Notes under the pieces: generated by a model
What the model was told of the DNA's origin: nothing
Seen by the model: the letters and a program-made list of their open reading frames with translations, nothing else
The model's database searches: none
NCBI GenBank assembly: GCA_037441705.1
Contig: JBBIRR010000013.1
Location: 1-64,000, forward strand
DNA: 64,000 bases
Direction: 5' to 3'
Origin: Ignavibacteriales bacterium
GTDB taxonomy: Bacteria > Bacteroidota > Ignavibacteria > UBA10030 > UBA6906
Part shown: positions 1 through 64,000 of the stretch, one piece after another
How the letters are laid out: each line of letters starts with the position of its first letter
Numbering within the stretch: the first letter of the stretch is position 1
Program-made: the position numbers and the translations under genes

Positions 1-121
1 CGAGAGCGGGCAGAAACTCTCCGCCTTCTCTCGCTAAACTGAACATAGAAATCGTTATATGCCATGCTGCGCAAACAAGACTTGAGAGATCAGCAAGGGA
101 CCAACGAATAGGGAGGTGAAC

Positions 122-580
122 ATGGGAAAAATCCTCTTCAAGACAGAAGATTCAAAGCTGAAATCTGAGGTGAACTCTGGTCAGGTACGCCAGGTTGGCT
201 TTCGGAGCGACAGGGATATCCTCAAAAAGCGTTCTGCCAACTATGTGAAGCTCATTTCGTCCCTAGACACTAAGTCTCTAACCGATGTTCAAGGTTGGAA
301 CGAACTAATGGATGCAGTCAAAGAAGAGTTCGGCACCGCCGATGTTGCGAGCGTTCCCATCGGTATTGTTGCCAAATGCTTTCTCGGAGCTCCGTACGAA
401 GTCCACATTCTCGATCTTACCGCGTCGCAGATCATCAACCACTACAAGACATCGGAGCCGATGCCCGGCAGATTTGAAGCCGCCCGGAGCCTGGCACTCC
501 ACGATGTGTATGTTTTCGTCGAGGTGTACCCAGATAAGCTTGTCCTCATCCGCCCAGACGGATCATCAACCAAAGTCTAA
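122..580 (+). CDS. Hypothetical protein, first visible gene of the AAA+ ATPase island operon (152 aa)
   Basis: GGAGG at 112-116 precedes ATG 122 (ORF track starts at GTG 116). Globular-looking sequence containing CFLGAPYEVH. 20 nt gap to the next gene. Confidence 0.8.
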   Translation: MGKILFKTEDSKLKSEVNSGQVRQVGFRSDRDILKKRSANYVKLISSLDTKSLTDVQGWNELMDAVKEEFGTADVASVPIGIVAKCFLGAPYEVHILDLTASQIINHYKTSEPMPGRFEAARSLALHDVYVFVEVYPDKLVLIRPDGSSTKV

Positions 581-600
581 CAACGAAAGGATAGCATACC

Positions 601-2337
601 ATGGCTGAGGGATATATTGACCTTTCGCCCATCTTTAGGGCCATTGAGGTGGTCAACAGCAACGTGGCTGCCGTTAATTCCAACGTTCAGATTCTCTCTG
701 ATCTCCAGCAAGCATTGGCATATAAGCAGGATGCAATGGCGCGCACGCAGCTCGAGATGGATGCCTTGCTCAAATTGCTGAGAGCGGAGTTTGACGATTT
801 CGTTGCCCAGGATCGTAAAGCAAAAAGCCTGCACCTTGCCGAAACGCGTGTTGGAAATCTTCGGCAGGAACTGCAAATCAAGTTTGGCTACTACGCCGAA
901 ATCCGGCGAATGGCAACAGGCATTCTGCAGGCCGCTGATACGGGGATCGTCGGCAATGAGACGATTCAGTCCACGACGGAAGAAGTGATGATCAAAGCCC
1001 CCGGTTACTGGCTTGCGCCGGCACTCGTCTCGCTTGCCTCGTGGATTAGAGACGACAGGGCAACCTGCGAGAAAGCGCTGACCGAGTGCCTCAAACGCGA
1101 CGACTACAAGGCAACACTCTTCTTCATGTTGTTGACACGCCGCCTTGGAAGAACTGAGGCAAGCCTCAGTTGGCTGGAGCGATACTTCCTCCACCAAGAC
1201 CCACAGAATCTTGACCGTGAGTTTATCACGATACTGGAGGGAGTGACCACGGGCGTGTTCCCTCCCGCATCGCGCACGGTGATGATGAAGCATGTAAAGA
1301 GCTGGCTCGACCAATTGACGCAAGGCGACCGTTTCATCAACGAGCAGAAAGCCCAGTGGTTGAAATACTACGAAGGTTCGAAGCCTGCTCTGCCGGAAGA
1401 CAGGTATCCTCTTCTCAAACGATTTGCCAAGAACTGGCCTTTGCTCGAAAACTCTCTCCGGGAGGCAAAATCGCAGGAGATCCTTCACACACATTTCAGC
1501 GGTATCCTTTCCTCCGGCTATGATTTTTCATCTTCCGTCAAAGCGAAGGTGGATGAAATACTCACGCAACTCGTCACCAACTTCGATGATGAAGAGCTTC
1601 CGCTTCAAAAACAAGTCCGACTCAATCAGCTTATCATTGAAAAGGAGGGGGACAAAGATGCAGCGCAAGCTGTGATGGATGCGGAAGAGAGCATCTTCAA
1701 AGAGAAAGTAGATTTTCTTCAGATGCTGACGAATGCCGCGTTCAACCCTGAAGCCGCAGGCGTTACCAAAGTGACGCAGACGCTCGCCGTCTCCATCAGC
1801 CAGCCATGGATTCTGGAAGCGCACGATACGTTCACAGCACAATGCAGGAGCAGGGTGCCGCAGACGGTAGAATTGGTGATTGATGGCTTTGCCACCGCAA
1901 CAAAAGACGGAAGCGATGAGAACGACCAGGTGGCAAAGCAGGAGAGTTTCTATGCCTCCGAACTGGAAAAAGCGCTGAAGGAGGTGCCATTTCCGACTGC
2001 TAATGTAGCCATTGGTGCTTTAATAGCGTTGGGCGGGCTACTGTTGGCCATAAGCGCAACAGTCATCGGGCTAGTTGGTACAGTCATCGGTGGGATAATG
2101 ATCTGGACCAATATCAATAGCATGGAGAAGAAAAAACAGGCAGTGCGAGATATGATTGGTGAAAGAAGAAGGAAAGGGAAGGAAGTCCTCAGAGGCTGCC
2201 TGGCAGAGACCGTCGACTACCGCAAAGAATTGAGAACGGAAGATGCAAAGGCGGAGAATGTGCGTCAGTTGCTCGTCTCCATTACCCCGCAGGATTTCTC
2301 GAGCGTGTCACTCGAAACGGCACGAAATATCATTTGA
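601..2337 (+). CDS. Hypothetical coiled-coil/helical protein with C-terminal hydrophobic membrane hairpin (578 aa)
   Basis: Long ORF with a heptad-like N-terminus. Hydrophobic stretch ANVAIGALIALGGLLLAISATVIGLVGTVIGGIMIW near the C-terminus is followed by a basic helix. Confidence 0.85.
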   Translation: MAEGYIDLSPIFRAIEVVNSNVAAVNSNVQILSDLQQALAYKQDAMARTQLEMDALLKLLRAEFDDFVAQDRKAKSLHLAETRVGNLRQELQIKFGYYAEIRRMATGILQAADTGIVGNETIQSTTEEVMIKAPGYWLAPALVSLASWIRDDRATCEKALTECLKRDDYKATLFFMLLTRRLGRTEASLSWLERYFLHQDPQNLDREFITILEGVTTGVFPPASRTVMMKHVKSWLDQLTQGDRFINEQKAQWLKYYEGSKPALPEDRYPLLKRFAKNWPLLENSLREAKSQEILHTHFSGILSSGYDFSSSVKAKVDEILTQLVTNFDDEELPLQKQVRLNQLIIEKEGDKDAAQAVMDAEESIFKEKVDFLQMLTNAAFNPEAAGVTKVTQTLAVSISQPWILEAHDTFTAQCRSRVPQTVELVIDGFATATKDGSDENDQVAKQESFYASELEKALKEVPFPTANVAIGALIALGGLLLAISATVIGLVGTVIGGIMIWTNINSMEKKKQAVRDMIGERRRKGKEVLRGCLAETVDYRKELRTEDAKAENVRQLLVSITPQDFSSVSLETARNII

Positions 2338-2355
2338 TCAGAGGAGGAGTAAGTC

Positions 2356-2790
2356 ATGGCAAAATCTGAAAAACCTCATTCGGAAGGCAAGGCAACCACA
2401 GCCAATCTCCCTACATGGGATATTCTGCCTCCGTTCCAATTCATCAATCCTCGGACGAGAACTGTTGAACGAAAAGAAGAAACAAAACCAAACGACGCTA
2501 TTCAACCTCCTCGCTCGGTCCTCACACCCTCCGTTGCGCCGACTTCGACCGTTGTTGCGCCGTCATCACCGCAGGTGACGGAAAAATGTCCAGCCTGCGG
2601 TTCGCCTGTCCAGCCAGAGGCAGAGTTCTGCGGTGAATGCGGACTCCGGCTTTCTAATTCTGCAATCGAGGCTCCTCCACATGCTCTCCGGTGCCCTCAT
2701 TGTGGAGCGGAAGTAGAGCATGAGAAGTCGGAGGATACAACCAAGGAACACACTTGTCCAGAATGTGGCAAGAATTTCATCGTAGGGTAA
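2356..2790 (+). CDS. Zinc-ribbon protein (four CxxC pairs) with Pro/Ser/Thr-rich N-terminal linker
   Basis: SD GAGGAGG 2341-2347. Motifs CPACG...FCGECG and CPHCG...CPECG. Stop overlaps the next ATG (TAATG). Confidence 0.85.
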   Translation: MAKSEKPHSEGKATTANLPTWDILPPFQFINPRTRTVERKEETKPNDAIQPPRSVLTPSVAPTSTVVAPSSPQVTEKCPACGSPVQPEAEFCGECGLRLSNSAIEAPPHALRCPHCGAEVEHEKSEDTTKEHTCPECGKNFIVG

Positions 2791-3320
2791 TGTCCTCGCC
2801 TTCTACATACTTTGAGTGGTGTCAGCTCTTGGAGCGTTTTGCGAAAGGAGATGACGGAGTTCTTTCCGAGCTTGAGCAGGGATCGTTTGTCGTTGATGCG
2901 GGAACAGTCTACAGGTTCTACAACAAGGTGCAGGATGCCTACGTTGAGCGAAAGAAACAATGGGCCGACAAGTTCAACCGCTCGTTTCAGATGCAGACCA
3001 TTCGAACGGAGAATGACATCGCCCTTGTGTTGCGCGACGCGAAAGCCAATCTACAACCTCTTGCTCGCCTGATTTCGATAAGCGCATTCCCGAAGGACCT
3101 GCAGGAAACGCTCAAGAAAGACTTCGACGGGTTCATTACCGAGACGAGAAAGAACCTCAGGGAATCCATAAAGAAGAACCACCCCGGCAACGAAAAGCTC
3201 CTGTTTGTCGTGAACACATTTGATTTCTTTGGAAAGGCGAAGGAGAGTGTATCAACCCAGAACTCTCTATCACAACCTGCGTCTGACGTCAACCACCCAA
3301 AACGGAGGATACTGTTCTGA
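2790..3320 (+). CDS. Hypothetical helical protein (176 aa)
   Basis: ATG 2790 overlaps the upstream TAA and its TGA overlaps the ATPase ATG (TGATG). Ends HPKRRILF. Confidence 0.8.
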   Translation: MSSPSTYFEWCQLLERFAKGDDGVLSELEQGSFVVDAGTVYRFYNKVQDAYVERKKQWADKFNRSFQMQTIRTENDIALVLRDAKANLQPLARLISISAFPKDLQETLKKDFDGFITETRKNLRESIKKNHPGNEKLLFVVNTFDFFGKAKESVSTQNSLSQPASDVNHPKRRILF

Positions 3321-4870
3321 TGGCCCACAAATTGGAATTCAAACAAACCCTTCTCAGAATGTTCCGAGCAAGGATCCCTTTTATCTCCATCAACAGCATA
3401 GAACGCGCACGAGTACTTGAAGTTGTTCAGCAGCTCGCCGAAGAGATCAATATTCCGATTTTTGTCCATAGCCTGTCGCACGGGATGATGGATATCAAGA
3501 CAAAGAAGTATATCAACGAGGATCGTTCCGTTGCCGGTGGGCTGGATTTTGCCGTGCAGAACATTGCGCAGCGTCAAAACCTGACGTTCGTCTTCACGGA
3601 AATCACCGACATTGAGGAAGACAATATCGTTTCCCGCCACCTCTACGATTGTGTTGTGCAGGCAATTGATCGGGGGGGCTCGATATGTGTCATCACGACC
3701 AAAGGCATCTGGCCGCAGTTGCAACGCCTCGGCATGACCGTCGTACTCGATCCGCCGAACGAGGAAGAGATGTTGGAAATTGTGAAGGAGTGTGTGACGC
3801 CGTACAAAGGTTCGATCCCTCTTGAGTGGGATGAAAGCGATTACAAAATGGCGGCGACAATTCTTGCAAACATGACCAAGATTGAAGCCGAAAATGTGTT
3901 GGCCACGCAAATGGCAAAAGGCTCGCTGACCAAGGATGATATCAAGGAACTGAGTGCTGCCAAAGACAAACTCTTCAGCAACATCTCAGGTCTTGAGAAA
4001 GTCAGGATTGATCCTAATACCCTTTCGGTCGCGGGATTGGAGGGCCTGCGCAAGTGGTTAGACAATCAACGCCAGCTCCTGACGGCAGATTTGAAGCCGA
4101 GAAAGCTGAGACCGCCGCGAGGAGTTTTGCTGGTCGGAGTTCCCGGTTGTGGTAAGTCGCTTTCTGCCAAGTACATTGCTGCATCGTGGAATCTTCCCCT
4201 TTATCGTCTCGACTTTGCCTCGATTCAAGGTATGTATGTCGGACAATCCGAGAACCGCTTGAAGGACGCATTCGCCTCCGCCGATCATGCAGCGCCATGC
4301 GTTCTGTGGATTGACGAGATCGAGAAAGGATTGTCCGCAAACGCTTCCGACTCGTCGGGTGTTACGACGCGCATGATTGGACAATTCCTGTTCTGGCTGC
4401 AGGAAAGCTCTGCGAAAGTGTTTGTCGCGGCAACTGCCAACGACGTTACCAAACTTCCGCCAGAGCTACTGCGCAGGGGCAGATTCGATGAACTCTTCTT
4501 TGTTGACCTCCCCGCTGAAGCTGAAAGGAAGGATATCATTGATCTCTACATCAGGCGAAACCTCTTGAAACCCCCGTCGACGGAGACCTATGCGAAGCTT
4601 GTTGCACAATCGGAGGGCTTTGCAGGCGCCGATCTCGAAAGTGCGGTGAGGGAGGTAGCGGTTCAAGCCGTTATCCACGGGGACGAGATCGTCAACGATG
4701 ACTTGTACCTGAAGTGTTTCAACAATATCGTCCCGCTCAGCAAGACGGCACCGGAACGGATCGAGGCAATCCGACAGTGGGGACGGGAGCGGGCGGTTCC
4801 TGCATCGGGAATTTCATGGGATGGGGTTCAGGTCGAAAGGCCAGTGGGACGACGGTCAATCTTGCTGTGA
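3320..4870 (+). CDS. AAA+ ATPase, Ycf46/SpoVK-like (degenerate N-terminal module plus intact C-terminal AAA module)
   Basis: Walker A GVPGCGKS, pore loop MYVGQSE, Walker B VLWIDEIEK, second region of homology TANDVTKLPPELLRRGRFD, lid GFAGADLE, and a Ycf46-type tail IEAIRQWGRERAVPAS. Confidence 0.92.
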   Translation: MAHKLEFKQTLLRMFRARIPFISINSIERARVLEVVQQLAEEINIPIFVHSLSHGMMDIKTKKYINEDRSVAGGLDFAVQNIAQRQNLTFVFTEITDIEEDNIVSRHLYDCVVQAIDRGGSICVITTKGIWPQLQRLGMTVVLDPPNEEEMLEIVKECVTPYKGSIPLEWDESDYKMAATILANMTKIEAENVLATQMAKGSLTKDDIKELSAAKDKLFSNISGLEKVRIDPNTLSVAGLEGLRKWLDNQRQLLTADLKPRKLRPPRGVLLVGVPGCGKSLSAKYIAASWNLPLYRLDFASIQGMYVGQSENRLKDAFASADHAAPCVLWIDEIEKGLSANASDSSGVTTRMIGQFLFWLQESSAKVFVAATANDVTKLPPELLRRGRFDELFFVDLPAEAERKDIIDLYIRRNLLKPPSTETYAKLVAQSEGFAGADLESAVREVAVQAVIHGDEIVNDDLYLKCFNNIVPLSKTAPERIEAIRQWGRERAVPASGISWDGVQVERPVGRRSILL

Positions 4871-4880
4871 AGGCCGCTAC

Positions 4881-5201
4881 GTGAAGAACGCGCTCAACAT
4901 CGCCATGATCATCACGCTGATCCCAACCGTCCTTCGACTCGCGTTCAAGAAGGAAATCGGAGCTGAACAGGCAGCACTGATGCTGATAGTCGGAGTGTTC
5001 TTCATTGCGGGCGGCAAACCCCTTGTAAAGATCGTGTCAGCCGTAACCGCACTATACCTTTTTTCCCGAGAGATCACCGGCGGGATCGGAGTCGAGTCGG
5101 TGTTCGGACAACTGATTGCTCTTGCAATCGTGCTCATAGGCTTTTATGTGATGTTCCGTCCGCTGTTTCCTCGTTCGTGGAAGAATGACGACGAGGATTG
5201 A
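4881..5201 (+). CDS. Small integral membrane protein (3-4 TM, 106 aa)
   Basis: GTG 4881 lies 10 nt after the ATPase stop. Almost entirely hydrophobic with an acidic C-terminus (KNDDED). Confidence 0.7.
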   Translation: MKNALNIAMIITLIPTVLRLAFKKEIGAEQAALMLIVGVFFIAGGKPLVKIVSAVTALYLFSREITGGIGVESVFGQLIALAIVLIGFYVMFRPLFPRSWKNDDED

Positions 5202-5384
5202 GTCAGATCTAGCGGGATAGGGAAATACCGCCCACCAAGAAGGAAGGTGTCGCAGCACTAATGTGAACTCATTCTTCAACAAAGCGATGGACAGGCAACA
5301 ATAGTCAGCATGATGGGTCGAGTGCTGGCAAGATATTGAAGTCTATCCAGTCACCTTCAGTTGTACGATAGGAGCTTGATCCGA

Positions 5385-6746
5385 ATGCCCACCTGCCCAA
5401 AATGCGGCCACATCAATGCCGGCGGGAAATTCTGCATCAAATGCGGAACCCGACTCTCTGCTTCATCACCAGAAATTTCCAGACACGAGACATCGAAAGA
5501 CACTGTACTTCCTGCGTCTGCTACTCAACCGATGTCCGTTACACCGGAACCGAAATCTCAGCCGTCAGTCGGGCACGACCAAAGACCCCCTTCCTCTGCA
5601 ACAGGCGGTGTCACTCCAACTTCAGTAGCAATGCCTTTCGATACAAGAAAGTTGGTGCTCATTGCCGGTGCGGCAGTTGTTGTTGTGCTCGTTGGTGTTG
5701 TTCTGTTCCCGCGACTGACGAAGTCTCCACAACAGGAGGCCGCGCACATGGAAAACCCATCTCGTATGTCAACGGAACATGGGGTCACCCCTGCAGCCGA
5801 ACCAACCACTTCCGACACGAGAAGTGTGCAGCTCGTTGCGCCGGAGAGTTGGAGAATTTCTGCAGGGGAACTCTTTGCCCTTGATGGGTCACCTCGGAGT
5901 GCAGCCATCGCTCAACTGATCTCTGACCTCGAGTCACCATACGGTGAGGGTATGCCTTTCACAAAACAAGAGCTGCTGGATTTGCTCTCCCGACCAGAAG
6001 CTCAAGAAGTGTACTATGACAAGATTCTCAAATACGCCACGCCGGTCAGCCTCGAAATCCAAAAGAAGGAACACGAGGACTACACGAAGATTTTCATGAA
6101 GGAGAGCTACCAAAAGGCCGGACTCGACTTTCTGAGGACTCAGCGAGAGTACCTTGATAGGGCTGAACAGGAGTACGGCGTATTGCGACGGGATATTGTC
6201 TCTGTTTTGATTTGGGAATCGGGATTAGGCAAGTTTACCGGCGATTTCCGTGAGTTCAATGTCTTTCTCGGGCTCATTCTCTTTCTTGACAGAGCCCAAA
6301 ATGCCGCGGTGCAGAAATTGGTGGCCGAAGGAAAACCGAATCCACTCAGCAATCCCGCCCACGCCGAAAAGGAACGGAAGCGACTCGACAACCGAAAAGC
6401 CGAGTCAGTGCGGAATCTCGTTGCGCTCTTGCGTCTGTCGAAGCAGATTGGAGCGGACCCGCTCGGCATCACAGGGTCGTGGGGTGGGGCCATCGGCTAC
6501 GTGCAATTCATGCCCTCAAATCTCAAATATGCCGTGGATGGGGACGGTGATGGCAAAGTCAACCTTTCTTCATGGCCTGACGCTATTATGAGTGTCGCCT
6601 ACTACCTCAAGACCCTGGGCAACTACGAATCAACAGATGCAGGTAGGCGACGTGCATTGTTCCGTTACAATCCGAGCAAGGAATATGTTGATGGGGTGAA
6701 GCTTGTGGCGGAGACAATCTGGAGGAGACATTTGAACGGGGAGTAG
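5385..6746 (+). CDS. Zinc-ribbon / single-TM / lytic murein transglycosylase (MltB, SLT_2 family) fusion
   Basis: AGGAG 5370-5374 then ATG 5385. N-terminal CPKCG...FCIKCG. TM LVLIAGAAVVVVLVGVVLF. MltB motifs WESGLG (catalytic Glu), GSWGGAIGYVQFMPS, EF-hand-like DGDGDGKVNL and YNPSKEYV. Confidence 0.88.
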   Translation: MPTCPKCGHINAGGKFCIKCGTRLSASSPEISRHETSKDTVLPASATQPMSVTPEPKSQPSVGHDQRPPSSATGGVTPTSVAMPFDTRKLVLIAGAAVVVVLVGVVLFPRLTKSPQQEAAHMENPSRMSTEHGVTPAAEPTTSDTRSVQLVAPESWRISAGELFALDGSPRSAAIAQLISDLESPYGEGMPFTKQELLDLLSRPEAQEVYYDKILKYATPVSLEIQKKEHEDYTKIFMKESYQKAGLDFLRTQREYLDRAEQEYGVLRRDIVSVLIWESGLGKFTGDFREFNVFLGLILFLDRAQNAAVQKLVAEGKPNPLSNPAHAEKERKRLDNRKAESVRNLVALLRLSKQIGADPLGITGSWGGAIGYVQFMPSNLKYAVDGDGDGKVNLSSWPDAIMSVAYYLKTLGNYESTDAGRRRALFRYNPSKEYVDGVKLVAETIWRRHLNGE

Positions 6747-6959
6747 TCGCTACTTGGGTTTTCTTTTCTCATACTCATTGGACGACATTCAAAAGATGGG
6801 CTCGTTCCCCGGTCGTGTTGGTTCGATACATATGGAAATCGGTGGGACCACCGTGAGCCCTCTCATCCAAGTGAAACGAAGGTAAAGCAAGTATCACTGT
6901 CGTCATCATAAACATCCACCTTACAACCATCCACACATCAATTTCATTGGAGGCACGCA

Positions 6960-7120
6960 ATGTCGCCGGGTCAAATGTGGCAGCGGTAAGAGCATCGAAG
7001 TCAAGTGGGATGAGACCAGCAGGAGGTGTATGTCGCGTATGGGGATGGAGTTATGTGGGGAAAGCATCTTGTGCTGCCGAAGCGATGAGGAAGGCAAAAG
7101 CGTGGTTGTACAACAAGTGA
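6960..7120 (+). pseudogene. Probable frameshifted micro-gene (about 53 aa if repaired)
   Basis: GGAGG 6949-6953 plus ATG 6960. Three small frameshifts give M..RVKCGSGKSIEVKWDETS/EVYVAY/GWSYVGKASCAAEAMRKAKAWLYNK-stop. Reconstruction by eye. Confidence 0.4.
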
Positions 7121-7479
7121 ATCTCTGAGCTTAGTAAGAGGAACAAGACGCTTTGACACAGTCAAGGTACCAATTTGCGGTTTTTGATCATTAAGACCCA
7201 TGTCAATATGATGATCATCTCGGGGCTCACTGTAAGTTAGGTTGCGAGTATTCCACCATTGGAGAGTACGCCAATTCATTTCGCCTTTGGAACGAGAGGT
7301 CTCCCTCATCGTTTGAATTTAGCTTTGTGGCAAAGTTCGACCGTTAACGGAATTCGAAGGCTCAGCCGCAGCGGCAAGGACTAACTGAGAATGCGGACGC
7401 CTACAGGAAGCAGTAGACATAATCGGTAAACCAGTTTGTCATCTAAACAGCACACAATCACAGACAATCGGAGGTTACC

Positions 7480-7674
7480 ATGAGCAGCTACCCATCATGT
7501 CCGCGGTGCGGACGCAAAGCCAAGAAGGCGGCCTTTTCCAACTGGTTCCCCGTGTACACGTGTAGAAAGTGCGGAGAAAAGTATTGCAGCGACTGCGGCC
7601 GCGGCTCTGGAATAACATGTCCTGAGTGTGGCTCGACGGAGTACTCGCAGTATGATAAGGTGTACTCGGAGTAG
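7480..7674 (+). CDS. Small 8-Cys zinc-finger protein (64 aa)
   Basis: GGAGG 7470-7474, ATG 7480. Four CxxC pairs: CPRC, CRKC, CSDC, CPEC. Confidence 0.75.
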   Translation: MSSYPSCPRCGRKAKKAAFSNWFPVYTCRKCGEKYCSDCGRGSGITCPECGSTEYSQYDKVYSE

Positions 7675-7957
7675 GCATTGCTTTTTGATCATGTAATCAC
7701 TCAAATGAAAGAGGATCGGGAATATTCGAACGGCCGAGCATTATCGATTGCCGCGACGTTGACTCATCTCTATTCTCCAGCAGCCGTGCACCCTGATGAG
7801 GCAGACTATCTCAAGAATAGCTTAACCTAACAGAGCCGATTTCGAAAGTCAGAAAGGAGGACATGCGCGACCGACAGAGAGGCATCGCTCCTTCCTTTCG
7901 TCATCCCGACGCAAGGCTTGGCAAAAAAGGAGGAAACCTCGAGCCGAGCATGAAAGG

Positions 7958-7984
7958 AATCCCGGTACGCCGGGATTTTTTTTT
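7958..7984 (+). terminator. Rho-independent terminator
   Basis: AATCCCGG-TACG-CCGGGATT perfect stem running into a T9 tract. Confidence 0.75.
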
Positions 7985-8103
7985 GCGGTGAGATGGCGGA
8001 CAGGCCATTGTTGGTTTGCAACACGGCCTTTTCTTATCTTTTGTTCAGCGAACTACATCTCGCCCCACACGGCGGGGAAACCGTTCATGTGCATGAGAGT
8101 CGT

Positions 8104-11100
8104 ATGGAAGTCAACGCCAGCCATTTGCAGGCATTTCTCGAGGAGTTCGGCCCGAACGCCGGACTTGTTGAGGAGTTGTTCGAGGAGTATTTGAGAAACC
8201 CGGCCGCGGTCAGCAAGTCGTGGCAGCAGTATTTTGCCGGCATCGTTCGCTCGGCGGGCGGAAACGGAAAAGGCGCCGAAGTGGCGAGTACTGCCCAACC
8301 ACCGATCCAGCAATCCATCGCCCCATCAATCCGATCAGCCGCGATCGAGTCGTCGGAGCAAGCCACCGCCATCCGCGGCGTCGCCGCGAGGATCGTCGAG
8401 AACATGGAGGCGAGTCTTTCTCTCCCGACGGCTACCTCGGTGCGAACGATTCCTGTGAAGGTGTTGGAGGAAAACCGGCGCCTGCTCAACCAGTACCTTT
8501 CGGTGCGGGGCGGGTTGAAGATTTCGTATACCCACATTATCGCCTGGGCGATTGTGAAGGCCCTCGGCGATCACCCGAACCTCAACGCTGCGTTTGCGCG
8601 CATCGGCGGGGTGCCGCATCGAACCGAACGTCCGCACGTGAACATCGGTCTTGCCGTCGATCTCACACGCAAGGATGGCACTCGTTCGCTTGTTGTACCG
8701 AACGTGAAGCGCGCCGAGCAGATGAACTTCGCGCAGTTTGTTGAAGGGTACGACTCCATCATCAAGAAGGCACGGGCAAACGCGCTTGATCCTTCCGACT
8801 TTCAGGGGACATCCATCACACTCACCAATCCCGGTACCGTGGGCACGGTTGCGTCCATCCCGCGCCTGATGCCCGGCCAGGGTGCCATCATTGCAACGGG
8901 GGCAATCAATCTGCCGGCGGAGAACCACGGCATGTCGCTGGAAACGCTCTCCGCGCTCGGCATCAGCAAGGTGATGACGATGACGTGTACGTACGATCAT
9001 CGTGTCATTCAGGGAGCCGAGTCGGGCGAGTTCCTTGCGCGGATTCACGCGCTGCTTCTGGGCGAGGACGGTTTCTACGACGCGCTCTTTGCCGATCTGG
9101 AGATTCCCTATGAGCCGGTGCGCTGGCAAACGGACAGGCATCCTCTCGTCGGTGCGGCGCAGATGGATGCGTACATCGAGAAGCAGGCACGGGTTCTGCA
9201 ACTCATCAACGCCTACCGCGTGCGGGGTCATCTGATTGCGCATCTCGATCCTCTCGTCAACAAGCCCGGGCATCATCCCGAGCTTGATCCCGCGTTCTAT
9301 GGATTGACGATCTGGGATCTGGATCGTGAGTTTATTACGGGTGGACTCGGCGGGAAGCCGCGCGCAACGCTGCGGGAGATTCTCGACATCCTGCGCGAAA
9401 CCTACTGCGGCACCATCGGCGTCGAGTACATGAACATTCAGGACACCGCGCAGAAGCAATGGTTGCAGGAACGAATGGAGCCTGTCCGCAACCAGCATCC
9501 GCTGAGCAGCGAACGGCGCAAGCAGATTCTCGGGAAGCTGACTGCTGCGGAGGCCTTCGAGCGATTCCTTCACACAAAATTCATCGGTCACAAGCGTTTC
9601 TCGCTCGAAGGCGGCGAAACGATGATGGCGATTCTCGATGTGTTGCTCGATGACGCGGCCGATGCCGGTGTGCGCGAGGTGGTGATCGGCATGGCACACC
9701 GCGGGCGCCTGAACGTTCTTGCCAACACCATCGGCAAGCCGCTGGCGAAGCTCTTCTCGGAGTTCGAGGGCTATGTTGACCCGAGCACGACACAGGGGTC
9801 GGGGGATGTGAAGTATCATCTCGGTGCACGCGGAGTGCATCGCAGTGCAAGCGGAAAGGAAGTGACCGTCTCAGTTGCACCGAACCCCAGTCACCTCGAA
9901 GCCGTCAACCCCGTCGTGGAGGGCATTGTTCGCGCGAAGCAGGATCGGTTGGGAGACGCGGAACACCGGCAGGTGGTTCCGGTGCTCATTCATGGCGATG
10001 CCGCCTTTGCCGGTCAGGGTATGGTTGCCGAGACGCTCAACCTCTCGCAGCTCCATGGCTATCGCACGGGAGGGACGATTCACCTTATCATCAACAACCA
10101 GATTGGATTCACGACGACGCCCGAAGACGCTCGCTCGACACCCTACTGCACCGACGTTGCCAAGATGGTGCAGGCGCCGATTTTTCATGTGAACGGCGAC
10201 GATTCCGATGCCTGCGTCCGCGTTGCCCGCCTGGCGTTCGAATACCGCCGCACGTTCAAGAAGGACGTCGTCATTGATATGTTCTGCTATCGTCGTCACG
10301 GCCACAATGAAGGTGATGAACCGAGTTACACGCAGCCGCTGTTGTACAAGACCATCAAGCAGCATCCTTCCGTGCGGCAGTTGTATGCCGGGCGGCTTGT
10401 GCGGGAGGGCATCATCGCGCAGAATGAGGCGGAGGCGATGAAGGACGACGCGCGCCTTCGGTACGAGCGCGCATTCGAGGCATCGCAGAAGCGAGAGTTG
10501 CATTTCAAGCCCGATGTGCCGCTTGCTGTGGAACCCGACAGGCTTGCGCGCATGCAACCAGCAGGGACGACGGCCGTTCCGCTCTCGCTGCTGCATGAAG
10601 TGACCCGCGCCCTTACGACGCTGCCGCCGGGGTTTTCCATCAACCCAAAACTTCAGCGCATCCTCGACGAGCGTGCTCTGCTGCTGGAGGGCGACACTCG
10701 GATTGACTGGGCATTTGCCGAGGCGCTTGCGTTTGGAACGCTCGTTGCTGAAGGCACGCCGGTCCGTCTCAGCGGTCAGGATAGCGGACGCGGAACGTTC
10801 AGTCAGCGGCATGCAATTTTGTATGATGCAACAAGCGGCGCAGAGTACGTGCCTTTGAATCATGTGCGTGATGGTCAGGCCCCATTTGCGGTTTATGATA
10901 GTCTGCTTTCGGAAGCCGCCGTGCTCGGCTTCGAGTTCGGCTACAGCGTTGCCGATCCGCTCGCGCTGGTGATGTGGGAGGCGCAGTTCGGCGACTTCGC
11001 CAACGGCGCGCAGGTTATTATTGACCAGTTTCTTGCCGGATCGGAAGCGAAGTGGCAGCAGCCGTGCGACCTTGTGCTGCTGCTTCCGCATGGCTACGAG

Positions 11101-11727
11101 GGGCAGGGGCCTGAACACTCCAGCGCGCGGCTGGAACGTTTCCTGCAACTCTGTGCCGAAGAGAACCTGCAGGTCGTTAACTGCACCACACCTGCGCAGT
11201 ACTTCCACGTGCTGCGCCGGCAGATGCGTGATGCACGCCGGAAGCCGCTTGTCGTTATGACGCCGAAGAGTCTGTTGCGCCATCCCAAGGTGGTGTCTTC
11301 ACAAGACGATTTTGTACGCGGACAGTTCAACGAAGTACTGGACGACGCGTCGGTAACCGACCCATCGGCCATCAAGCGTGTCGTGCTGTGCAGCGGGAAA
11401 GTGTATTACGACTTGCTTGCAGGCCGCACGATGCATCCCAATTCTGCTGCGGCGCTTGTGCGCCTCGAGCAATTCTATTCCTTCCCGTCAGAGTCTGTTC
11501 GAGCAGTGCTCCAGAAGTATGCAGGAGCGAAAGAGATAGTGTGGTGTCAGGAAGAGCCGAAGAATATGGGTGCGTGGACGTTTGTTCAACCGTATGTGAT
11601 GGAGTTGATGGGGGAAGGGCAAAGGCTCTCCTACGTTGGGCGTCCGGCAAGCGCGGCGACCGCAACGGGATCGCTCAGGGTCCACAACGCCGAGCAGGAG
11701 GCGTTGGTGAAGCAAGCGCTGGCGTGA
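8104..11727 (+). CDS. kgd: Multifunctional 2-oxoglutarate decarboxylase/dehydrogenase (E2o catalytic domain fused to E1o; Kgd/OdhA type)
   Basis: N-terminal FGPNAGLVEELFEEY. Acyltransferase motif TYDHRVIQGAESG. E1 motifs GMAHRGRLN, HGDAAFAGQG, WEAQFGDF and PHGYEGQGPEHSS. Start 8104 preferred over 7993. Confidence 0.95.
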   Translation: MEVNASHLQAFLEEFGPNAGLVEELFEEYLRNPAAVSKSWQQYFAGIVRSAGGNGKGAEVASTAQPPIQQSIAPSIRSAAIESSEQATAIRGVAARIVENMEASLSLPTATSVRTIPVKVLEENRRLLNQYLSVRGGLKISYTHIIAWAIVKALGDHPNLNAAFARIGGVPHRTERPHVNIGLAVDLTRKDGTRSLVVPNVKRAEQMNFAQFVEGYDSIIKKARANALDPSDFQGTSITLTNPGTVGTVASIPRLMPGQGAIIATGAINLPAENHGMSLETLSALGISKVMTMTCTYDHRVIQGAESGEFLARIHALLLGEDGFYDALFADLEIPYEPVRWQTDRHPLVGAAQMDAYIEKQARVLQLINAYRVRGHLIAHLDPLVNKPGHHPELDPAFYGLTIWDLDREFITGGLGGKPRATLREILDILRETYCGTIGVEYMNIQDTAQKQWLQERMEPVRNQHPLSSERRKQILGKLTAAEAFERFLHTKFIGHKRFSLEGGETMMAILDVLLDDAADAGVREVVIGMAHRGRLNVLANTIGKPLAKLFSEFEGYVDPSTTQGSGDVKYHLGARGVHRSASGKEVTVSVAPNPSHLEAVNPVVEGIVRAKQDRLGDAEHRQVVPVLIHGDAAFAGQGMVAETLNLSQLHGYRTGGTIHLIINNQIGFTTTPEDARSTPYCTDVAKMVQAPIFHVNGDDSDACVRVARLAFEYRRTFKKDVVIDMFCYRRHGHNEGDEPSYTQPLLYKTIKQHPSVRQLYAGRLVREGIIAQNEAEAMKDDARLRYERAFEASQKRELHFKPDVPLAVEPDRLARMQPAGTTAVPLSLLHEVTRALTTLPPGFSINPKLQRILDERALLLEGDTRIDWAFAEALAFGTLVAEGTPVRLSGQDSGRGTFSQRHAILYDATSGAEYVPLNHVRDGQAPFAVYDSLLSEAAVLGFEFGYSVADPLALVMWEAQFGDFANGAQVIIDQFLAGSEAKWQQPCDLVLLLPHGYEGQGPEHSSARLERFLQLCAEENLQVVNCTTPAQYFHVLRRQMRDARRKPLVVMTPKSLLRHPKVVSSQDDFVRGQFNEVLDDASVTDPSAIKRVVLCSGKVYYDLLAGRTMHPNSAAALVRLEQFYSFPSESVRAVLQKYAGAKEIVWCQEEPKNMGAWTFVQPYVMELMGEGQRLSYVGRPASAATATGSLRVHNAEQEALVKQALA

Positions 11728-11748
11728 TCGTTCTTCCGGACTAGCCTC

Positions 11749-12078
11749 CTAATTCCATGTAATTTTCTTTCCCGTTTTCAGAATCTCCTCCACAAAGGGA
11801 TTGTCGGGCGTGAAGTCTTCGGTCTTGAAGGGGTGAACCTCCACATCAATGTAATGTCGTACGAAGTCGTTTACTATTGCCCTGGTAACAAGCTGTCTGT
11901 CATAAAAGCGGATTCCACGGAAGTCATCGGAGACAATGGCCACATCAATATCGCTGTACTCGCGCGGTCTGCCCGTAGCGTAGGAACCGAAAAGAAACGC
12001 CTCGCGAATGGAAAAATAAGCGGACAAGGTTCTTAGGAGTCTTTGCAGTATCAGCTCTACATCTTCTGCAGAATACAT
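11749..12078 (-). CDS. Minimal nucleotidyltransferase (MNT) antitoxin
   Basis: FLFGSYATG...SDIDVAIV motif, 109 aa. Overlaps the HEPN gene. Confidence 0.88.
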   Translation of the reverse strand: MYSAEDVELILQRLLRTLSAYFSIREAFLFGSYATGRPREYSDIDVAIVSDDFRGIRFYDRQLVTRAIVNDFVRHYIDVEVHPFKTEDFTPDNPFVEEILKTGKKITWN

Positions 12079-12449
12079 TGGTAATACTCCCTCAATTGAT
12101 CAAGTTGCTCTCTGCTGAATTCCTTTGTGCACAGTTCGTAGAATGCCAACTTCTGGTCAGGGTAGCGTCCCTCTATATTGAAGCCTGTCACCCGATCAAG
12201 GTATTCAACTTCCTCGGGGCTCAACGTAAGTCCCGCACCATGTGCGAGCTTTACAAGGTTATGCGTCCTTGGAGGAATGTTCTCGTGATTGTTCTTGACC
12301 CAGAGAGCCTTCAGAACTTTTTCCAAAGCGAGGTGACCTATGAATAGCGCCCAGTCGTACCTCCCAGCTTTGAAGATATCCTCCGCAGATTCTAAGTCAT
12401 GCTGCGCGATAGTAAGCCAGTAGCGGATATGATCGTCTTTCGTCATCAT
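12057..12449 (-). CDS. HEPN domain protein (putative toxin)
   Basis: A..DLESA, HLALEKVLKAL, PPRTHNL and RYP motifs typical of MNT-associated HEPN proteins. Confidence 0.88.
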   Translation of the reverse strand: MMTKDDHIRYWLTIAQHDLESAEDIFKAGRYDWALFIGHLALEKVLKALWVKNNHENIPPRTHNLVKLAHGAGLTLSPEEVEYLDRVTGFNIEGRYPDQKLAFYELCTKEFSREQLDQLREYYQCILQKM

Positions 12450-12588
12450 ACAAGAGGGCGCATGCAGTCGGCGGCGCGTACAAATATAGCTTCTCCTCCA
12501 GTCGTATGCAACATGCGGATAGATTTCCGTTCGGGCTTTTCATATTTTGAACTGTGTTGCCCATTCTTTTATCTGATGAGATGCCCAC

Positions 12589-13020
12589 ATGCCGAAGCAC
12601 CCTCGCCCATTCGAAACACACGTGACATTTCAGGTAAAGTCGTACGACGTGGACTACGTCGGCTACGTGCACAACACGGTGTACATTCGCTGGCTGGAGG
12701 ATATGCGTCTTGCGATGCTGGCGCCCTACTATTCGCTTGAGCGGTTTGTGAAGGAGGGAACATCTCCGATCATCTTGCGGACGACCATCGAATACAAGAA
12801 GCCGCTGCGTTTGTTCGATACGTTCACCGGTACGGTATGGGTCAGTCATTTGGAGGGTGTGCGTTGGACCGTGAGCCACGAACTTGTGCATGATGGGGTG
12901 ATTGCAGCGACGGCGGAACAGTCTGGTGTTTTCATCAATCTTGCCACGCGCCGACCCGTTGCTACGCCAAAGGAGCTGATGGAAAAATACCAGACCTGGC
13001 TTGCTGAGAATGCGAGATGA
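12589..13020 (+). CDS. Acyl-CoA thioesterase (YbgC/FadM hot-dog family)
   Basis: YDVDYVGYVHNTVYIRWLE motif and IEYKKPL. Confidence 0.88.
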   Translation: MPKHPRPFETHVTFQVKSYDVDYVGYVHNTVYIRWLEDMRLAMLAPYYSLERFVKEGTSPIILRTTIEYKKPLRLFDTFTGTVWVSHLEGVRWTVSHELVHDGVIAATAEQSGVFINLATRRPVATPKELMEKYQTWLAENAR

Positions 13021-13023
13021 GGA

Positions 13024-15030
13024 ATGAACGCACTGGTCGAAACCGTTGATGGGATTTTTTCCGAATCCGGCGCGCTCTCACGATTGCCGCAGTTTGAGTA
13101 TCGTCCTCAACAGCGTCGGATGGCTGTTGCCGTTGCCGAAGCATTGAGCGCCCGTTCCCATCTCATCGTCGAAGCTCCGACGGGTGTGGGCAAGTCGCTT
13201 GCGTATCTTATCCCCACCATCCTGTATGCGCGCAGCCAGAAACGCAAGGCGATTGTTTCCACGCATACGAAAAATCTTCAGGAACAACTTTTTCGGAAGG
13301 ACATCGCCATTGCCCGCGATGTGTTGGGGGCAAAGGAAGTGCACGCCGTGGTGCTGAAAGGCCGAAGGAATTATTTGTGCACCACGCGCCTGAAGCGCGC
13401 ACTCAGTTCCTCCGTCTCGCTCTTCAACACCGACGAGCAGCGGGAACTGCAGCGCATCCAGGACTGGTCCCAGCAGACGGCCGACGGTGACGTGGAGAAT
13501 CTTGGCTTCACTCCGAGTCCGGGTGTGTGGGACATGGTATGCTCCGAGAAGGGCGCGTGCAGTTCGTCGCTGTGTGATGCGCGTTGTTTCTTCCAGCAGG
13601 CGAAAGAGCGCGTGCGTACCGCGAACGTTGTTATCATGAACCACGCACTGTTCTTCACGCTGATGGCGCTGCAAGAGTCGGATGAGGGGTTCATCTTCAA
13701 AGACGACTTCGTCATCTTCGACGAAGCCCATACGCTCGAGTCCGTTGCCGGGATCGGCATCGGCAAGAACATCTCGCGCCATCAAGTCCTTTCCGCGATC
13801 CATCGCTTCTACAACCCCCGGTCAGAGAAGGGTCTCTTCGCCCGTCAGAAGAAAGCGGTGCGGCAGGTGTGCGAAGAGGCGGAGGACGCCGCCGTCCATT
13901 TCTTTGAAGACATTCGCGCAGCCGCGCTCGCGCAGCAAGCTCAGGCGAGGGAAGTGCGCGTGCGACGGCCCTTCATCGTTGACGACACGTTGAGTGCGCC
14001 GTTGATACGTCTGGAGAAGGAAGCGGAGAAGGCGCAAGCCTCGGCAAAACGGGATGCTGAGCGCGTGGAGTTAAGCGCGGCATCTCGAAACCTGTGGGAA
14101 GCGCGGGCTCTGGTCGGAGAGTTTCTCGAGCAACCGCAGAGCGATTTCACCTACTGGATCGAACTCAGCTCGGGGCGAAGTGGCAACATCACCTTGTGTG
14201 CATCACCATCGAACATCGCCGACGCGCTGGGTCCGAGAATCTTTCGGGATGACACCTCCGTTATCATGACCAGCGCGACGCTCGCTGTGAACAATTCGCT
14301 GGACTACTTTCAGCGGCGCATTGGCGGTGTGGGTGTTGAGGGGCTGATTCTCGACTCGCCGTTCGACTACCGGTCACAAATGCGTGTGTATATCGCACGC
14401 GATATTCCCGAGCCGGACACGAGAGAGTTTGTCGACGCGCTTCCGGCGTGGATCATGAGAAGCGTCGATCGTTCGAAGGGGAAAGCGCTCGTGTTGTTTA
14501 CCAGCGCGGCGCTCATGCGCGATGTGGCGCAGCGTCTGGACGAGGAGTTTGCCGCGCGCGGGCTGCGGTTGCTCGTGCAGGGTGTCGACCAGCAGCGACA
14601 TGAACTGCTGCAGGAATTCAAACGCGACGTGCACTCCGTCTTGTTCGGGCTTGATAGTTTCTGGCAGGGGGTGGACGTGCCGGGCGAAGCCCTGGAACAT
14701 GTGATTATCACGCGCCTTCCGTTTTCCTTTCCCAATCATCCTCTGATTGAAGCGAAGTTAGAAGTGATCGCCCAGCGCGGCGGCAACGCGTTTACGGAGT
14801 ACACGCTGCCGGAAGCTGTGCTCAAATTCCGTCAGGGCGTGGGGCGACTGCTCCGCTCCAGGTCCGACCGCGGGATGGTCACGATTCTTGACGCTCGCAT
14901 CGTCAAAAAACAGTATGGAAGGGTATTTTTGTCGTCCATTCCGCCCTGCAGCATCGAGCTCCTCGCACCATCCGGCGAAACGGCGATGATTGCTACGGAG
15001 GGCTGGCCGGCAGATGGCGATCCTATTTGA
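13024..15030 (+). CDS. dinG: DinG/YoaA-family ATP-dependent DNA helicase
   Basis: Q motif RPQQ, EAPTGVGKS, KGRRNYLC with Fe-S cysteines, DEAH, FWQGVDVPG and QGVGRLLR. Confidence 0.92.
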   Translation: MNALVETVDGIFSESGALSRLPQFEYRPQQRRMAVAVAEALSARSHLIVEAPTGVGKSLAYLIPTILYARSQKRKAIVSTHTKNLQEQLFRKDIAIARDVLGAKEVHAVVLKGRRNYLCTTRLKRALSSSVSLFNTDEQRELQRIQDWSQQTADGDVENLGFTPSPGVWDMVCSEKGACSSSLCDARCFFQQAKERVRTANVVIMNHALFFTLMALQESDEGFIFKDDFVIFDEAHTLESVAGIGIGKNISRHQVLSAIHRFYNPRSEKGLFARQKKAVRQVCEEAEDAAVHFFEDIRAAALAQQAQAREVRVRRPFIVDDTLSAPLIRLEKEAEKAQASAKRDAERVELSAASRNLWEARALVGEFLEQPQSDFTYWIELSSGRSGNITLCASPSNIADALGPRIFRDDTSVIMTSATLAVNNSLDYFQRRIGGVGVEGLILDSPFDYRSQMRVYIARDIPEPDTREFVDALPAWIMRSVDRSKGKALVLFTSAALMRDVAQRLDEEFAARGLRLLVQGVDQQRHELLQEFKRDVHSVLFGLDSFWQGVDVPGEALEHVIITRLPFSFPNHPLIEAKLEVIAQRGGNAFTEYTLPEAVLKFRQGVGRLLRSRSDRGMVTILDARIVKKQYGRVFLSSIPPCSIELLAPSGETAMIATEGWPADGDPI

Positions 15031-15125
15031 TTCTTCTCAGGAAATGGCTATCTTTTGACCGTTTTGAGACGATAACGATACACGGGCGTCATCAAATATC
15101 ACCACCACAAACATCAAGGAGATCT

Positions 15126-15413
15126 ATGGCAAAAGGAATGTCCAAGTCGGCAATCCTCGCTCACTTTGCGCAGAAGTTCAACATGAAGCGCAAGGACGTT
15201 GCCGCATTTTTCGACGAGCTTGCCCAACTCGCCTACAAAGAGGCAAAGAATCAGTTCACGATTCCCGGCATCGGCAAGCTGGTGATGGTTGAACGCGCGG
15301 CCCGCATGGGACGCAACCCTGCGACGGGCGAGCAAATCCAAATCCCCGCAAAGACTGTTGTAAAATTCCGCGTCGCCAAGGCGGCAAAGGACGCCATCCT
15401 CGCACAAAAGTAA
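15126..15413 (+). CDS. hup: HU family DNA-binding protein
   Basis: SD AAGGAG upstream of ATG 15126. IPGIGKL...RMGRNPATGEQIQIPAK motif. Confidence 0.93.
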   Translation: MAKGMSKSAILAHFAQKFNMKRKDVAAFFDELAQLAYKEAKNQFTIPGIGKLVMVERAARMGRNPATGEQIQIPAKTVVKFRVAKAAKDAILAQK

Positions 15414-15444
15414 CCTGCGCGCAGAACTGCTGGACGCGTACAGG

Positions 15445-15480
15445 AAGTCCCATCGCAGGCCGGTGGGACTTTTTTCTTTT
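15445..15480 (+). terminator. Rho-independent terminator after hup
   Basis: AAGTCCCA...TGGGACTT stem followed by a T-rich tract. Confidence 0.75.
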
Positions 15481-15563
15481 GTGAGGATGAGCGGACGTAG
15501 CTGCAATTGGAAGTTTCGTTGATTTTCAGAAGCAAGACGAGTATATTCAACGGTTGATCGTGA

Positions 15564-16259
15564 ATGATTCGCGAGAATGTCGATACCATCCGCAGTCGGA
15601 TTGCGGCTGCCTGCGCCCGGTGCGGACGAGATCCGCACGAGGTTACACTCGTTGCCGTCTCGAAGACATTTCCCGCCGAGGCCATAGCGGATGCGTACGA
15701 GGCAGGAGTCTCCGACATCGGCGAGAATTACGTGCAGGAGCTTCTCGCGAAGCGCGAGCGCTTGAGCGGGCGCTCCATCCGGTGGCATTTCATCGGGCAC
15801 CTGCAGTCCAACAAGGTCAAATACCTCGTGCCATGGATTCATCTCATTCATGCGGTGGACGATGTTGGGCTGGCGCGGGAGATTGACAGACGGGCGGGAC
15901 ACGCCGGCACGCGGGTCAACGTTCTCGTCGAAGTGAACACGACCGGTGAGCAGAGCAAGTTCGGCGTCGGGCCTTCTGCCGCCGTGGAGTTCGTCAGGAG
16001 CCTCGCGGAATTCCGGCACCTGTCGATCGCAGGTCTCATGACGATCGGCCCGTTTTTGCCGGACCCGGAAGCCTCGCGTCCGATGTTCCGCATGCTGCGC
16101 TTGCTCAGCAAGGAGCTTGCGGCGCTCGGACAGGAGAACGTACAGATGCAACACCTTTCAATGGGCATGACGGGAGATTTTGAGGTGGCGATCGAAGAAG
16201 GGGCGACACTTATCCGCATCGGCACTGCCATTTTCGGCAAGCGCACAACAAAGGGATAA
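15564..16259 (+). CDS. yggS: Pyridoxal phosphate homeostasis protein YggS
   Basis: LVAVSKT, GENYVQE, WHFIGHLQSNK, LSMGMTGD and RIGTAIFG. Confidence 0.95.
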   Translation: MIRENVDTIRSRIAAACARCGRDPHEVTLVAVSKTFPAEAIADAYEAGVSDIGENYVQELLAKRERLSGRSIRWHFIGHLQSNKVKYLVPWIHLIHAVDDVGLAREIDRRAGHAGTRVNVLVEVNTTGEQSKFGVGPSAAVEFVRSLAEFRHLSIAGLMTIGPFLPDPEASRPMFRMLRLLSKELAALGQENVQMQHLSMGMTGDFEVAIEEGATLIRIGTAIFGKRTTKG

Positions 16260-16284
16260 CTCACACACAGAGAGGAGAACCGCA

Positions 16285-16842
16285 ATGAAACTGACGCCGC
16301 TGGATATTCGGAAGCAGGAATTCAAGAAAGTCCTGCGAGGCTACGACCCCGTCGAGGTGGAAACCTTCGTCGAAATGATGGCAAACGAGGTGGAGAATCT
16401 CCTGAAGGAACTGAACGACTGCCGCACAAAGGTGACCGAGCTGGAGACGCAACTCAAAGACTATAAAATGATGGAGAAGACGCTCCAGCAAACGTTGATG
16501 CAGGCGCAGGAAACCACCGGCAAGACGTACGAAGCGGCGCGCCGTGATGCCGAATCCATCATCAAAGACGCGGAAATCAAAGCTGCGCAGATCATCAACA
16601 CCGCGAATGTCGAGCTCGGAAAGTTGAACAATGAAATCGGTCAGCTTCGCTCACGCCGCGATTCTCTCATCGGACGCTTGCGCGTGCTGCTCAGCTCCGA
16701 ACTGGAACTGATCAAGGCACTGGAACTGGGCAGCGACCCCATTCTTGCCAGCGACACGTCGCACGGCACGGGCAAAGCTGACCTCGATCTGGACAACATC
16801 CTCAAGGCAATGGAAAATGTCGGAACTCAGGAGCCACATTGA
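16285..16842 (+). CDS. DivIVA domain protein
   Basis: [33 protein letters not shown] followed by a coiled coil. Confidence 0.92.
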
Positions 16843-17638
16843 AGAGTCCGTCCGCTTCCTACGTACGAAGACGGCGCTGCAGCCGACAATCGGGATTATT
16901 CTGGGGACGGGCCTCGGCGGACTTGCCAAAGAAATCGCACAGGAAATCGTCATCCCCTACGAACAGATTCCTCACTTCCCAGTTTCAACCGTCGAGTCGC
17001 ATCATGGACGATTGATCTTCGGAACGCTGGGCGGAAAGATCGTCGTTGCGATGCAGGGACGCTTTCATTATTACGAAGGCTACACCATGCAACAGGTCAC
17101 CTTCCCGGTTCGCGTGATGAAGTTCCTCGGTGTTGATACGTTGCTCATCTCGAACGCCGCCGGCGGCATGAACCCGCAGTTCCGTAAGGGAAGCATCATG
17201 ATCATCACCGATCACATCAACCTCCAGGGTGATAATCCGCTGATCGGGCCTAACGACGATTCGCTCGGCCCGCGCTTCCCGGATATGTCCGAGCCGTACA
17301 GCAAAGCGCTCATTGCGCTTGCCGAAGAGGTTGCCCTTGATTTGAAGATCAGAGTCGAGCGCGGCGTGTTTGTGGCCGTTGCCGGACCGAACCTGGAAAC
17401 GCGCGCCGAGTATCGGTTTTTGCGCTGGATTGGCGCGGACGCCGTCGGCATGTCCACGGTCCCCGAAACCATCGTCGCGAACCACATGAACATGCGTGTG
17501 CTTGGCTTTTCCATCATCACCGACGAGTGTTTCCCCGACGCGCTGCAACCGGCGAACGTCGAGGAGATCATCGCCGTTGCGAGTGCGACCGAACCGAAAC
17601 TGACGGCAATCATGAAGCGAGTTGTGGAACGATTGTAA
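16817..17638 (+). CDS. punA: Purine-nucleoside phosphorylase (trimeric type)
   Basis: [33 protein letters not shown] and GADAVGMST. Confidence 0.93.
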
Positions 17639-17656
17639 CCTCAGGAGGGTGACGAG

Positions 17657-17884
17657 ATGGAGATCCATTCCATCGGAAGAGTTTTGTTGATGGTGGGTGT
17701 GGCGCTTGCGTGCATCGGCGGGGTGTTGATGATCGCGGACAAAATCCCCTTCCTCGGCAGGCTTCCCGGCGATATCCGCATCGAACGCGAGAATTTCCGG
17801 TTCTATTTTCCGCTGACGACGAGCATTCTCATCAGTCTGGTGGTGAGTTTCATTCTCTGGCTGATTTCTCATTTGCGAAAGTGA
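17657..17884 (+). CDS. DUF2905 small membrane protein
   Basis: LGRLPGDIRIER...FYFPLTTSILIS signature. SD AGGAGG. Confidence 0.85.
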   Translation: MEIHSIGRVLLMVGVALACIGGVLMIADKIPFLGRLPGDIRIERENFRFYFPLTTSILISLVVSFILWLISHLRK

Positions 17885-17889
17885 ATCGT

Positions 17890-18597
17890 ATGCAAACTTC
17901 TGCACTTGTCGCCGCGCTGCTTCTCGCAGCCATCCATTCTGCCGCAGCACAAACACCTGGACCTGAACCCCCCAAGCGCACGGTGACCGTCCGAGGAGAA
18001 GGCAAGGCCACCGCCGCGCCCGACCAGGTGCGGCTAACCTTGCAGGTGAATGTACGCGGCGAAACGGCCACCGAAGCCATGCGCTCGGCAAGCAGCAAGA
18101 CGCAAGCCGTTCTCGCTCTGCTCAAGAGCTTTGGTGTTGAAGAGAAAAACATCCAGACTTCGCGCGTCACCGTTACGCCGATTCTGGATTACTCGCGCCA
18201 GATTCAGCCGCCGCCCATTGTCGGCTACACGTCCTCCAACGATTTCACCGTCGTGTTCAGAGGAACGCAGATGGATCGAGTGGGTGAGTTCATGGACCGA
18301 GCGGTGACGGCCGGGGCAACCAGCTTCGGCAGTCTGCAGTTCGAGAACTCGAAGCAGCGAGAGCTGGAACGTGAAGCGCTCGGCAAGGCCGCGGCCGATG
18401 CCCGCGCCCGCGCTCAACAGCTCGCCCGGGAACTCGGCGCAAACCTCGGTCCGGTCATCAGCATTGCCGAAACTGTTGCGGGACGTCCCGGTCCTGTTCT
18501 GATGCGTTCCATGGCCGAAGGCACAACCGCCGCTCCGGTGATGACCGGAGAGCTGAGTATCATTGCGAACGTCGATGTCGTCTTCGAGCTGAAATAG
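17890..18597 (+). CDS. SIMPL/DUF541 (YggE-like) periplasmic protein
   Basis: Signal peptide. TVTVRGEGKATAAPD, AAADARARAQQLA and C-terminal VDVVFEL. Confidence 0.88.
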   Translation: MQTSALVAALLLAAIHSAAAQTPGPEPPKRTVTVRGEGKATAAPDQVRLTLQVNVRGETATEAMRSASSKTQAVLALLKSFGVEEKNIQTSRVTVTPILDYSRQIQPPPIVGYTSSNDFTVVFRGTQMDRVGEFMDRAVTAGATSFGSLQFENSKQRELEREALGKAAADARARAQQLARELGANLGPVISIAETVAGRPGPVLMRSMAEGTTAAPVMTGELSIIANVDVVFELK

Positions 18598-18621
18598 ATA
18601 ATGCTGCAGTGATAGGAAACG

Positions 18622-21600
18622 ATGTTCAAAGAACTCACAGAAAAACTCTCGTACCCCGAGCTGGAAAAGGAAATCCTGAAGTTCTGGAAAGAGCACAGGA
18701 TTTTCGAGAAGAGCATCAGCACGCGCGAAGGGAAACCGGGCTTCACCTTCTATGAAGGCCCGCCGACTGCCAACGGGCGCCCCGGCATTCACCACGTGAT
18801 GAGCCGAACGTTGAAGGATCTCGTGTGCCGGTATAAAACCATGCGCGGCTACCAGGTGCATCGCAAGGCCGGATGGGACACACACGGGCTTCCGGTCGAG
18901 ATCGAAGTCGAAAAGCAGCTCGGCTTCAAGCATAAGGATGAGATCGTTGACTTTGGTGTCGAAAAGTTCAATCGCCTGTGCAAAGAGTCGGTGTGGAAAT
19001 ACAAAGCCGACTGGGAACAGATGACCGAGCAGATGGGCTACTGGGTGGATCTCTCACGGCCCTATATCACGTTCGAGAACGAGTACATCGAATCCATCTG
19101 GTGGGCGCTCAAGCGCTTCTACGACGATGGCATGATGTACAAAGGCTATAAGATTCAGCCGTACTGTCCGCGCTGCGAAACGCCTCTCTCGTCGCACGAA
19201 GTCTCCCTCGGCTACGACGACGTGAAGGACCCGAGCGTGTACGTGAAGATGCGCCTGAAGTCCCAGCCCCATACGTCCTTCTTGGTGTGGACGACGACGC
19301 CATGGACTCTCATCTCCAACGTTGCGCTCGCTGTTCACCCGGACGTGAAGTATGTGAGGGTGGAGCATAAAGGCGAGAAGCTGATACTTGCCGAAGCAAG
19401 ACTGGGCGTCCTTGATGGTGAATACCGCCTTCTGGAAAGCATGACAGGAACGCAGCTTGCCGGACTGGAGTACGAACGGCTGTTCTCGTATCATGATGTC
19501 GAGCGGAAAGCGTTCTTTGTCGTTGCAGCCACCTTCGTTACCACGGAAGACGGCACCGGCATCGTCCACATGGCGCCCGCGTACGGCGAGGACGACTACC
19601 AGACTGCCCTCAAGTACAATCTGCCGACGATTCACCCGGTGAACCGCAGCGGTGAGTTCGGCGCGGAGGTAACGGACTTTGCCGGCAAGTTCGTCAAGGA
19701 CGCCGATCCGCTCATCATTCAGAATCTGAAAGACCGGAAACTTCTTTACAAAAAGGAGACGATCACGCACAGCTATCCGCACTGCTGGCGCTGCGACACA
19801 CCCCTTCTCTATTATGCGCGCGAGTCGTGGTACATCAGCACAACGAAGTACGCCTCCAGAATGATCGAGCTGAACAAACAGATCAACTGGGTGCCGCCCG
19901 AAGTGGGCGAAGGACGATTCGGAAACTGGCTCGAGGAGAACAAGGACTGGGCGCTGTCGCGTGACCGTTTCTGGGGAACGCCGCTGCCCATCTGGATCTG
20001 CGACACATGCAAGAAGCAGAAGTGCATCGGCAGTATCGCCGAACTGAAGCAAGGGCAGCATGTACGCGAGCCGCTGGATTTGCACAAGCCGTTCGTGGAT
20101 GAGATTACCTTCGCATGCAGCTGCGGCGGGACAATGCGCCGAACGCCCGAACTGATTGACGTGTGGTTCGACTCGGGCGCCATGTCGTTCGCCCAGTGGC
20201 ACTACCCGTTTGAGAACAAAGAGCTGATCGACTCCGGCGAGCAGTATCCGGCGGATTTTATTTGTGAAGGGATCGACCAGACACGCGGGTGGTTCTACTC
20301 CCTGCACGCCATCGGCACGTATCTGTTCAACAAGCCGGCCTACAAAAATGTGATGGTGAACGAGCTGATCCTCGACAAGGAGGGTCAGAAGATGTCCAAG
20401 TCGCGCGGCAATACGGTCGATCCGTTTGCAACGCTCGCGCGGTACGGTGCGGATACCACACGATGGTATCTCGTCACCACCAGCCCGCCCTGGCGGCCGA
20501 CGATGTTCGATGAAGACGGCCTGGTGGAAGTCCAGCGCAAGTTCTTCGGCACACTGGTCAACACCTACGCGTTCTTTGCTCTGTACGCCAACGTGGACGG
20601 GTTCACCTACAGCGAGCCGCGTGTGCCCGTGCATGAGCGGCCCGAAATCGACCGCTGGATTCTTTCGGTGCTGAACTCGCTCATCAAAGAATACCTTGAG
20701 CTGATGGATGCATACGACGTGACCAAAGCGGCCAAACGCGTAAGTGCTTTCACTATCGATCAGCTTTCCAACTGGTATGTTCGCCGGAACCGCCGCCGGT
20801 TCTGGAAAAGCGAAAAGGGAAAGGACAAGACGGCGGCGTACCAGACGTTGTACGAATGTTTGATCGCCGTGGCGAAGCTATCGGCTCCGTTCGCGCCGTT
20901 TCTTGCCGAAGAGCTTTACCGTAACCTCAACAGCGTCACGCGCCGAGAACAGCACGAGTCGGTTCACCTGGCCATGATGCCTGACGTCGAAGACGTGATT
21001 GATGCGGCGCTGGAACGACGGATGGAACGCGCCGAGCGAATTGTGGAGCTTGTCCGGGCCATCCGTATGAAGGCAAATCTCAAAGTCCGCCAGCCCCTCC
21101 GGCGCATCATCATCCCGATTGCCGCCGAGGAGGAACGCAGCGAGATTCTGCAAATGCAGGAGATTATCTGCGACGAGATCAATGTGAAGCGGATTGAATT
21201 CGTCACCGACGATTCGGGCATCGTCAAGAAGCGCGCGAAGGCAAACTTCAAATCGATCGGCCCGAAGTTCGGCAAGTCCGTCAAGCAGATCGCCGAGCGC
21301 ATCAAGGACATGAAGGACGCCGAGATCGCCGAGCTGGAACGCAACGGTTGGTACGAGTTGCCGGCAAACGGCTCCACCTACAGGATCGGAACCGAAGATG
21401 TGGAGATCGTGCGGGAAGACATCAAAGGCTGGCTCGTCGAATCCGACGGCAAGCTCACCGTTGCACTCGATACTGAACTGACCGACGATCTGATTGACGA
21501 GGGGTTTGCACGCGAGTTCGTCAATCGCATTCAGAACATGCGCAAAGACGCAGGATTCGACGTCACGGACAGGATCGCTATCTCCTATCGTGCTTCCGGG

Positions 21601-21750
21601 CGACTTGCGCGTGCCCTGCAGAGGATGGGCGAATATATCAAGGCAGAGACTCTGGCCGTCGAGCTTATAGCGGAGTTCAAATCGGGAACAATCTCTTCCA
21701 CCGAGGAGATCAATGGGGAACCGGCGGACATAGCGATCGAACGCAGATAG
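18622..21750 (+). CDS. ileS: Isoleucine--tRNA ligase (type 2)
   Basis: YEGPPTANG, GIHH (HIGH variant), GWDTHGLPVE, WTTTPWTL, KMSKS and a type-2 C-terminus. Confidence 0.97.
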   Translation: MFKELTEKLSYPELEKEILKFWKEHRIFEKSISTREGKPGFTFYEGPPTANGRPGIHHVMSRTLKDLVCRYKTMRGYQVHRKAGWDTHGLPVEIEVEKQLGFKHKDEIVDFGVEKFNRLCKESVWKYKADWEQMTEQMGYWVDLSRPYITFENEYIESIWWALKRFYDDGMMYKGYKIQPYCPRCETPLSSHEVSLGYDDVKDPSVYVKMRLKSQPHTSFLVWTTTPWTLISNVALAVHPDVKYVRVEHKGEKLILAEARLGVLDGEYRLLESMTGTQLAGLEYERLFSYHDVERKAFFVVAATFVTTEDGTGIVHMAPAYGEDDYQTALKYNLPTIHPVNRSGEFGAEVTDFAGKFVKDADPLIIQNLKDRKLLYKKETITHSYPHCWRCDTPLLYYARESWYISTTKYASRMIELNKQINWVPPEVGEGRFGNWLEENKDWALSRDRFWGTPLPIWICDTCKKQKCIGSIAELKQGQHVREPLDLHKPFVDEITFACSCGGTMRRTPELIDVWFDSGAMSFAQWHYPFENKELIDSGEQYPADFICEGIDQTRGWFYSLHAIGTYLFNKPAYKNVMVNELILDKEGQKMSKSRGNTVDPFATLARYGADTTRWYLVTTSPPWRPTMFDEDGLVEVQRKFFGTLVNTYAFFALYANVDGFTYSEPRVPVHERPEIDRWILSVLNSLIKEYLELMDAYDVTKAAKRVSAFTIDQLSNWYVRRNRRRFWKSEKGKDKTAAYQTLYECLIAVAKLSAPFAPFLAEELYRNLNSVTRREQHESVHLAMMPDVEDVIDAALERRMERAERIVELVRAIRMKANLKVRQPLRRIIIPIAAEEERSEILQMQEIICDEINVKRIEFVTDDSGIVKKRAKANFKSIGPKFGKSVKQIAERIKDMKDAEIAELERNGWYELPANGSTYRIGTEDVEIVREDIKGWLVESDGKLTVALDTELTDDLIDEGFAREFVNRIQNMRKDAGFDVTDRIAISYRASGRLARALQRMGEYIKAETLAVELIAEFKSGTISSTEEINGEPADIAIERR

Positions 21751-21783
21751 CCTGCATCTACACTCATAAGGAGACCAACCTCA

Positions 21784-22326
21784 ATGGCGAAGAAAACCTC
21801 CAGGTCAACCGCAAAGTCAGCAGCGGCACGAGCCAGAAGCGGTCAGACGCGAAAGAAAGCGAAAGTGGCAGCGCGACCCGTTAAGAAAGCTCCTGCAGTG
21901 GCACTGGGTCCCAAGCGTTACAGCGAACGGGAACTGAAGCATTTCAAAGAGCTGATCTTAGAAAAGAAACGCGAGACGATGGAAGAATTGGAGACGCTGA
22001 AGGAAAGCATGATGGATGTGACAACGGGCGAATACGTAAGCGAAAGTTCGACGTACTCGATGCACATGGAGCAGGGGACCGACGCCATGGAGCGTGAGAA
22101 GACGTTCCTGTTCGCCTCGCGCGGCAGCAAGTTCCTCAACCAGCTCGATGATGCATTACAGCGAATTGAGAACGGCACCTACGGCATCTGTCGCGTGTGC
22201 CAGCTCCTCATTCCCAAGGAACGCCTTGAAGCGGTACCCACGGCGCAGACGTGCGCCGAGTACAAGAATACAGGCGTTCCCTGCGAGCGCGGACGCCTTG
22301 CCCTTGCCCGGATGAAGAAGCGGTGA
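21784..22326 (+). CDS. dksA: TraR/DksA family transcription factor
   Basis: K/A-rich N-terminal tail. ALQRIENGTYGICRVC...ERLEAVP. Sits between ileS and lspA. Confidence 0.85.
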   Translation: MAKKTSRSTAKSAAARARSGQTRKKAKVAARPVKKAPAVALGPKRYSERELKHFKELILEKKRETMEELETLKESMMDVTTGEYVSESSTYSMHMEQGTDAMEREKTFLFASRGSKFLNQLDDALQRIENGTYGICRVCQLLIPKERLEAVPTAQTCAEYKNTGVPCERGRLALARMKKR

Positions 22327-22336
22327 GGATTCGAGC

Positions 22337-22936
22337 TTGCGCGCACTCTGGATTACGGGTACGATCGTTGTCATCGATCAAATCTCGAAGATGTTGGTGA
22401 AGGGAATCAGCATTCCTTTTCTGGGACTGGAGATTCAAGGCATGCGCTACGGATCGAGCATCCCCATTCTTGGCGACTTCTTCCGTCTCACCTACATCGA
22501 GAACCCGGGTATGGCCTTCGGATTCGATCCGGGCGGGAAGCTGTTCTTCTCACTATTCTCCATCGCGCTCAGCATCGGCATCCTTTATTACCTGTACCAT
22601 GCGCGCAACGATCGGTGGGGACTGAAGGTTGCGCTTGCTCTTATTCTCGGCGGTGCCATCGGCAACATGATTGATCGAACGTTCTACAGCGTTATCTTTG
22701 AAGACGGACCATTGTTCCATGGCAAAGTGGTTGATTTCTTTGATGTCGATTTCTTCAACATCGAGCTCTTCGGTTATTCCCTCACGCGTTGGCCTGTCTT
22801 CAACGTCGCGGACGCTGCCGTCACCACCGGGATTATTCTGCTGTTGTTGGTGCAACATCGGCGTGGAACGAAAGACCTGCCGGCACCGGTTCCCCACCCT
22901 CAGGAACACTCACCGTCGGAACCTCCTCAGCAGTAA
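22337..22936 (+). CDS. lspA: Lipoprotein signal peptidase II
   Basis: DQISK, NPGMAFG, GGAIGNMIDR, VVDF and FNVAD. Confidence 0.95.
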   Translation: MRALWITGTIVVIDQISKMLVKGISIPFLGLEIQGMRYGSSIPILGDFFRLTYIENPGMAFGFDPGGKLFFSLFSIALSIGILYYLYHARNDRWGLKVALALILGGAIGNMIDRTFYSVIFEDGPLFHGKVVDFFDVDFFNIELFGYSLTRWPVFNVADAAVTTGIILLLLVQHRRGTKDLPAPVPHPQEHSPSEPPQQ

Positions 22937-22951
22937 GCCGCGCCTGAGCTG

Positions 22952-23914
22952 ATGCCGCATGATGTCGAGATCATAGTACCGCCGGGCAAGAAGAAGGAGC
23001 GGATCGACGTCTTTCTCACGCACCACATCGAAAACGCGACGCGTAACAAGGTTCAGCAGGCTATCGAACGCGGCTTGGTTCTGGTAGATGGAAAGAAGGT
23101 TCGATCAAGCCATCAGCTCACAGGCGGAGAAGTTATTCACGTCACGCTTCCTCGCCCCGCGCCGCTACGAGCACAGCCCGAGAACATCCCGCTCGACATT
23201 CTGTATGAAGATGACGACGTGTTAGTCGTCAACAAACCTGCCGGGATGGTTACGCATCCGGCGCACGGCAATTACACCGGGACATTGGTCAACGCTCTCC
23301 TCTACCACTGCAAGCAGCTCTCCGGCGTGAATACGGAATTACGTCCCGGGATTGTTCACCGACTGGACAAGGGTACATCCGGTTTGATGGTCATAGCAAA
23401 GACCGATACGTCTCACACGGTCCTCGCCCGGCAGTTTGCCGAGCGGACAATCGGTCGGGAGTATTGGGCGCTGGTCTGGGGGACGTTCAAAGAGACATCC
23501 GGAACAATAGAAGCGGAGCTTGGGAGAAGTAAGTCGGACAGAAAGAAAATTGCCGTCGTGCTCGGCGGCAAGCATGCCATCACCGAGTATGAAGTCATCG
23601 AGCGGTTTGCCTATCTCACGCTTGTGCGTCTCCGTCTCCGAACCGGCCGCACGCACCAGATACGTGTGCATCTCGCTCACATCAATCATCCCGTGTTCGG
23701 CGATCCTACCTATCACGGGCGCCGAATAGTCGCAGGCCCGGGCACGGTACAGCAGAAGGCAGAAGTGCATGCCCTCCTTCAGCTCATAAGCAGACAGGCA
23801 CTGCACGCCAAGACCCTTGAATTTACCCATCCGAAGACAGGAAAGCGCCTGTCGTTCGATTCGCCCTTACCTGCCGATATTTCGGCAGTTTTAGCGCATT
23901 TGCGGGGCAGCTAA
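22952..23914 (+). CDS. rluD: RluA/RluD family pseudouridine synthase
   Basis: S4 domain, NKPAGMVTHP, HRLDKGTSG and TGRTHQIRVH. Confidence 0.93.
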   Translation: MPHDVEIIVPPGKKKERIDVFLTHHIENATRNKVQQAIERGLVLVDGKKVRSSHQLTGGEVIHVTLPRPAPLRAQPENIPLDILYEDDDVLVVNKPAGMVTHPAHGNYTGTLVNALLYHCKQLSGVNTELRPGIVHRLDKGTSGLMVIAKTDTSHTVLARQFAERTIGREYWALVWGTFKETSGTIEAELGRSKSDRKKIAVVLGGKHAITEYEVIERFAYLTLVRLRLRTGRTHQIRVHLAHINHPVFGDPTYHGRRIVAGPGTVQQKAEVHALLQLISRQALHAKTLEFTHPKTGKRLSFDSPLPADISAVLAHLRGS

Positions 23915-24132
23915 GAAAGTTACCTTTCTGTGTTGCCTATCACCTACTTGTACCTCTGCTTTTTGTTTTTTATGTTAGTCGTAAAATTCAGCGGAGATTC
24001 TACGCTCAACCTCCGAGATAAGCTCTGGGAACCGCACGTCGAAATCCATCCCCCAAAAGGGAATCGGTTCCAAGCTCCGAAGGTCGGCTATACCACACGT
24101 TCAGATTCCTGTTAGAAGCTTAACCCCACACT

Positions 24133-25050
24133 ATGAGAAGAATTGCGGTCGCGACGGGCATCAGTCTCCTCGCGATGAGCGCAGGTAGCAATGCAGTGTT
24201 TGCCCAATCGCAACTTGAATTGGCAGTCCAACAGTTCCGCTCCAGCGAAGTAGTCGGATACATCCAGCCGCTGGGGGACCTGTTTGGCGCCAACATGAAT
24301 GCCGGCCTGTATCACTCGGCGGCCATCCCGAGGGACGGCTTTCACATTCGCATCGACGTTGTCGGAGCCATCTCGCTCATAGGCGAGCAACACAAAGTGT
24401 ATGATGCAACTCTTCCGGAAGGATTCGTTCCCCGGGGCGGATCATACCAAACAGCAACGGTGTTCGGCGGACGGGGAACGACGTTCAAGGACGCCAATAG
24501 CGGACTGGAGTATAAGGGATCGGATGGAATTGTGAGACTGTCTGCATTTCCCTTACTCGTTCCCCAACTCACCATCGGAAGTTTGTTCGGAACCGAGGCT
24601 ACATTCCGGTTCATGAAAACTCCCCAGCTTTCACAACAGTGGTTCCCGACAAAGTCTACTCTCCTTGGCGTTGGCGTCCGGCATAGCATCAGTCAGTACA
24701 TCCGTAACGCCGCAGTGGATGTTTCCATCGGTGCATTCTACTCAACATTCACGCTCGGCGATATCATCGACTTCACAGCCCGGGCAGTGAACGTGAGCAT
24801 TAGTAAGACGGTTTCCCTTTTCACACCGTATGTAGGCCTTGGGTACGAACGAAGCACAATGCACCTTCACTACGACTTCAAGGGCGAAGGGGGCCAGTAT
24901 CCAAGACTCGTGGATGTTGTGATTGAAGGCGCAAACCGGTTCCGGGTTACCGGTGGCTTTATGATTGATCTTCAAGCAGTGCACCTGTTCGCCGACGCAA
25001 ACTTCGGGAATGTGCATCATTATTCAGGCGGATTCGGATTCGGGTTTTAG
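24133..25050 (+). CDS. Putative outer-membrane beta-barrel protein (DUF6588-like), copy 1
   Basis: Signal peptide, alternating beta-strand pattern and C-terminal GFGFGF. Paralog of 25844..26746. Family name from memory only. Confidence 0.75.
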   Translation: MRRIAVATGISLLAMSAGSNAVFAQSQLELAVQQFRSSEVVGYIQPLGDLFGANMNAGLYHSAAIPRDGFHIRIDVVGAISLIGEQHKVYDATLPEGFVPRGGSYQTATVFGGRGTTFKDANSGLEYKGSDGIVRLSAFPLLVPQLTIGSLFGTEATFRFMKTPQLSQQWFPTKSTLLGVGVRHSISQYIRNAAVDVSIGAFYSTFTLGDIIDFTARAVNVSISKTVSLFTPYVGLGYERSTMHLHYDFKGEGGQYPRLVDVVIEGANRFRVTGGFMIDLQAVHLFADANFGNVHHYSGGFGFGF

Positions 25051-25089
25051 GTCGATTTGTAGCAATGATTGCGTGAAAGGACACTCCCC

Positions 25090-25644
25090 ATGAAGTGGAG
25101 CAGCATGGTTGCCGCAGCCCTTCTTTCCCTCTCGACGCTCGGTTCATCTTGCGTGAACGAAGGGGCCACCATTTCTATCAATCTGAAGCCCATCATCGGG
25201 CGATACAGAGTGGGCACATCGACCACGTTCGGCGGTCTCATCACCGTAAAGCTCGATAGCCTCGTGGACGCAGAGTATAAGACCAAGATTCGCCAGGGGC
25301 GTGTGTACGATCTCCGCGTGCGGGTTGAGGGGGATTACCCGGGTTCCGTCTCGGGTTTTGCAGCCGTGCGGATACGGGATGGCCAGATAAAGCAGATCAT
25401 CCGATTCCCTCGCGATGGTACCGTGGCCTGGTCGTCATTCCACACAACACAGTCACTTCTTGCGAAATCGCCGTACTTGGTGCCCGAACCGGAAGGAATC
25501 AATGAGTTACTTTCAGCACTCACCCAAACGCCTCTCCCGGACGTCTCGGTCTTGTCCTTCGGGACATTAAGTATTGCTCCTGTGCCTGCTAATTTGTATG
25601 TTATCGTCGAGGTTTATCTGCAGGCTGACGCTGAGTTAAACTAA
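25090..25644 (+). CDS. Putative lipoprotein, copy 1
   Basis: MKWSSMVAAALLSLSTLGSS-C lipoprotein-type signal. Paralog of 26798..27316. Confidence 0.75.
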   Translation: MKWSSMVAAALLSLSTLGSSCVNEGATISINLKPIIGRYRVGTSTTFGGLITVKLDSLVDAEYKTKIRQGRVYDLRVRVEGDYPGSVSGFAAVRIRDGQIKQIIRFPRDGTVAWSSFHTTQSLLAKSPYLVPEPEGINELLSALTQTPLPDVSVLSFGTLSIAPVPANLYVIVEVYLQADAELN

Positions 25645-25843
25645 ATCTCCCCTTACCAGACGGCATCGTTTACGTGCCCGGGGGTAAACCGCGATTCGGT
25701 TCTTGTCAAGACATCTTTCGGGGGAGGGCGTCCTTTCTCCGCTTCGTTTCTTTCTCGGGGGCATTCACGTCTGAGATTTGCAACGTGTTGTTCTGATCTT
25801 CAACCTGACTCATCACCCTTATCAACAAAAAAGGAGAGTACAT

Positions 25844-26746
25844 ATGCTGTTGCTACACACGGTGGCAAAGAAACGCTTGCTGGCAGGATTCGTTCTTCTT
25901 CCTCTGCTCGTCGGTTCAGGACGCGCGCAGTCGGATCTGGAGAAGATCATTCGTCAGCAAGATGCCGAGAACGTGAAGGGCTACGTTCAACCCATTGCGG
26001 ACCTCTTCGGCGCGAATATGAATGCGGGCTTCATTCGCAATGCGCGGATCCCCGAAACCGGATTCAACATCCGCTTCGACATCATCGGAATGGTCGGCCT
26101 CGTGAGTTCCGATCAGGAAACCTACATGGCGCAAGACCCGTGGGGAGGGAAGTTCCAGACGGCAACGATCTTTGGCAAGAAAGGCGGCTCAAGTCCGAAC
26201 CCTCTTGCACCGACGGATACCACGCAGGCCTTCCGCGGCTCCGACGGCCTCTTCAGCACCAGCATTTTCCCGTTTGCAACGCCACAACTCACCATCGGTC
26301 ACATCTTCGGGACGGAAGCAAGCATCCGGTACGTTCCCATTCCGGAAATCAGCAAGCTTCCCAAGATCACGCTCTTCGGCATCGGCGTGCGTCACAGTAT
26401 CAGTCAGTACTTTGATGCTTTTCCTGTGGATCTCGCAGCCGGCTTCCTTTACAATAGCTTCACTGTCGGCGATATCATTTCTGTCAAAGGATACGGCTTC
26501 ACGCTGCAAGGAAGCAAGGAACTCACCATCCTTGTTCTCTACGGAGGAGTTCAGTTCGAGAAATCCACGCTGACGCTTACCTACACTTCCACGGTCAGCG
26601 GCAACGTGAATGTGGAATTGGAGGGCTCCAACGTTGTGCGTGGCGTTGTTGGTGCAGGCTTGAATCTTGGCTTCCTCAAGATTTTCGCCGATGCAAACTT
26701 TGGTGCCATCACCAGCTTTTCGGGCGGCATCGGTTTTGGATTCTGA
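25844..26746 (+). CDS. Putative outer-membrane beta-barrel protein (DUF6588-like), copy 2
   Basis: SD AAGGAG then ATG 25844. Shares DLFGANMNAG, PQLTIG, GVRHSISQY and FADANFG with copy 1. Ends GIGFGF. Confidence 0.78.
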   Translation: MLLLHTVAKKRLLAGFVLLPLLVGSGRAQSDLEKIIRQQDAENVKGYVQPIADLFGANMNAGFIRNARIPETGFNIRFDIIGMVGLVSSDQETYMAQDPWGGKFQTATIFGKKGGSSPNPLAPTDTTQAFRGSDGLFSTSIFPFATPQLTIGHIFGTEASIRYVPIPEISKLPKITLFGIGVRHSISQYFDAFPVDLAAGFLYNSFTVGDIISVKGYGFTLQGSKELTILVLYGGVQFEKSTLTLTYTSTVSGNVNVELEGSNVVRGVVGAGLNLGFLKIFADANFGAITSFSGGIGFGF

Positions 26747-26797
26747 CATCGATCGAGTCTTTTTATCAATCCCATACTAAACCTTAAGGAGTATGTC

Positions 26798-27316
26798 ATG
26801 AAAGTGAAGCTTGTGTTGGGTTTACTTGTCGTCGCGCTTACCACCATGGGATTTGATTGCGTGAATGACAACGCATTGATTTCGGTGAACATCCCCGGCT
26901 TAACCGGGACCTTCCGCATCAATCCCGGTGGTACCTCATTTGACGAGACCGTGACCGTTCATTCTTCTGACTACCTGGACATCGGGTTCGAGGACTACAA
27001 CCTGAATTCTCTGCGCGTGTACGATATCCGCGTCAGCACCATCGGATCGTTCGCCGGGAACGTCACCGGCCAGGTTCTGATCAACGGGCAACAACTGCTT
27101 TCCTATAACGGACCATGGAACAGTTTTAACACACCCCAATCGCTTGTCACATCAACGCTCATTACGCGCAACGCCGGCGGCGTCGCAGCGCTTCTCTCTG
27201 CAATCAGGAACAAGCAAGATGTGGCGATACGCGGTTTTGGAACCGTCTCGCAAACCGTTCCCAGCGGTCTTGCCGTGCAGGTAGAAATACTTGCCCAGGT
27301 TGATGCGGCGCTGTAG
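26798..27316 (+). CDS. Putative lipoprotein, copy 2
   Basis: SD AAGGAG. MKVKLVLGLLVVALTTMGFD-C. Shares CVN, RVYD.RV and W.SF.T.QSL with copy 1. Confidence 0.78.
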   Translation: MKVKLVLGLLVVALTTMGFDCVNDNALISVNIPGLTGTFRINPGGTSFDETVTVHSSDYLDIGFEDYNLNSLRVYDIRVSTIGSFAGNVTGQVLINGQQLLSYNGPWNSFNTPQSLVTSTLITRNAGGVAALLSAIRNKQDVAIRGFGTVSQTVPSGLAVQVEILAQVDAAL

Positions 27317-27338
27317 AAGGTCCTCGCGCCACAAATGT

Positions 27339-27370
27339 GAAGCCTCCGGCTGCGTCACCGGAGGCTTTTC
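27339..27370 (+). terminator. Rho-independent terminator
   Basis: AAGCCTCCGG-loop-CCGGAGGCTT stem followed by TTTTC. Confidence 0.75.
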
Positions 27371-27433
27371 TGTTCGAATGGCGACGGCAGCAATTGTTGA
27401 ATCCCTCAGGCATCTTTTGTAGATTGCCCGTGC

Positions 27434-28588
27434 ATGAGTGCACCACGAACGAACATTCTGGGTCTCACCCTCCTCGAGTTATCCGATTTTGCTGAACGCT
27501 TGGGCGAAAAACGCTACCGCGGGAAGCAACTCTTCGATTGGCTGTACACCAGAGGCGCCGACTTTTTCTCCGAGATGACGAGCCTTGCCAAAGTGTTTCG
27601 CGAAAAGCTGGAGGCGGAGGCCTGCATCGAACGCATCAGCATTGTCCGGCAGCAACGCTCGTTGATAGACGGCACCACGAAGTTTCTCATCGGGCTGAAG
27701 GACGGGTTGCATGTGGAAAGTGTGCTGATTCCTCCGCGCCGCTCGTTCAGTGATGACGGAGCGGCCTCGGAAGAAGAGCAGCGGCGGCTTACGCTGTGCA
27801 TTTCGAGTCAGGCGGGCTGCCCGCTGGAGTGCGCCTTTTGCGCAACGGCAACGATGGGATTCCTCCGGAATCTGTCTGCAGGAGAGATCGTTGATCAGGT
27901 CTTACAGATTCGACGCGTAGCACATCGCCCCATCACCAATGTGGTGTTTATGGGAATGGGCGAACCGATGATGAACTACACACACGTCATGAACGCGGTG
28001 AATATTCTCACCAACGGACTGAACATCGCAGCACGGCGCATTACTATCTCCACCGCAGGCTGGGCGGATCGAATTCGGCAAATGGCCGATGACGGTTGCA
28101 AAGCAAAGCTGGCCGTCTCGCTGCATAGTGCCGTGGATGAGACACGCACCAGACTGATGCCCATTACAAAAAAATTCCCGCTCAGAGAGCTCCTGGCTTC
28201 CCTGCGCTATTACCACGAAAAGACGCGCAAGCGCGTCACGTATGAACACATCTTTTTCGACGGCATCAACGATACCGATGTCGAAGTGGACCGGCTGATT
28301 CGATTTGCCCGGCACGTCCCGTGCAAGATCAATATCATTCCCTTCCACTCGATCGCCTTTGCCGGTGTGCACGGTACCGGGGCAGCGCTGCGCCCCTCCC
28401 CCCGCATGCATGAGATTGCCGACCGCCTGCGTGCTGCCAACCTGACCGTATTCATTCGCAGCAACGCAGGAGAGGATATTGATGCGGCATGCGGGCAGCT
28501 TGTTGTGAAGACGCAGCGAGAACAACCACGGCGTGCGAGGCTTTCCGTGCGCAGCACGTCGCGCTCACCGCAACGCCTTCCGGCCTGA
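27434..28588 (+). CDS. rlmN: 23S rRNA/tRNA m2A methyltransferase RlmN
   Basis: CISSQAGCPLECAFCAT radical SAM motif, MGMGEP and DIDAACGQL. Confidence 0.95.
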   Translation: MSAPRTNILGLTLLELSDFAERLGEKRYRGKQLFDWLYTRGADFFSEMTSLAKVFREKLEAEACIERISIVRQQRSLIDGTTKFLIGLKDGLHVESVLIPPRRSFSDDGAASEEEQRRLTLCISSQAGCPLECAFCATATMGFLRNLSAGEIVDQVLQIRRVAHRPITNVVFMGMGEPMMNYTHVMNAVNILTNGLNIAARRITISTAGWADRIRQMADDGCKAKLAVSLHSAVDETRTRLMPITKKFPLRELLASLRYYHEKTRKRVTYEHIFFDGINDTDVEVDRLIRFARHVPCKINIIPFHSIAFAGVHGTGAALRPSPRMHEIADRLRAANLTVFIRSNAGEDIDAACGQLVVKTQREQPRRARLSVRSTSRSPQRLPA

Positions 28589-28645
28589 ACCGATGCCGCC
28601 GATCATGCATTGTACACCATCCGCATACCGACCGTGAAATCAACC

Positions 28646-29290
28646 ATGCGCCTCATTCTCTTTGGACCTCCGGGTGTTGGGAAAGGAACGCAAGCGAAAC
28701 TCCTCGCCCAGGAATTCCACATCCCCCATATCTCCACCGGAGACATGCTCCGCTCTGCCGTTGCCGAAGGAACCGACGTCGGCAGGAAGGCCAAAGCCAT
28801 CATGGACGCGGGCCAGCTTGTGCCCGATGACGTCATGATCGGCATTGTGCGCAACGTTCTCAGTTCACCGAACGTCAAGGACGGCTTCATCCTTGACGGA
28901 TTTCCTCGCACGCTGCAGCAAGCGACAGCCCTCTCGAGTCTGTTCGAGGAACTCCACATTACGAACTATAAAGTTATCAACTTCCGGGCGAACGACGCCG
29001 AAATCATCCGCCGCCTGGGCTCGCGCGTCATGTGTGTGAATGATGGGAAAATCTACAGCACCCTCACCGACGGCGTATCGCTCAACTCCCCCTGTCCGGC
29101 CTGCGGCGGACGTTTGATCCAGCGCGACGATGATGCCGAAGAGACGGTCCGCAAACGACTGGCCGTGTATCACTCTACAACCAAACCTGTGCTGGATTTC
29201 TATCGATCACGCGGGGTCGTGTTCGAAGTTGACGGCATGGCGCCCATCGAAGCAGTTTACCAATCCATTACGAAGATCGTGTGCACCTGA
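28646..29290 (+). CDS. adk: Adenylate kinase
   Basis: GPPGVGKGTQ, HISTGDMLR, LDGFPRT and QRDDD. Confidence 0.96.
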   Translation: MRLILFGPPGVGKGTQAKLLAQEFHIPHISTGDMLRSAVAEGTDVGRKAKAIMDAGQLVPDDVMIGIVRNVLSSPNVKDGFILDGFPRTLQQATALSSLFEELHITNYKVINFRANDAEIIRRLGSRVMCVNDGKIYSTLTDGVSLNSPCPACGGRLIQRDDDAEETVRKRLAVYHSTTKPVLDFYRSRGVVFEVDGMAPIEAVYQSITKIVCT

Positions 29291-30045
29291 TGGACCGTCT
29301 CGCGGCGACCCGGCGCCCTCTGATTGTGGCGCATCGCGGGAGTTCGGGGTCGGCCCCGGAAAACACGCTCGCAGCATTCCGTCAGGCCGTTGCCGATGGC
29401 GCGGACATGATTGAGCTGGACGTCCGTCTGTCACGCGACGGCGAGTTAGTTGTTCTTCACGATCGAACCGTGAATAGAACGACGAACGGACGAGGGAAGG
29501 TTTGGGATTTAACACGCGATGAGTTGAAGGCGTTGGATGCCGGTTCGTGGTTCGGCAGGCGTTTCGCAGGCGAGCGCATCCCCTTCCTGACCGACGTGCT
29601 GGACGTTCTCCCATCCGACCTGCCCATCAACATTGAAGTCAAGACAGACGGTCAGCCCAGAACTGCGCCCACCTTCGAATCTCGGCTCGTCCACTTCATC
29701 CGCGATATGCGCATTGCCCATCGCATTATTGTCTCGTCATTCGACCACGCGTTCCTGCGCCGCCTTCACAGGCTCGATCACTCCCTTGCGATCGGTGTGC
29801 TGTACCTGCCGCTGCGAGACATAGGCCGATCGCCCTCGGCGCTGGCACGCAAGGTTGGAGGATCAGTATTCACGTGCAGCATCACGCAACTGCGGACCCG
29901 GATGGTAGAAGACGCCGTGCACGCCGGCATCGTTGTTGGATGCTATGGCGTCAACACGCTCAAGCAGTTAGGGAAGGCAGTGAGCTGCGGGGTACGCGTG
30001 ATCATCACAGATTATCCGCGCGAGATGAAGAGCTACGTCGTTTAG
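29290..30045 (+). CDS. Glycerophosphodiester phosphodiesterase
   Basis: VAHRG, PENTLAAF, IELDV, HD...RTT, NIEVK and IITDYP. Confidence 0.92.
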   Translation: MDRLAATRRPLIVAHRGSSGSAPENTLAAFRQAVADGADMIELDVRLSRDGELVVLHDRTVNRTTNGRGKVWDLTRDELKALDAGSWFGRRFAGERIPFLTDVLDVLPSDLPINIEVKTDGQPRTAPTFESRLVHFIRDMRIAHRIIVSSFDHAFLRRLHRLDHSLAIGVLYLPLRDIGRSPSALARKVGGSVFTCSITQLRTRMVEDAVHAGIVVGCYGVNTLKQLGKAVSCGVRVIITDYPREMKSYVV

Positions 30046-30048
30046 GAG

Positions 30049-30687
30049 CTACGGAGCAAGGCGCTCAATTTTCCAGCCGCCGTTCGAGTCTTTGCGATAC
30101 ACCAGCCGATCGTGCAAGCGATACTCGCGTCCCTGCCAGAACTCCACCGTATGAGGCGCAACGCGGTAACCGCCCCAGTGTTCGGGCCGGGGCACAACGC
30201 CGTTCTTGTACTGTGCTTGCAGCTCATGGAAGCGGGCGTCCAAGATTTCTCTTCCGGCAATCGGCGTGCTTTGCGGCGAGGCAAGCGCGCCAATCTGACT
30301 GAGAACCGGACGACTGCGGAAGTACGCATCCGATTCTGCCTCCGTCACTCTGCCGACGACACCTTCGACACGCACCTGGCGGTCGAGCGGCTGCCAGTAG
30401 AACACCAACGCGGCCAGCGGGTTTTCCTCCAGTTCTCGCCCTTTCCTGCTGAGATAATTGGTGTAGAAAACGAAGCCGCGTTCGTCAAAGCCCTTCAGCA
30501 GCACGATGCGCGCAGAGACAACACCCGTGCGCGTGGCCGTTGCGAGCGTCATCGCGTTCGCGTCCGGAACGCCTGCATGCAGAGCGTCGTCAAACCAGAG
30601 GCGAAACTGCGCGATCGGATCGCGCATGACGTTGTGTTCGCTGAGCGACTGCCGTGCACGATCAACCCGGGGTGTTGTCGCTACCAT
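30049..30687 (-). CDS. pdxH: Pyridoxamine 5'-phosphate oxidase
   Basis: RIVLLK, FYTNYLSRKG, EFWQGR..RLHDR and C-terminal RLAP. Confidence 0.96.
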   Translation of the reverse strand: MVATTPRVDRARQSLSEHNVMRDPIAQFRLWFDDALHAGVPDANAMTLATATRTGVVSARIVLLKGFDERGFVFYTNYLSRKGRELEENPLAALVFYWQPLDRQVRVEGVVGRVTEAESDAYFRSRPVLSQIGALASPQSTPIAGREILDARFHELQAQYKNGVVPRPEHWGGYRVAPHTVEFWQGREYRLHDRLVYRKDSNGGWKIERLAP

Positions 30688-30695
30688 GTGATCCG

Positions 30696-33122
30696 TTATC
30701 CGAACTTCTTCACCTTCTTTGCGTACAGCGTGAGCTGTTTGTCCACGCGTGCATGGACGAATGCAGCAGGTTTGCTGAAGAGAATCTCGATCCCTTCATC
30801 GATTGTGTTGATGCTGTAGATGTGGAACTTTTTCTGCCTGACCGCTTCAACGACATCGTGACGCAGCATCAGGTCGTCTGCATTCTTGCGGGGAATCAGC
30901 ACGCCCTGCGTGCCGGTCAATCCCCGCGCCTTGCAGACATCAAAGAATCCCTCGATTTTCTGGTTCACGCCTCCGATCGGCTGGATGTTGCCTGCCTGAT
31001 CAACCGAGCCGGTGACCGCGAGGTCCTGACGGATCGGGAGGCCGGAGAGGCTGGAGAGCAACGCATACACTTCGGTGGACGCGGCGCTGTCACCTTCCAC
31101 GCCCGAGTACGATTGTTCGAATGCGATGCTTGCGGTGAGAACAAGGGGTTTGTTTTTCGCGTAGCGATCGCGCAAGTATCCTGAGAGGATCAGCACGCCT
31201 TTGTTATGCGTCGGGCCGCTCAACTCGGCTTCGCGCTCAATGTTCACGATGCCGCCCCTGCCCATGGCCGTCTTCGCCGTTATGCGCGAGGGTTTCCCGA
31301 ACGCATACCCGCTCGTCTCATAGATCGAAAGTCCGTTCACCTGCCCAACAACCGCGCCCTGCGTATCGACGCGCAGCGTGCCGTCGAGAATCATCTCCTG
31401 AATCTTTTCCTCTAACAGTCGCACGCGCTCAATTCGTTCATCTATCGCTTTGCGGACATGCGCGGCGGTGACCGCTTCGGCGCGTTCTTTTCGCGCCCAG
31501 TAATCCGACTCGCGGATGAGATCGGCGATCACCGTAAACCGGGTGGAGAGTTTGTTTTGCCGACCGGCGAGGCGCGCGCCGTATTCCACCACCTCGCTCA
31601 TCGCTGTGCGATCGAACGGCAGCAAATGCTCGTCGCTGCAGACCCGCTTGATGAACGAGACATAGCTGGCAATGGCCTGCCCCACATTCGGCATCTCGGT
31701 ATCAAAATCCGCGCGGATTTTGAAAATCTTCTTGAAGTCATCGTCCAATTCATACAGCAACGAGTAGGTGTACGGGTCGCCGATCATGAGGACTTTGACG
31801 TTGACCTCGATCGGCTCGGGCTTCAGTGCGAGGTAGGAGCCAAACAGTCCCGACTCGGGCGGCTGGATATCCAGCTGGCGATGGCGCAACACGCGCTTGA
31901 GCGACGTCCACACGCCCGGCTCGACCAACGCGTCTTCGGCGTTCAGCACAAGGTAGCCGCCATCAGCTTTCAGGAGCGAGCCGGCTTTGATGTGGGTGAA
32001 ATCCGACCGCCACACGCCGTTGCGATCAACCACGCGCTCGATCGTCCCGAACAGGTTCTTGTACCGCGGGTTGGTTTCGATGATAACCGGCCGGCCTTTC
32101 ACCGCGCTGTTATCCACAATCACGTTCACCTGAAATTCCAGGAACTGATCTTCTTCGCGCTGAACGCCGACACCAAGAACACCGGGCTGTTCCTCACGCG
32201 GCGTGAACCGGTGCACGTTGTTCAGCACGTGCTCTTTGACTTCCTGAAGGTATTCATGCACATCGCGATTGTCATATTTCTCTTCGAGGTCGGCAACCAA
32301 CTCCTCAACGAGAGGTACGACGGTTCGATAGGTCAACTGCTCGGCCGATTTTTTTGCTTTGCGTTCGATGTTGCGCATTTCCCGCATGACATTGTCGAGG
32401 AGTCGTTCCAGCTCCGCCTGGTCTGCCGCAATCTGCTCGAAACGTTCTTTCGACATCTCACCCGCTAGGACCTTCGCGTGGAGTTGATCGAGCGTAACAG
32501 GGTTGCCGTCCTCCACCGGAGCAATCTCCGGGCGCGTTACAACACCGGACTGCACCTGAACCACCTCGAAGCCGCGTTCCTTCACTTTGCGCTCCAGGTC
32601 GCGAAGCACGCTGCGCTGGCGCTCCTGAAAATGTTCGAGGGTCTGTTTCCGCTGTTCGTGGTACCGGCGGCTTTCAAAGAGCGCGGGGATGCCTTTGACC
32701 AACTCATTCAAGAAGGTTTCCATATCCTTCTTGAAGGCGCCGCCTTGACCGGCCGGAAGAATGATCATGCGCGGCGAGTCCGGATCGCGGAAATGGTAGA
32801 CGTAACACTTGTCCGTAAGCTGAGCCGGAAGCTGCTCGAACTCCCGCAGCAACTGCTTGATGGTTGTCGTTCGGCCCGTGCCCGACGCACCGGTCACAAA
32901 CACGTTGTAGCCCTGCTGCATCATCTCCAGCCCGACACGCAGCGCGCGCAGCGCGCGCTCCTGGCCGATGATCTCGGTCACCGGCTCAACTTCTTCGGCC
33001 GCCGCCCCGCCAAGCCCGTTGGGGTCACATCGCCAGCGCAATTGCTCCGGGCGAAGTTCGAAGCGGAATGGTGAACGTGCATGAGGAGATCTGTGTCTGC
33101 GGAACGGTTGACGTCGAGCCAT
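30696..33122 (-). CDS. Lon-family (LonC / AAA_32) protease
   Basis: IIGQERA, GASGTGRTT, G.LLKADGGYL, VGQVNGLS, FEQSYSGVEGDSA (catalytic Ser) and QKIEGF (Lys). True start is probably ATG 33122, overlapping the rodA stop. Confidence 0.9.
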   Translation of the reverse strand: MARRQPFRRHRSPHARSPFRFELRPEQLRWRCDPNGLGGAAAEEVEPVTEIIGQERALRALRVGLEMMQQGYNVFVTGASGTGRTTTIKQLLREFEQLPAQLTDKCYVYHFRDPDSPRMIILPAGQGGAFKKDMETFLNELVKGIPALFESRRYHEQRKQTLEHFQERQRSVLRDLERKVKERGFEVVQVQSGVVTRPEIAPVEDGNPVTLDQLHAKVLAGEMSKERFEQIAADQAELERLLDNVMREMRNIERKAKKSAEQLTYRTVVPLVEELVADLEEKYDNRDVHEYLQEVKEHVLNNVHRFTPREEQPGVLGVGVQREEDQFLEFQVNVIVDNSAVKGRPVIIETNPRYKNLFGTIERVVDRNGVWRSDFTHIKAGSLLKADGGYLVLNAEDALVEPGVWTSLKRVLRHRQLDIQPPESGLFGSYLALKPEPIEVNVKVLMIGDPYTYSLLYELDDDFKKIFKIRADFDTEMPNVGQAIASYVSFIKRVCSDEHLLPFDRTAMSEVVEYGARLAGRQNKLSTRFTVIADLIRESDYWARKERAEAVTAAHVRKAIDERIERVRLLEEKIQEMILDGTLRVDTQGAVVGQVNGLSIYETSGYAFGKPSRITAKTAMGRGGIVNIEREAELSGPTHNKGVLILSGYLRDRYAKNKPLVLTASIAFEQSYSGVEGDSAASTEVYALLSSLSGLPIRQDLAVTGSVDQAGNIQPIGGVNQKIEGFFDVCKARGLTGTQGVLIPRKNADDLMLRHDVVEAVRQKKFHIYSINTIDEGIEILFSKPAAFVHARVDKQLTLYAKKVKKFG

Positions 33123-34339
33123 TAGTATTCTTTGCGATGAGCGTAGAGGTTCAATAGCAGTCCGATCATGATCATGTCGGCCACAAGGGCAGACCCGCCG
33201 TAGCTGAGGAAGGGCAGAGGGACGCCGACCACCGGCGTCAACCCCAGCGCCATGCCGATGTTGATGAAGATGTGTGTCGCGAAAACTCCCGTAATGCCAA
33301 CGGCAACGAAACTTGCGTACGCGTTTTTTACGATCGAAGCAATTCGAATGCCGCTGTAGAGGAGGAGGCCGAACAACAGCAGAATGCCTGCCGCGCCGAC
33401 AAACCCGAGTTCTTCTCCGGGGACACAGAAAATAAAGTCGGTCCACTGTGCCGGAATGAAATTCAGCTGCGTCTGCGTTCCCTGGAGGTATCCTTTGCCG
33501 AAGAACCCTCCCGAGCCAATCGCGATCTTCGACTGCAGGACGTTATATCCTGCCCCGAGTGGGTCGGCGTTTGGATCGAGGAAGGTCTCGATCCTCTTCT
33601 GCTGATACGGCCGGAGTTGGCTGTGGATGGACTGTACCGAAATCCCCACCAACACAATGACGGAAAACAGGACGGCGGCGGAAATCGTGTTGTGCTTCGT
33701 TATCCACAGCAGGATGCCGAGCACGACAACGCTGATGAGAAAGGTCGTGGGACCGATGAGCGCCGCGATGGCAACGACCCCCGGCGAGAGCAGAGCAAGA
33801 ATAGTGAACAACGATGACCCTCCCCAATACAACACCGGCAGTAACATGCCGAAGAAGATCATCGCCGTTCCCATATCCGGCTGCTTGAGAATCAACGCAA
33901 CCGGTACGAGGACGATCGCTACGGGAATCAGGATATCTTTTGTCCGAGAAAGCTGCACGTCGCTGCGCGAGAGATACACTGCCAGCGCGAGGACGGTTGC
34001 AACCTTTGCAAACTCGGCAGGCTGTACGCTGAAGGGTCCAACCTGCAACCAGCTCTGCGAGCCGGACACCTGCTTGCCGATGAGCAGCACCGTGACAAGC
34101 ATGAGAATGGCCAGGAAGTACACAGGCAGTGAAATCCGCTGCAGGGTTCGCAAGGGCGTCAGCGCAGCAGCCACCAGGAGGACCACGCCGATCCCTGTTG
34201 CCACGAGCTGCTTGAAGAACAGCTCCGACATCTTTGCATCGAACGTTGCGCTGTAGATCGAAATCAACCCCATGATCGCGAGGCCGACCGCGGCGATCAG
34301 GGTCGGCGCATCAACCCGCTCTCGCAGAAACGTCGTCAT
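33122..34339 (-). CDS. rodA: Rod shape-determining protein RodA (SEDS)
   Basis: QPAEFAK, KQPDMGT, IGSGG, TDFIF and PFLSYGGS. Confidence 0.96.
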   Translation of the reverse strand: MTTFLRERVDAPTLIAAVGLAIMGLISIYSATFDAKMSELFFKQLVATGIGVVLLVAAALTPLRTLQRISLPVYFLAILMLVTVLLIGKQVSGSQSWLQVGPFSVQPAEFAKVATVLALAVYLSRSDVQLSRTKDILIPVAIVLVPVALILKQPDMGTAMIFFGMLLPVLYWGGSSLFTILALLSPGVVAIAALIGPTTFLISVVVLGILLWITKHNTISAAVLFSVIVLVGISVQSIHSQLRPYQQKRIETFLDPNADPLGAGYNVLQSKIAIGSGGFFGKGYLQGTQTQLNFIPAQWTDFIFCVPGEELGFVGAAGILLLFGLLLYSGIRIASIVKNAYASFVAVGITGVFATHIFINIGMALGLTPVVGVPLPFLSYGGSALVADMIMIGLLLNLYAHRKEY

Positions 34340-34340
34340 C

Positions 34341-36224
34341 TCAGTCTGCCCCTCCGTTCAAAGGTTCCGGCGGCGTGGCTGCCGCGTGAGCAGCTCGGCG
34401 ATGCGTTACGCTGGTATCGCGCGCCTGCACGTCACGGGGCATTCCATCGTTGCGGATGAGGCGCCCGTACAGATACTTCTCGATACACATCCCCGCAATC
34501 GGCGCTGCGAAGCGTCCGCCGAAGCCCGCGTTTTCCACCAACACGGCGACGGCAATCTTTGGATTGTCAAACGGAGCAAAGCCGATGTACCAAGCATGAT
34601 CATCGCCGTGCGGGTTCTGCGCCGTGCCGGTCTTTCCGGCACTCACGATCCCCCTGACGCGTGCGTTGGCAGCAGTTCCGCCGGGCTCTTGCACCACACG
34701 ACGCATCCCCTCACGCACATACGACCACGTTTCTTCCGAACACTGAATCTCGCGCCGCAGTACCGGCGGAAGCACTTTCGTCGTGTCGTGAATGCGGTCC
34801 ACAAGTTTGGCCACAGTGTGCGGCTGATAGAACTTCCCTTTGTTGGCAAGCAGCATCGCGTAGCACGCCATCTGGATCGGCGTCACACCCAACTCGCCCT
34901 GCCCGATGCCGAGACTGACGAGAAAGCCGCGCGTCCATCCGCGCTCGCCGTAGCGCCTGTTCATGAACTCCGTGGTGGGAAGCAGGCCGGGACTTTCCTC
35001 CGAGATGTCCAGACCCGTCTGCTGCCCGAAGCCGAACAGCGCCGCATATTCCGACCATGTGTCGAGGCCGACTTGCAGCATGAGTTTGTAAAAGAACACG
35101 TTGCACGAGACCTGAATTGCCTCGATCACGTTGACCGAACCGTGGACGTGCAGGTCCTTAAAAACTTTGTTCCCAAAAACAAACGCGCCCGTGCATTGCA
35201 TGCGCGTGTTCGGAGTAATGATGCCTTTCTCGAGCGCTGCAACAGCGAGTACCATCTTGAAGGTTGAACCGGGCGGGTAGCGCGTGAGCGTTGCGCGATT
35301 GAACAGCGGCCGATCGGGATCGGTATTCAAGTCGCGCCACAACTCCTTTGGCGTGATGCCGCTGAGACCGGCCAGCGGAAAGTCCGGCTTGCTGACGAAC
35401 GCGAGAATGCCCCCGTCGGTTGGATCAAGGGCAACCAACGCGCCGCGCTTATCGGCAAACAACGACTCTGCAAACTCCTGCAGCGAAAAGTCCATCGTGA
35501 GGTAGAGATCGTTACCGTCAACGGCCGGGCGGTTCGCGCGCCCCCCGTCGAACCTCTTCACAATCTGCCCGCGGGCATTGACGGTGCTGTACTCCGCCCC
35601 CTTCTTGCCGCGAATGGCCCACTCGTAGCGGGCCTCCAGACCCGTCGCACCGGTAATGTCTCCCTGCGAGTACTCTTGCGGGTCGAGCATTTTCAGTTTC
35701 TCTTCAGAGACTTCACGTGTGTAGCCGAGGATGTGCGACGCGGAGGCTTTCGTCGGATACGTGCGCATGGACTCGATCTGGTAGTCAACGCCGGGGAGAC
35801 GCGTGTAATTCTCTTCGATCGTCGCTACCGTCTTCACATCCACGTCGCGCTTGACGCGCACCGGAACGAAGCGCGAATACTGTGCCCCTTTCCGAATGCG
35901 CTCGTCCAATGCTTGTTCGGACATCTCGAGAAGACGCGCCAGGTACGGAAGGTTCGCCCGATCGAACTCGTACGGCATCACCGTCACCGTGAACGAGGGA
36001 CGGTTGTCCACCACCAGCCGCCCCTGCCGGTCGTAGATGTAGCCGCGGATCGGCTCCTTGGGAATGATGCGCACGCTGTTCTCTTCTGCCTGCTGCCCGT
36101 ATTGCTCTCCATACAACCATTGCAGCTGAATCAGTCGAGCGAACAACACGACAAACACAGCGGAGAAGACGACATACATCACCCGCCGCTTTTGATGGAC
36201 AAGCATGTCATCAAGAACGGGCAT
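34341..36224 (-). CDS. mrdA: Penicillin-binding protein 2
   Basis: RGYIYDR, PGSTFK (SxxK), SCN (SxN) and KTGT. Confidence 0.96.
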   Translation of the reverse strand: MPVLDDMLVHQKRRVMYVVFSAVFVVLFARLIQLQWLYGEQYGQQAEENSVRIIPKEPIRGYIYDRQGRLVVDNRPSFTVTVMPYEFDRANLPYLARLLEMSEQALDERIRKGAQYSRFVPVRVKRDVDVKTVATIEENYTRLPGVDYQIESMRTYPTKASASHILGYTREVSEEKLKMLDPQEYSQGDITGATGLEARYEWAIRGKKGAEYSTVNARGQIVKRFDGGRANRPAVDGNDLYLTMDFSLQEFAESLFADKRGALVALDPTDGGILAFVSKPDFPLAGLSGITPKELWRDLNTDPDRPLFNRATLTRYPPGSTFKMVLAVAALEKGIITPNTRMQCTGAFVFGNKVFKDLHVHGSVNVIEAIQVSCNVFFYKLMLQVGLDTWSEYAALFGFGQQTGLDISEESPGLLPTTEFMNRRYGERGWTRGFLVSLGIGQGELGVTPIQMACYAMLLANKGKFYQPHTVAKLVDRIHDTTKVLPPVLRREIQCSEETWSYVREGMRRVVQEPGGTAANARVRGIVSAGKTGTAQNPHGDDHAWYIGFAPFDNPKIAVAVLVENAGFGGRFAAPIAGMCIEKYLYGRLIRNDGMPRDVQARDTSVTHRRAAHAAATPPEPLNGGAD

Positions 36225-36227
36225 GCG

Positions 36228-36716
36228 CTACTGATACCTCCTGCGAAACAAAGACATGGGTATGATGGCCAGAGCTGTGGTGTAAAGCGTCGAAGGGATG
36301 CCATGCCAGGCAATCGCCTGCCACCAGCCGACATCGCTGCCGCGAAGAAAGATAAGGAAATAGATTGCATTATGCAGCAAGGCGGCAAGTCCTACAGCCA
36401 CAACAAATCGCGCCGACGAGAGCGTTTGTTCGATCTTATTTTCTTGATAAAAATATCCTGCGAGGAATCCTGCAAGGGATTTCGACAGCGCGGCAAGTCC
36501 CAACATCCCATCATGCCCGCTCAGGAGATCCATCAGGAGACCGATGCTGAAACCGACCAGCGTCGCTGGAATCTGACCGAACTGAATTGCTAGATACACA
36601 ACCCAGATCAACAGCACATCGGGCACGGCGGTACCGAGCGTGACAGTATTGACCAGCGTTGTATGCAGGAGGACGAGAAGAACCGAGATAGAACCAACAG
36701 AGAAGACCCGCCGCAT
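36228..36716 (-). CDS. mreD: Rod shape-determining protein MreD
   Basis: Hydrophobic protein with GLLMDLLSG...LG motif, located between mreC and mrdA. Confidence 0.88.
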   Translation of the reverse strand: MRRVFSVGSISVLLVLLHTTLVNTVTLGTAVPDVLLIWVVYLAIQFGQIPATLVGFSIGLLMDLLSGHDGMLGLAALSKSLAGFLAGYFYQENKIEQTLSSARFVVAVGLAALLHNAIYFLIFLRGSDVGWWQAIAWHGIPSTLYTTALAIIPMSLFRRRYQ

Positions 36717-36720
36717 GGGG

Positions 36721-37548
36721 CTACTTCATGCGTTGTTCAAGAGCGACACGCGAGGAATCGGGCACGCGGGTTATGACGAATACTTCTTCCATCCGGGAAA
36801 AGTCCACCGCCGGTGTGACCTCGATCGTGTGAAAGAGCGCGCCTTGTTCCAGCGTGACTCGGGAAACAATCCCGATCCGGATTCCCGGAGGGAAAATGCT
36901 GCTGTAGGGAGACGTGACAACAACATCCCCCGGCTTGACGTTTGCCGAGCGCGGGGTGTTCTTCATCCGCAAGATCCGATCGTCGCCGTCCCAATAAACG
37001 ATGCCGTCGACGCGCTCGCGTTCGACCTGGGCGCTCACACGAACATCTTTGTGGTGCAGAATCTGAGCGACCGAGTAACCATCGCTGGTGGCGGCAATCT
37101 TCCCCACAAGCCCGGCATCGGTCACCACGGCCATGTTCTGCTTCACGCCGTCGCGTTCTCCCACATCCAGCGTAATCGTCGTCCGCATCGGCTGCGCATT
37201 TTTGCCGACGACGTTGGCGGCAACGTAGGTGAAGGGGAGGCGGTCCTTCAATCCCAGAAGCCGCCGGAGGCGGAAGTTTTCGAGTTTCGCTTCGCGCAGC
37301 AGGCTGACTTCGTTGGCAAGCTGGACGTTGCGCTCGCGCAGAACTGAGTTCTCGCGCTGCAGCGCCAGAACATTTGGAATAAGACTGAGCACCTGCTGCA
37401 GTATTCCGATACCGGCGATCGCTGCAGAGCGCAGCTCACGAATCTGCGGCGTGTTGTTCATCGCGAGGAGGTTCAACGAGACGACGATGCACGCGGCAAG
37501 CGTGACGTACTCCTTGAACGTCGAGAAGATGTTACGCAGGATGTTCAA
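36721..37548 (-). CDS. mreC: Rod shape-determining protein MreC
   Basis: TM plus coiled coil (ENFRLRRLL), GLVGKI and IFPPGIRIG. Confidence 0.94.
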   Translation of the reverse strand: MNILRNIFSTFKEYVTLAACIVVSLNLLAMNNTPQIRELRSAAIAGIGILQQVLSLIPNVLALQRENSVLRERNVQLANEVSLLREAKLENFRLRRLLGLKDRLPFTYVAANVVGKNAQPMRTTITLDVGERDGVKQNMAVVTDAGLVGKIAATSDGYSVAQILHHKDVRVSAQVERERVDGIVYWDGDDRILRMKNTPRSANVKPGDVVVTSPYSSIFPPGIRIGIVSRVTLEQGALFHTIEVTPAVDFSRMEEVFVITRVPDSSRVALEQRMK

Positions 37549-38570
37549 TAGCGGCGACTCTTGATAAGAACTTTCGCGTAGCGATTCAGGTTTTCCAGGA
37601 CGATGCCCGTGCCGCGCACAACGGCACTGAGGGGGTCTTCCGAGACGTGCACGGGCAAACTGGTTTCCAGTCGGAGGCGTTCGTCCAGGCCACGCAGAAG
37701 GGCGCCGCCGCCGCTGAGCATGATGCCGCGGTCAAGAATGTCGGCCGCGAGTTCGGGCGGCGTCCGCTCGAGCGTCTGTTTGATCGCATCCACCATCGCC
37801 TGAACCGGCTCGGCAAGCGCCTCGCGGATTTCCACCGAGCTTGCTTCGGTGATCTTCGGGATGCCGTTAACCAGATCCCGCCCCTTCACGCGGATGGTGA
37901 TCTCTTCCTTCAGCGGCATGGCCGAGCCGACTTCCTTCTTGATGGCTTCGGCCGTCCGCTCACCGACAAGGATGTTGTGATTTTTCTTGAAGAACTGAAT
38001 GATGGCGTTGTTCATCTCATCGCCGGCAACCCGAATGGACTCTTCGTTGACGATGCCCGAGAGTGCGATGACGGCAATCTCCGTTGTGCCTCCTCCGATG
38101 TCCACGATCATGTTGCCCACGGCTGCTTCCACATCCAGCCCCACGCCGATGGCGGCGGCCATAGGCTCGGCGATCAAGTGCACTTCTTTGGCGCCGGCGT
38201 GCTCGGCCGAATCCCGCACGGCGCGCTTCTCCACTTCCGTCACGCCGCTGGGCACACAGATGACGATGCGGCGGCTGGGCATCCAGTTCGCGTTGATCTT
38301 CTTGATAAACTCGCGCAGCATCCCTTCGGCGATCTCGAAATCGGCAATCACGCCGTCCTTCATCGGACGGATGGTGCGGATATCGCGGTGCGTGCGTCCG
38401 AGCATCTCCTGTGCTTCCTTACCGATGGCCACGATCTTTTTCGTGTTTCGATCGAAGGCCACAATCGAAGGCTCGTTCAGCACGATGCCCTTGCCCTTCT
38501 GATAGATGAGTGTATTGGCGGTGCCAAGATCAATCGCCAGGTCGGCGGAAAAGAAGCCGAAGATGCCCAT
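37545..38570 (-). CDS. mreB: Actin-like rod shape protein MreB
   Basis: [22 protein letters not shown] and GGGALL. Confidence 0.97.
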
Positions 38571-38606
38571 GAATGCTCTCTATAACGTAAGGAATGATTC
38601 GAAACT

Positions 38607-40148
38607 TCAATGCCTGAAATGCCGCACGCCCGTAAACACCATTGCCACGTCGTGCTTGTCGGCCGCGGCGATCACTTCTTCATCGCGCACCGAGCCGCCG
38701 GGTTGAATCACGCACGTCGAGCCGGCGTGGATGGCTTCAAGCAACCCATCGGCAAAGGGGAAGAACGCGTCGGATGCGACGGCCGTCCCTTCCACACTCA
38801 GCCCCATCTCCGCGGCTTTCCACGCTGCAAGCCGCGCAGCATCGACGCGTGACATTTGGCCCGCTCCGATGCCGATCGTCCTATCGGCGTGCGCGTACAC
38901 GATGGCGTTGGACTTCACGTGCTTTGCCACCCGCCACGCGAAGGCCATCGCGCGCTGCTCCTCCGGCGTCGGTTTCCGTTTGGTGACCACCCGTGCACTC
39001 TGCACCTCGTTGCGCCACTCATCGGGATCTTGAACCAACACACCCCCCGGAACGCTGCGGATATCGGGCGCGTGAACCGCACGAAGATCTGCATGGAGAC
39101 GGATCACCCGCCGGTCTTTCTTTTTCTGCAAAAACTCCAGCACGCCGTTAGCGAACGAGGGCGCAACAATCACCTCCGTGAAAATCTCGTTTATCATTTC
39201 CGCAGCTTCCATGTCGAGTTCTTTGTTCAGGGCAACGATGCCTCCGAAGGCGCTTTTCGTGTCGGTGGCAAACGCCTTCGCATACGCCTCGGCGATCGTC
39301 TGCGCGGAACCGACACCACACGGGTTGGTGTGTTTGATGATGGCAACGGTCGGCTCATCGAATTCCGCGACAAGCCGCGCAGCAGCCGTGCAATCCACAA
39401 TATTGTTGTACGAAAGTTCCTTCCCGTGCAGCTTCTCGAACATGGAGGTAAAACTCCCGTAGAGCACGGCGCGCTGATGCGGATTCTCGCCGTATCGGAG
39501 TTCCTGATCTTTTCGCAGCGCAAGATGAAAAACATCAGGAAAGGAATCCGGGCGGCCCCTGAGCGTGTCGAGATAGCCGGCGACGACGGAATCGTACGCC
39601 GCAGTGTGGCGGAACGCTTCGCGCGCCAGATCGAAACACGTTTCCTCCGACAGCGTGCAGTGGCTCGCCTTCATTTCCGCGATAACGGGGTCGTAACGAT
39701 CCGGATTGACAATCACTGCCTTGTGCCGAAAATTCTTCGCGGCTGCGCGCAGCATAGCGGGCCCACCGATATCAATCTGCTCGAGCGCATCGTCCAGGCT
39801 CACATCGGCACGTGCCACCGTTCGCTCGAACGGATACAGATTGACCACCACCATGTCAATCGGCTCGATGTGGAGTTGTTCCAACTGCTTCGTATGCTCG
39901 TCGTTGTCGGCAACGGCCAGCAGACCGCCGTAGATTCGCGGGTGGAGTGTCTTGACTCTGCCGTCGAGGATTTCCGGGAACCCGGTGACATCCGAAACGC
40001 GGCGGGCAGAGATCCCCTCTTCCGCAAGCGCCTGATAGGTTCCCCCCGTGGAGATCAACTCAACATTCATAGCGCGGAGCGCCCGTGCAAAGGCGATGAG
40101 ACCGCGTTTGTCGGAAACACTGATGAGTGCGCGATGGATGTGCGGCAA
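38607..40148 (-). CDS. purH: Bifunctional AICAR transformylase/IMP cyclohydrolase
   Basis: [33 protein letters not shown] and C-terminal RHFRH. Confidence 0.97.
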
Positions 40149-40184
40149 GTCGGTGCTTTCTCTGATGTCGTTACTCCAACAGCG

Positions 40185-40790
40185 TTACGAAACAATACCT
40201 TCGGCAAATTGTCGCAGAACTTCGGGATACAACTCGTGCTCGATCGTCAGGACGCGAGCGGCCAGCGACTCCGGCGTGTCGTCGGGCTTGACCTCCACGC
40301 GCCGCTGGAGGATGACATCGCCGTGATCGTACTCTTCATCCACGTAATGCACGGAGGCGCCGGAAACTTTCTCGCCCGCTCTAATCACCGCTTCGTGCAC
40401 GCGCATACCGTACATCCCCTGCCCGCCAAACTTGGGCAACAGGGCAGGATGAATGTTGATGATGCGACGGCGGAATTGGTTGATGATCTGCTGAGGCACC
40501 CGCTTCATGTACCCTGCCAGCACGATGAAGTTCACATCATAGCTGCGCAGTGTGGCAAGAAGATGGTTCACGAAGTCAGTGTCGCTGGAGAATTGCTTCT
40601 CGCTGATATGTTCTGCGGGAATGCCACTACCACGCGCGATCTCCAGAATCCCGGCGGTGGAGTTGTTGCTGATGACCACGCGAATCGCCGCATTCGGGAT
40701 CGTTCCCCGTTGAATCGCTTGCAGAATCGCCTGAAAGTTCGACCCACGTCCCGACCCAAAGACCGCAATGTTGAGGAAGCGATTCAACAT
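40185..40790 (-). CDS. purN: Phosphoribosylglycinamide formyltransferase
   Basis: SGRGSNF, LAGYM, NIHPALLP and EH.LYP. Confidence 0.96.
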   Translation of the reverse strand: MLNRFLNIAVFGSGRGSNFQAILQAIQRGTIPNAAIRVVISNNSTAGILEIARGSGIPAEHISEKQFSSDTDFVNHLLATLRSYDVNFIVLAGYMKRVPQQIINQFRRRIINIHPALLPKFGGQGMYGMRVHEAVIRAGEKVSGASVHYVDEEYDHGDVILQRRVEVKPDDTPESLAARVLTIEHELYPEVLRQFAEGIVS

Positions 40791-40960
40791 CTCCGTTCAA
40801 AAAATCCGAGAAAAAGGTACACGTATTTTGCTACAGAATCAATAAAACCGCCCGCGGCTAGGAACTTCCAATTGCATCTGCATGACCTTTCGGTTATATT
40901 TGATGTGCTGCAAAACTCAACATTCGACGACATTTTAGCACGGAAGAGGTTGTTCGGCTT

Positions 40961-43099
40961 ATGCCTATCATGACACGCATGCGGGAAAGCATGCCTGTGA
41001 TCCTTTTCGGACTTCTCATTGCATTTCTTGTTACGATCATTTTTGAATGGGGGATGGATTATCTGGGCCTGACCTCGGGCAGGGGCCAGCACTCCGCTAT
41101 CGGGTCGGTGAATGGGAAGGAGATTACGTTTCAGGAATTCAGCGAGCTGGTGCGCACGGTTTCGGAAAACCAGCAACAGCGATCGAACGTCGAGCCGGAC
41201 GAAAACCAGATGCGCCAAACCCGCCAACAGGTATGGGATCAACTGGTCAATCAGCGGCTGATTGACGAACAGATCGCAAAGCTCGGGCTGGTGGTGAGCG
41301 ATCAGGAGATTGTGGACTGGGTGCGCGGAGACAACCCGCCCGAAGACTTGAAGCGGAACTTCATTGATTCGACCGGGACGTTCCGCCGCGACATCTACGA
41401 ACAGTTCTTGCGTGATCCCAACCAATTCATCCATGACCCGCAAGGCGTCGATCGGGCGTTTGGTTCGAAGTGGCTCGCCGACTATGAGAAGAATCTCCGC
41501 CAGCGCAGACTCCAGGAAAAGCTTCAGAGCCTCGTCACCGCAAGCGTGCGCGTCACCGAAGGGGAAGTCCGCAAGCGATTCATCGACCAGAATATCCGAT
41601 ACGATGTGCTCTTCGCCCTCTTCGATCCGAACGCGTTTGTGAAGGACGATGACATAACGGTAACCGACGCGGATTTGAAAGCATACTACGATGAGAACAT
41701 CGAGGTATACAAAGTTCAAGCCTCGCGCAAATTGAAGTATGTAACCTTCCTCGAACATCCCTCGGCGGCAGATACTGCGGCGAAGATGAGTGAGATTGAA
41801 GAGGCGCTCAAGAAAGCAAAGGAAGGGCAGGACTTCCTTCAGCTTGTCGATATTTATTCGGACAGACCCGACAGCGGCGCATGGTTCAAACATGGCGAAC
41901 TCTCGCCCTCCATCGAGAAGGCAGTGTTTGCGGCGAAGAAAGGAGATGTCATCGGCCCGCTCAACGAGTTCGATGGGTTCCATATCATCAAAGTGCTCGA
42001 CGAGCGCAAGGGGACGCAGGAGTTCGTGCGCGCCAGTCACATCCTCTTTCAATTGACGGGGGCCGATTCGAACGATGTGAAGGAGAGAGCGCGTGAGGTC
42101 GCACGGAAAGCGCGGGCCGGAGCCGACTTTGCCGCGCTGGCAGCCACCTACTCGAAAGATCCGAGCAATGCACAGCAAGGCGGCGATCTGGGCTGGTTCG
42201 GGAAGGGACGGATGGTGCCGGAATTCGAGCAGGCCGCGTTCAAAGCGAAGGTGGGCGACGTTGTTGGTCCCATTCGCACCACGTTCGGGCTGCACATTAT
42301 CAAAGTGACCGGGCGCGACGCACGCGAGTTGCATCTTGCGCAGATCGTGACAAAACTGGTTGCAAGCTCACAAACGAAGAACGACGTCGCCGACCGCGCA
42401 AAAGATTTTGCCGTGCTTGCACAGTCATCCGAGTTTATGAAAGAAGCAAAGGCCGTCGGACTTGAGGTTCGCGAAGCCGACGTGCAGGAAAAGGGAGGCG
42501 TGATTCCCGGGCTGGGCGTGAACGAGAGCGTGACGAAGTGGGCCTTCAAGAACAGCGTCGGCTCGGTAAGCGATCCCTTCACGATTCCCAACGGGTGGGC
42601 GGTCTTTACGATCGCAGAAGCCAAGGATGCCGGTGTCCGTCCTTTTGACGAGGTGAAGGAGTCGTTCCGTCCTCAAGTGCTTCGCAAAAAGAAAATGGAA
42701 AAAGTGAAAGAGCTTGCTGCGAGCCTCAAAGCGAAGCTTGCACCCAACGACAGTCTCACACGGCTCACCACGCTTGAGCCGCGAGTGCAGGTGCAGGGTA
42801 CCGGCCCGTTCCTTGCCAGCGCGGGTATCCCCGGTGTCGGGCGCGATCAGACGTTCCTCGGCGTGGTTGAGGGATTGAACACCGGGCAAATCTCTGCACC
42901 GTTTGTCGGGTTTCGCGGCGTGTACCTTGTTCAGCTCAGGACGAAAACGCCGTTCGACTCGACGGCGTATGCGAGCCAGCGCGAAATCCTCCGCTCGCAG
43001 ATGCTGCAAGAAAAACGCAACCGCTATGTGGGTGAGTGGCTGGCGAAGTTGAAAGAAACTGCCGATATCGAGGACAATCGGGATCTCTTCTATCGTTGA
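40961..43099 (+). CDS. PpiD/SurA-type membrane-anchored peptidyl-prolyl isomerase
   Basis: N-terminal TM, SurA_N domain, parvulin motifs ASHIL, GGDLGWF and FGLHIIKV. Confidence 0.9.
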   Translation: MPIMTRMRESMPVILFGLLIAFLVTIIFEWGMDYLGLTSGRGQHSAIGSVNGKEITFQEFSELVRTVSENQQQRSNVEPDENQMRQTRQQVWDQLVNQRLIDEQIAKLGLVVSDQEIVDWVRGDNPPEDLKRNFIDSTGTFRRDIYEQFLRDPNQFIHDPQGVDRAFGSKWLADYEKNLRQRRLQEKLQSLVTASVRVTEGEVRKRFIDQNIRYDVLFALFDPNAFVKDDDITVTDADLKAYYDENIEVYKVQASRKLKYVTFLEHPSAADTAAKMSEIEEALKKAKEGQDFLQLVDIYSDRPDSGAWFKHGELSPSIEKAVFAAKKGDVIGPLNEFDGFHIIKVLDERKGTQEFVRASHILFQLTGADSNDVKERAREVARKARAGADFAALAATYSKDPSNAQQGGDLGWFGKGRMVPEFEQAAFKAKVGDVVGPIRTTFGLHIIKVTGRDARELHLAQIVTKLVASSQTKNDVADRAKDFAVLAQSSEFMKEAKAVGLEVREADVQEKGGVIPGLGVNESVTKWAFKNSVGSVSDPFTIPNGWAVFTIAEAKDAGVRPFDEVKESFRPQVLRKKKMEKVKELAASLKAKLAPNDSLTRLTTLEPRVQVQGTGPFLASAGIPGVGRDQTFLGVVEGLNTGQISAPFVGFRGVYLVQLRTKTPFDSTAYASQREILRSQMLQEKRNRYVGEWLAKLKETADIEDNRDLFYR

Positions 43100-43116
43100 T
43101 CTGCAGGAGGTGAGGT

Positions 43117-43842
43117 ATGGGAACTCTTCGTCGGTCGGTTGTGCGATCGAGCGTTCTCATCATTGCGGGGGTGTTTGTGCTGGCACCCACCATACGCGCC
43201 GAAGGGCGATATTTTTCGATCGCGGTGAAAGGCAGCCTTACCACCACGTCACAGCTTTTCCCTAATCCGAACTCGCCGGATGAAGTACAGCGCGCGCAAT
43301 TCATTTCATTGAAAGATATCTGGGGCATCGGCGTGGAAGTGCGTTACCGATTTCCCGAAACCGATCTTGCCCTGGCCCTCTCGGCAGATTATCTGCGCAC
43401 GACACAGCGTTCCTCGATTCGCCTCTCCGGCAACAGAACCATTCCCGTTGACGATGGATACCGGGTCATACCGGTGGAACTCACCGGATACTTTCTCATT
43501 CCCCTTTCCGGAGAGACGATCGGTGTGTACATGGGCGGCGGCGGCGGCGCGTACTTCGGCCGCAGAGTCTACCGCATCGGCAGTGTTGAAGCGCCCTCCA
43601 CCAACCACGGCGTCGGATTCGGCATCCATGTGTTGAGCGGCGTAAGCTACCGGTTCACCGACATGATCTCTGCTGTGGCCGAGATGAAGTTTCGCGACTT
43701 GCAGTTCACGTCGGTCAATCAATTCTCATCCTCGACCATTCGCTACGGTTCCACAGTGGTGCCGGTAAGCACGCTGCCGTTCGAGTCACGCGTCCACACA
43801 GACGGGATCGTCTTCCAGCTGGGTATCGTGATCGCCTTTTGA
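43117..43842 (+). CDS. Outer-membrane beta-barrel protein (OmpW/porin-like)
   Basis: SD GGAGG, signal peptide, YMGGGGG strand and C-terminal Phe. Confidence 0.72.
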   Translation: MGTLRRSVVRSSVLIIAGVFVLAPTIRAEGRYFSIAVKGSLTTTSQLFPNPNSPDEVQRAQFISLKDIWGIGVEVRYRFPETDLALALSADYLRTTQRSSIRLSGNRTIPVDDGYRVIPVELTGYFLIPLSGETIGVYMGGGGGAYFGRRVYRIGSVEAPSTNHGVGFGIHVLSGVSYRFTDMISAVAEMKFRDLQFTSVNQFSSSTIRYGSTVVPVSTLPFESRVHTDGIVFQLGIVIAF

Positions 43843-43848
43843 AATGGT

Positions 43849-44577
43849 GTGACCGTCTCGCCCGACCTCCGTCCCGTCTCTTCCGATCCTGAAGCCCTGC
43901 GTCGTCGGCTTGCCGCGCGCTTCGATCTCGCTTTGCATGATGTGCAGATCGGCGCAACGACCTTCAGAGTTCTCAAGGTCCGCGACTCGAACGTTCTCCT
44001 TGAGGCCATCCTTCCGGAGGTGTTTGCGCGGGATGAGCGTCTGCCCTACTGGGCCGACGTATGGAGTTCCTCCGTCGAGCTTGCGCGGTGGTGTTTGGAA
44101 GAGGCCGATCTGCAGGGGAAACGCATTCTGGAGATCGGGTGCGGGTTGGGTCTTGCGGGCATTGCCGCGGCACATGCAGGCGCGTGCGTAACGTTGTCGG
44201 ACTATGATCGGGATGCGATTGCGTTTGCTGAATTCAATGCTGCGACCAATCTTTCCCCCTCCCGGGCATCGGGTGTCCGTCTCCTGTACCTCGATTGGCG
44301 AGACTTGCCTTCTTTGCAGCCGTTTGATATGATTATAGGGGCGGATGTCGCGTACGAGCGGTCAAGCTTCAATGCACTGATTGACGTCCTGCGAAAACTC
44401 TTGAAACCATCCGGGGTTGCTCTCTTGACCGAGCCTGATCGTACAATAGGAGCGGATTTCTTTGCCATGATCGTCAAGCACGGATTTCAAATATCAACAA
44501 CGGCGCGGCCGGTTGTGTGGGAGGGGAGAACAAATACCATCAATCGGGTCCTCCTGTGGCACACCGAAGTAGCCTAA
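43849..44577 (+). CDS. SAM-dependent methyltransferase (Methyltransf_16 / METTL21-like)
   Basis: PYWADVWSS, ILEIGCGLGL, LDW and IIGADVAY. Confidence 0.85.
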   Translation: MTVSPDLRPVSSDPEALRRRLAARFDLALHDVQIGATTFRVLKVRDSNVLLEAILPEVFARDERLPYWADVWSSSVELARWCLEEADLQGKRILEIGCGLGLAGIAAAHAGACVTLSDYDRDAIAFAEFNAATNLSPSRASGVRLLYLDWRDLPSLQPFDMIIGADVAYERSSFNALIDVLRKLLKPSGVALLTEPDRTIGADFFAMIVKHGFQISTTARPVVWEGRTNTINRVLLWHTEVA

Positions 44578-44601
44578 GTTCCTTGCAAGCATGAGGCGGC
44601 G

Positions 44602-45162
44602 ATGGAGACTCCTGCGACAAAACGCAAGCATCTCATCTATCTCACCGGCTTCATGGGCTGCGGGAAAAGTACGATCGGGCCTATCCTGGCGAACACGCTC
44701 GGCTATTCGTTCGCAGATGTCGATAAGGTCATCGAAGAACGGGTGGGCAAGAGCGTGAAAGATATTTTTCGAGAAGATGGCGAGAAGTTCTTTCGCGACA
44801 TCGAGCGGCAGGTGGTGAGCGAACTGAGCCAGCGCGATCATCATGTGGTTTCTCTCGGAGGCGGCTCGGTGGTCGATCCGGGAACGTTTGCGGTGGTCAA
44901 GAACTCGGGTATTCTCGTCTATCTCTACTCGTCGCCCGAGCAGCTTTTGCGACGGCTTCAGCACAAAACAGATCGGCCCGTGCTTGCCAACAGCGAGGGT
45001 GCGAACCTTGAGCCGGAGGAACTGCGCGAACGCGTTCTGCAATTGTTTGCGGCGCGAGAACCCCTCTACGCCCAGGCCCAGGTCATCGTTCATACAGACG
45101 AAAAACGAGTCGGACTGACGGTCGACGAAATTGTGCGAAGGTTGTCACAACTTCTCAAATGA
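44602..45162 (+). CDS. aroK: Shikimate kinase
   Basis: GFMGCGKST, GEKFFRDIE, SLGGG, RP.L and R.PLY. Confidence 0.95.
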   Translation: METPATKRKHLIYLTGFMGCGKSTIGPILANTLGYSFADVDKVIEERVGKSVKDIFREDGEKFFRDIERQVVSELSQRDHHVVSLGGGSVVDPGTFAVVKNSGILVYLYSSPEQLLRRLQHKTDRPVLANSEGANLEPEELRERVLQLFAAREPLYAQAQVIVHTDEKRVGLTVDEIVRRLSQLLK

Positions 45163-45258
45163 GGATTCCCCTTATTGTCGCAGCTGCTTCGCGTTGCATC
45201 TCGCAAGGGTAATCTCTATATTCTCGCACATTACAACAGGATAGGGGGAGTGCGTTCT

Positions 45259-46266
45259 ATGGTTACGTTTACCGAAAGCCGTCTCCAGGAACTTCTGGAG
45301 GCGTTCAAGACGAAGAAGGTTGCCGTCGTGGGCGATTTGATGGTGGACCGGTATTACTGGGGAACGGTGGGCCGCATTTCCCCCGAAGCGCCCGTCCCGG
45401 TAGTCGAAGTCGTAGAGGAACAGGTACGGCTCGGCGGCGCAGCAAACGTTGCCAACAACATCCAGACCCTCGGCGGCGAACCGATGCTTGTCGGCCTGAT
45501 CGGCAACGACCACCCCGGCCAGGTCTTCATCGAGATTCTCAAGGAACGTAACCTCCCCTCGAAAGGAATTGTTACGGACGCCTCGCGTCCGACAACGATC
45601 AAGACGCGGGTGATTGCACACGCCCAGCACGTCGTCCGCATCGACAACGAATCGAAAGCCGAGTGTCCCGAACACATCCGGCACATGATCATTGATGCCG
45701 TCAAGTACAACATCCATGAGCTTGACGCAATCATCATTGAGGACTACAACAAAGGCGTGGTGACCAAGGATGTGATTCATGAGTTGATTGCCGTCGCCCG
45801 AAAGTATAACAAGATCATCACCGTCGATCCGAAGTTCAACAACTTCCTCGAATACAAACACGTCACCGTCTTCAAGCCGAACAGACGCGAGGTCGAGGAA
45901 GCAATTGGCGGCCGATTGAAATCCGTGGCCGACGTTGAACGCGCGGGAAAGCATCTGTTGGAAGTGCTTGAGGCCGAGAACATTCTGCTCACCCGCGGAG
46001 AGGAAGGAATGTCGCTGTTCGAGGCAAACGGTGCCATCACGCATATCCCGACACAGGCCACAAATGTGCAGGATGTGTCCGGGGCTGGCGATACGGTCGT
46101 CTCCACGCTGACGATGGCGCTGGCAAGCGGGGCAACGATTCATGAGGCGGCAACGCTGGCGAACTGCGCTGCGGGCGTTGTCGTCGGGTCTGTAGGCATC
46201 GTGCCGATCCAGCCCAAAGAGCTGGTGGAGGCCGCGTTGCGCTTCTCCAAAAACGGACGCGCCTGA
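45259..46266 (+). CDS. rfaE1: D-glycero-beta-D-manno-heptose-7-phosphate kinase
   Basis: VGDLMVDRY, RISPEAPVPV, GGAANVA and DVSGAGDTV. Confidence 0.93.
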   Translation: MVTFTESRLQELLEAFKTKKVAVVGDLMVDRYYWGTVGRISPEAPVPVVEVVEEQVRLGGAANVANNIQTLGGEPMLVGLIGNDHPGQVFIEILKERNLPSKGIVTDASRPTTIKTRVIAHAQHVVRIDNESKAECPEHIRHMIIDAVKYNIHELDAIIIEDYNKGVVTKDVIHELIAVARKYNKIITVDPKFNNFLEYKHVTVFKPNRREVEEAIGGRLKSVADVERAGKHLLEVLEAENILLTRGEEGMSLFEANGAITHIPTQATNVQDVSGAGDTVVSTLTMALASGATIHEAATLANCAAGVVVGSVGIVPIQPKELVEAALRFSKNGRA

Positions 46267-46742
46267 TGGGCAAAGTACTTTCTCTTCCGGCGTTGCGAAA
46301 GGTTCGCGAAAGACTTCGCAAGCAGCAGAAGAAGGTTGTCTTTACCAACGGGACGTTCGATATTCTGCATCGCGGCCACGTCGAGTATCTGACGAAGGCG
46401 AAAGCGCTGGGTGATGTTCTGATTGTGGGGCTGAACACCGACGCCTCCATTCGTCGCATCAAAGGGCCGCAGCGCCCGATCAACACCAATCGCGACCGGG
46501 CGGCGGTGCTGGCCGCACTTGCAGCAGTTGACTACATCTGCTTCTTCGGTGAGGATACGCCGCAGCGACTGATTGCGGCGCTCGTGCCGGATGTTTTGGT
46601 CAAAGGCGCGGATTGGAGCGTTAACGCAATTGTGGGGAAGGACATTGTGGAGAACCACGGCGGCGTGGTGAAAACGATCCGCCTCACCCCGGGTCGCTCC
46701 ACCACGAACGTCATCCGGCGCATTCTGAATGCGTATCGATGA
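46266..46742 (+). CDS. rfaE2: D-glycero-beta-D-manno-heptose 1-phosphate adenylyltransferase
   Basis: FTNGTFDILHRGH, GLNTD.S, KGADW and STT. Confidence 0.94.
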   Translation: MGKVLSLPALRKVRERLRKQQKKVVFTNGTFDILHRGHVEYLTKAKALGDVLIVGLNTDASIRRIKGPQRPINTNRDRAAVLAALAAVDYICFFGEDTPQRLIAALVPDVLVKGADWSVNAIVGKDIVENHGGVVKTIRLTPGRSTTNVIRRILNAYR

Positions 46743-46830
46743 GTGTCGAAGGACCGCGGTCCTTCTCCCCTGACGATTCATCAACAAAGCCGCGCGTGTC
46801 GCTTCGTGCACGCCGCAGTGGGAAAGATCA

Positions 46831-49800
46831 GTGAAGAAGATTTTCAAATGGCTTGCCTACGTTTCTGCCGGCATCATTGCTCTGGCCAGTATCGTTGCCG
46901 GCGTGAGTCAGACGCAATTCTTTCGCGATCGGCTTCGGTCGTTCGCTCTCGCACAGCTTGATTCCCTGCTCGATGCCGAGGTACGCCTCGGCGAAATTCG
47001 CGGCAATCTCATCACCGGCTTCTCCATTGATTCCGTCTTCATTGCCGTCCAGGGCGAACCGCTCATCAGCGCCGAGCGCCTTGTCCTTCGCTACGATCTC
47101 TTTCAGATTCCTTCTCGGCGCATCACCATCAGCAGCCTGATTCTTGTTCATCCCGAAGTTGCCTTCATCTGCGGAGCGGACGGCGTTTGGAATTTCGAGC
47201 GCATGGTGCGGCCCACACCCCAGGATTCGGCATCCCGGCCATTCGATTGGCCCATCAAAGTTGATTGGCTCGAAATCAAGGACGGCTCCATCCGACTTCT
47301 TGATTCTGCGGCGCTGGCTGCGCCGGATCATGAGACTACCGGTCTCTACTACGTCGAGTATCATGATTTCGCCCTGCACAATGTGAACCTCGTTGCCACC
47401 TCCTGCTCGATCACCCCGAGCGAGAAGCGAGCGCGTATCGCGGCATTGAGCTTCGATTCGGATCGTCCTCCGATCCACCTCAAATCGTTTTCCGGTGAGT
47501 TCAAGGTCACCCCTCAAGAGGCATCGGTCAAGAATATGATCGTGCAGACGGCGCGGTCGCACCTCATGCTGAACGCGGCGCTGAAAGACGTCAACCTCTT
47601 TGAGGGCCTGGAGCTTTCCGATCTGAAACAGAAACCCGTTGAGCTTTCCCTGCGCGCCCGGAGTCTCGATCTCGGCGAGCTGAAGCGCTTCATTCATCAG
47701 CTCGAGTTCTTGCACGGGGATGTGAAGGCGGAAATCGTCGCCGAAGGGGAATTCGGTCGTTTGGACATCAAGCAGATCGATCTCCTGACCCGCGCTTCCG
47801 AATTACATCTTGCAGGTACGCTCTCCAACCTGCATAGGCCCGACGCGCTGGAGCTCCACATCAAGTGTCGCGAGAGTGTCATCAACTACGCCGACGTCAT
47901 GGCGCTGATGCCCTCGTTTTCTTTGCCGGACATCAGCGCCATCGGCCCCGCAGGCATCTCCTTCGATTTCGACGGCACGCCGCTGCAGTTCACAACTGCG
48001 CTTTCCGTCCAGACGGATGCGGGATCGGTCTCCACGACGGGACTTGCGCTGACCATCGGCGGAGAGGAATCGCTCCGATATGACGGCGAGTTCACATTGC
48101 ACGCTGTGGATCTCTCCCGCGTTCTTCCGGAGAGTGAATGGACATCTTCTCTCACCGGCACGCTGCGCGTCAGCGGCGGCGGCACGTCGTTGGCCAACCT
48201 TGCAGCGCGGACTGAGCTTCTGATCGATTCGTCATACATCGGCGGGCAATCCGTGGAGGCAACCTCGGTAATCGTCACTGCCGCGCAGAGGAGTGTTGTC
48301 GGCGTTGCCCGGCTTACCCTGGGCACGATGCACACAGAGCTTGAAGCAAAGCTTGAGGACGCCACCGGCCCGGCGCCCCGCTTCAGCATTGCGGGGGCAA
48401 TTTCGTCGTTGAACCTCGCGGACCTTCTCAACGATCCAATTCACAACAGCGATCTGACGCTCCACCTCAACGCCGAAGGCACCGGCCTGGAGTGGGAGAA
48501 GCTGAACTGCACGGCGCTGTTGGACTTCTCCTCGTCTCGCTATCGCGAGTACAGGATCGACTCCGGCGCTGTGCACCTGCTGATCGACCAACGCGATCCG
48601 ATGCACAGTGCCATCAGCATCAATTCCAGTCTGGCAGACTTCTCTCTCAAGGGACAGTTTGATCTGGACTACATGGTGGGACTGATTCGATACGAGATCA
48701 ACAGCCTTCGGCTTGCAGTGGGCAAACGCCTGCGGGCGATTGATTCGACGTTAGCGACGACATTGGATGAGCGGGCCCTGGTTGCGTTAGGGGACCGCCT
48801 TGCTAAGCAGAAGAAGCGGTTGAACGCGGAGTACGAATTGCGCGTCAAAGACCTCGAGCCGCTTTCCATCCTTACCGGCAACCGTACGTTCGATGCCGTG
48901 GGTGTGATTGAAGGATCGCTGCAGGGAGATTACGCGATGCTGGCAGGCGATGCGCGGCTCGAACTGCGGGAGTTCTTCTACGGCAATGCCGATTCGGGCA
49001 TGCTGGTGCAGAACGGCCTCGCGACGCTTCGTTTCAACGATCTGCATCCTCTCAATCCGCTCTCCTCGCTCACCCTGCGCATTCGCGCCGACGCCGGCAA
49101 AATGCACATCAACCGCACGAAGCTCGACACGCTCAAGTTCGGTATCTTCTATGACAAAGAGTACGCGGGGTTTGTTGTGCAGGCTGATTACGACCGGGAC
49201 TATCACTTCCGCACCAATGGTCAGGTGGGGGTGACCGATGACGGAGTCCAGTTCACGCTCAGCAATCTCACGTTAGGCTATCAGGATTATCTCTGGCAAG
49301 CAGATGACGGGGCGGTGATTGCAGTGAATCCGCACAGCATGCGTGTTCATTCGTTCACGCTGCGGAGAGATTCACAAGCGGTGGTGCTGAACGGGTCCTT
49401 GGTCGCAGCCGATTCGGTTGAGGCAGCGGTGCACTGCCGCTCGCTTGATCTGGTAAGTCTGAAGTATGTCCTTCGGAAGGAAGAACAAGCAGGCGAAGCG
49501 CGTCTGTTCGAAGGCCGGGCGGATTTTGATGCATATGCTCACGGCACGCTTGCCAATCCGATCTATGACGCGACGCTTACGGCGCGCAATGTGTCGTTCC
49601 GCGGTTTTCCCTTCGGCGAGATTCACGGCACGCTGAACTATCGTGATGAGCAACTTGCGGCCAACTTTTCCATTGACAATCGGGCAGACAGGACCTCCGG
49701 CCAACCCGACCTCACCATTCGCGGCACCCTTCCCGTCCGCCTTGCGATAACGGGCGTTGACGCACGCTTTCCGGACACGCCGATGGATTTCGAGATCAAG

Positions 49801-51393
49801 ACGGAGGGATTGCAAATGAGCCTGTTCGATCCGCTTGTGCCGACGTTCAACGAGCTTGTCGGTACGCTGAAAGCGGACCTCAAGATCGGCGGCTCTCCGA
49901 AAAAGCCGAGCTTCGCAGGCTCGATGAGCATCGAAAACTGTTCGTTTCTGTTCGAGCCGAACAACATGCATTACCGCCTGGATGCGCGCTTCCAGCCGGA
50001 TGGTGAGCGCATCAAAGTGCTTGATGCTGTCATCCGCAACGTCGATGCGGACAACCGGCCCGGTCGCGTGGGGCTGATTCATGTGACAGGCGATTTCTCG
50101 CTGCGCGAGTTGGTTCCGTCCGATTTCAATGCCGATATCACCGGCCAATTGCTGGTTGTGAACAAGAATACGCTGACGTCCTCTCTTGGCGTGTACGGCG
50201 AGTTGCCCGTCGAAGTCTCCGGCAAAGGGTTGCGCTTTACGGGCAGCATCGAACGATCGTTGCTGAAAGGCGATGTGCTCGTCCGCAACGCGAGTCTGGC
50301 ATTTCCGCCGACCACCACAACGGCGCGGGAAGATACGTTCTTCATACCCTTCCGTTTGGTCAACGACACCGTGCGCGCTGCGGAACCGACGGACACCTCC
50401 GTGTCCTCGCGGTACTTCGGTTATGCCGCAAGTAGTGTTGGCGACACGACAACACGCGGAGGAGTACGCGCCCGGTCCTTCATGGACGGGCTTCGCTATG
50501 ATCTCAACGTGGAGTTTGCCGGCAGCAACAACGAAGTCCGCATGATCTTCAACTCGGCAACGAATGAGGAGTTGGTGGCGAACATTACCGGCAGAGTGGC
50601 GATCACCGAGGACGGGAAGTATTGGGTGGGAACGCTCGACGTCGTGCGTGCGTCCTACAACTTCTATGGCAAGCGCTTCGACGCCGAAGGGACGATTACG
50701 TATGCAGGCGACTTCCTGAATCCGGAGTTGAACATCACCGCCACCTATGAGGGAACGCGGACGAACGATCAGGTTCAGCCGCCGAAAAACGAGCAGGTGG
50801 TGGTGACCTACAAGATCACGGGAACGCGCCTGGCACCGAAGCCGGAGATCGCGATGAAAATTGACGATGTCGATTACGCCACGTACACCGCAGGCCCGAA
50901 GTCCGGCGACGTCCAGTCCGATGCGCTGACGTTCATCATCACCAATACCTTCCCGCTTTCCCGCGGCGAGCGCAACAACATTGCCGAACAGATCGGCCCA
51001 ACGGTGGGCGCGGGTCTGGTGGGCGGCGCAACCTCGCTGCTCACGAGCACGCTGGCGGAGTTCCTCCGGACGAAGACCGGGTTCATCCAGTCGTTCGAGC
51101 TTCGGTACGATACGAGCGTGCGCGGCAGCTCGTTCGGCCAGAGTGCCGATGTGCGGTTGGGGGGCACGGCGTTCAAAGGGTATTGGCGCTACGGCGGCAA
51201 GATTCTGGAAGACCCGTTCAGCAATGCCAATTTCAGCATCCTGTATTCCTTCGGCGATATCTTCGATCGGCCGTCGCTACGGAATTTCATGTTCGAGCTG
51301 GAACGACGCGTCGATACCTCCACACTGTTCGGCTCGATCGAAACGCGCAAGGAGATTAACTCCGCGCGGTTCTTCTATCGCTTTTCGTTCTAA
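46831..51393 (+). CDS. TamB/AsmA-like translocation and assembly module protein
   Basis: N-terminal TM anchor, long beta-rich repeats, DUF490-like GDFLNPELNITATY and C-terminal FFYRFSF. Confidence 0.85.
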   Translation: MKKIFKWLAYVSAGIIALASIVAGVSQTQFFRDRLRSFALAQLDSLLDAEVRLGEIRGNLITGFSIDSVFIAVQGEPLISAERLVLRYDLFQIPSRRITISSLILVHPEVAFICGADGVWNFERMVRPTPQDSASRPFDWPIKVDWLEIKDGSIRLLDSAALAAPDHETTGLYYVEYHDFALHNVNLVATSCSITPSEKRARIAALSFDSDRPPIHLKSFSGEFKVTPQEASVKNMIVQTARSHLMLNAALKDVNLFEGLELSDLKQKPVELSLRARSLDLGELKRFIHQLEFLHGDVKAEIVAEGEFGRLDIKQIDLLTRASELHLAGTLSNLHRPDALELHIKCRESVINYADVMALMPSFSLPDISAIGPAGISFDFDGTPLQFTTALSVQTDAGSVSTTGLALTIGGEESLRYDGEFTLHAVDLSRVLPESEWTSSLTGTLRVSGGGTSLANLAARTELLIDSSYIGGQSVEATSVIVTAAQRSVVGVARLTLGTMHTELEAKLEDATGPAPRFSIAGAISSLNLADLLNDPIHNSDLTLHLNAEGTGLEWEKLNCTALLDFSSSRYREYRIDSGAVHLLIDQRDPMHSAISINSSLADFSLKGQFDLDYMVGLIRYEINSLRLAVGKRLRAIDSTLATTLDERALVALGDRLAKQKKRLNAEYELRVKDLEPLSILTGNRTFDAVGVIEGSLQGDYAMLAGDARLELREFFYGNADSGMLVQNGLATLRFNDLHPLNPLSSLTLRIRADAGKMHINRTKLDTLKFGIFYDKEYAGFVVQADYDRDYHFRTNGQVGVTDDGVQFTLSNLTLGYQDYLWQADDGAVIAVNPHSMRVHSFTLRRDSQAVVLNGSLVAADSVEAAVHCRSLDLVSLKYVLRKEEQAGEARLFEGRADFDAYAHGTLANPIYDATLTARNVSFRGFPFGEIHGTLNYRDEQLAANFSIDNRADRTSGQPDLTIRGTLPVRLAITGVDARFPDTPMDFEIKTEGLQMSLFDPLVPTFNELVGTLKADLKIGGSPKKPSFAGSMSIENCSFLFEPNNMHYRLDARFQPDGERIKVLDAVIRNVDADNRPGRVGLIHVTGDFSLRELVPSDFNADITGQLLVVNKNTLTSSLGVYGELPVEVSGKGLRFTGSIERSLLKGDVLVRNASLAFPPTTTTAREDTFFIPFRLVNDTVRAAEPTDTSVSSRYFGYAASSVGDTTTRGGVRARSFMDGLRYDLNVEFAGSNNEVRMIFNSATNEELVANITGRVAITEDGKYWVGTLDVVRASYNFYGKRFDAEGTITYAGDFLNPELNITATYEGTRTNDQVQPPKNEQVVVTYKITGTRLAPKPEIAMKIDDVDYATYTAGPKSGDVQSDALTFIITNTFPLSRGERNNIAEQIGPTVGAGLVGGATSLLTSTLAEFLRTKTGFIQSFELRYDTSVRGSSFGQSADVRLGGTAFKGYWRYGGKILEDPFSNANFSILYSFGDIFDRPSLRNFMFELERRVDTSTLFGSIETRKEINSARFFYRFSF

Positions 51394-51419
51394 TCAGTAG
51401 TACAATCGAGGATTATTCT

Positions 51420-53585
51420 ATCAAACATCTCAAGAAGAAGCTTCTCACCTTTCTCTCGTCCGATCCATCCCGATCGTTCACACAAAAACAACTTGTCAAT
51501 CATCTTGCCATACAAAGCAGGAGTGAATACGCCGCACTGCGCGAGGTGATTGATGAGCTTGACCGCAAAGGGCTTATCTCACTCGACAGCCGCGGCCGCA
51601 TTCGGTACGCTGCAGAGGCGCGTGGCGGGGGTGCTTCATCCAAAAAGGGGTCCGTGAACAGAGTAGTCGGTACGTTGAGTACGACGCGGCGCGGTTCCGG
51701 TTTTGTTACGATCGAAGGAACGAATGAGGAAGTGTACATTCCCGAACGATTCATGTCCACAGCCCTGCACGGGGATAAGGTGGCCGTTGCGCTCTTTGCG
51801 CGGCCCGTGCGCAAACGGCGACGCGATGAACGTGATCGGTTGGAGGGCGAGATCGTCGAAGTTTTGGAACGAAAAACAACCACCATCGTGGGAACGTTGG
51901 AGGAGAGCCGCACGGCGTTTTTCGTCGTGCCCGACGATGAACACATCGCGCGTGATGTGTACGTCGCGCGAGAAGATGCCCGGGGTGCACGGCCCGGAGA
52001 CAAAGTGGTGGTGCAGCTGTTGCCGTGGAGCGATCCTGCACTCAGCCCGGAAGGTGTCGTGCTCGAAGTACTGGGGCGGGCGGGCGATGCCCGCGTGGAA
52101 GTGTTGAGCGTTGCGCGCAGCTTCAATCTTCCGATGCGCTTCCCTCCCGCCGTCGAGCGCGAGGCGGCTTCGTTTCCCGACACGATCCCCGCACAGGAAC
52201 TTGCAACGCGGCTCGATCTGCGCAACATCGCCTGCGTTACCATTGATCCGGAAGACGCGAAGGACTTTGACGATGCAGTATCGTATGAGCGTTTATCGGA
52301 TGGGCTGATCAGGCTTGGCGTTCACATTGCCGACGTGAGCTACTACGTGAAGGAAGGCAGCGCACTGGATGCCGAGGCGTTCCAGCGCGGGACCAGCGTC
52401 TATCTGGTGAACGAAGTGATCCCGATGCTGCCTGAACGTCTCTCCAACGATCTCTGCAGTCTGCGTCCGCATACCGACCGACTGACCTACAGTGTGCTCA
52501 TGGATATGAGGGATGACGGGACGGTGGAACATTACATGATCGCCAGGAGCGTGATCCGCAGCAGGCGGCGGTTCACGTACGAAGAGGTACAGGAGATTCT
52601 CGAACGAGGCAAAGGCGAGTTTGTCGAGATGCTCCGTCCCCTCCACAAACTGACCCAGGTGCTGACGCGCAATCGCAAGAAAGCCGGCAGCATCGACTTC
52701 GATACCGGCGAGGCAAAGTTCCGCTTCGACGAGCACGGGCTGCCGTCGGCGATTATCAAGAAAGTACGGCTGGATGCACACCGCCTGATCGAGGAGTGCA
52801 TGTTGCTTGCGAACAAAGTCGTGGCGCAGCACATCGGCAAGGTGAGGCGGAACGAGCACGCCAAGCCCTTCATCTATCGCGTTCACGACGTGCCGGACCC
52901 TTCACGGTTGGAAGATCTCGGCAATTTTGTGAAACATCTGGGCTACTCGCTGGACGTCAAACACGGTGTCTCATCCCTTCAGTTGCAGCGTCTGCTCGAC
53001 AAGGTGAAAGGAACGGAGGTGGAGAACGTCGTCAACGAAGTGGCGCTGCGCTCGATGGCCAAGGCGATCTACTCAGAAAAGAACATCGGTCACTTCGGGC
53101 TGGCTTTCAAATACTACACGCACTTCACGTCCCCCATCCGGCGTTACCCGGACCTGGTCGTGCATCGATTGCTGCACGAGTATGAGAAAGGGGTCAGCGC
53201 TGCACGCCGCGCGGAGCTTGCCCGCCGACTTCCCATCATCTGCCGCCAGTCGTCCGAACGCGAGCGCCTTGCCGCCGAGGCCGAACGCGAATCGGTGAAG
53301 GTCATGCAGGTCGAGTTCATGAAGCGGCATGTAGGCGACGAATTCGAAGGCGTGATCGCGGGTGTCACCAACTTTGGTCTCTTCGTCGAGATCAATGATT
53401 TGTTGGTGGAGGGATTGGTCCGAATGCGGGATCTGACGGATGACTACTACCTCTTTGACGAGCAGCGCTACCAACTGAAAGGACGCTCGCGAGGCAAGGT
53501 GTACAGGTTAGGGGACACGGTGCGCGTTCAGGTAGTCTCCGTCAACCCTGAACGCCGCGAGATTGACTTCCGCATCGTTGATTAA
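51420..53585 (+). CDS. rnr: Ribonuclease R
   Basis: TIDPEDAKDFDDA, HIADVS, HFTSPIRRYPD and an S1 domain. The frame is open upstream of GTG 51546 to ATC 51420, so the start is uncertain (see findings). Confidence 0.93.
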   Translation: MKHLKKKLLTFLSSDPSRSFTQKQLVNHLAIQSRSEYAALREVIDELDRKGLISLDSRGRIRYAAEARGGGASSKKGSVNRVVGTLSTTRRGSGFVTIEGTNEEVYIPERFMSTALHGDKVAVALFARPVRKRRRDERDRLEGEIVEVLERKTTTIVGTLEESRTAFFVVPDDEHIARDVYVAREDARGARPGDKVVVQLLPWSDPALSPEGVVLEVLGRAGDARVEVLSVARSFNLPMRFPPAVEREAASFPDTIPAQELATRLDLRNIACVTIDPEDAKDFDDAVSYERLSDGLIRLGVHIADVSYYVKEGSALDAEAFQRGTSVYLVNEVIPMLPERLSNDLCSLRPHTDRLTYSVLMDMRDDGTVEHYMIARSVIRSRRRFTYEEVQEILERGKGEFVEMLRPLHKLTQVLTRNRKKAGSIDFDTGEAKFRFDEHGLPSAIIKKVRLDAHRLIEECMLLANKVVAQHIGKVRRNEHAKPFIYRVHDVPDPSRLEDLGNFVKHLGYSLDVKHGVSSLQLQRLLDKVKGTEVENVVNEVALRSMAKAIYSEKNIGHFGLAFKYYTHFTSPIRRYPDLVVHRLLHEYEKGVSAARRAELARRLPIICRQSSERERLAAEAERESVKVMQVEFMKRHVGDEFEGVIAGVTNFGLFVEINDLLVEGLVRMRDLTDDYYLFDEQRYQLKGRSRGKVYRLGDTVRVQVVSVNPERREIDFRIVD

Positions 53586-53706
53586 ACTGGCAACGCCTTT
53601 GTGTGTCTCACGAGGGTGAGGCGGAAGAGTTCTCGTTGCATTTTCCTCCCGACTTTAGTAGAATCTAACCGAAGAGGCGTTATTCATTCAATCCCAAGAG
53701 GGCACT

Positions 53707-56700
53707 ATGAAGCTGAGAGGGGTGTTGTGGGCTGCCGTGCTGGCACTCTGCACGCTGCTGCAGGGCCTTGCCGTGGCGCAGGATGGTTTGTTCGGTAAGA
53801 ACAAAGTTCAGTACAAGAAGTTCAACTGGTTCTACATCCAAACGGACCATTTCGATATTTACTTTTCCGAAGGGGGCGAAAAGATTGCCGAGTTTACCGC
53901 AACAGCGGCCGAGTCGGCGTATGCATCCATCAGCAAGTCCTTCCGCTACCAGCTTGTCAACCGCGTTCCCATCATTGTCACTAACTCGCATAATGACTTT
54001 CAGCAAAGCAATGTGGTGAGCGAGTATCTGGAAGAGGGGATCGGCGGAGTGACGGAGCTGTTCAAGAACCGCGTGTTGATTCCCTTTGAAGGAAACTACA
54101 AACAATTCCGCCACGTCATCCACCACGAACTGGTGCACGCGGTGGTGAACGACATGTTCTACGGCGGTTCCATCCAATCGATCATCGCCAACAACATCAC
54201 GCTCCAGCTTCCGTTGTGGTTCAACGAGGGGATCGCCGAGTACGAAGCACAGAAGTGGGAGACGGACTCGGATATGTTCCTGCGCGACGCCACAGTTCAT
54301 GAATATCTTCCCCCCATCAACCGGTTGGGCGGATACTTCGCCTATCGAGGCGGGCAGTCGCTCTGGTGGTACATTGCCAATAAATACGGCCAGCAGAAAA
54401 TCGGCGATATTCTCAATCGCATCAAGAGTACACGCAGCGTTGAGGCCGGCTTCCGCGGAGCAATCGGTTTGGGATTGGAGGAGTTGAATGAACGCTGGCA
54501 AAAAGAGATGAAGGTGACCTACTGGCCCGACATTGCCAAACGCGAGGAGCCTGCGGATTACGCACGCAAGCTGACCGACCACAAGAAGGACGGGAACTTC
54601 TACAATACCAGTCCCGCCATCTCGCCGCAGGGGGACAAGGTCGCATTCATCTCCGACCGCAACGATTATCTGGATGTGTTTCTGATGAGTACGATTGACG
54701 GAAAGATCATTGACAAGGTTGTCAGCGGCCAGCGGACCAGCGATTTCGAGGAGTTGAAGCTCTTGACGCCTCGGCTCACGTGGTCGCCCGACGGAAAGAA
54801 GATTGCCCTTGCCGCAAAATCCGGCGCCAACGATGCGATTCTCATTATTGATGTGGACGAAGGGGACGTGACGCGTCTGACGTTCGATCTGGATGCTATC
54901 TATTCGGTTGATTGGTCCGTGCAGGGCGATAAGCTTGCCTTTGTCGGGAATAAGTTGGAACGATCCGACATCTATGTGTACGATCTCAACACGACGCAGC
55001 TGACGAATCTCACGGACGATATTTTCAGCGATTCCGATCCCGCGTGGTCGCCCGACGGTAAGTACATCTATTTCTCGTCGGACCGCCGTGACAGGCTTGG
55101 ACGCGAACAGGTCGATATGGGGACGTTCGACTACAGCCAGCAAGATCTCTATCGCGTGGAGATTGCGACGAAGACCATTGAGCGCCTGACGGATTGGCCC
55201 GAGAGCGATGAGAATTCCGTGATTTGCTCGCCGGATGGACAGAAGCTTCTGTTCGTTTCCGACAAGAACGGCATCAATAACATCTACGAAATGGTGGTGG
55301 AGACGCGGGCCACGCGCCCCATCACCAACTCGTTGAGCGGTGTCTATCAACTCTCGTTGTCGCGAGACGGCTCGAAGCTTGCCTTCTCTTCGCTGAACTA
55401 TGCCGGGTTCGACATTTTCCTCATGCGCAATCCGTTCGAGCGCGACCTGAAGATGGCAGAGCTTGAACCGACGGAATTCGTCAAGGCCAAGCATGCCGCA
55501 CCGATTGTGCCCGTCGCACAGGAGACGGCGGAACGCGCCGGAGCCGGACGCGATACGGCGGATGTGTTTGGAGGGAATATCGAGATTGATTTCAGCGGTT
55601 TCGCCGCACGCAGCACGCCCGAGAACCTCCCGACGGATTCCACGATTGCCCGCCTGCCGAAGATCGCCGGCAATCTCGACAAGGAAGGAAAGTACAAGGT
55701 CAACAAATACAAGCTGAACTTTTCACCGGACATCATCTATGGCAATGCCGGGTACAACACCTTCTACGGAGTGACCGGCTCCACCATCATGGCCTTCAGC
55801 GATCTGTTAGGCGATCATCAGATTGTGTTCGTTACGAACCTGCTGCTCGACCTCAAGAACAGCGACTACGCGCTGCAGTATTTATACCTGCCGGAACGGC
55901 TCGACGTCGGCTTCACCGGATTCCACAGCGCACGCTTCGTCATCATCAACGACATCTACGGCGGAAGTCTCTATCGTTTCCGCACCTACGGCCTTGCGCT
56001 GAATGCGCAGTACCCAATTGATAAATTCAACCGCATTGACATGGGCCTGAGTTGGTTCAACATCTCGCGAGAAAATCTCGACCAACTCTCCGACCCAACG
56101 CAGAAACGTACCGTGCTTGTGCCGTCGTTGGGCTACACGCACGACACGGCGCTGTGGGGCTACACGGCACCCATGAATGGGACGCGCTATTCGTTCAACA
56201 TCTTCGGCACGCCCAAGCTCGGCAGCGCGGGCTTAAGCTTTGTCAACCTCACCGGCGACTATCGGACGTACATTCGACTCGGCCGTCAGTACGCGTTCGC
56301 GCTGCGTCTGGCCGGCGGCGGCAGTTTCGGCGGCAATCCCCAGAAGTACATCGTCGGCGGCGTGGACAACTGGATCAACCGAACATTTGAGGGCGGCTAC
56401 ATTCCGTTGGAAAACGCCGAGGACTATATCTTTCTGGAGACGGGCCTTCCGCTGCGGGGCTACAACTACAACGCAAAGATCGGTTCGCGATACGGGTTGT
56501 TCAACTTCGAGTTCCGCTATCCGCTGTTAGCCTTTCTTCAGGCGGGTCCGCTTCCTATCGGCCTTCAAAGCATCATGGGCGTCATGTTCTTCGACATGGG
56601 ATCGGCGTGGAACAGGGAGCGGGAGTTTCAGGCATTCACGAAGGATGCACAAGGCAACACCGTCACCAAGGATCTCCTGATGGGCATGGGCACCGGCGCG

Positions 56701-56808
56701 CGAGTGTTCTTCCTGGGGTTTCTGGTGAGACTGGACGTTGCCTGGGCCTGGTACTGGAACGGGTTCAGCGAGCCGAAGTATTACATCTCACTCGGTGCGG
56801 ACTTCTGA
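53707..56808 (+). CDS. Peptidase MA-like / TolB-like beta-propeller / Omp85 (BamA-type) barrel fusion protein
   Basis: Signal peptide. HELVH plus WFNEGIAEY gluzincin motif. PD40 repeats (SPQGDK, WSPDGK). Omp85 motifs LRGY, FFDMG and RLDVAW. Ends LGADF. Confidence 0.88.
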   Translation: MKLRGVLWAAVLALCTLLQGLAVAQDGLFGKNKVQYKKFNWFYIQTDHFDIYFSEGGEKIAEFTATAAESAYASISKSFRYQLVNRVPIIVTNSHNDFQQSNVVSEYLEEGIGGVTELFKNRVLIPFEGNYKQFRHVIHHELVHAVVNDMFYGGSIQSIIANNITLQLPLWFNEGIAEYEAQKWETDSDMFLRDATVHEYLPPINRLGGYFAYRGGQSLWWYIANKYGQQKIGDILNRIKSTRSVEAGFRGAIGLGLEELNERWQKEMKVTYWPDIAKREEPADYARKLTDHKKDGNFYNTSPAISPQGDKVAFISDRNDYLDVFLMSTIDGKIIDKVVSGQRTSDFEELKLLTPRLTWSPDGKKIALAAKSGANDAILIIDVDEGDVTRLTFDLDAIYSVDWSVQGDKLAFVGNKLERSDIYVYDLNTTQLTNLTDDIFSDSDPAWSPDGKYIYFSSDRRDRLGREQVDMGTFDYSQQDLYRVEIATKTIERLTDWPESDENSVICSPDGQKLLFVSDKNGINNIYEMVVETRATRPITNSLSGVYQLSLSRDGSKLAFSSLNYAGFDIFLMRNPFERDLKMAELEPTEFVKAKHAAPIVPVAQETAERAGAGRDTADVFGGNIEIDFSGFAARSTPENLPTDSTIARLPKIAGNLDKEGKYKVNKYKLNFSPDIIYGNAGYNTFYGVTGSTIMAFSDLLGDHQIVFVTNLLLDLKNSDYALQYLYLPERLDVGFTGFHSARFVIINDIYGGSLYRFRTYGLALNAQYPIDKFNRIDMGLSWFNISRENLDQLSDPTQKRTVLVPSLGYTHDTALWGYTAPMNGTRYSFNIFGTPKLGSAGLSFVNLTGDYRTYIRLGRQYAFALRLAGGGSFGGNPQKYIVGGVDNWINRTFEGGYIPLENAEDYIFLETGLPLRGYNYNAKIGSRYGLFNFEFRYPLLAFLQAGPLPIGLQSIMGVMFFDMGSAWNREREFQAFTKDAQGNTVTKDLLMGMGTGARVFFLGFLVRLDVAWAWYWNGFSEPKYYISLGADF

Positions 56809-56836
56809 GCGTGTACGTAATCCGCTGCACCAAGCT

Positions 56837-56872
56837 AAAGCCCCACCCGCATAACGGTGGGGCTTTGAGTTT
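56837..56872. terminator. Probable bidirectional terminator between convergent genes
   Basis: AAAGCCCCACC...GGTGGGGCTTT inverted repeat with A/T flanks. Confidence 0.75.
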
Positions 56873-56901
56873 TGCAGCAACTCGGAATCGCAGCGCACGC
56901 G

Positions 56902-57348
56902 TCAGACACGCGTGAATACAAGGACGATCGTGGTGTTCTGATCAGTAAACGTGAACGTGAGCTGATTGCCTGTGACCGCCCATGTGCCCGTAATAGAATA
57001 GGGTTGAGGATGAGGCTGACCGTTGGCTTGCGTTATGGACACCGTCACGTTCTGTCCGTTGACCGTGAAGGTTCCGGTTTCTGTGTAGAGCGTGTTACCC
57101 TGAGCATCCTTCTCTTCATACGTGAACGCTCCATTCGCGCCGAACGTAAAGCGGGCACTCACAGTGCCCTGGACGTAGTTGAAGATTTGGGCCGGGTCTA
57201 CGGGTTGACCATTGGCAGTTGCCGAGACGATCGTCCAGGTCCCGTTGATGGTCGGCGCGGCACCGGCCGGGTTAGTCGAATCCTTCTTGCAAGAGGCAAG
57301 GAACACCGCGAGGATCACGGCAAGCAGGGCTGGGAGGTATCTTTGCAT
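56902..57348 (-). CDS. Lipocalin-like lipoprotein
   Basis: Lipobox FLAS-C followed by KKD. INGTWTIVS, GTFTVNG and GTWAVTGNQLTF. Confidence 0.82.
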   Translation of the reverse strand: MQRYLPALLAVILAVFLASCKKDSTNPAGAAPTINGTWTIVSATANGQPVDPAQIFNYVQGTVSARFTFGANGAFTYEEKDAQGNTLYTETGTFTVNGQNVTVSITQANGQPHPQPYSITGTWAVTGNQLTFTFTDQNTTIVLVFTRV

Positions 57349-57537
57349 GGGTCGCTCCACAAATTGGGTGATTGGTGTTGAAGCTGTTTTCGGACATCCT
57401 TCGCCGAAATATACAGATGATAGGTCAGGAAGGCAACGGAGCACTGAGATTTTTTTTGAGGAAGCCTTATCGGACGGTGCACACACAGCAAACCTGACAC
57501 TGCGCTGCTTAGCGCAGCGTCAGGCCGTGGAAACTGC

Positions 57538-58938
57538 CTACTTCTTCAACACCTGCACGAGATTGGTGACGACGTTCTTGGCGTCACCAAAGACCATCAT
57601 CGTGTTCTTCATGTAGAACAGCTCGTTATCCTCGCCGGCGAAGCCGGGATTGAGGCTGCGCTTTATCACCATCACGGTACGCGCCTGGTCAACGTTGAGA
57701 ATCGGCATGCCGTAGAGCGGACTGTCCTTCTTGTAGCGCGCTGCAGGATTCACGACGTCGTTGGCTCCGACGACCAGAGCAACATCGGTGTTTTGGAAAT
57801 CGTCGTTGATCTGATCCATCTCCAGAAGAAGATCGTAGGGAACGTTTGCTTCGGCAAGCAGGACGTTCATGTGTCCCGGCATGCGTCCTGCAACGGGATG
57901 GATGGCATAGCGCACGGTTGCGCCGCGCTCGATGAGAATCTTTGCCATCTCGTGCAGCACATGCTGCGCCTGCGCCACCGCAAGTCCGTACCCCGGCACG
58001 ATGATGACCGACTGGGCATTCTCCAAAATGAATGCTGCGTCCTCCGGCGTGTAGCGCACGACCGTACGCGTCTCGCTGGTCGTCGTTCCCGCCTCATAGT
58101 CGGCTCCCACCCCGGCAAAGAGCACGTTGCCGAGCGAGCGGTTCATCGCCTTGCACATGATGTTGGTGAGGATCAGACCCGACGTCCCGACCAGCGTGCC
58201 GCTGATGATCAGCACATTGTTCTGCAGCACGAAGCCCGTCATGGCCCCGGCCAGACCGGAGTAGGAGTTCATCAGCGAGATGACCACCGGCATATCCGCC
58301 CCCCCGATGGGAATGACGCTGGTGACGCCGAGAATCGTCGACAGCCCGATGATGGCCACGAGCAAGTACCACTTCGACGGATCGAGGACGAACAAGACGC
58401 CCATGACGATGACAACGCCAAGCATCAGAGCATTTGTCTGCTTCTGCATTGGGTAGAGTATGGGTGCACTCTTCATAATGCCCTGCAGCTTCGCGGCGGC
58501 AATCATGCTTCCGACGAAGGTAACGGTTCCAATCAACAGACTGAGAACGATCGTAATAAGAATGTCGAGGCTGACAGCCTGATTTGTCCAGACGGTGAGA
58601 CTCGCATCGCCCGACAGTCTGAGATACTCCGCAAAGGCCACCAACGTTGAAGCGCCTCCGCCGAAGCCGTTCAGCACGCCCACCATTTGCGGCATGGCGG
58701 TCATCTGCACGGCCTTTGCCATCCACACGCCCAGCGCCGCACCGACAATGAGTCCGACGATGATGTAGGAGAAGTCAATGATCCGCTGATCAAGAAGCGT
58801 CACCACGATGGCGATCAGCATGCCGGTGGCGCCGTAGAGGTTGCCGCGGCGTGCCGTTTTGGGTGAACTCAAAAGTTTCAGTCCTAAGATGAACAGGACA
58901 GAAGCAAGAAGATATAATAAACCGGTGAGAATACTCAT
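57538..58938 (-). CDS. pntB: NAD(P) transhydrogenase subunit beta
   Basis: MTAMPQMV, IGGADMPVVIS, PGYGLAVAQ and HPVAGRMPGHMNV. Confidence 0.97.
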   Translation of the reverse strand: MSILTGLLYLLASVLFILGLKLLSSPKTARRGNLYGATGMLIAIVVTLLDQRIIDFSYIIVGLIVGAALGVWMAKAVQMTAMPQMVGVLNGFGGGASTLVAFAEYLRLSGDASLTVWTNQAVSLDILITIVLSLLIGTVTFVGSMIAAAKLQGIMKSAPILYPMQKQTNALMLGVVIVMGVLFVLDPSKWYLLVAIIGLSTILGVTSVIPIGGADMPVVISLMNSYSGLAGAMTGFVLQNNVLIISGTLVGTSGLILTNIMCKAMNRSLGNVLFAGVGADYEAGTTTSETRTVVRYTPEDAAFILENAQSVIIVPGYGLAVAQAQHVLHEMAKILIERGATVRYAIHPVAGRMPGHMNVLLAEANVPYDLLLEMDQINDDFQNTDVALVVGANDVVNPAARYKKDSPLYGMPILNVDQARTVMVIKRSLNPGFAGEDNELFYMKNTMMVFGDAKNVVTNLVQVLKK

Positions 58939-58973
58939 GTGCGTTCGTGATCGTAGTGTTCAGAAAAAGAATA

Positions 58974-59282
58974 TTACTTGTCTTGAGCGTCCTTCTTCAC
59001 GGGCTGTTGCTTGAACATTTCGAGCATGCGGTCGGTGACCAGAAAACCCCCGACAACGTTGATCGTCGCCAACACCACAGCGACCAACCCCAGAATCACG
59101 CTCAAGCCGCCGTGCCCCTCGCCTGCAGCGATGAGCGACCCGACGAGCGTGATACCGGAGATGGCGTTGGAGCCTGACATGAGCGGCGTGTGGAGCAGCG
59201 GTGGCACTTTGCTGATCACTTCAACGCCGACAAACGTTGCCAGCACGAAGACGTAGATGGATACCATCAATGTTTCAGACAT
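58974..59282 (-). CDS. pntAB: NAD(P) transhydrogenase subunit alpha, part 2
   Basis: LHTPLMSGSNAISG and NVVGGFLVTDRML. ATG 59282 overlaps the upstream stop. Confidence 0.94.
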   Translation of the reverse strand: MSETLMVSIYVFVLATFVGVEVISKVPPLLHTPLMSGSNAISGITLVGSLIAAGEGHGGLSVILGLVAVVLATINVVGGFLVTDRMLEMFKQQPVKKDAQDK

Positions 59283-60433
59283 CAGTTGCCTCCTTGTTCG
59301 AGTGCAGTGCGAATGGATTCGTGGACAATCTCGCCGCTGCGCGTAATGCACGCGCCTTTCGTGATTTCGTCGTTGAAGTCGGGCGACCCGACGGTGCCTG
59401 ACTTGCCCACCGGATAGAGATGCTTGAAGAGGTTCAGAACATTCTTTGAGTACATCAGACTGGCATCAGTGGGGATGGAGGCTGGGAGGTTCACGGCGCC
59501 GATGATGTGCACGCCGTGCTTCACGACGGTCTTGCCGGGTTCGGTCAACTCGCAGTTGCCTCCCTGTTCGGCGGCCAGGTCAACAATCACCGAACCGGGG
59601 CGAAGCTTTTTCACCATCTCGGCCGTGATCAGAATCGGTGCTCGCTTGCCAAAGACTTGCGCCGTCGTAATGACGACGTGGATTTTTGGGAACCTGCCGC
59701 CAAGCGCCTCCTGCTGTCGTTTGAGGATTTCGGCCGATGCTTCCCTGGCATAGCCGCCTTTGGTTTCCAGATCCCCGATGCCTTCAATCTCGATGAACGT
59801 TGCGCCGAGGCTTTTCACCTGTTCCTTCACCGCGGCGCGTACATCGAACGCCTCCACTTTGGCACCAAGCCGCTTTGCCGTTGCGATCGCCTGCAAGCCC
59901 GCCACGCCCGCACCGAGAACCAGCACGGTTGCCGGAGGCACGGTGCCTGCGGCCGTCATCAGCAGCGGAAACATCTTGCCCAGCTTTTCCGCTGCCAGCA
60001 GCACGGCTTTGTAGCCGGCAACAGTTGCCATCGAGCTGAGCGCATCCATCGTCTGTGCTCGCGTAATGCGCGGAATGTACTCCATGGAGAAGGCGGTGAT
60101 CTTTCGCTTCGCAAGGATTGTTGTGACCTCGGGATGAGCCAGCGGCGCGAGGAAGCCGATGTAGGTTGACCCTTCGGCCATCATCTCTGCTTCCGCTTTC
60201 TGCGGAGGCTGCACTTTCAGCACCACCTCTGCCTGTGTGTAGAGGCGCTGTGCGTCGGGAACGATGCGCGCGCCGGCCTCGGCGTATTGGTCATCGTCAA
60301 ATGAAGCTCCCGCGCCGGCACCCGTTTCAACGAGCACAGTATGTTTGTCACGTGTGAGCTGCGAGACGAGCGAAGGAATGAGAGCAACGCGTGTTTCTCC
60401 GTTCAGAGTTTCTTTGGGAACTCCGATGTTCAT
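59282..60433 (-). CDS. pntAA: NAD(P) transhydrogenase subunit alpha, part 1
   Basis: GVPKE...ETRVA, RITRAQ.MD, GAGVAGLQA and GGNCE. Confidence 0.95.
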   Translation of the reverse strand: MNIGVPKETLNGETRVALIPSLVSQLTRDKHTVLVETGAGAGASFDDDQYAEAGARIVPDAQRLYTQAEVVLKVQPPQKAEAEMMAEGSTYIGFLAPLAHPEVTTILAKRKITAFSMEYIPRITRAQTMDALSSMATVAGYKAVLLAAEKLGKMFPLLMTAAGTVPPATVLVLGAGVAGLQAIATAKRLGAKVEAFDVRAAVKEQVKSLGATFIEIEGIGDLETKGGYAREASAEILKRQQEALGGRFPKIHVVITTAQVFGKRAPILITAEMVKKLRPGSVIVDLAAEQGGNCELTEPGKTVVKHGVHIIGAVNLPASIPTDASLMYSKNVLNLFKHLYPVGKSGTVGSPDFNDEITKGACITRSGEIVHESIRTALEQGGN

Positions 60434-60787
60434 CTATCAAAACCCTTTCGGTAAAGTTATGAGCGCGGCTGGGGAAAACGTGCTTTCATTCTACAAAAAT
60501 GCCGCATGAACTACAATCGTTGCATGCCGCGTGCCACCCGATCGTCTCCTTTGCGTTCCATTTTTGGGGCTGATTGAGCCGCAGCCGCCTGCGTTCTTTC
60601 AGGAGTGAGAAACCGCTTCTCAAGAATTAGACCGAAGCGGGGCGATCATGAGGGCGCACGGAAAGCGGATGTGGCAGGTGTTCTCGTATGTGAGTATCTT
60701 TCGTGTGACCGCGTGTTGCGGCTCATGCAATGCGCGGCTCTTCAGCTTTCGCAACAGATCGTGTTTGACAGGAGACCCGTACCCCCG

Positions 60788-62155
60788 ATGTCGCTGCAGT
60801 CAATGAACCCAACGACCAATGACCTGATTCAGGAATACGAAGAACATTCCGACCGGGAACTTCAACACACGCTCGAAGTCGCACACAACGCATTTGGTGT
60901 GTGGAAGAGAACGAGTTTCGCCGAGCGTGCCGTGCATCTCAAGGCCGCTGCAGCCATCCTCCGCAGGCGGAAAGACGAAGAGGCACGACTGATGGCGCTC
61001 GAAATGGGCAAGCCGATTGCTCAGGGAGTTGCCGAAGCCGAGAAGTGTGCGTGGGTGTGTGAGTACTATGCCGATCATGCGGAGACGTTTCTTGCCGACG
61101 AGCCCATTGCCACCGACGCGTCGAAGAGTTTTGTGACATTTCAACCGCTCGGTGTTCTGCTCGCCATTATGCCGTGGAACTTTCCGTTCTGGCAGGTCTT
61201 CCGCGCTGCGGCACCCGCACTGATGGCCGGCAATGCCGTTGTTCTGAAGCATGCCTCAAACGTTACCGGCTGCGCGCTCGAGATCGAACGGCTGCTGCGT
61301 GAGGCTGGCTTGCCGCCCGGACTGTTTGCCGCGCTGCGCCTGTCGTCGTCTCGCGTTCGCTCACTGATCGAACATCCACACGTGAACGCGGTGACTATCA
61401 CCGGCAGTACGGCAGCGGGGAAAGCGGTTGCTGCACAGGCCGGCGCGGCGCTCAAGAAAACCGTGCTGGAACTGGGCGGCAGCGACCCGTACATCGTGCT
61501 GGAAGATGCCAATCTCGACGAAGCAGTCGCGACATGCGTTGCCTCGCGTCTCATCAACAACGGCCAGAGCTGCATTGCGGCGAAACGCTTCATCATTGTC
61601 GAATCGCTCAAACAGAGATTCGAGGAGATGTTTGTCGAGCGCATGAACGCGCAGAAGCTCGGCGATCCGCTTGATCCTGCGGTCACCGTCGGCCCGCTCG
61701 CGCGGAACGACCTGCGCGACGAGCTGCATCAGCAGGTGAAGCGCAGCGTTGAGAAGGGCGCGCGGCTGCTGTGCGGCGGTGAAATCCCCGATCGTCGCGG
61801 CGCCTTCTATCCGCCCACCGTTCTGACGGAGGTAAAGAAAGGAATGCCGGCGTATGACCAGGAGTTGTTCGGGCCTGTTGCCGCCATCATCAGTGCAAGA
61901 GACGAGGCAGAAGCGATCCGCATCGCCAACGATTCGGTGTTCGGACTCGGCGCCGCCGTTTTTACCTCGGATGTGAAGAAAGGGGAACGCATCGCCGCAC
62001 AGGAGCTGGAGGCAGGCTCATGCTTTGTGAACGCCTTCGTCAGGTCCGACCCGCGGCTTCCGTTCGGCGGAATCAAAGAATCGGGCTACGGACGAGAGCT
62101 TGCCGCATTCGGCATTCGTGAGTTTGTCAATATCAAGACTGTGTGGGTGAAGTAA
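60788..62155 (+). CDS. NAD(P)-dependent succinate-semialdehyde dehydrogenase (Sad/GabD-like)
   Basis: MPWNFPFWQ, TGST, LELGGSD, NGQSCIAAKR, ELFGP and PFGGIKESG. SD AGGAG before ATG 60788. Confidence 0.9.
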   Translation: MSLQSMNPTTNDLIQEYEEHSDRELQHTLEVAHNAFGVWKRTSFAERAVHLKAAAAILRRRKDEEARLMALEMGKPIAQGVAEAEKCAWVCEYYADHAETFLADEPIATDASKSFVTFQPLGVLLAIMPWNFPFWQVFRAAAPALMAGNAVVLKHASNVTGCALEIERLLREAGLPPGLFAALRLSSSRVRSLIEHPHVNAVTITGSTAAGKAVAAQAGAALKKTVLELGGSDPYIVLEDANLDEAVATCVASRLINNGQSCIAAKRFIIVESLKQRFEEMFVERMNAQKLGDPLDPAVTVGPLARNDLRDELHQQVKRSVEKGARLLCGGEIPDRRGAFYPPTVLTEVKKGMPAYDQELFGPVAAIISARDEAEAIRIANDSVFGLGAAVFTSDVKKGERIAAQELEAGSCFVNAFVRSDPRLPFGGIKESGYGRELAAFGIREFVNIKTVWVK

Positions 62156-62251
62156 GGCTGTCCCTCCTGCTGCCTCTTCTTCCTTGAATCTCTCTCTCCA
62201 TTTGGGTAGAATGAAAGCGTTTCGCACTCCAGAACCGAAGCAGGGAGATTC

Positions 62252-63520
62252 ATGCTCGATATCAAATTCATTCGTGAACATCCGCAGACCGTCAAAGAAG
62301 GAGTTGTCAAGAAGGGAGAGGACCCGAAGAACGTTGATGAAGCGCTGCATCTGGATGAACGTCGGCGCAGCGTGTTGCAACGCGTGGAGCAGTTGAAGGC
62401 AACGAAGAACGCCGTCAGCGCAGAGGTTGCCAGGAAGAAAGCGAAGGGTGAGGATACCGCGGCCATCTTCGAGGAAATGCGACGCGTTTCCGATGAGATC
62501 AAAGCACTGGACGACGAGCTTGCCGGCATCGAAACCGACCTTCGCAACGTGCTTCTTGCCATTCCCAACATTCCCCATCCGTCTGTCCCGGTGGGCAAGA
62601 CTCCGGCGGAGAATGTCGTACACGCCACGTGGGGCTCGCCGCCCGTTATCGATTTTCAACCAAGGCCGCATTGGGAGCTGGTGGAAAAACTGGGCATCAT
62701 TGATTTTCCGCGCGGCGTGAAAATCACCGGCGCAGGCTTTCCGGTCTATGTCGGCAAGGGGGCGAAGCTGGAGCGAGCGCTGATCAATTTTTTTCTGGAC
62801 GAAGCGGAAGCCGCCGGCTACACCGAGCTGGCACCACCGCTTCTGGTGAATGCGGCCAGCGCGACCGGCACGGGCCAGCTTCCCGACAAAGAAGATCAGA
62901 TGTATGTGGTGACGAAGGATGATTTCTACCTGATTCCCACCGCAGAGGTTCCCGTGACGAATTTCTTTCGGGATGAAATCCTGACGGAGCAACACCTGCC
63001 TCTCAAGATGTGTGCGTACACTCCCTGCTTCCGGCGCGAAGCGGGTTCGTACGGCAAGGACGTTCGGGGATTGAATCGCGTGCATCAGTTCGATAAAGTG
63101 GAACTCGTCAAACTGGTGCACCCGTCGACATCGTATGACGAACTGGAAAGCCTGCGTGCAGATGCCGAACGCCTGTTGCAGAAATTGAATCTCCCGTATC
63201 GGACGCTCCTGATGTGCACGGGCGACCTCGGGTTTACGCAGAGCAAGAAGTACGATCTGGAAGTGTGGGCACAGGGTCAGCAGAAGTGGCTGGAAGTTTC
63301 TTCATGCAGCAACTTCGAAGCCTACCAGGCGCGCCGCATGAACATTCGTTTCAAACCTGCTGGAGGCGGCAAGTCGGAGATCGTCCATACACTGAACGGC
63401 TCGGGGCTCGCGCTCCCGCGCATCGTTGCGGCGATCATCGAGAACTATCAAACCCCCGAAGGGAAGGTGATCGTGCCGCGCGTCTTGCACAAGTACACAG
63501 GATTTGAGATTATTGGGTAG
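62252..63520 (+). CDS. serS: Serine--tRNA ligase
   Basis: MLDIKFIRE, PTAEVP, FRREAG, HQFDKVE, EVSSCSN and TLNGSGLA. Confidence 0.97.
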   Translation: MLDIKFIREHPQTVKEGVVKKGEDPKNVDEALHLDERRRSVLQRVEQLKATKNAVSAEVARKKAKGEDTAAIFEEMRRVSDEIKALDDELAGIETDLRNVLLAIPNIPHPSVPVGKTPAENVVHATWGSPPVIDFQPRPHWELVEKLGIIDFPRGVKITGAGFPVYVGKGAKLERALINFFLDEAEAAGYTELAPPLLVNAASATGTGQLPDKEDQMYVVTKDDFYLIPTAEVPVTNFFRDEILTEQHLPLKMCAYTPCFRREAGSYGKDVRGLNRVHQFDKVELVKLVHPSTSYDELESLRADAERLLQKLNLPYRTLLMCTGDLGFTQSKKYDLEVWAQGQQKWLEVSSCSNFEAYQARRMNIRFKPAGGGKSEIVHTLNGSGLALPRIVAAIIENYQTPEGKVIVPRVLHKYTGFEIIG

Positions 63521-63542
63521 ATATGGATGAGGGTGTGAGCCG

Positions 63543-64000
63543 TTGAAGCCGCTCCTACGATTACGACCATACCTGGCCCGTTACCGGCGAACCCTCGCCT
63601 GGGGCCTTCTGACCGTGGTCTGCAGCAATCTCTTTACCGTTGCCCAACCTCAGTTTGTCGGTCGTGCGGTGGACGCACTCAAGGAAGGACTCGAAGCGCA
63701 TTCGCTCGAAGGCTCAACGCTGGTGTTCTGGGCGCTGGCCATCGTCCTGTTCTCGCTCATTGCGGGGACGTTCACTTTTCTGACGCGGCAGACGATCATC
63801 GTCGTGTCGCGGCACATCGAGTACGATCTGCGGAACGACTTCCTCGCGCACATCCAGAAACTCCCGCTCTCCTATTTCCAGAATACGCCGACCGGTGATC
63901 TGATGGCGCACGCAACCAACGATATCAGCGCCGTGCGCAACTGTCTCGGCCCGGGCATCATGTATCCTGCCGATACGCTGATGACCTTCACGATGTCGTT
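63543..64000 (+). CDS. ABC transporter permease/ATP-binding protein (MdlA-like), truncated by the window end
   Basis: Not in the ORF track. TTG 63543 opens MKPLLRLRPYLARYRRTLAWG...SRHIEYDLRNDFLAHIQKLPLSYFQNTPTGDLMAHATNDISAVR. Confidence 0.88.
   Translation, partial: MKPLLRLRPYLARYRRTLAWGLLTVVCSNLFTVAQPQFVGRAVDALKEGLEAHSLEGSTLVFWALAIVLFSLIAGTFTFLTRQTIIVVSRHIEYDLRNDFLAHIQKLPLSYFQNTPTGDLMAHATNDISAVRNCLGPGIMYPADTLMTFTMS

Follow-up and report, generated by a model that had tools for sequence, protein, structure and literature searches.

Shared C-terminal docking tails linked proteasome activators to the core and led to Bpa, and encapsulin cargo offers a further case, in which the products of adjacent, unrelated genes have a short C-terminal peptide in common, attached through a flexible linker. 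MIMs, the C-terminal client motifs of the Vps4/ESCRT-III (MIT-MIM) system, are helical and differ in sequence from the tails described here. In the HbYX/GQYL activators (PAN, Rpt, archaeal Cdc48, Mpa/ARC and the non-ATPase Bpa) one short C-terminal peptide is found on an AAA ATPase as well as on a protein unrelated to it, and both bearers dock in the same pockets and compete. According to the parts of the Bpa study drawn on here, Bpa has its last four residues, GQYL, in common with Mpa and competes with it, removal of the motif abolishing the interaction, and C-terminal docking tails are established in the p97/Cdc48 clade (PMC4254994). The sections consulted on HslU describe a C-terminal end that binds and activates its partner ring HslV (PMC6429459), with an aromatic residue, F or Y, between the Arg and the final I-L as a key determinant (PMC4106860).

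We have analysed an operon at the start of a 64,000-nucleotide stretch of DNA from an Ignavibacteriales bacterium (the window; contig JBBIRR010000013.1). A preliminary description had pointed to similar C-terminal tails on three of its proteins, and the translation bears this out: p578 ends in ETARNII (core R-N-I-I; positions 2314..2334), p188 in KRRILF (3300..3317) and an AAA ATPase in GRRSILL (4847..4867), all on the + strand. The same description likened the tails in role to MIM or HbYX ends; a shared functional peptide is strongly supported, but by sequence the tails are neither. The likeness to the HbYX/GQYL activators is that of an AAA ATPase and unrelated proteins with one peptide. The operon motif, R-x-h-h (h, hydrophobic), differs in lacking the penultimate Tyr, and a Pfam search of the window operon gave no peptidase gene. 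A hydrophobic-Tyr-X end was found in only one of 106 non-redundant ATPases (L043, ..MLYP) and in none of the three window tails. HslU, a AAA+ hexamer with a flexible C-terminal end, has the nearest tail by sequence (..DLSRYIL in the HslU of this genome). It belongs to the ClpX/HslU clade, whereas the operon ATPase is of the classic AAA clade, and in HslUV the tail is on the ATPase alone. The operon tails are not of the HslU type: the three commonest residues after the anchor Arg in 82 ATPase tails are K (22), V (21) and S (14), and in the window S, R and N, where HslU has the aromatic. As in MIT-MIM, one AAA ATPase would serve several clients with C-terminal motifs, but Vps4 itself has no client motif, and our ATPase has no MIT domain at its N-terminus: residues 1–230 give no Pfam match, and in the AlphaFold2 model this N-terminal half aligns with p97/Cdc48 D1. 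Encapsulin cargo resembles the operon in that unrelated neighbours share a linker-borne C-terminal peptide; the constant partner here is the ATPase, however, and a search for Linocin_M18 (PF04454) that matched in three control genomes gave no match in this genome (100% complete) or in the operon. Spread over four phyla, the operon includes a membrane protein and, besides the tails, another conserved linear motif; it also shows co-loss of p154. In the literature we found no paper describing its shared-tail pattern.

Genes and proteins of the operon

The five genes lie on the + strand in the order p154, p578, small motif protein, p188 and ATPase. The operon recurs in Bacteroidota, Bacillota, Actinomycetota and Pseudomonadota, and at least 590 stretches in one genome collection match the AAA module. 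It sits in variable regions, some loci adjoining NERD, T5orf172, Abi_2 or E2/ThiF genes, and in most operons the ATPase is the final conserved gene. With PADLOC, the ATPase is the only operon protein to give a match, to IetA models and in the AAA domain only.

The first protein, p154 (116..580; 152 residues from the ATG at 122), is small, bears no tail and matches no Pfam, NCBIfam or PADLOC family. Ten residues are invariant in 52 sequences (R39, D51, G83, C88, H97, I106, H109, Y132, E136 and G149); its AlphaFold2 model has a pLDDT of 81 and gave no match in a fold search. The second, p578 (601..2337; 578 residues), is a membrane protein with an N-terminal coiled coil, a large cytosolic domain, two transmembrane helices, a C-terminal helix, an I-S-P-E-Q-Y element and the tail, of which R575 is conserved at 90% or more in the A7 group. 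A Pfam search found no family for it; as a two-helix SLATT effector (PF18181) it was rejected, SLATT_1 scoring 16.8 bits against a cut-off of 26.3 and one of 52 members matching at E up to 0.01.

The small motif protein, p144 in the window (2356..2790), has two C-terminal zinc ribbons there, matched by Zn_ribbon_3, DZR and related families, and other loci have a small homologous ORF between p578 and p188. Its linear motif, LPTWDILPP-FQFINPRTR at residues 18–35 (2407..2460), is conserved in homologous loci; the form [FLMV]PxW[DSNE]hxP[P..] is present in 98 of 104 non-redundant loci and lies 5–15 residues from the stop in 97 of these 98, but near the N-terminus in the window. The longest ORF of p188 runs from 2754 to 3320; the 176-residue form (2790..3320), starting at the ATG at 2790 that overlaps the upstream stop (TAATG), agrees with the starts of homologues. 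It consists of a helical domain, an unconserved linker and the tail, and has no family in Pfam or NCBIfam. In the Clostridia and Streptococcus types, p188 has neither linker nor tail and stops where the folded domain ends.

The ATPase (3320–4870; 516 residues) is, as predicted from sequence and model, a p97-like protein with a dead D1-like domain and an active D2. Residues 1–230 (3320..4009) are modelled as a degenerate D1-like alpha/beta domain without a P-loop. Residues 234–473 (4019..4738) form the active AAA domain with its lid, which matches PF00004 with E = 1e-29 (104 bits; cut-off 21.2), is of the classic AAA type by the usual criteria and in translation has a Walker A, GVPGCGKS, and a Walker B, WIDEIE. 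In the PDB, the sequences closest to this domain are the D2 domain of VAT and that of p97, and the whole model (pLDDT 86.5) aligns with p97/Cdc48 D1–D2 over ~560 columns with a TM-score of up to 0.71. The ATPase nevertheless falls outside the Cdc48/p97/VAT family, although it works like its members and the resemblance to the D1–D2 fold holds: TIGR01243 gives 110 bits against a cut-off of 802, and there is no N-domain before the D1-like half. Nor is it the anti-phage IetA/IteA, whose partner is the protease IetS (NF042959, 72 bits against 510). A full-length relative is phrog_8638, matched over residues 6–497 with E = 3e-93. The name Ycf46 for the ATPase family occurs as a label in the sources only. 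After a conserved WGRERAVPASG comes a linker that varies in homologues (residues 497–509, ISWDGVQVERPV; 4808..4846), and then the tail; residues 501–516 have a pLDDT of about 51–54, and the tail is undocked in the monomer model.

Conservation and sharing of the tails

The motif R-x(1-2)-I-[LI], as first proposed, ends 7 of 3082 proxy genes of this genome (the longest non-overlapping ORFs of at least 100 residues, with at most one extra residue allowed after the motif), and three of the seven are these operon neighbours. The motif was defined after the tails had been seen, so we place the weight on conservation rather than on rarity. Among the 120 closest ATPase homologues (68–92% identity), 119 end in R-x(0-1)-h-h(-h), whereas the 19–20 residues preceding the tail vary. 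Information content in the linker is 0.6–1.2 bits per position, against 2.2–3.1 bits at the unconditioned position preceding the anchor Arg, and the hydrophobic tail positions are conserved as well. A strict motif, [RK][RK]x(0-1)[ILVM][ILVMF] within the last 10 residues, is present in 65/76 ATPases, 41/72 p188, 8/69 p578 and 0/63 p154, compared with 10/550 flanking genes. With the looser R-x-h-h, 97 non-redundant loci give 79 ATPase, 51 p188 and 55 p578 tails; the background in flanking genes is 167/1833, and 130/1833 for the form scored in p578 (R-x-h-[h/K/R] in the last 14 residues), that is, 7–9%. Lineages gain and lose the three tails independently of one another, and only 27 of the 97 loci have them all. 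Many extend 1–3 residues further (G, MDD, LSA), which indicates that the motif does not depend on a free carboxylate at a set position; Streptomyces-type tails end acidic, RRIVFMDD.

A conserved tail on an unconserved linker, which the preliminary description had proposed to look for in homologues, is thus found for the ATPase and, where it is tailed, for p188. For p578 it holds in part, the stretch upstream being itself partly conserved; the linker is polar or Pro-rich in the ATPase and p188, but the polar linker that had been claimed fits p578 less well, where the conserved I-S-P-E-Q-Y lies ~10 residues upstream. The p578 motif, a single Arg inside a longer conserved segment, may on this pattern be a different element from the other tails.

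All 72 loci with p154 have the ATPase tail, as against one of the 18 that lack p154, a correlation that rests on three changes in the tree (two concordant pairs and one neutral; sign test p = 0.5). The two were lost together in two lineages, and a p154 profile that matched control genomes (4/4) gave no hit anywhere in the genomes of three loci that lack p154. These data make p154 a candidate receptor or regulator of the ATPase tail. As an exception, one genome (L041) has all the tails yet no p154, and the p578 tail is retained in 10 loci lacking both p154 and the ATPase tail. A single hub for all is therefore doubtful. Of the earlier suggestion that the tails unite one machine around a common hub, the machine gains support from the recurrence described next, but a hub common to all three is not established, the tails being lost separately and that of p578 outlasting p154 and the ATPase tail.

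More distant ATPases (28–35% identity), mostly on viral contigs, carry a different flavour, R-x-h-[DE]-h. Of those with a phrog_11021-like neighbour, 38 of 41 have an h-[DE]-h end, compared with 8 of the 40 lacking one; the neighbours themselves carry h-[DE]-h in their last six residues in 21 of 35 cases, other genes in 38 of 1056. Other modules have shared ends of their own: ERNIDI/ERNIDL with GRTLDF, RAAMLEL with LALEL, and RVIRR three times. By hhalign, the phage partners show no relationship to p188 and p154 (probabilities 0.1–0.4%). Since phage neighbours carry the flavour of their ATPase, tail sharing amounts to a rule of the ATPase family, to which the window operon conforms: an ATPase related to phrog_8638 and the unrelated p188 and p578 carry the same peptide. 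As a sequence pattern, such recurrence in unrelated modules, with flavours that co-vary, argues strongly that the shared peptide is functional. Shared tails are the signature of an uncharacterised, widespread AAA module that occurs in four phyla and to which modules in many phages are related.

A putative docking peptide and its alternatives

We consider it probable, at roughly 0.6, that R-x-h-h is a selected short linear motif and most likely a docking peptide, all copies fitting one site; this judgement is drawn from sequence comparison and analogy. The peptide, usually R-R-x-[IV]-[ILV], would sit on the disordered linker at the ATPase C-terminus and would have been copied onto the operon partners p188 and p578, which would in this way be brought to the same machine. 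The ATPase ring would present six such tails, which would then compete with those of the partners or dock the ring, following the logic by which HbYX/GQYL tails serve proteasome activators and the C-terminal tail serves HslU. The ATPase fold, in the p97/Cdc48 clade, supports docking because C-terminal docking tails are established there. As for the putative receptor site, we lean tentatively towards the ATPase ring itself, since no other component occurs in all the modules that share tails; if so, tail mimicry would be a new means of regulation for a p97-like ATPase. A less likely second choice is p154, the small Cys/His protein whose loss accompanies that of the ATPase tail. Whatever its receptor, the tail is a direct handle, a peptide of 5–7 residues to delete, mutate or use as bait for receptor and clients, and it predicts which neighbouring genes belong to the machine.

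A bolder version of the docking reading, which we regard as possible but doubtful, would make the tail an address code for an entire family of such p97-like AAA ATPases. Ring and client tails would compete for one pocket, which either the ring or a small Cys/His partner protein would provide (for instance p154, or in phages phrog_11784), the flavours R-R-x-h-h, R-x-h-[DE]-h and RVIRR would prevent cross-talk between co-resident modules, and the ring would here be tethered to p578. If true, this would amount to proteasome-activator logic without a proteasome.

Of the alternatives, entry into the pore, also put forward in the preliminary description, survives best, though we think it improbable. 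Here the tails would be unstructured starting points from which p188 and p578 are drawn into the central pore of the unfoldase encoded by the operon, as would suit an ATPase of the classic-clade, p97-like type and tails borne on disordered linkers; basic-hydrophobic C-terminal recognition signals are known for other AAA+ unfoldases (ssrA and MuA-type ClpX signals). The ATPase, however, is itself tagged, and across the family mainly when its neighbour is (38/41 against 8/40), so competition for a site fits better than a substrate tag, and pore loops are not known to require so specific a motif, or one whose flavour co-varies. The copies could instead be degrons that make the three proteins short-lived, through proteolysis of the ClpXP, Lon or HslUV type, as labile components of a defence or toxin-antitoxin system. 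Non-polar C-terminal ends are classic bacterial degrons, and the variable regions with their NERD, T5orf172, Abi_2 or E2/ThiF neighbours would be in keeping, but a host protease signal would not explain why the flavour tracks the module, R-R-x-h-h in cells and R-x-h-[DE]-h or RVIRR in phages, and we hold this to be quite unlikely.

Anchoring at the inner face of the membrane, which would bring the ATPase and p188 to p578, is suggested by the composition of the tail (Arg, then Ile, Leu or Val) and by the two transmembrane helices of p578. We judge it less likely still: p578 has the motif though it needs no anchor, an amphipathic anchor of only five residues would be very short, and both the acidic RRIVFMDD ends and the Asp or Glu within the phage flavour speak against it. 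Mimicry of the HslU C-terminus (..SRYIL), by which the ATPase and its partners would dock onto host HslV, draws on the mode of HslU binding in the cited account (PMC6429459), on the motif as first proposed being shared, outside the operon, by only four proteins in this genome, HslU (TIGR00390, 649 bits; cut-off 362) among them, and on the HslV gene that adjoins that of HslU. PF00227 is found in the window genome (as HslV) and in two others (G044 and G046), but two of the five tail-bearing genomes searched, the Streptococcus-type G045 and G043 (completeness not given), gave no member, and we regard the mimicry as very unlikely.

In the p188 tail, the codons CGG AGG create a GGAGG resembling a Shine-Dalgarno site 8–12 nt upstream of the ATPase ATG (TGATG overlap), and 49% of the Arg codons of p188 tails are AGA or AGG, compared with 22% in the body of the gene. 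The ribosome-binding site of the next gene partly explains the p188 arginines, but only these are affected by the overlap. That all the tails are chance resemblances, or by-products of ribosome-binding sites and gene overlaps at 3' ends, is scarcely credible, being contradicted already by the conservation counts, by the conserved hydrophobic positions, by the persistence of the tails across four phyla and phage modules, and by the ATPase, mostly the last conserved gene, in which the use of Arg codons in the tail resembles that in the gene body (22% against 26%).

Operon organisation and the conserved C-terminal tails

Within its first 5 kb the window carries a tightly packed operon, all on the plus strand, whose ORFs encode p154 (116–580), p578 (601–2337), the zinc-ribbon protein p144 (2356–2790), p188 (2754–3320) and an AAA ATPase of 516 aa (3320–4870). 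The probable start of p188 is the ATG at 2790, where it overlaps the p144 stop as TAATG (2788–2792); the p144/p188 pair is coupled in the same way as the p188/ATPase pair, in which the p188 stop and the ATPase start share TGATG. Family assignments are limited to the ATPase (PF00004) and the zinc ribbons, and p154, p578 and p188 matched no family in Pfam, NCBIfam or PADLOC. A weak match of p578 to SLATT_1 fell below the cut-off and was seen in just one of 52 homologues, the ESM Atlas gave p578 no clusters other than "hypothetical protein" ones, a PDB profile search gave nothing beyond coiled-coil noise, and the p578 profile found a single locus among viral contigs, on the same contig as operon locus L191. 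Two further ORFs lie outside the conserved operon. One, at 4821–5201, encodes a small membrane protein with a homologue after the ATPase in L031 only and a weak match in L039; the other, downstream at 5361–6746, encodes a zinc-ribbon and SLT_2 lytic transglycosylase protein.

The preliminary description had singled out similar C-termini on three of the operon proteins, and translation reproduced all three: ETARNII (p578), KRRILF (p188) and GRRSILL (ATPase), each an R-x-h-h peptide (h, hydrophobic). The motif proposed there, R-x(1-2)-I-[LI] at the extreme C-terminus, occurs in 7 of 3082 proxy genes called genome-wide (longest non-overlapping ORFs, ≥100 aa), and three of the seven are the operon neighbours. 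The four other carriers include the HslU of this genome (TIGR00390, 649 bits; C-terminus ..DLSRYIL), encoded next to HslV as an hslVU pair (contig C11, 47006–48929). Because the motif was defined after the tails had been seen, it is their conservation that carries the weight.

The operon was not found in the 40 close relatives searched. Thirty-seven of these gave a match at E ≤ 1e-20, FtsH-like and partial in every case except one full-length relative, at 30% identity and without the operon. ATPase homologues at 68–92% identity are labelled as several Bacteroidota lineages, Ignavibacteriales and others. A genome collection yielded at least 590 confirmed stretches, and the best 80 (79 loci) taken for analysis span Bacteroidota, Bacillota, Actinomycetota and Pseudomonadota. 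In our own ORF calls and profile searches the set p154, p578, small ORF, p188 and ATPase recurs there, with p154 behind the ATPase in Clostridia- and Streptococcus-type loci.

A strict motif, [RK][RK]x(0-1)[ILVM][ILVMF] within the last 10 residues, was found on 65/76 ATPases, 41/72 p188, 8/69 p578 and 0/63 p154 proteins, compared with 10/550 flanking genes; the count leaves out the window itself, L002 and L107–L109 (distant ATPases without the operon). Adding metagenome and viral loci and dropping identical rows gave 97 loci with complete ATPase, p578 and p188. Here looser motifs within the last 14 residues, R-x(0-1)-h-h for the ATPase and p188 and R-x-h-[h/K/R] for p578, were present on 79 ATPases, 51 p188 and 55 p578 proteins, on all three together at 27 loci, and on 167/1833 and 130/1833 flanking genes. 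The tail is kept in 119 of the 120 closest ATPase homologues, and the 19–20 residues before it vary freely. When ATPase and p188 sequences are aligned on the anchor Arg, the linker holds 0.6–1.2 bits of information per position; the residue preceding that Arg, which is not conditioned by the pattern, holds 2.2 and 3.1 bits, respectively. The Arg of the p578 tail is at least 90% conserved. The expectation that tails would be conserved and linkers not is thus borne out for the ATPase and p188, whereas p578 differs in usually having a single basic residue and in the conserved I-S-P-E-Q-Y element that precedes its Arg at a fixed distance. Clostridia-type p188 has neither linker nor tail, and its end, IVRNNKVNxF, was rejected as a variant tail since the alignment shows it to be the end of the folded domain. 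The shared tails are real and well beyond chance.

Tails of this kind could arise as a by-product of ribosome-binding sites. The p188 tail codons CGG AGG double as a Shine–Dalgarno-like GGAGG just 5' of the ATPase start (3306–3322), and AGA and AGG together supply 49% of the tail arginines of p188, compared with 22% of those in the gene body. The enrichment is, however, absent or slight in the ATPase (22% in the tail, 26% in the body) and in p578 (34% and 25%), and in most operons no conserved gene follows the ATPase. Such overlap may shape the arginines of p188 but cannot account for the phenomenon.

Two side observations concern other proteins of these loci. Residues 18–35 of p144 (2407–2460) carry another conserved linear motif, [FL]-P-x-W-[DS]-h-x-P-P and then h-h-R-R. 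No element of the operon is more constant: the motif is present at 98/104 non-redundant loci, in the small ORFs that separate p578 from p188 (L032–L191). It lies nearly always 5–15 residues from the stop and is retained even in the clade that has neither p154 nor the ATPase tail; in p144 of the window the order is reversed, with the motif N-terminal and the zinc ribbons C-terminal. In the tail-less Clostridiales-type locus L103, two further coiled-coil proteins of ~570 aa, possibly p578 paralogues, flank the operon (2915–4633 and 8488–10188).

ATPase architecture and matching tails in phage modules

An AF2 model of the ATPase built from 106 sequences has a pLDDT of 86.5 and aligns as a whole with D1–D2 of p97/Cdc48 (about 560 columns, TM up to 0.71). 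The C-terminal half forms an active AAA domain of the classic type, nearest by sequence to D2 of VAT and p97, and residues 1–230 (3320–4009) form a D1-like, degenerate AAA-like domain that has no P-loop; an N-domain and an MIT domain are absent. The model thus predicts a tandem of a dead D1 and a D2, p97-like minus the N-domain. Scores lie far under the cut-offs of Cdc48, PAN, CdvC and IteA, and by analogy the protein would work like a type II AAA unfoldase outside these four families. In the monomer model the tail has a low pLDDT, about 51–54, and is not seen docked in cis.

Distant full-length relatives of the ATPase (28–35% identity, phrog_8638), mostly on viral contigs, occur without the operon, and many have R-x-h-[DE]-h as their C-terminus, such as GRALDL. 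Non-redundant loci were counted if they had at least 2.5 kb of downstream sequence or showed the neighbour; in these, the tail is present on 38 of 41 ATPases that have a phrog_11021-like protein as neighbour versus 8 of 40 that have none. The neighbours themselves have h-[DE]-h among their six C-terminal residues in 21 of 35 cases, against 38 of 1056 other genes. Several of the eight exceptional ATPases adjoin other neighbours that bear a matching tail: a GRTLDF tail is adjoined by two proteins with an HHH domain, which end ERNIDI and ERNIDL, and LALEL or RALEV tails adjoin proteins of 413–429 aa ending RAAMLEL or RAGMIEV. At one locus the end RVIRR is common to three genes. It is thus the module that tail flavour follows, and the ATPase tends to carry a tail when a neighbour bears the same one. 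Homology of the cellular and phage partners (p154 with phrog_11784, p188 with phrog_11021) was rejected by hhalign.

The phrog_8638 ATPase, phrog_11021 and phrog_11784 form a conserved phage gene triad in L194–L269 (viral contigs; for example L237, 5620–8384). The phrog_11021 protein has about 250–310 aa, with a Pro/Ala-rich linker and the h-[DE]-h tail. The phrog_11784 protein, a small Cys/His protein of about 110 aa, starts MPCDT and ends HSHDGGxTWxxH; C3, D61, C63 and R66 are invariant and HSHD nearly so. It accompanies the ATPase/phrog_11021 pair, and the sole complete locus from which it is missing, L248, is tail-less.

A candidate tail receptor and the place of p154

The preliminary description read the tails as a shared docking or degron peptide. 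The tails are supported as a shared functional peptide; docking is the best reading of that function, to which we assign a probability of roughly 0.6. Since the ATPase is the sole component common to all tail-sharing modules, a candidate receptor for the tails is most economically placed on its ring, and with such a site p154 would act on or together with the ATPase's own tail. In favour of p154 as the binder, the ATPase tail is found at 72 of 72 loci with p154 versus 1 of the 18 without it that have enough context (12 further loci lack such context). Within the clade of uncultured Bacilli-type loci that lack the tail, the p154-bearing sisters L130, L131 and L133 have it. With the p154 profile, the full genomes from which L103, L087 and L041 come gave no match, and each of four control genomes gave one copy. 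Against p154, it changes only three times on the ATPase tree and the tail only twice, giving two concordant pairs and one neutral (p = 0.5). Also against it, L041 retains all tails without p154, and ten loci with the p578 tail have neither p154 nor the ATPase tail.

Complex prediction for full ATPase and p154, run without controls, scored 0.00 and counts neither for nor against binding. The alignment positions kept in the two tail-bearing groups of ATPases but not in distant tail-less ones are R18, A195, V272, L338 and R512. R512 is the tail Arg itself and is circular, given that the tail served to define the groups; the other four are only leads to putative receptor residues.

In p154, C88, H97, H109 and E136 are invariant and lie on adjacent strands of a confident AF2 model. 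Foldseek against the PDB gave nothing at E ≤ 0.001, VIA-align reached at best Z 3.6 (Cache-like sensor domains), under any useful level, BFVD gave nothing and a PDB profile search had 0 matches. Among the 150 listed of 441 clusters (E ≤ 0.001) almost all p154 proteins are stand-alone; one cluster representative, P0204, is a zinc-ribbon/protein-kinase/p154 fusion, and no p154–ATPase fusion is among those listed. P0237 has the look of a deletion chimera. The residues, the lack of a known fold and the kinase fusion suit a candidate metal site or a catalytic or sensor role.

Known docking tails and the setting of the operon

No description of the operon or its tail was found in the literature searched. 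The same principle, one tail on an ATPase and on an unrelated protein, is seen in the HbYX/GQYL tails: according to PMC4254994, Mpa and the unrelated Bpa both end GQYL, dock on the 20S core by it and compete. The penultimate Tyr that defines these tails is, however, seen in only 1 of 106 operon ATPases. The known tail most similar in sequence belongs to HslU, whose C-terminal end binds HslV (PMC6429459), but the aromatic residue that defines the HslU tail after its Arg is absent from the operon tails. A PF00227 protein was not found in two of five tail-bearing genomes searched, these two being of unstated completeness. An encapsulin-type cargo peptide was excluded, as the shell gene was not found in the window's genome, which is 100% complete.

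The neighbours of the operon vary by locus and include NERD and T5orf172 (L050), Abi_2 (L075) and HerA-like, E2 and ThiF genes (L190); a serine recombinase gene is a neighbour in L191, and two operon loci are on contigs classed as viral. This patchy, island-like spread fits an accessory, possibly defensive, operon. On the viral contig of L190 (7559–12824), TPR, zinc-ribbon, DnaJ/beta-helix, prokaryotic E2 and ThiF-like genes adjoin a complete tail-bearing operon, and this cluster resembles a ubiquitin-like conjugation cassette.
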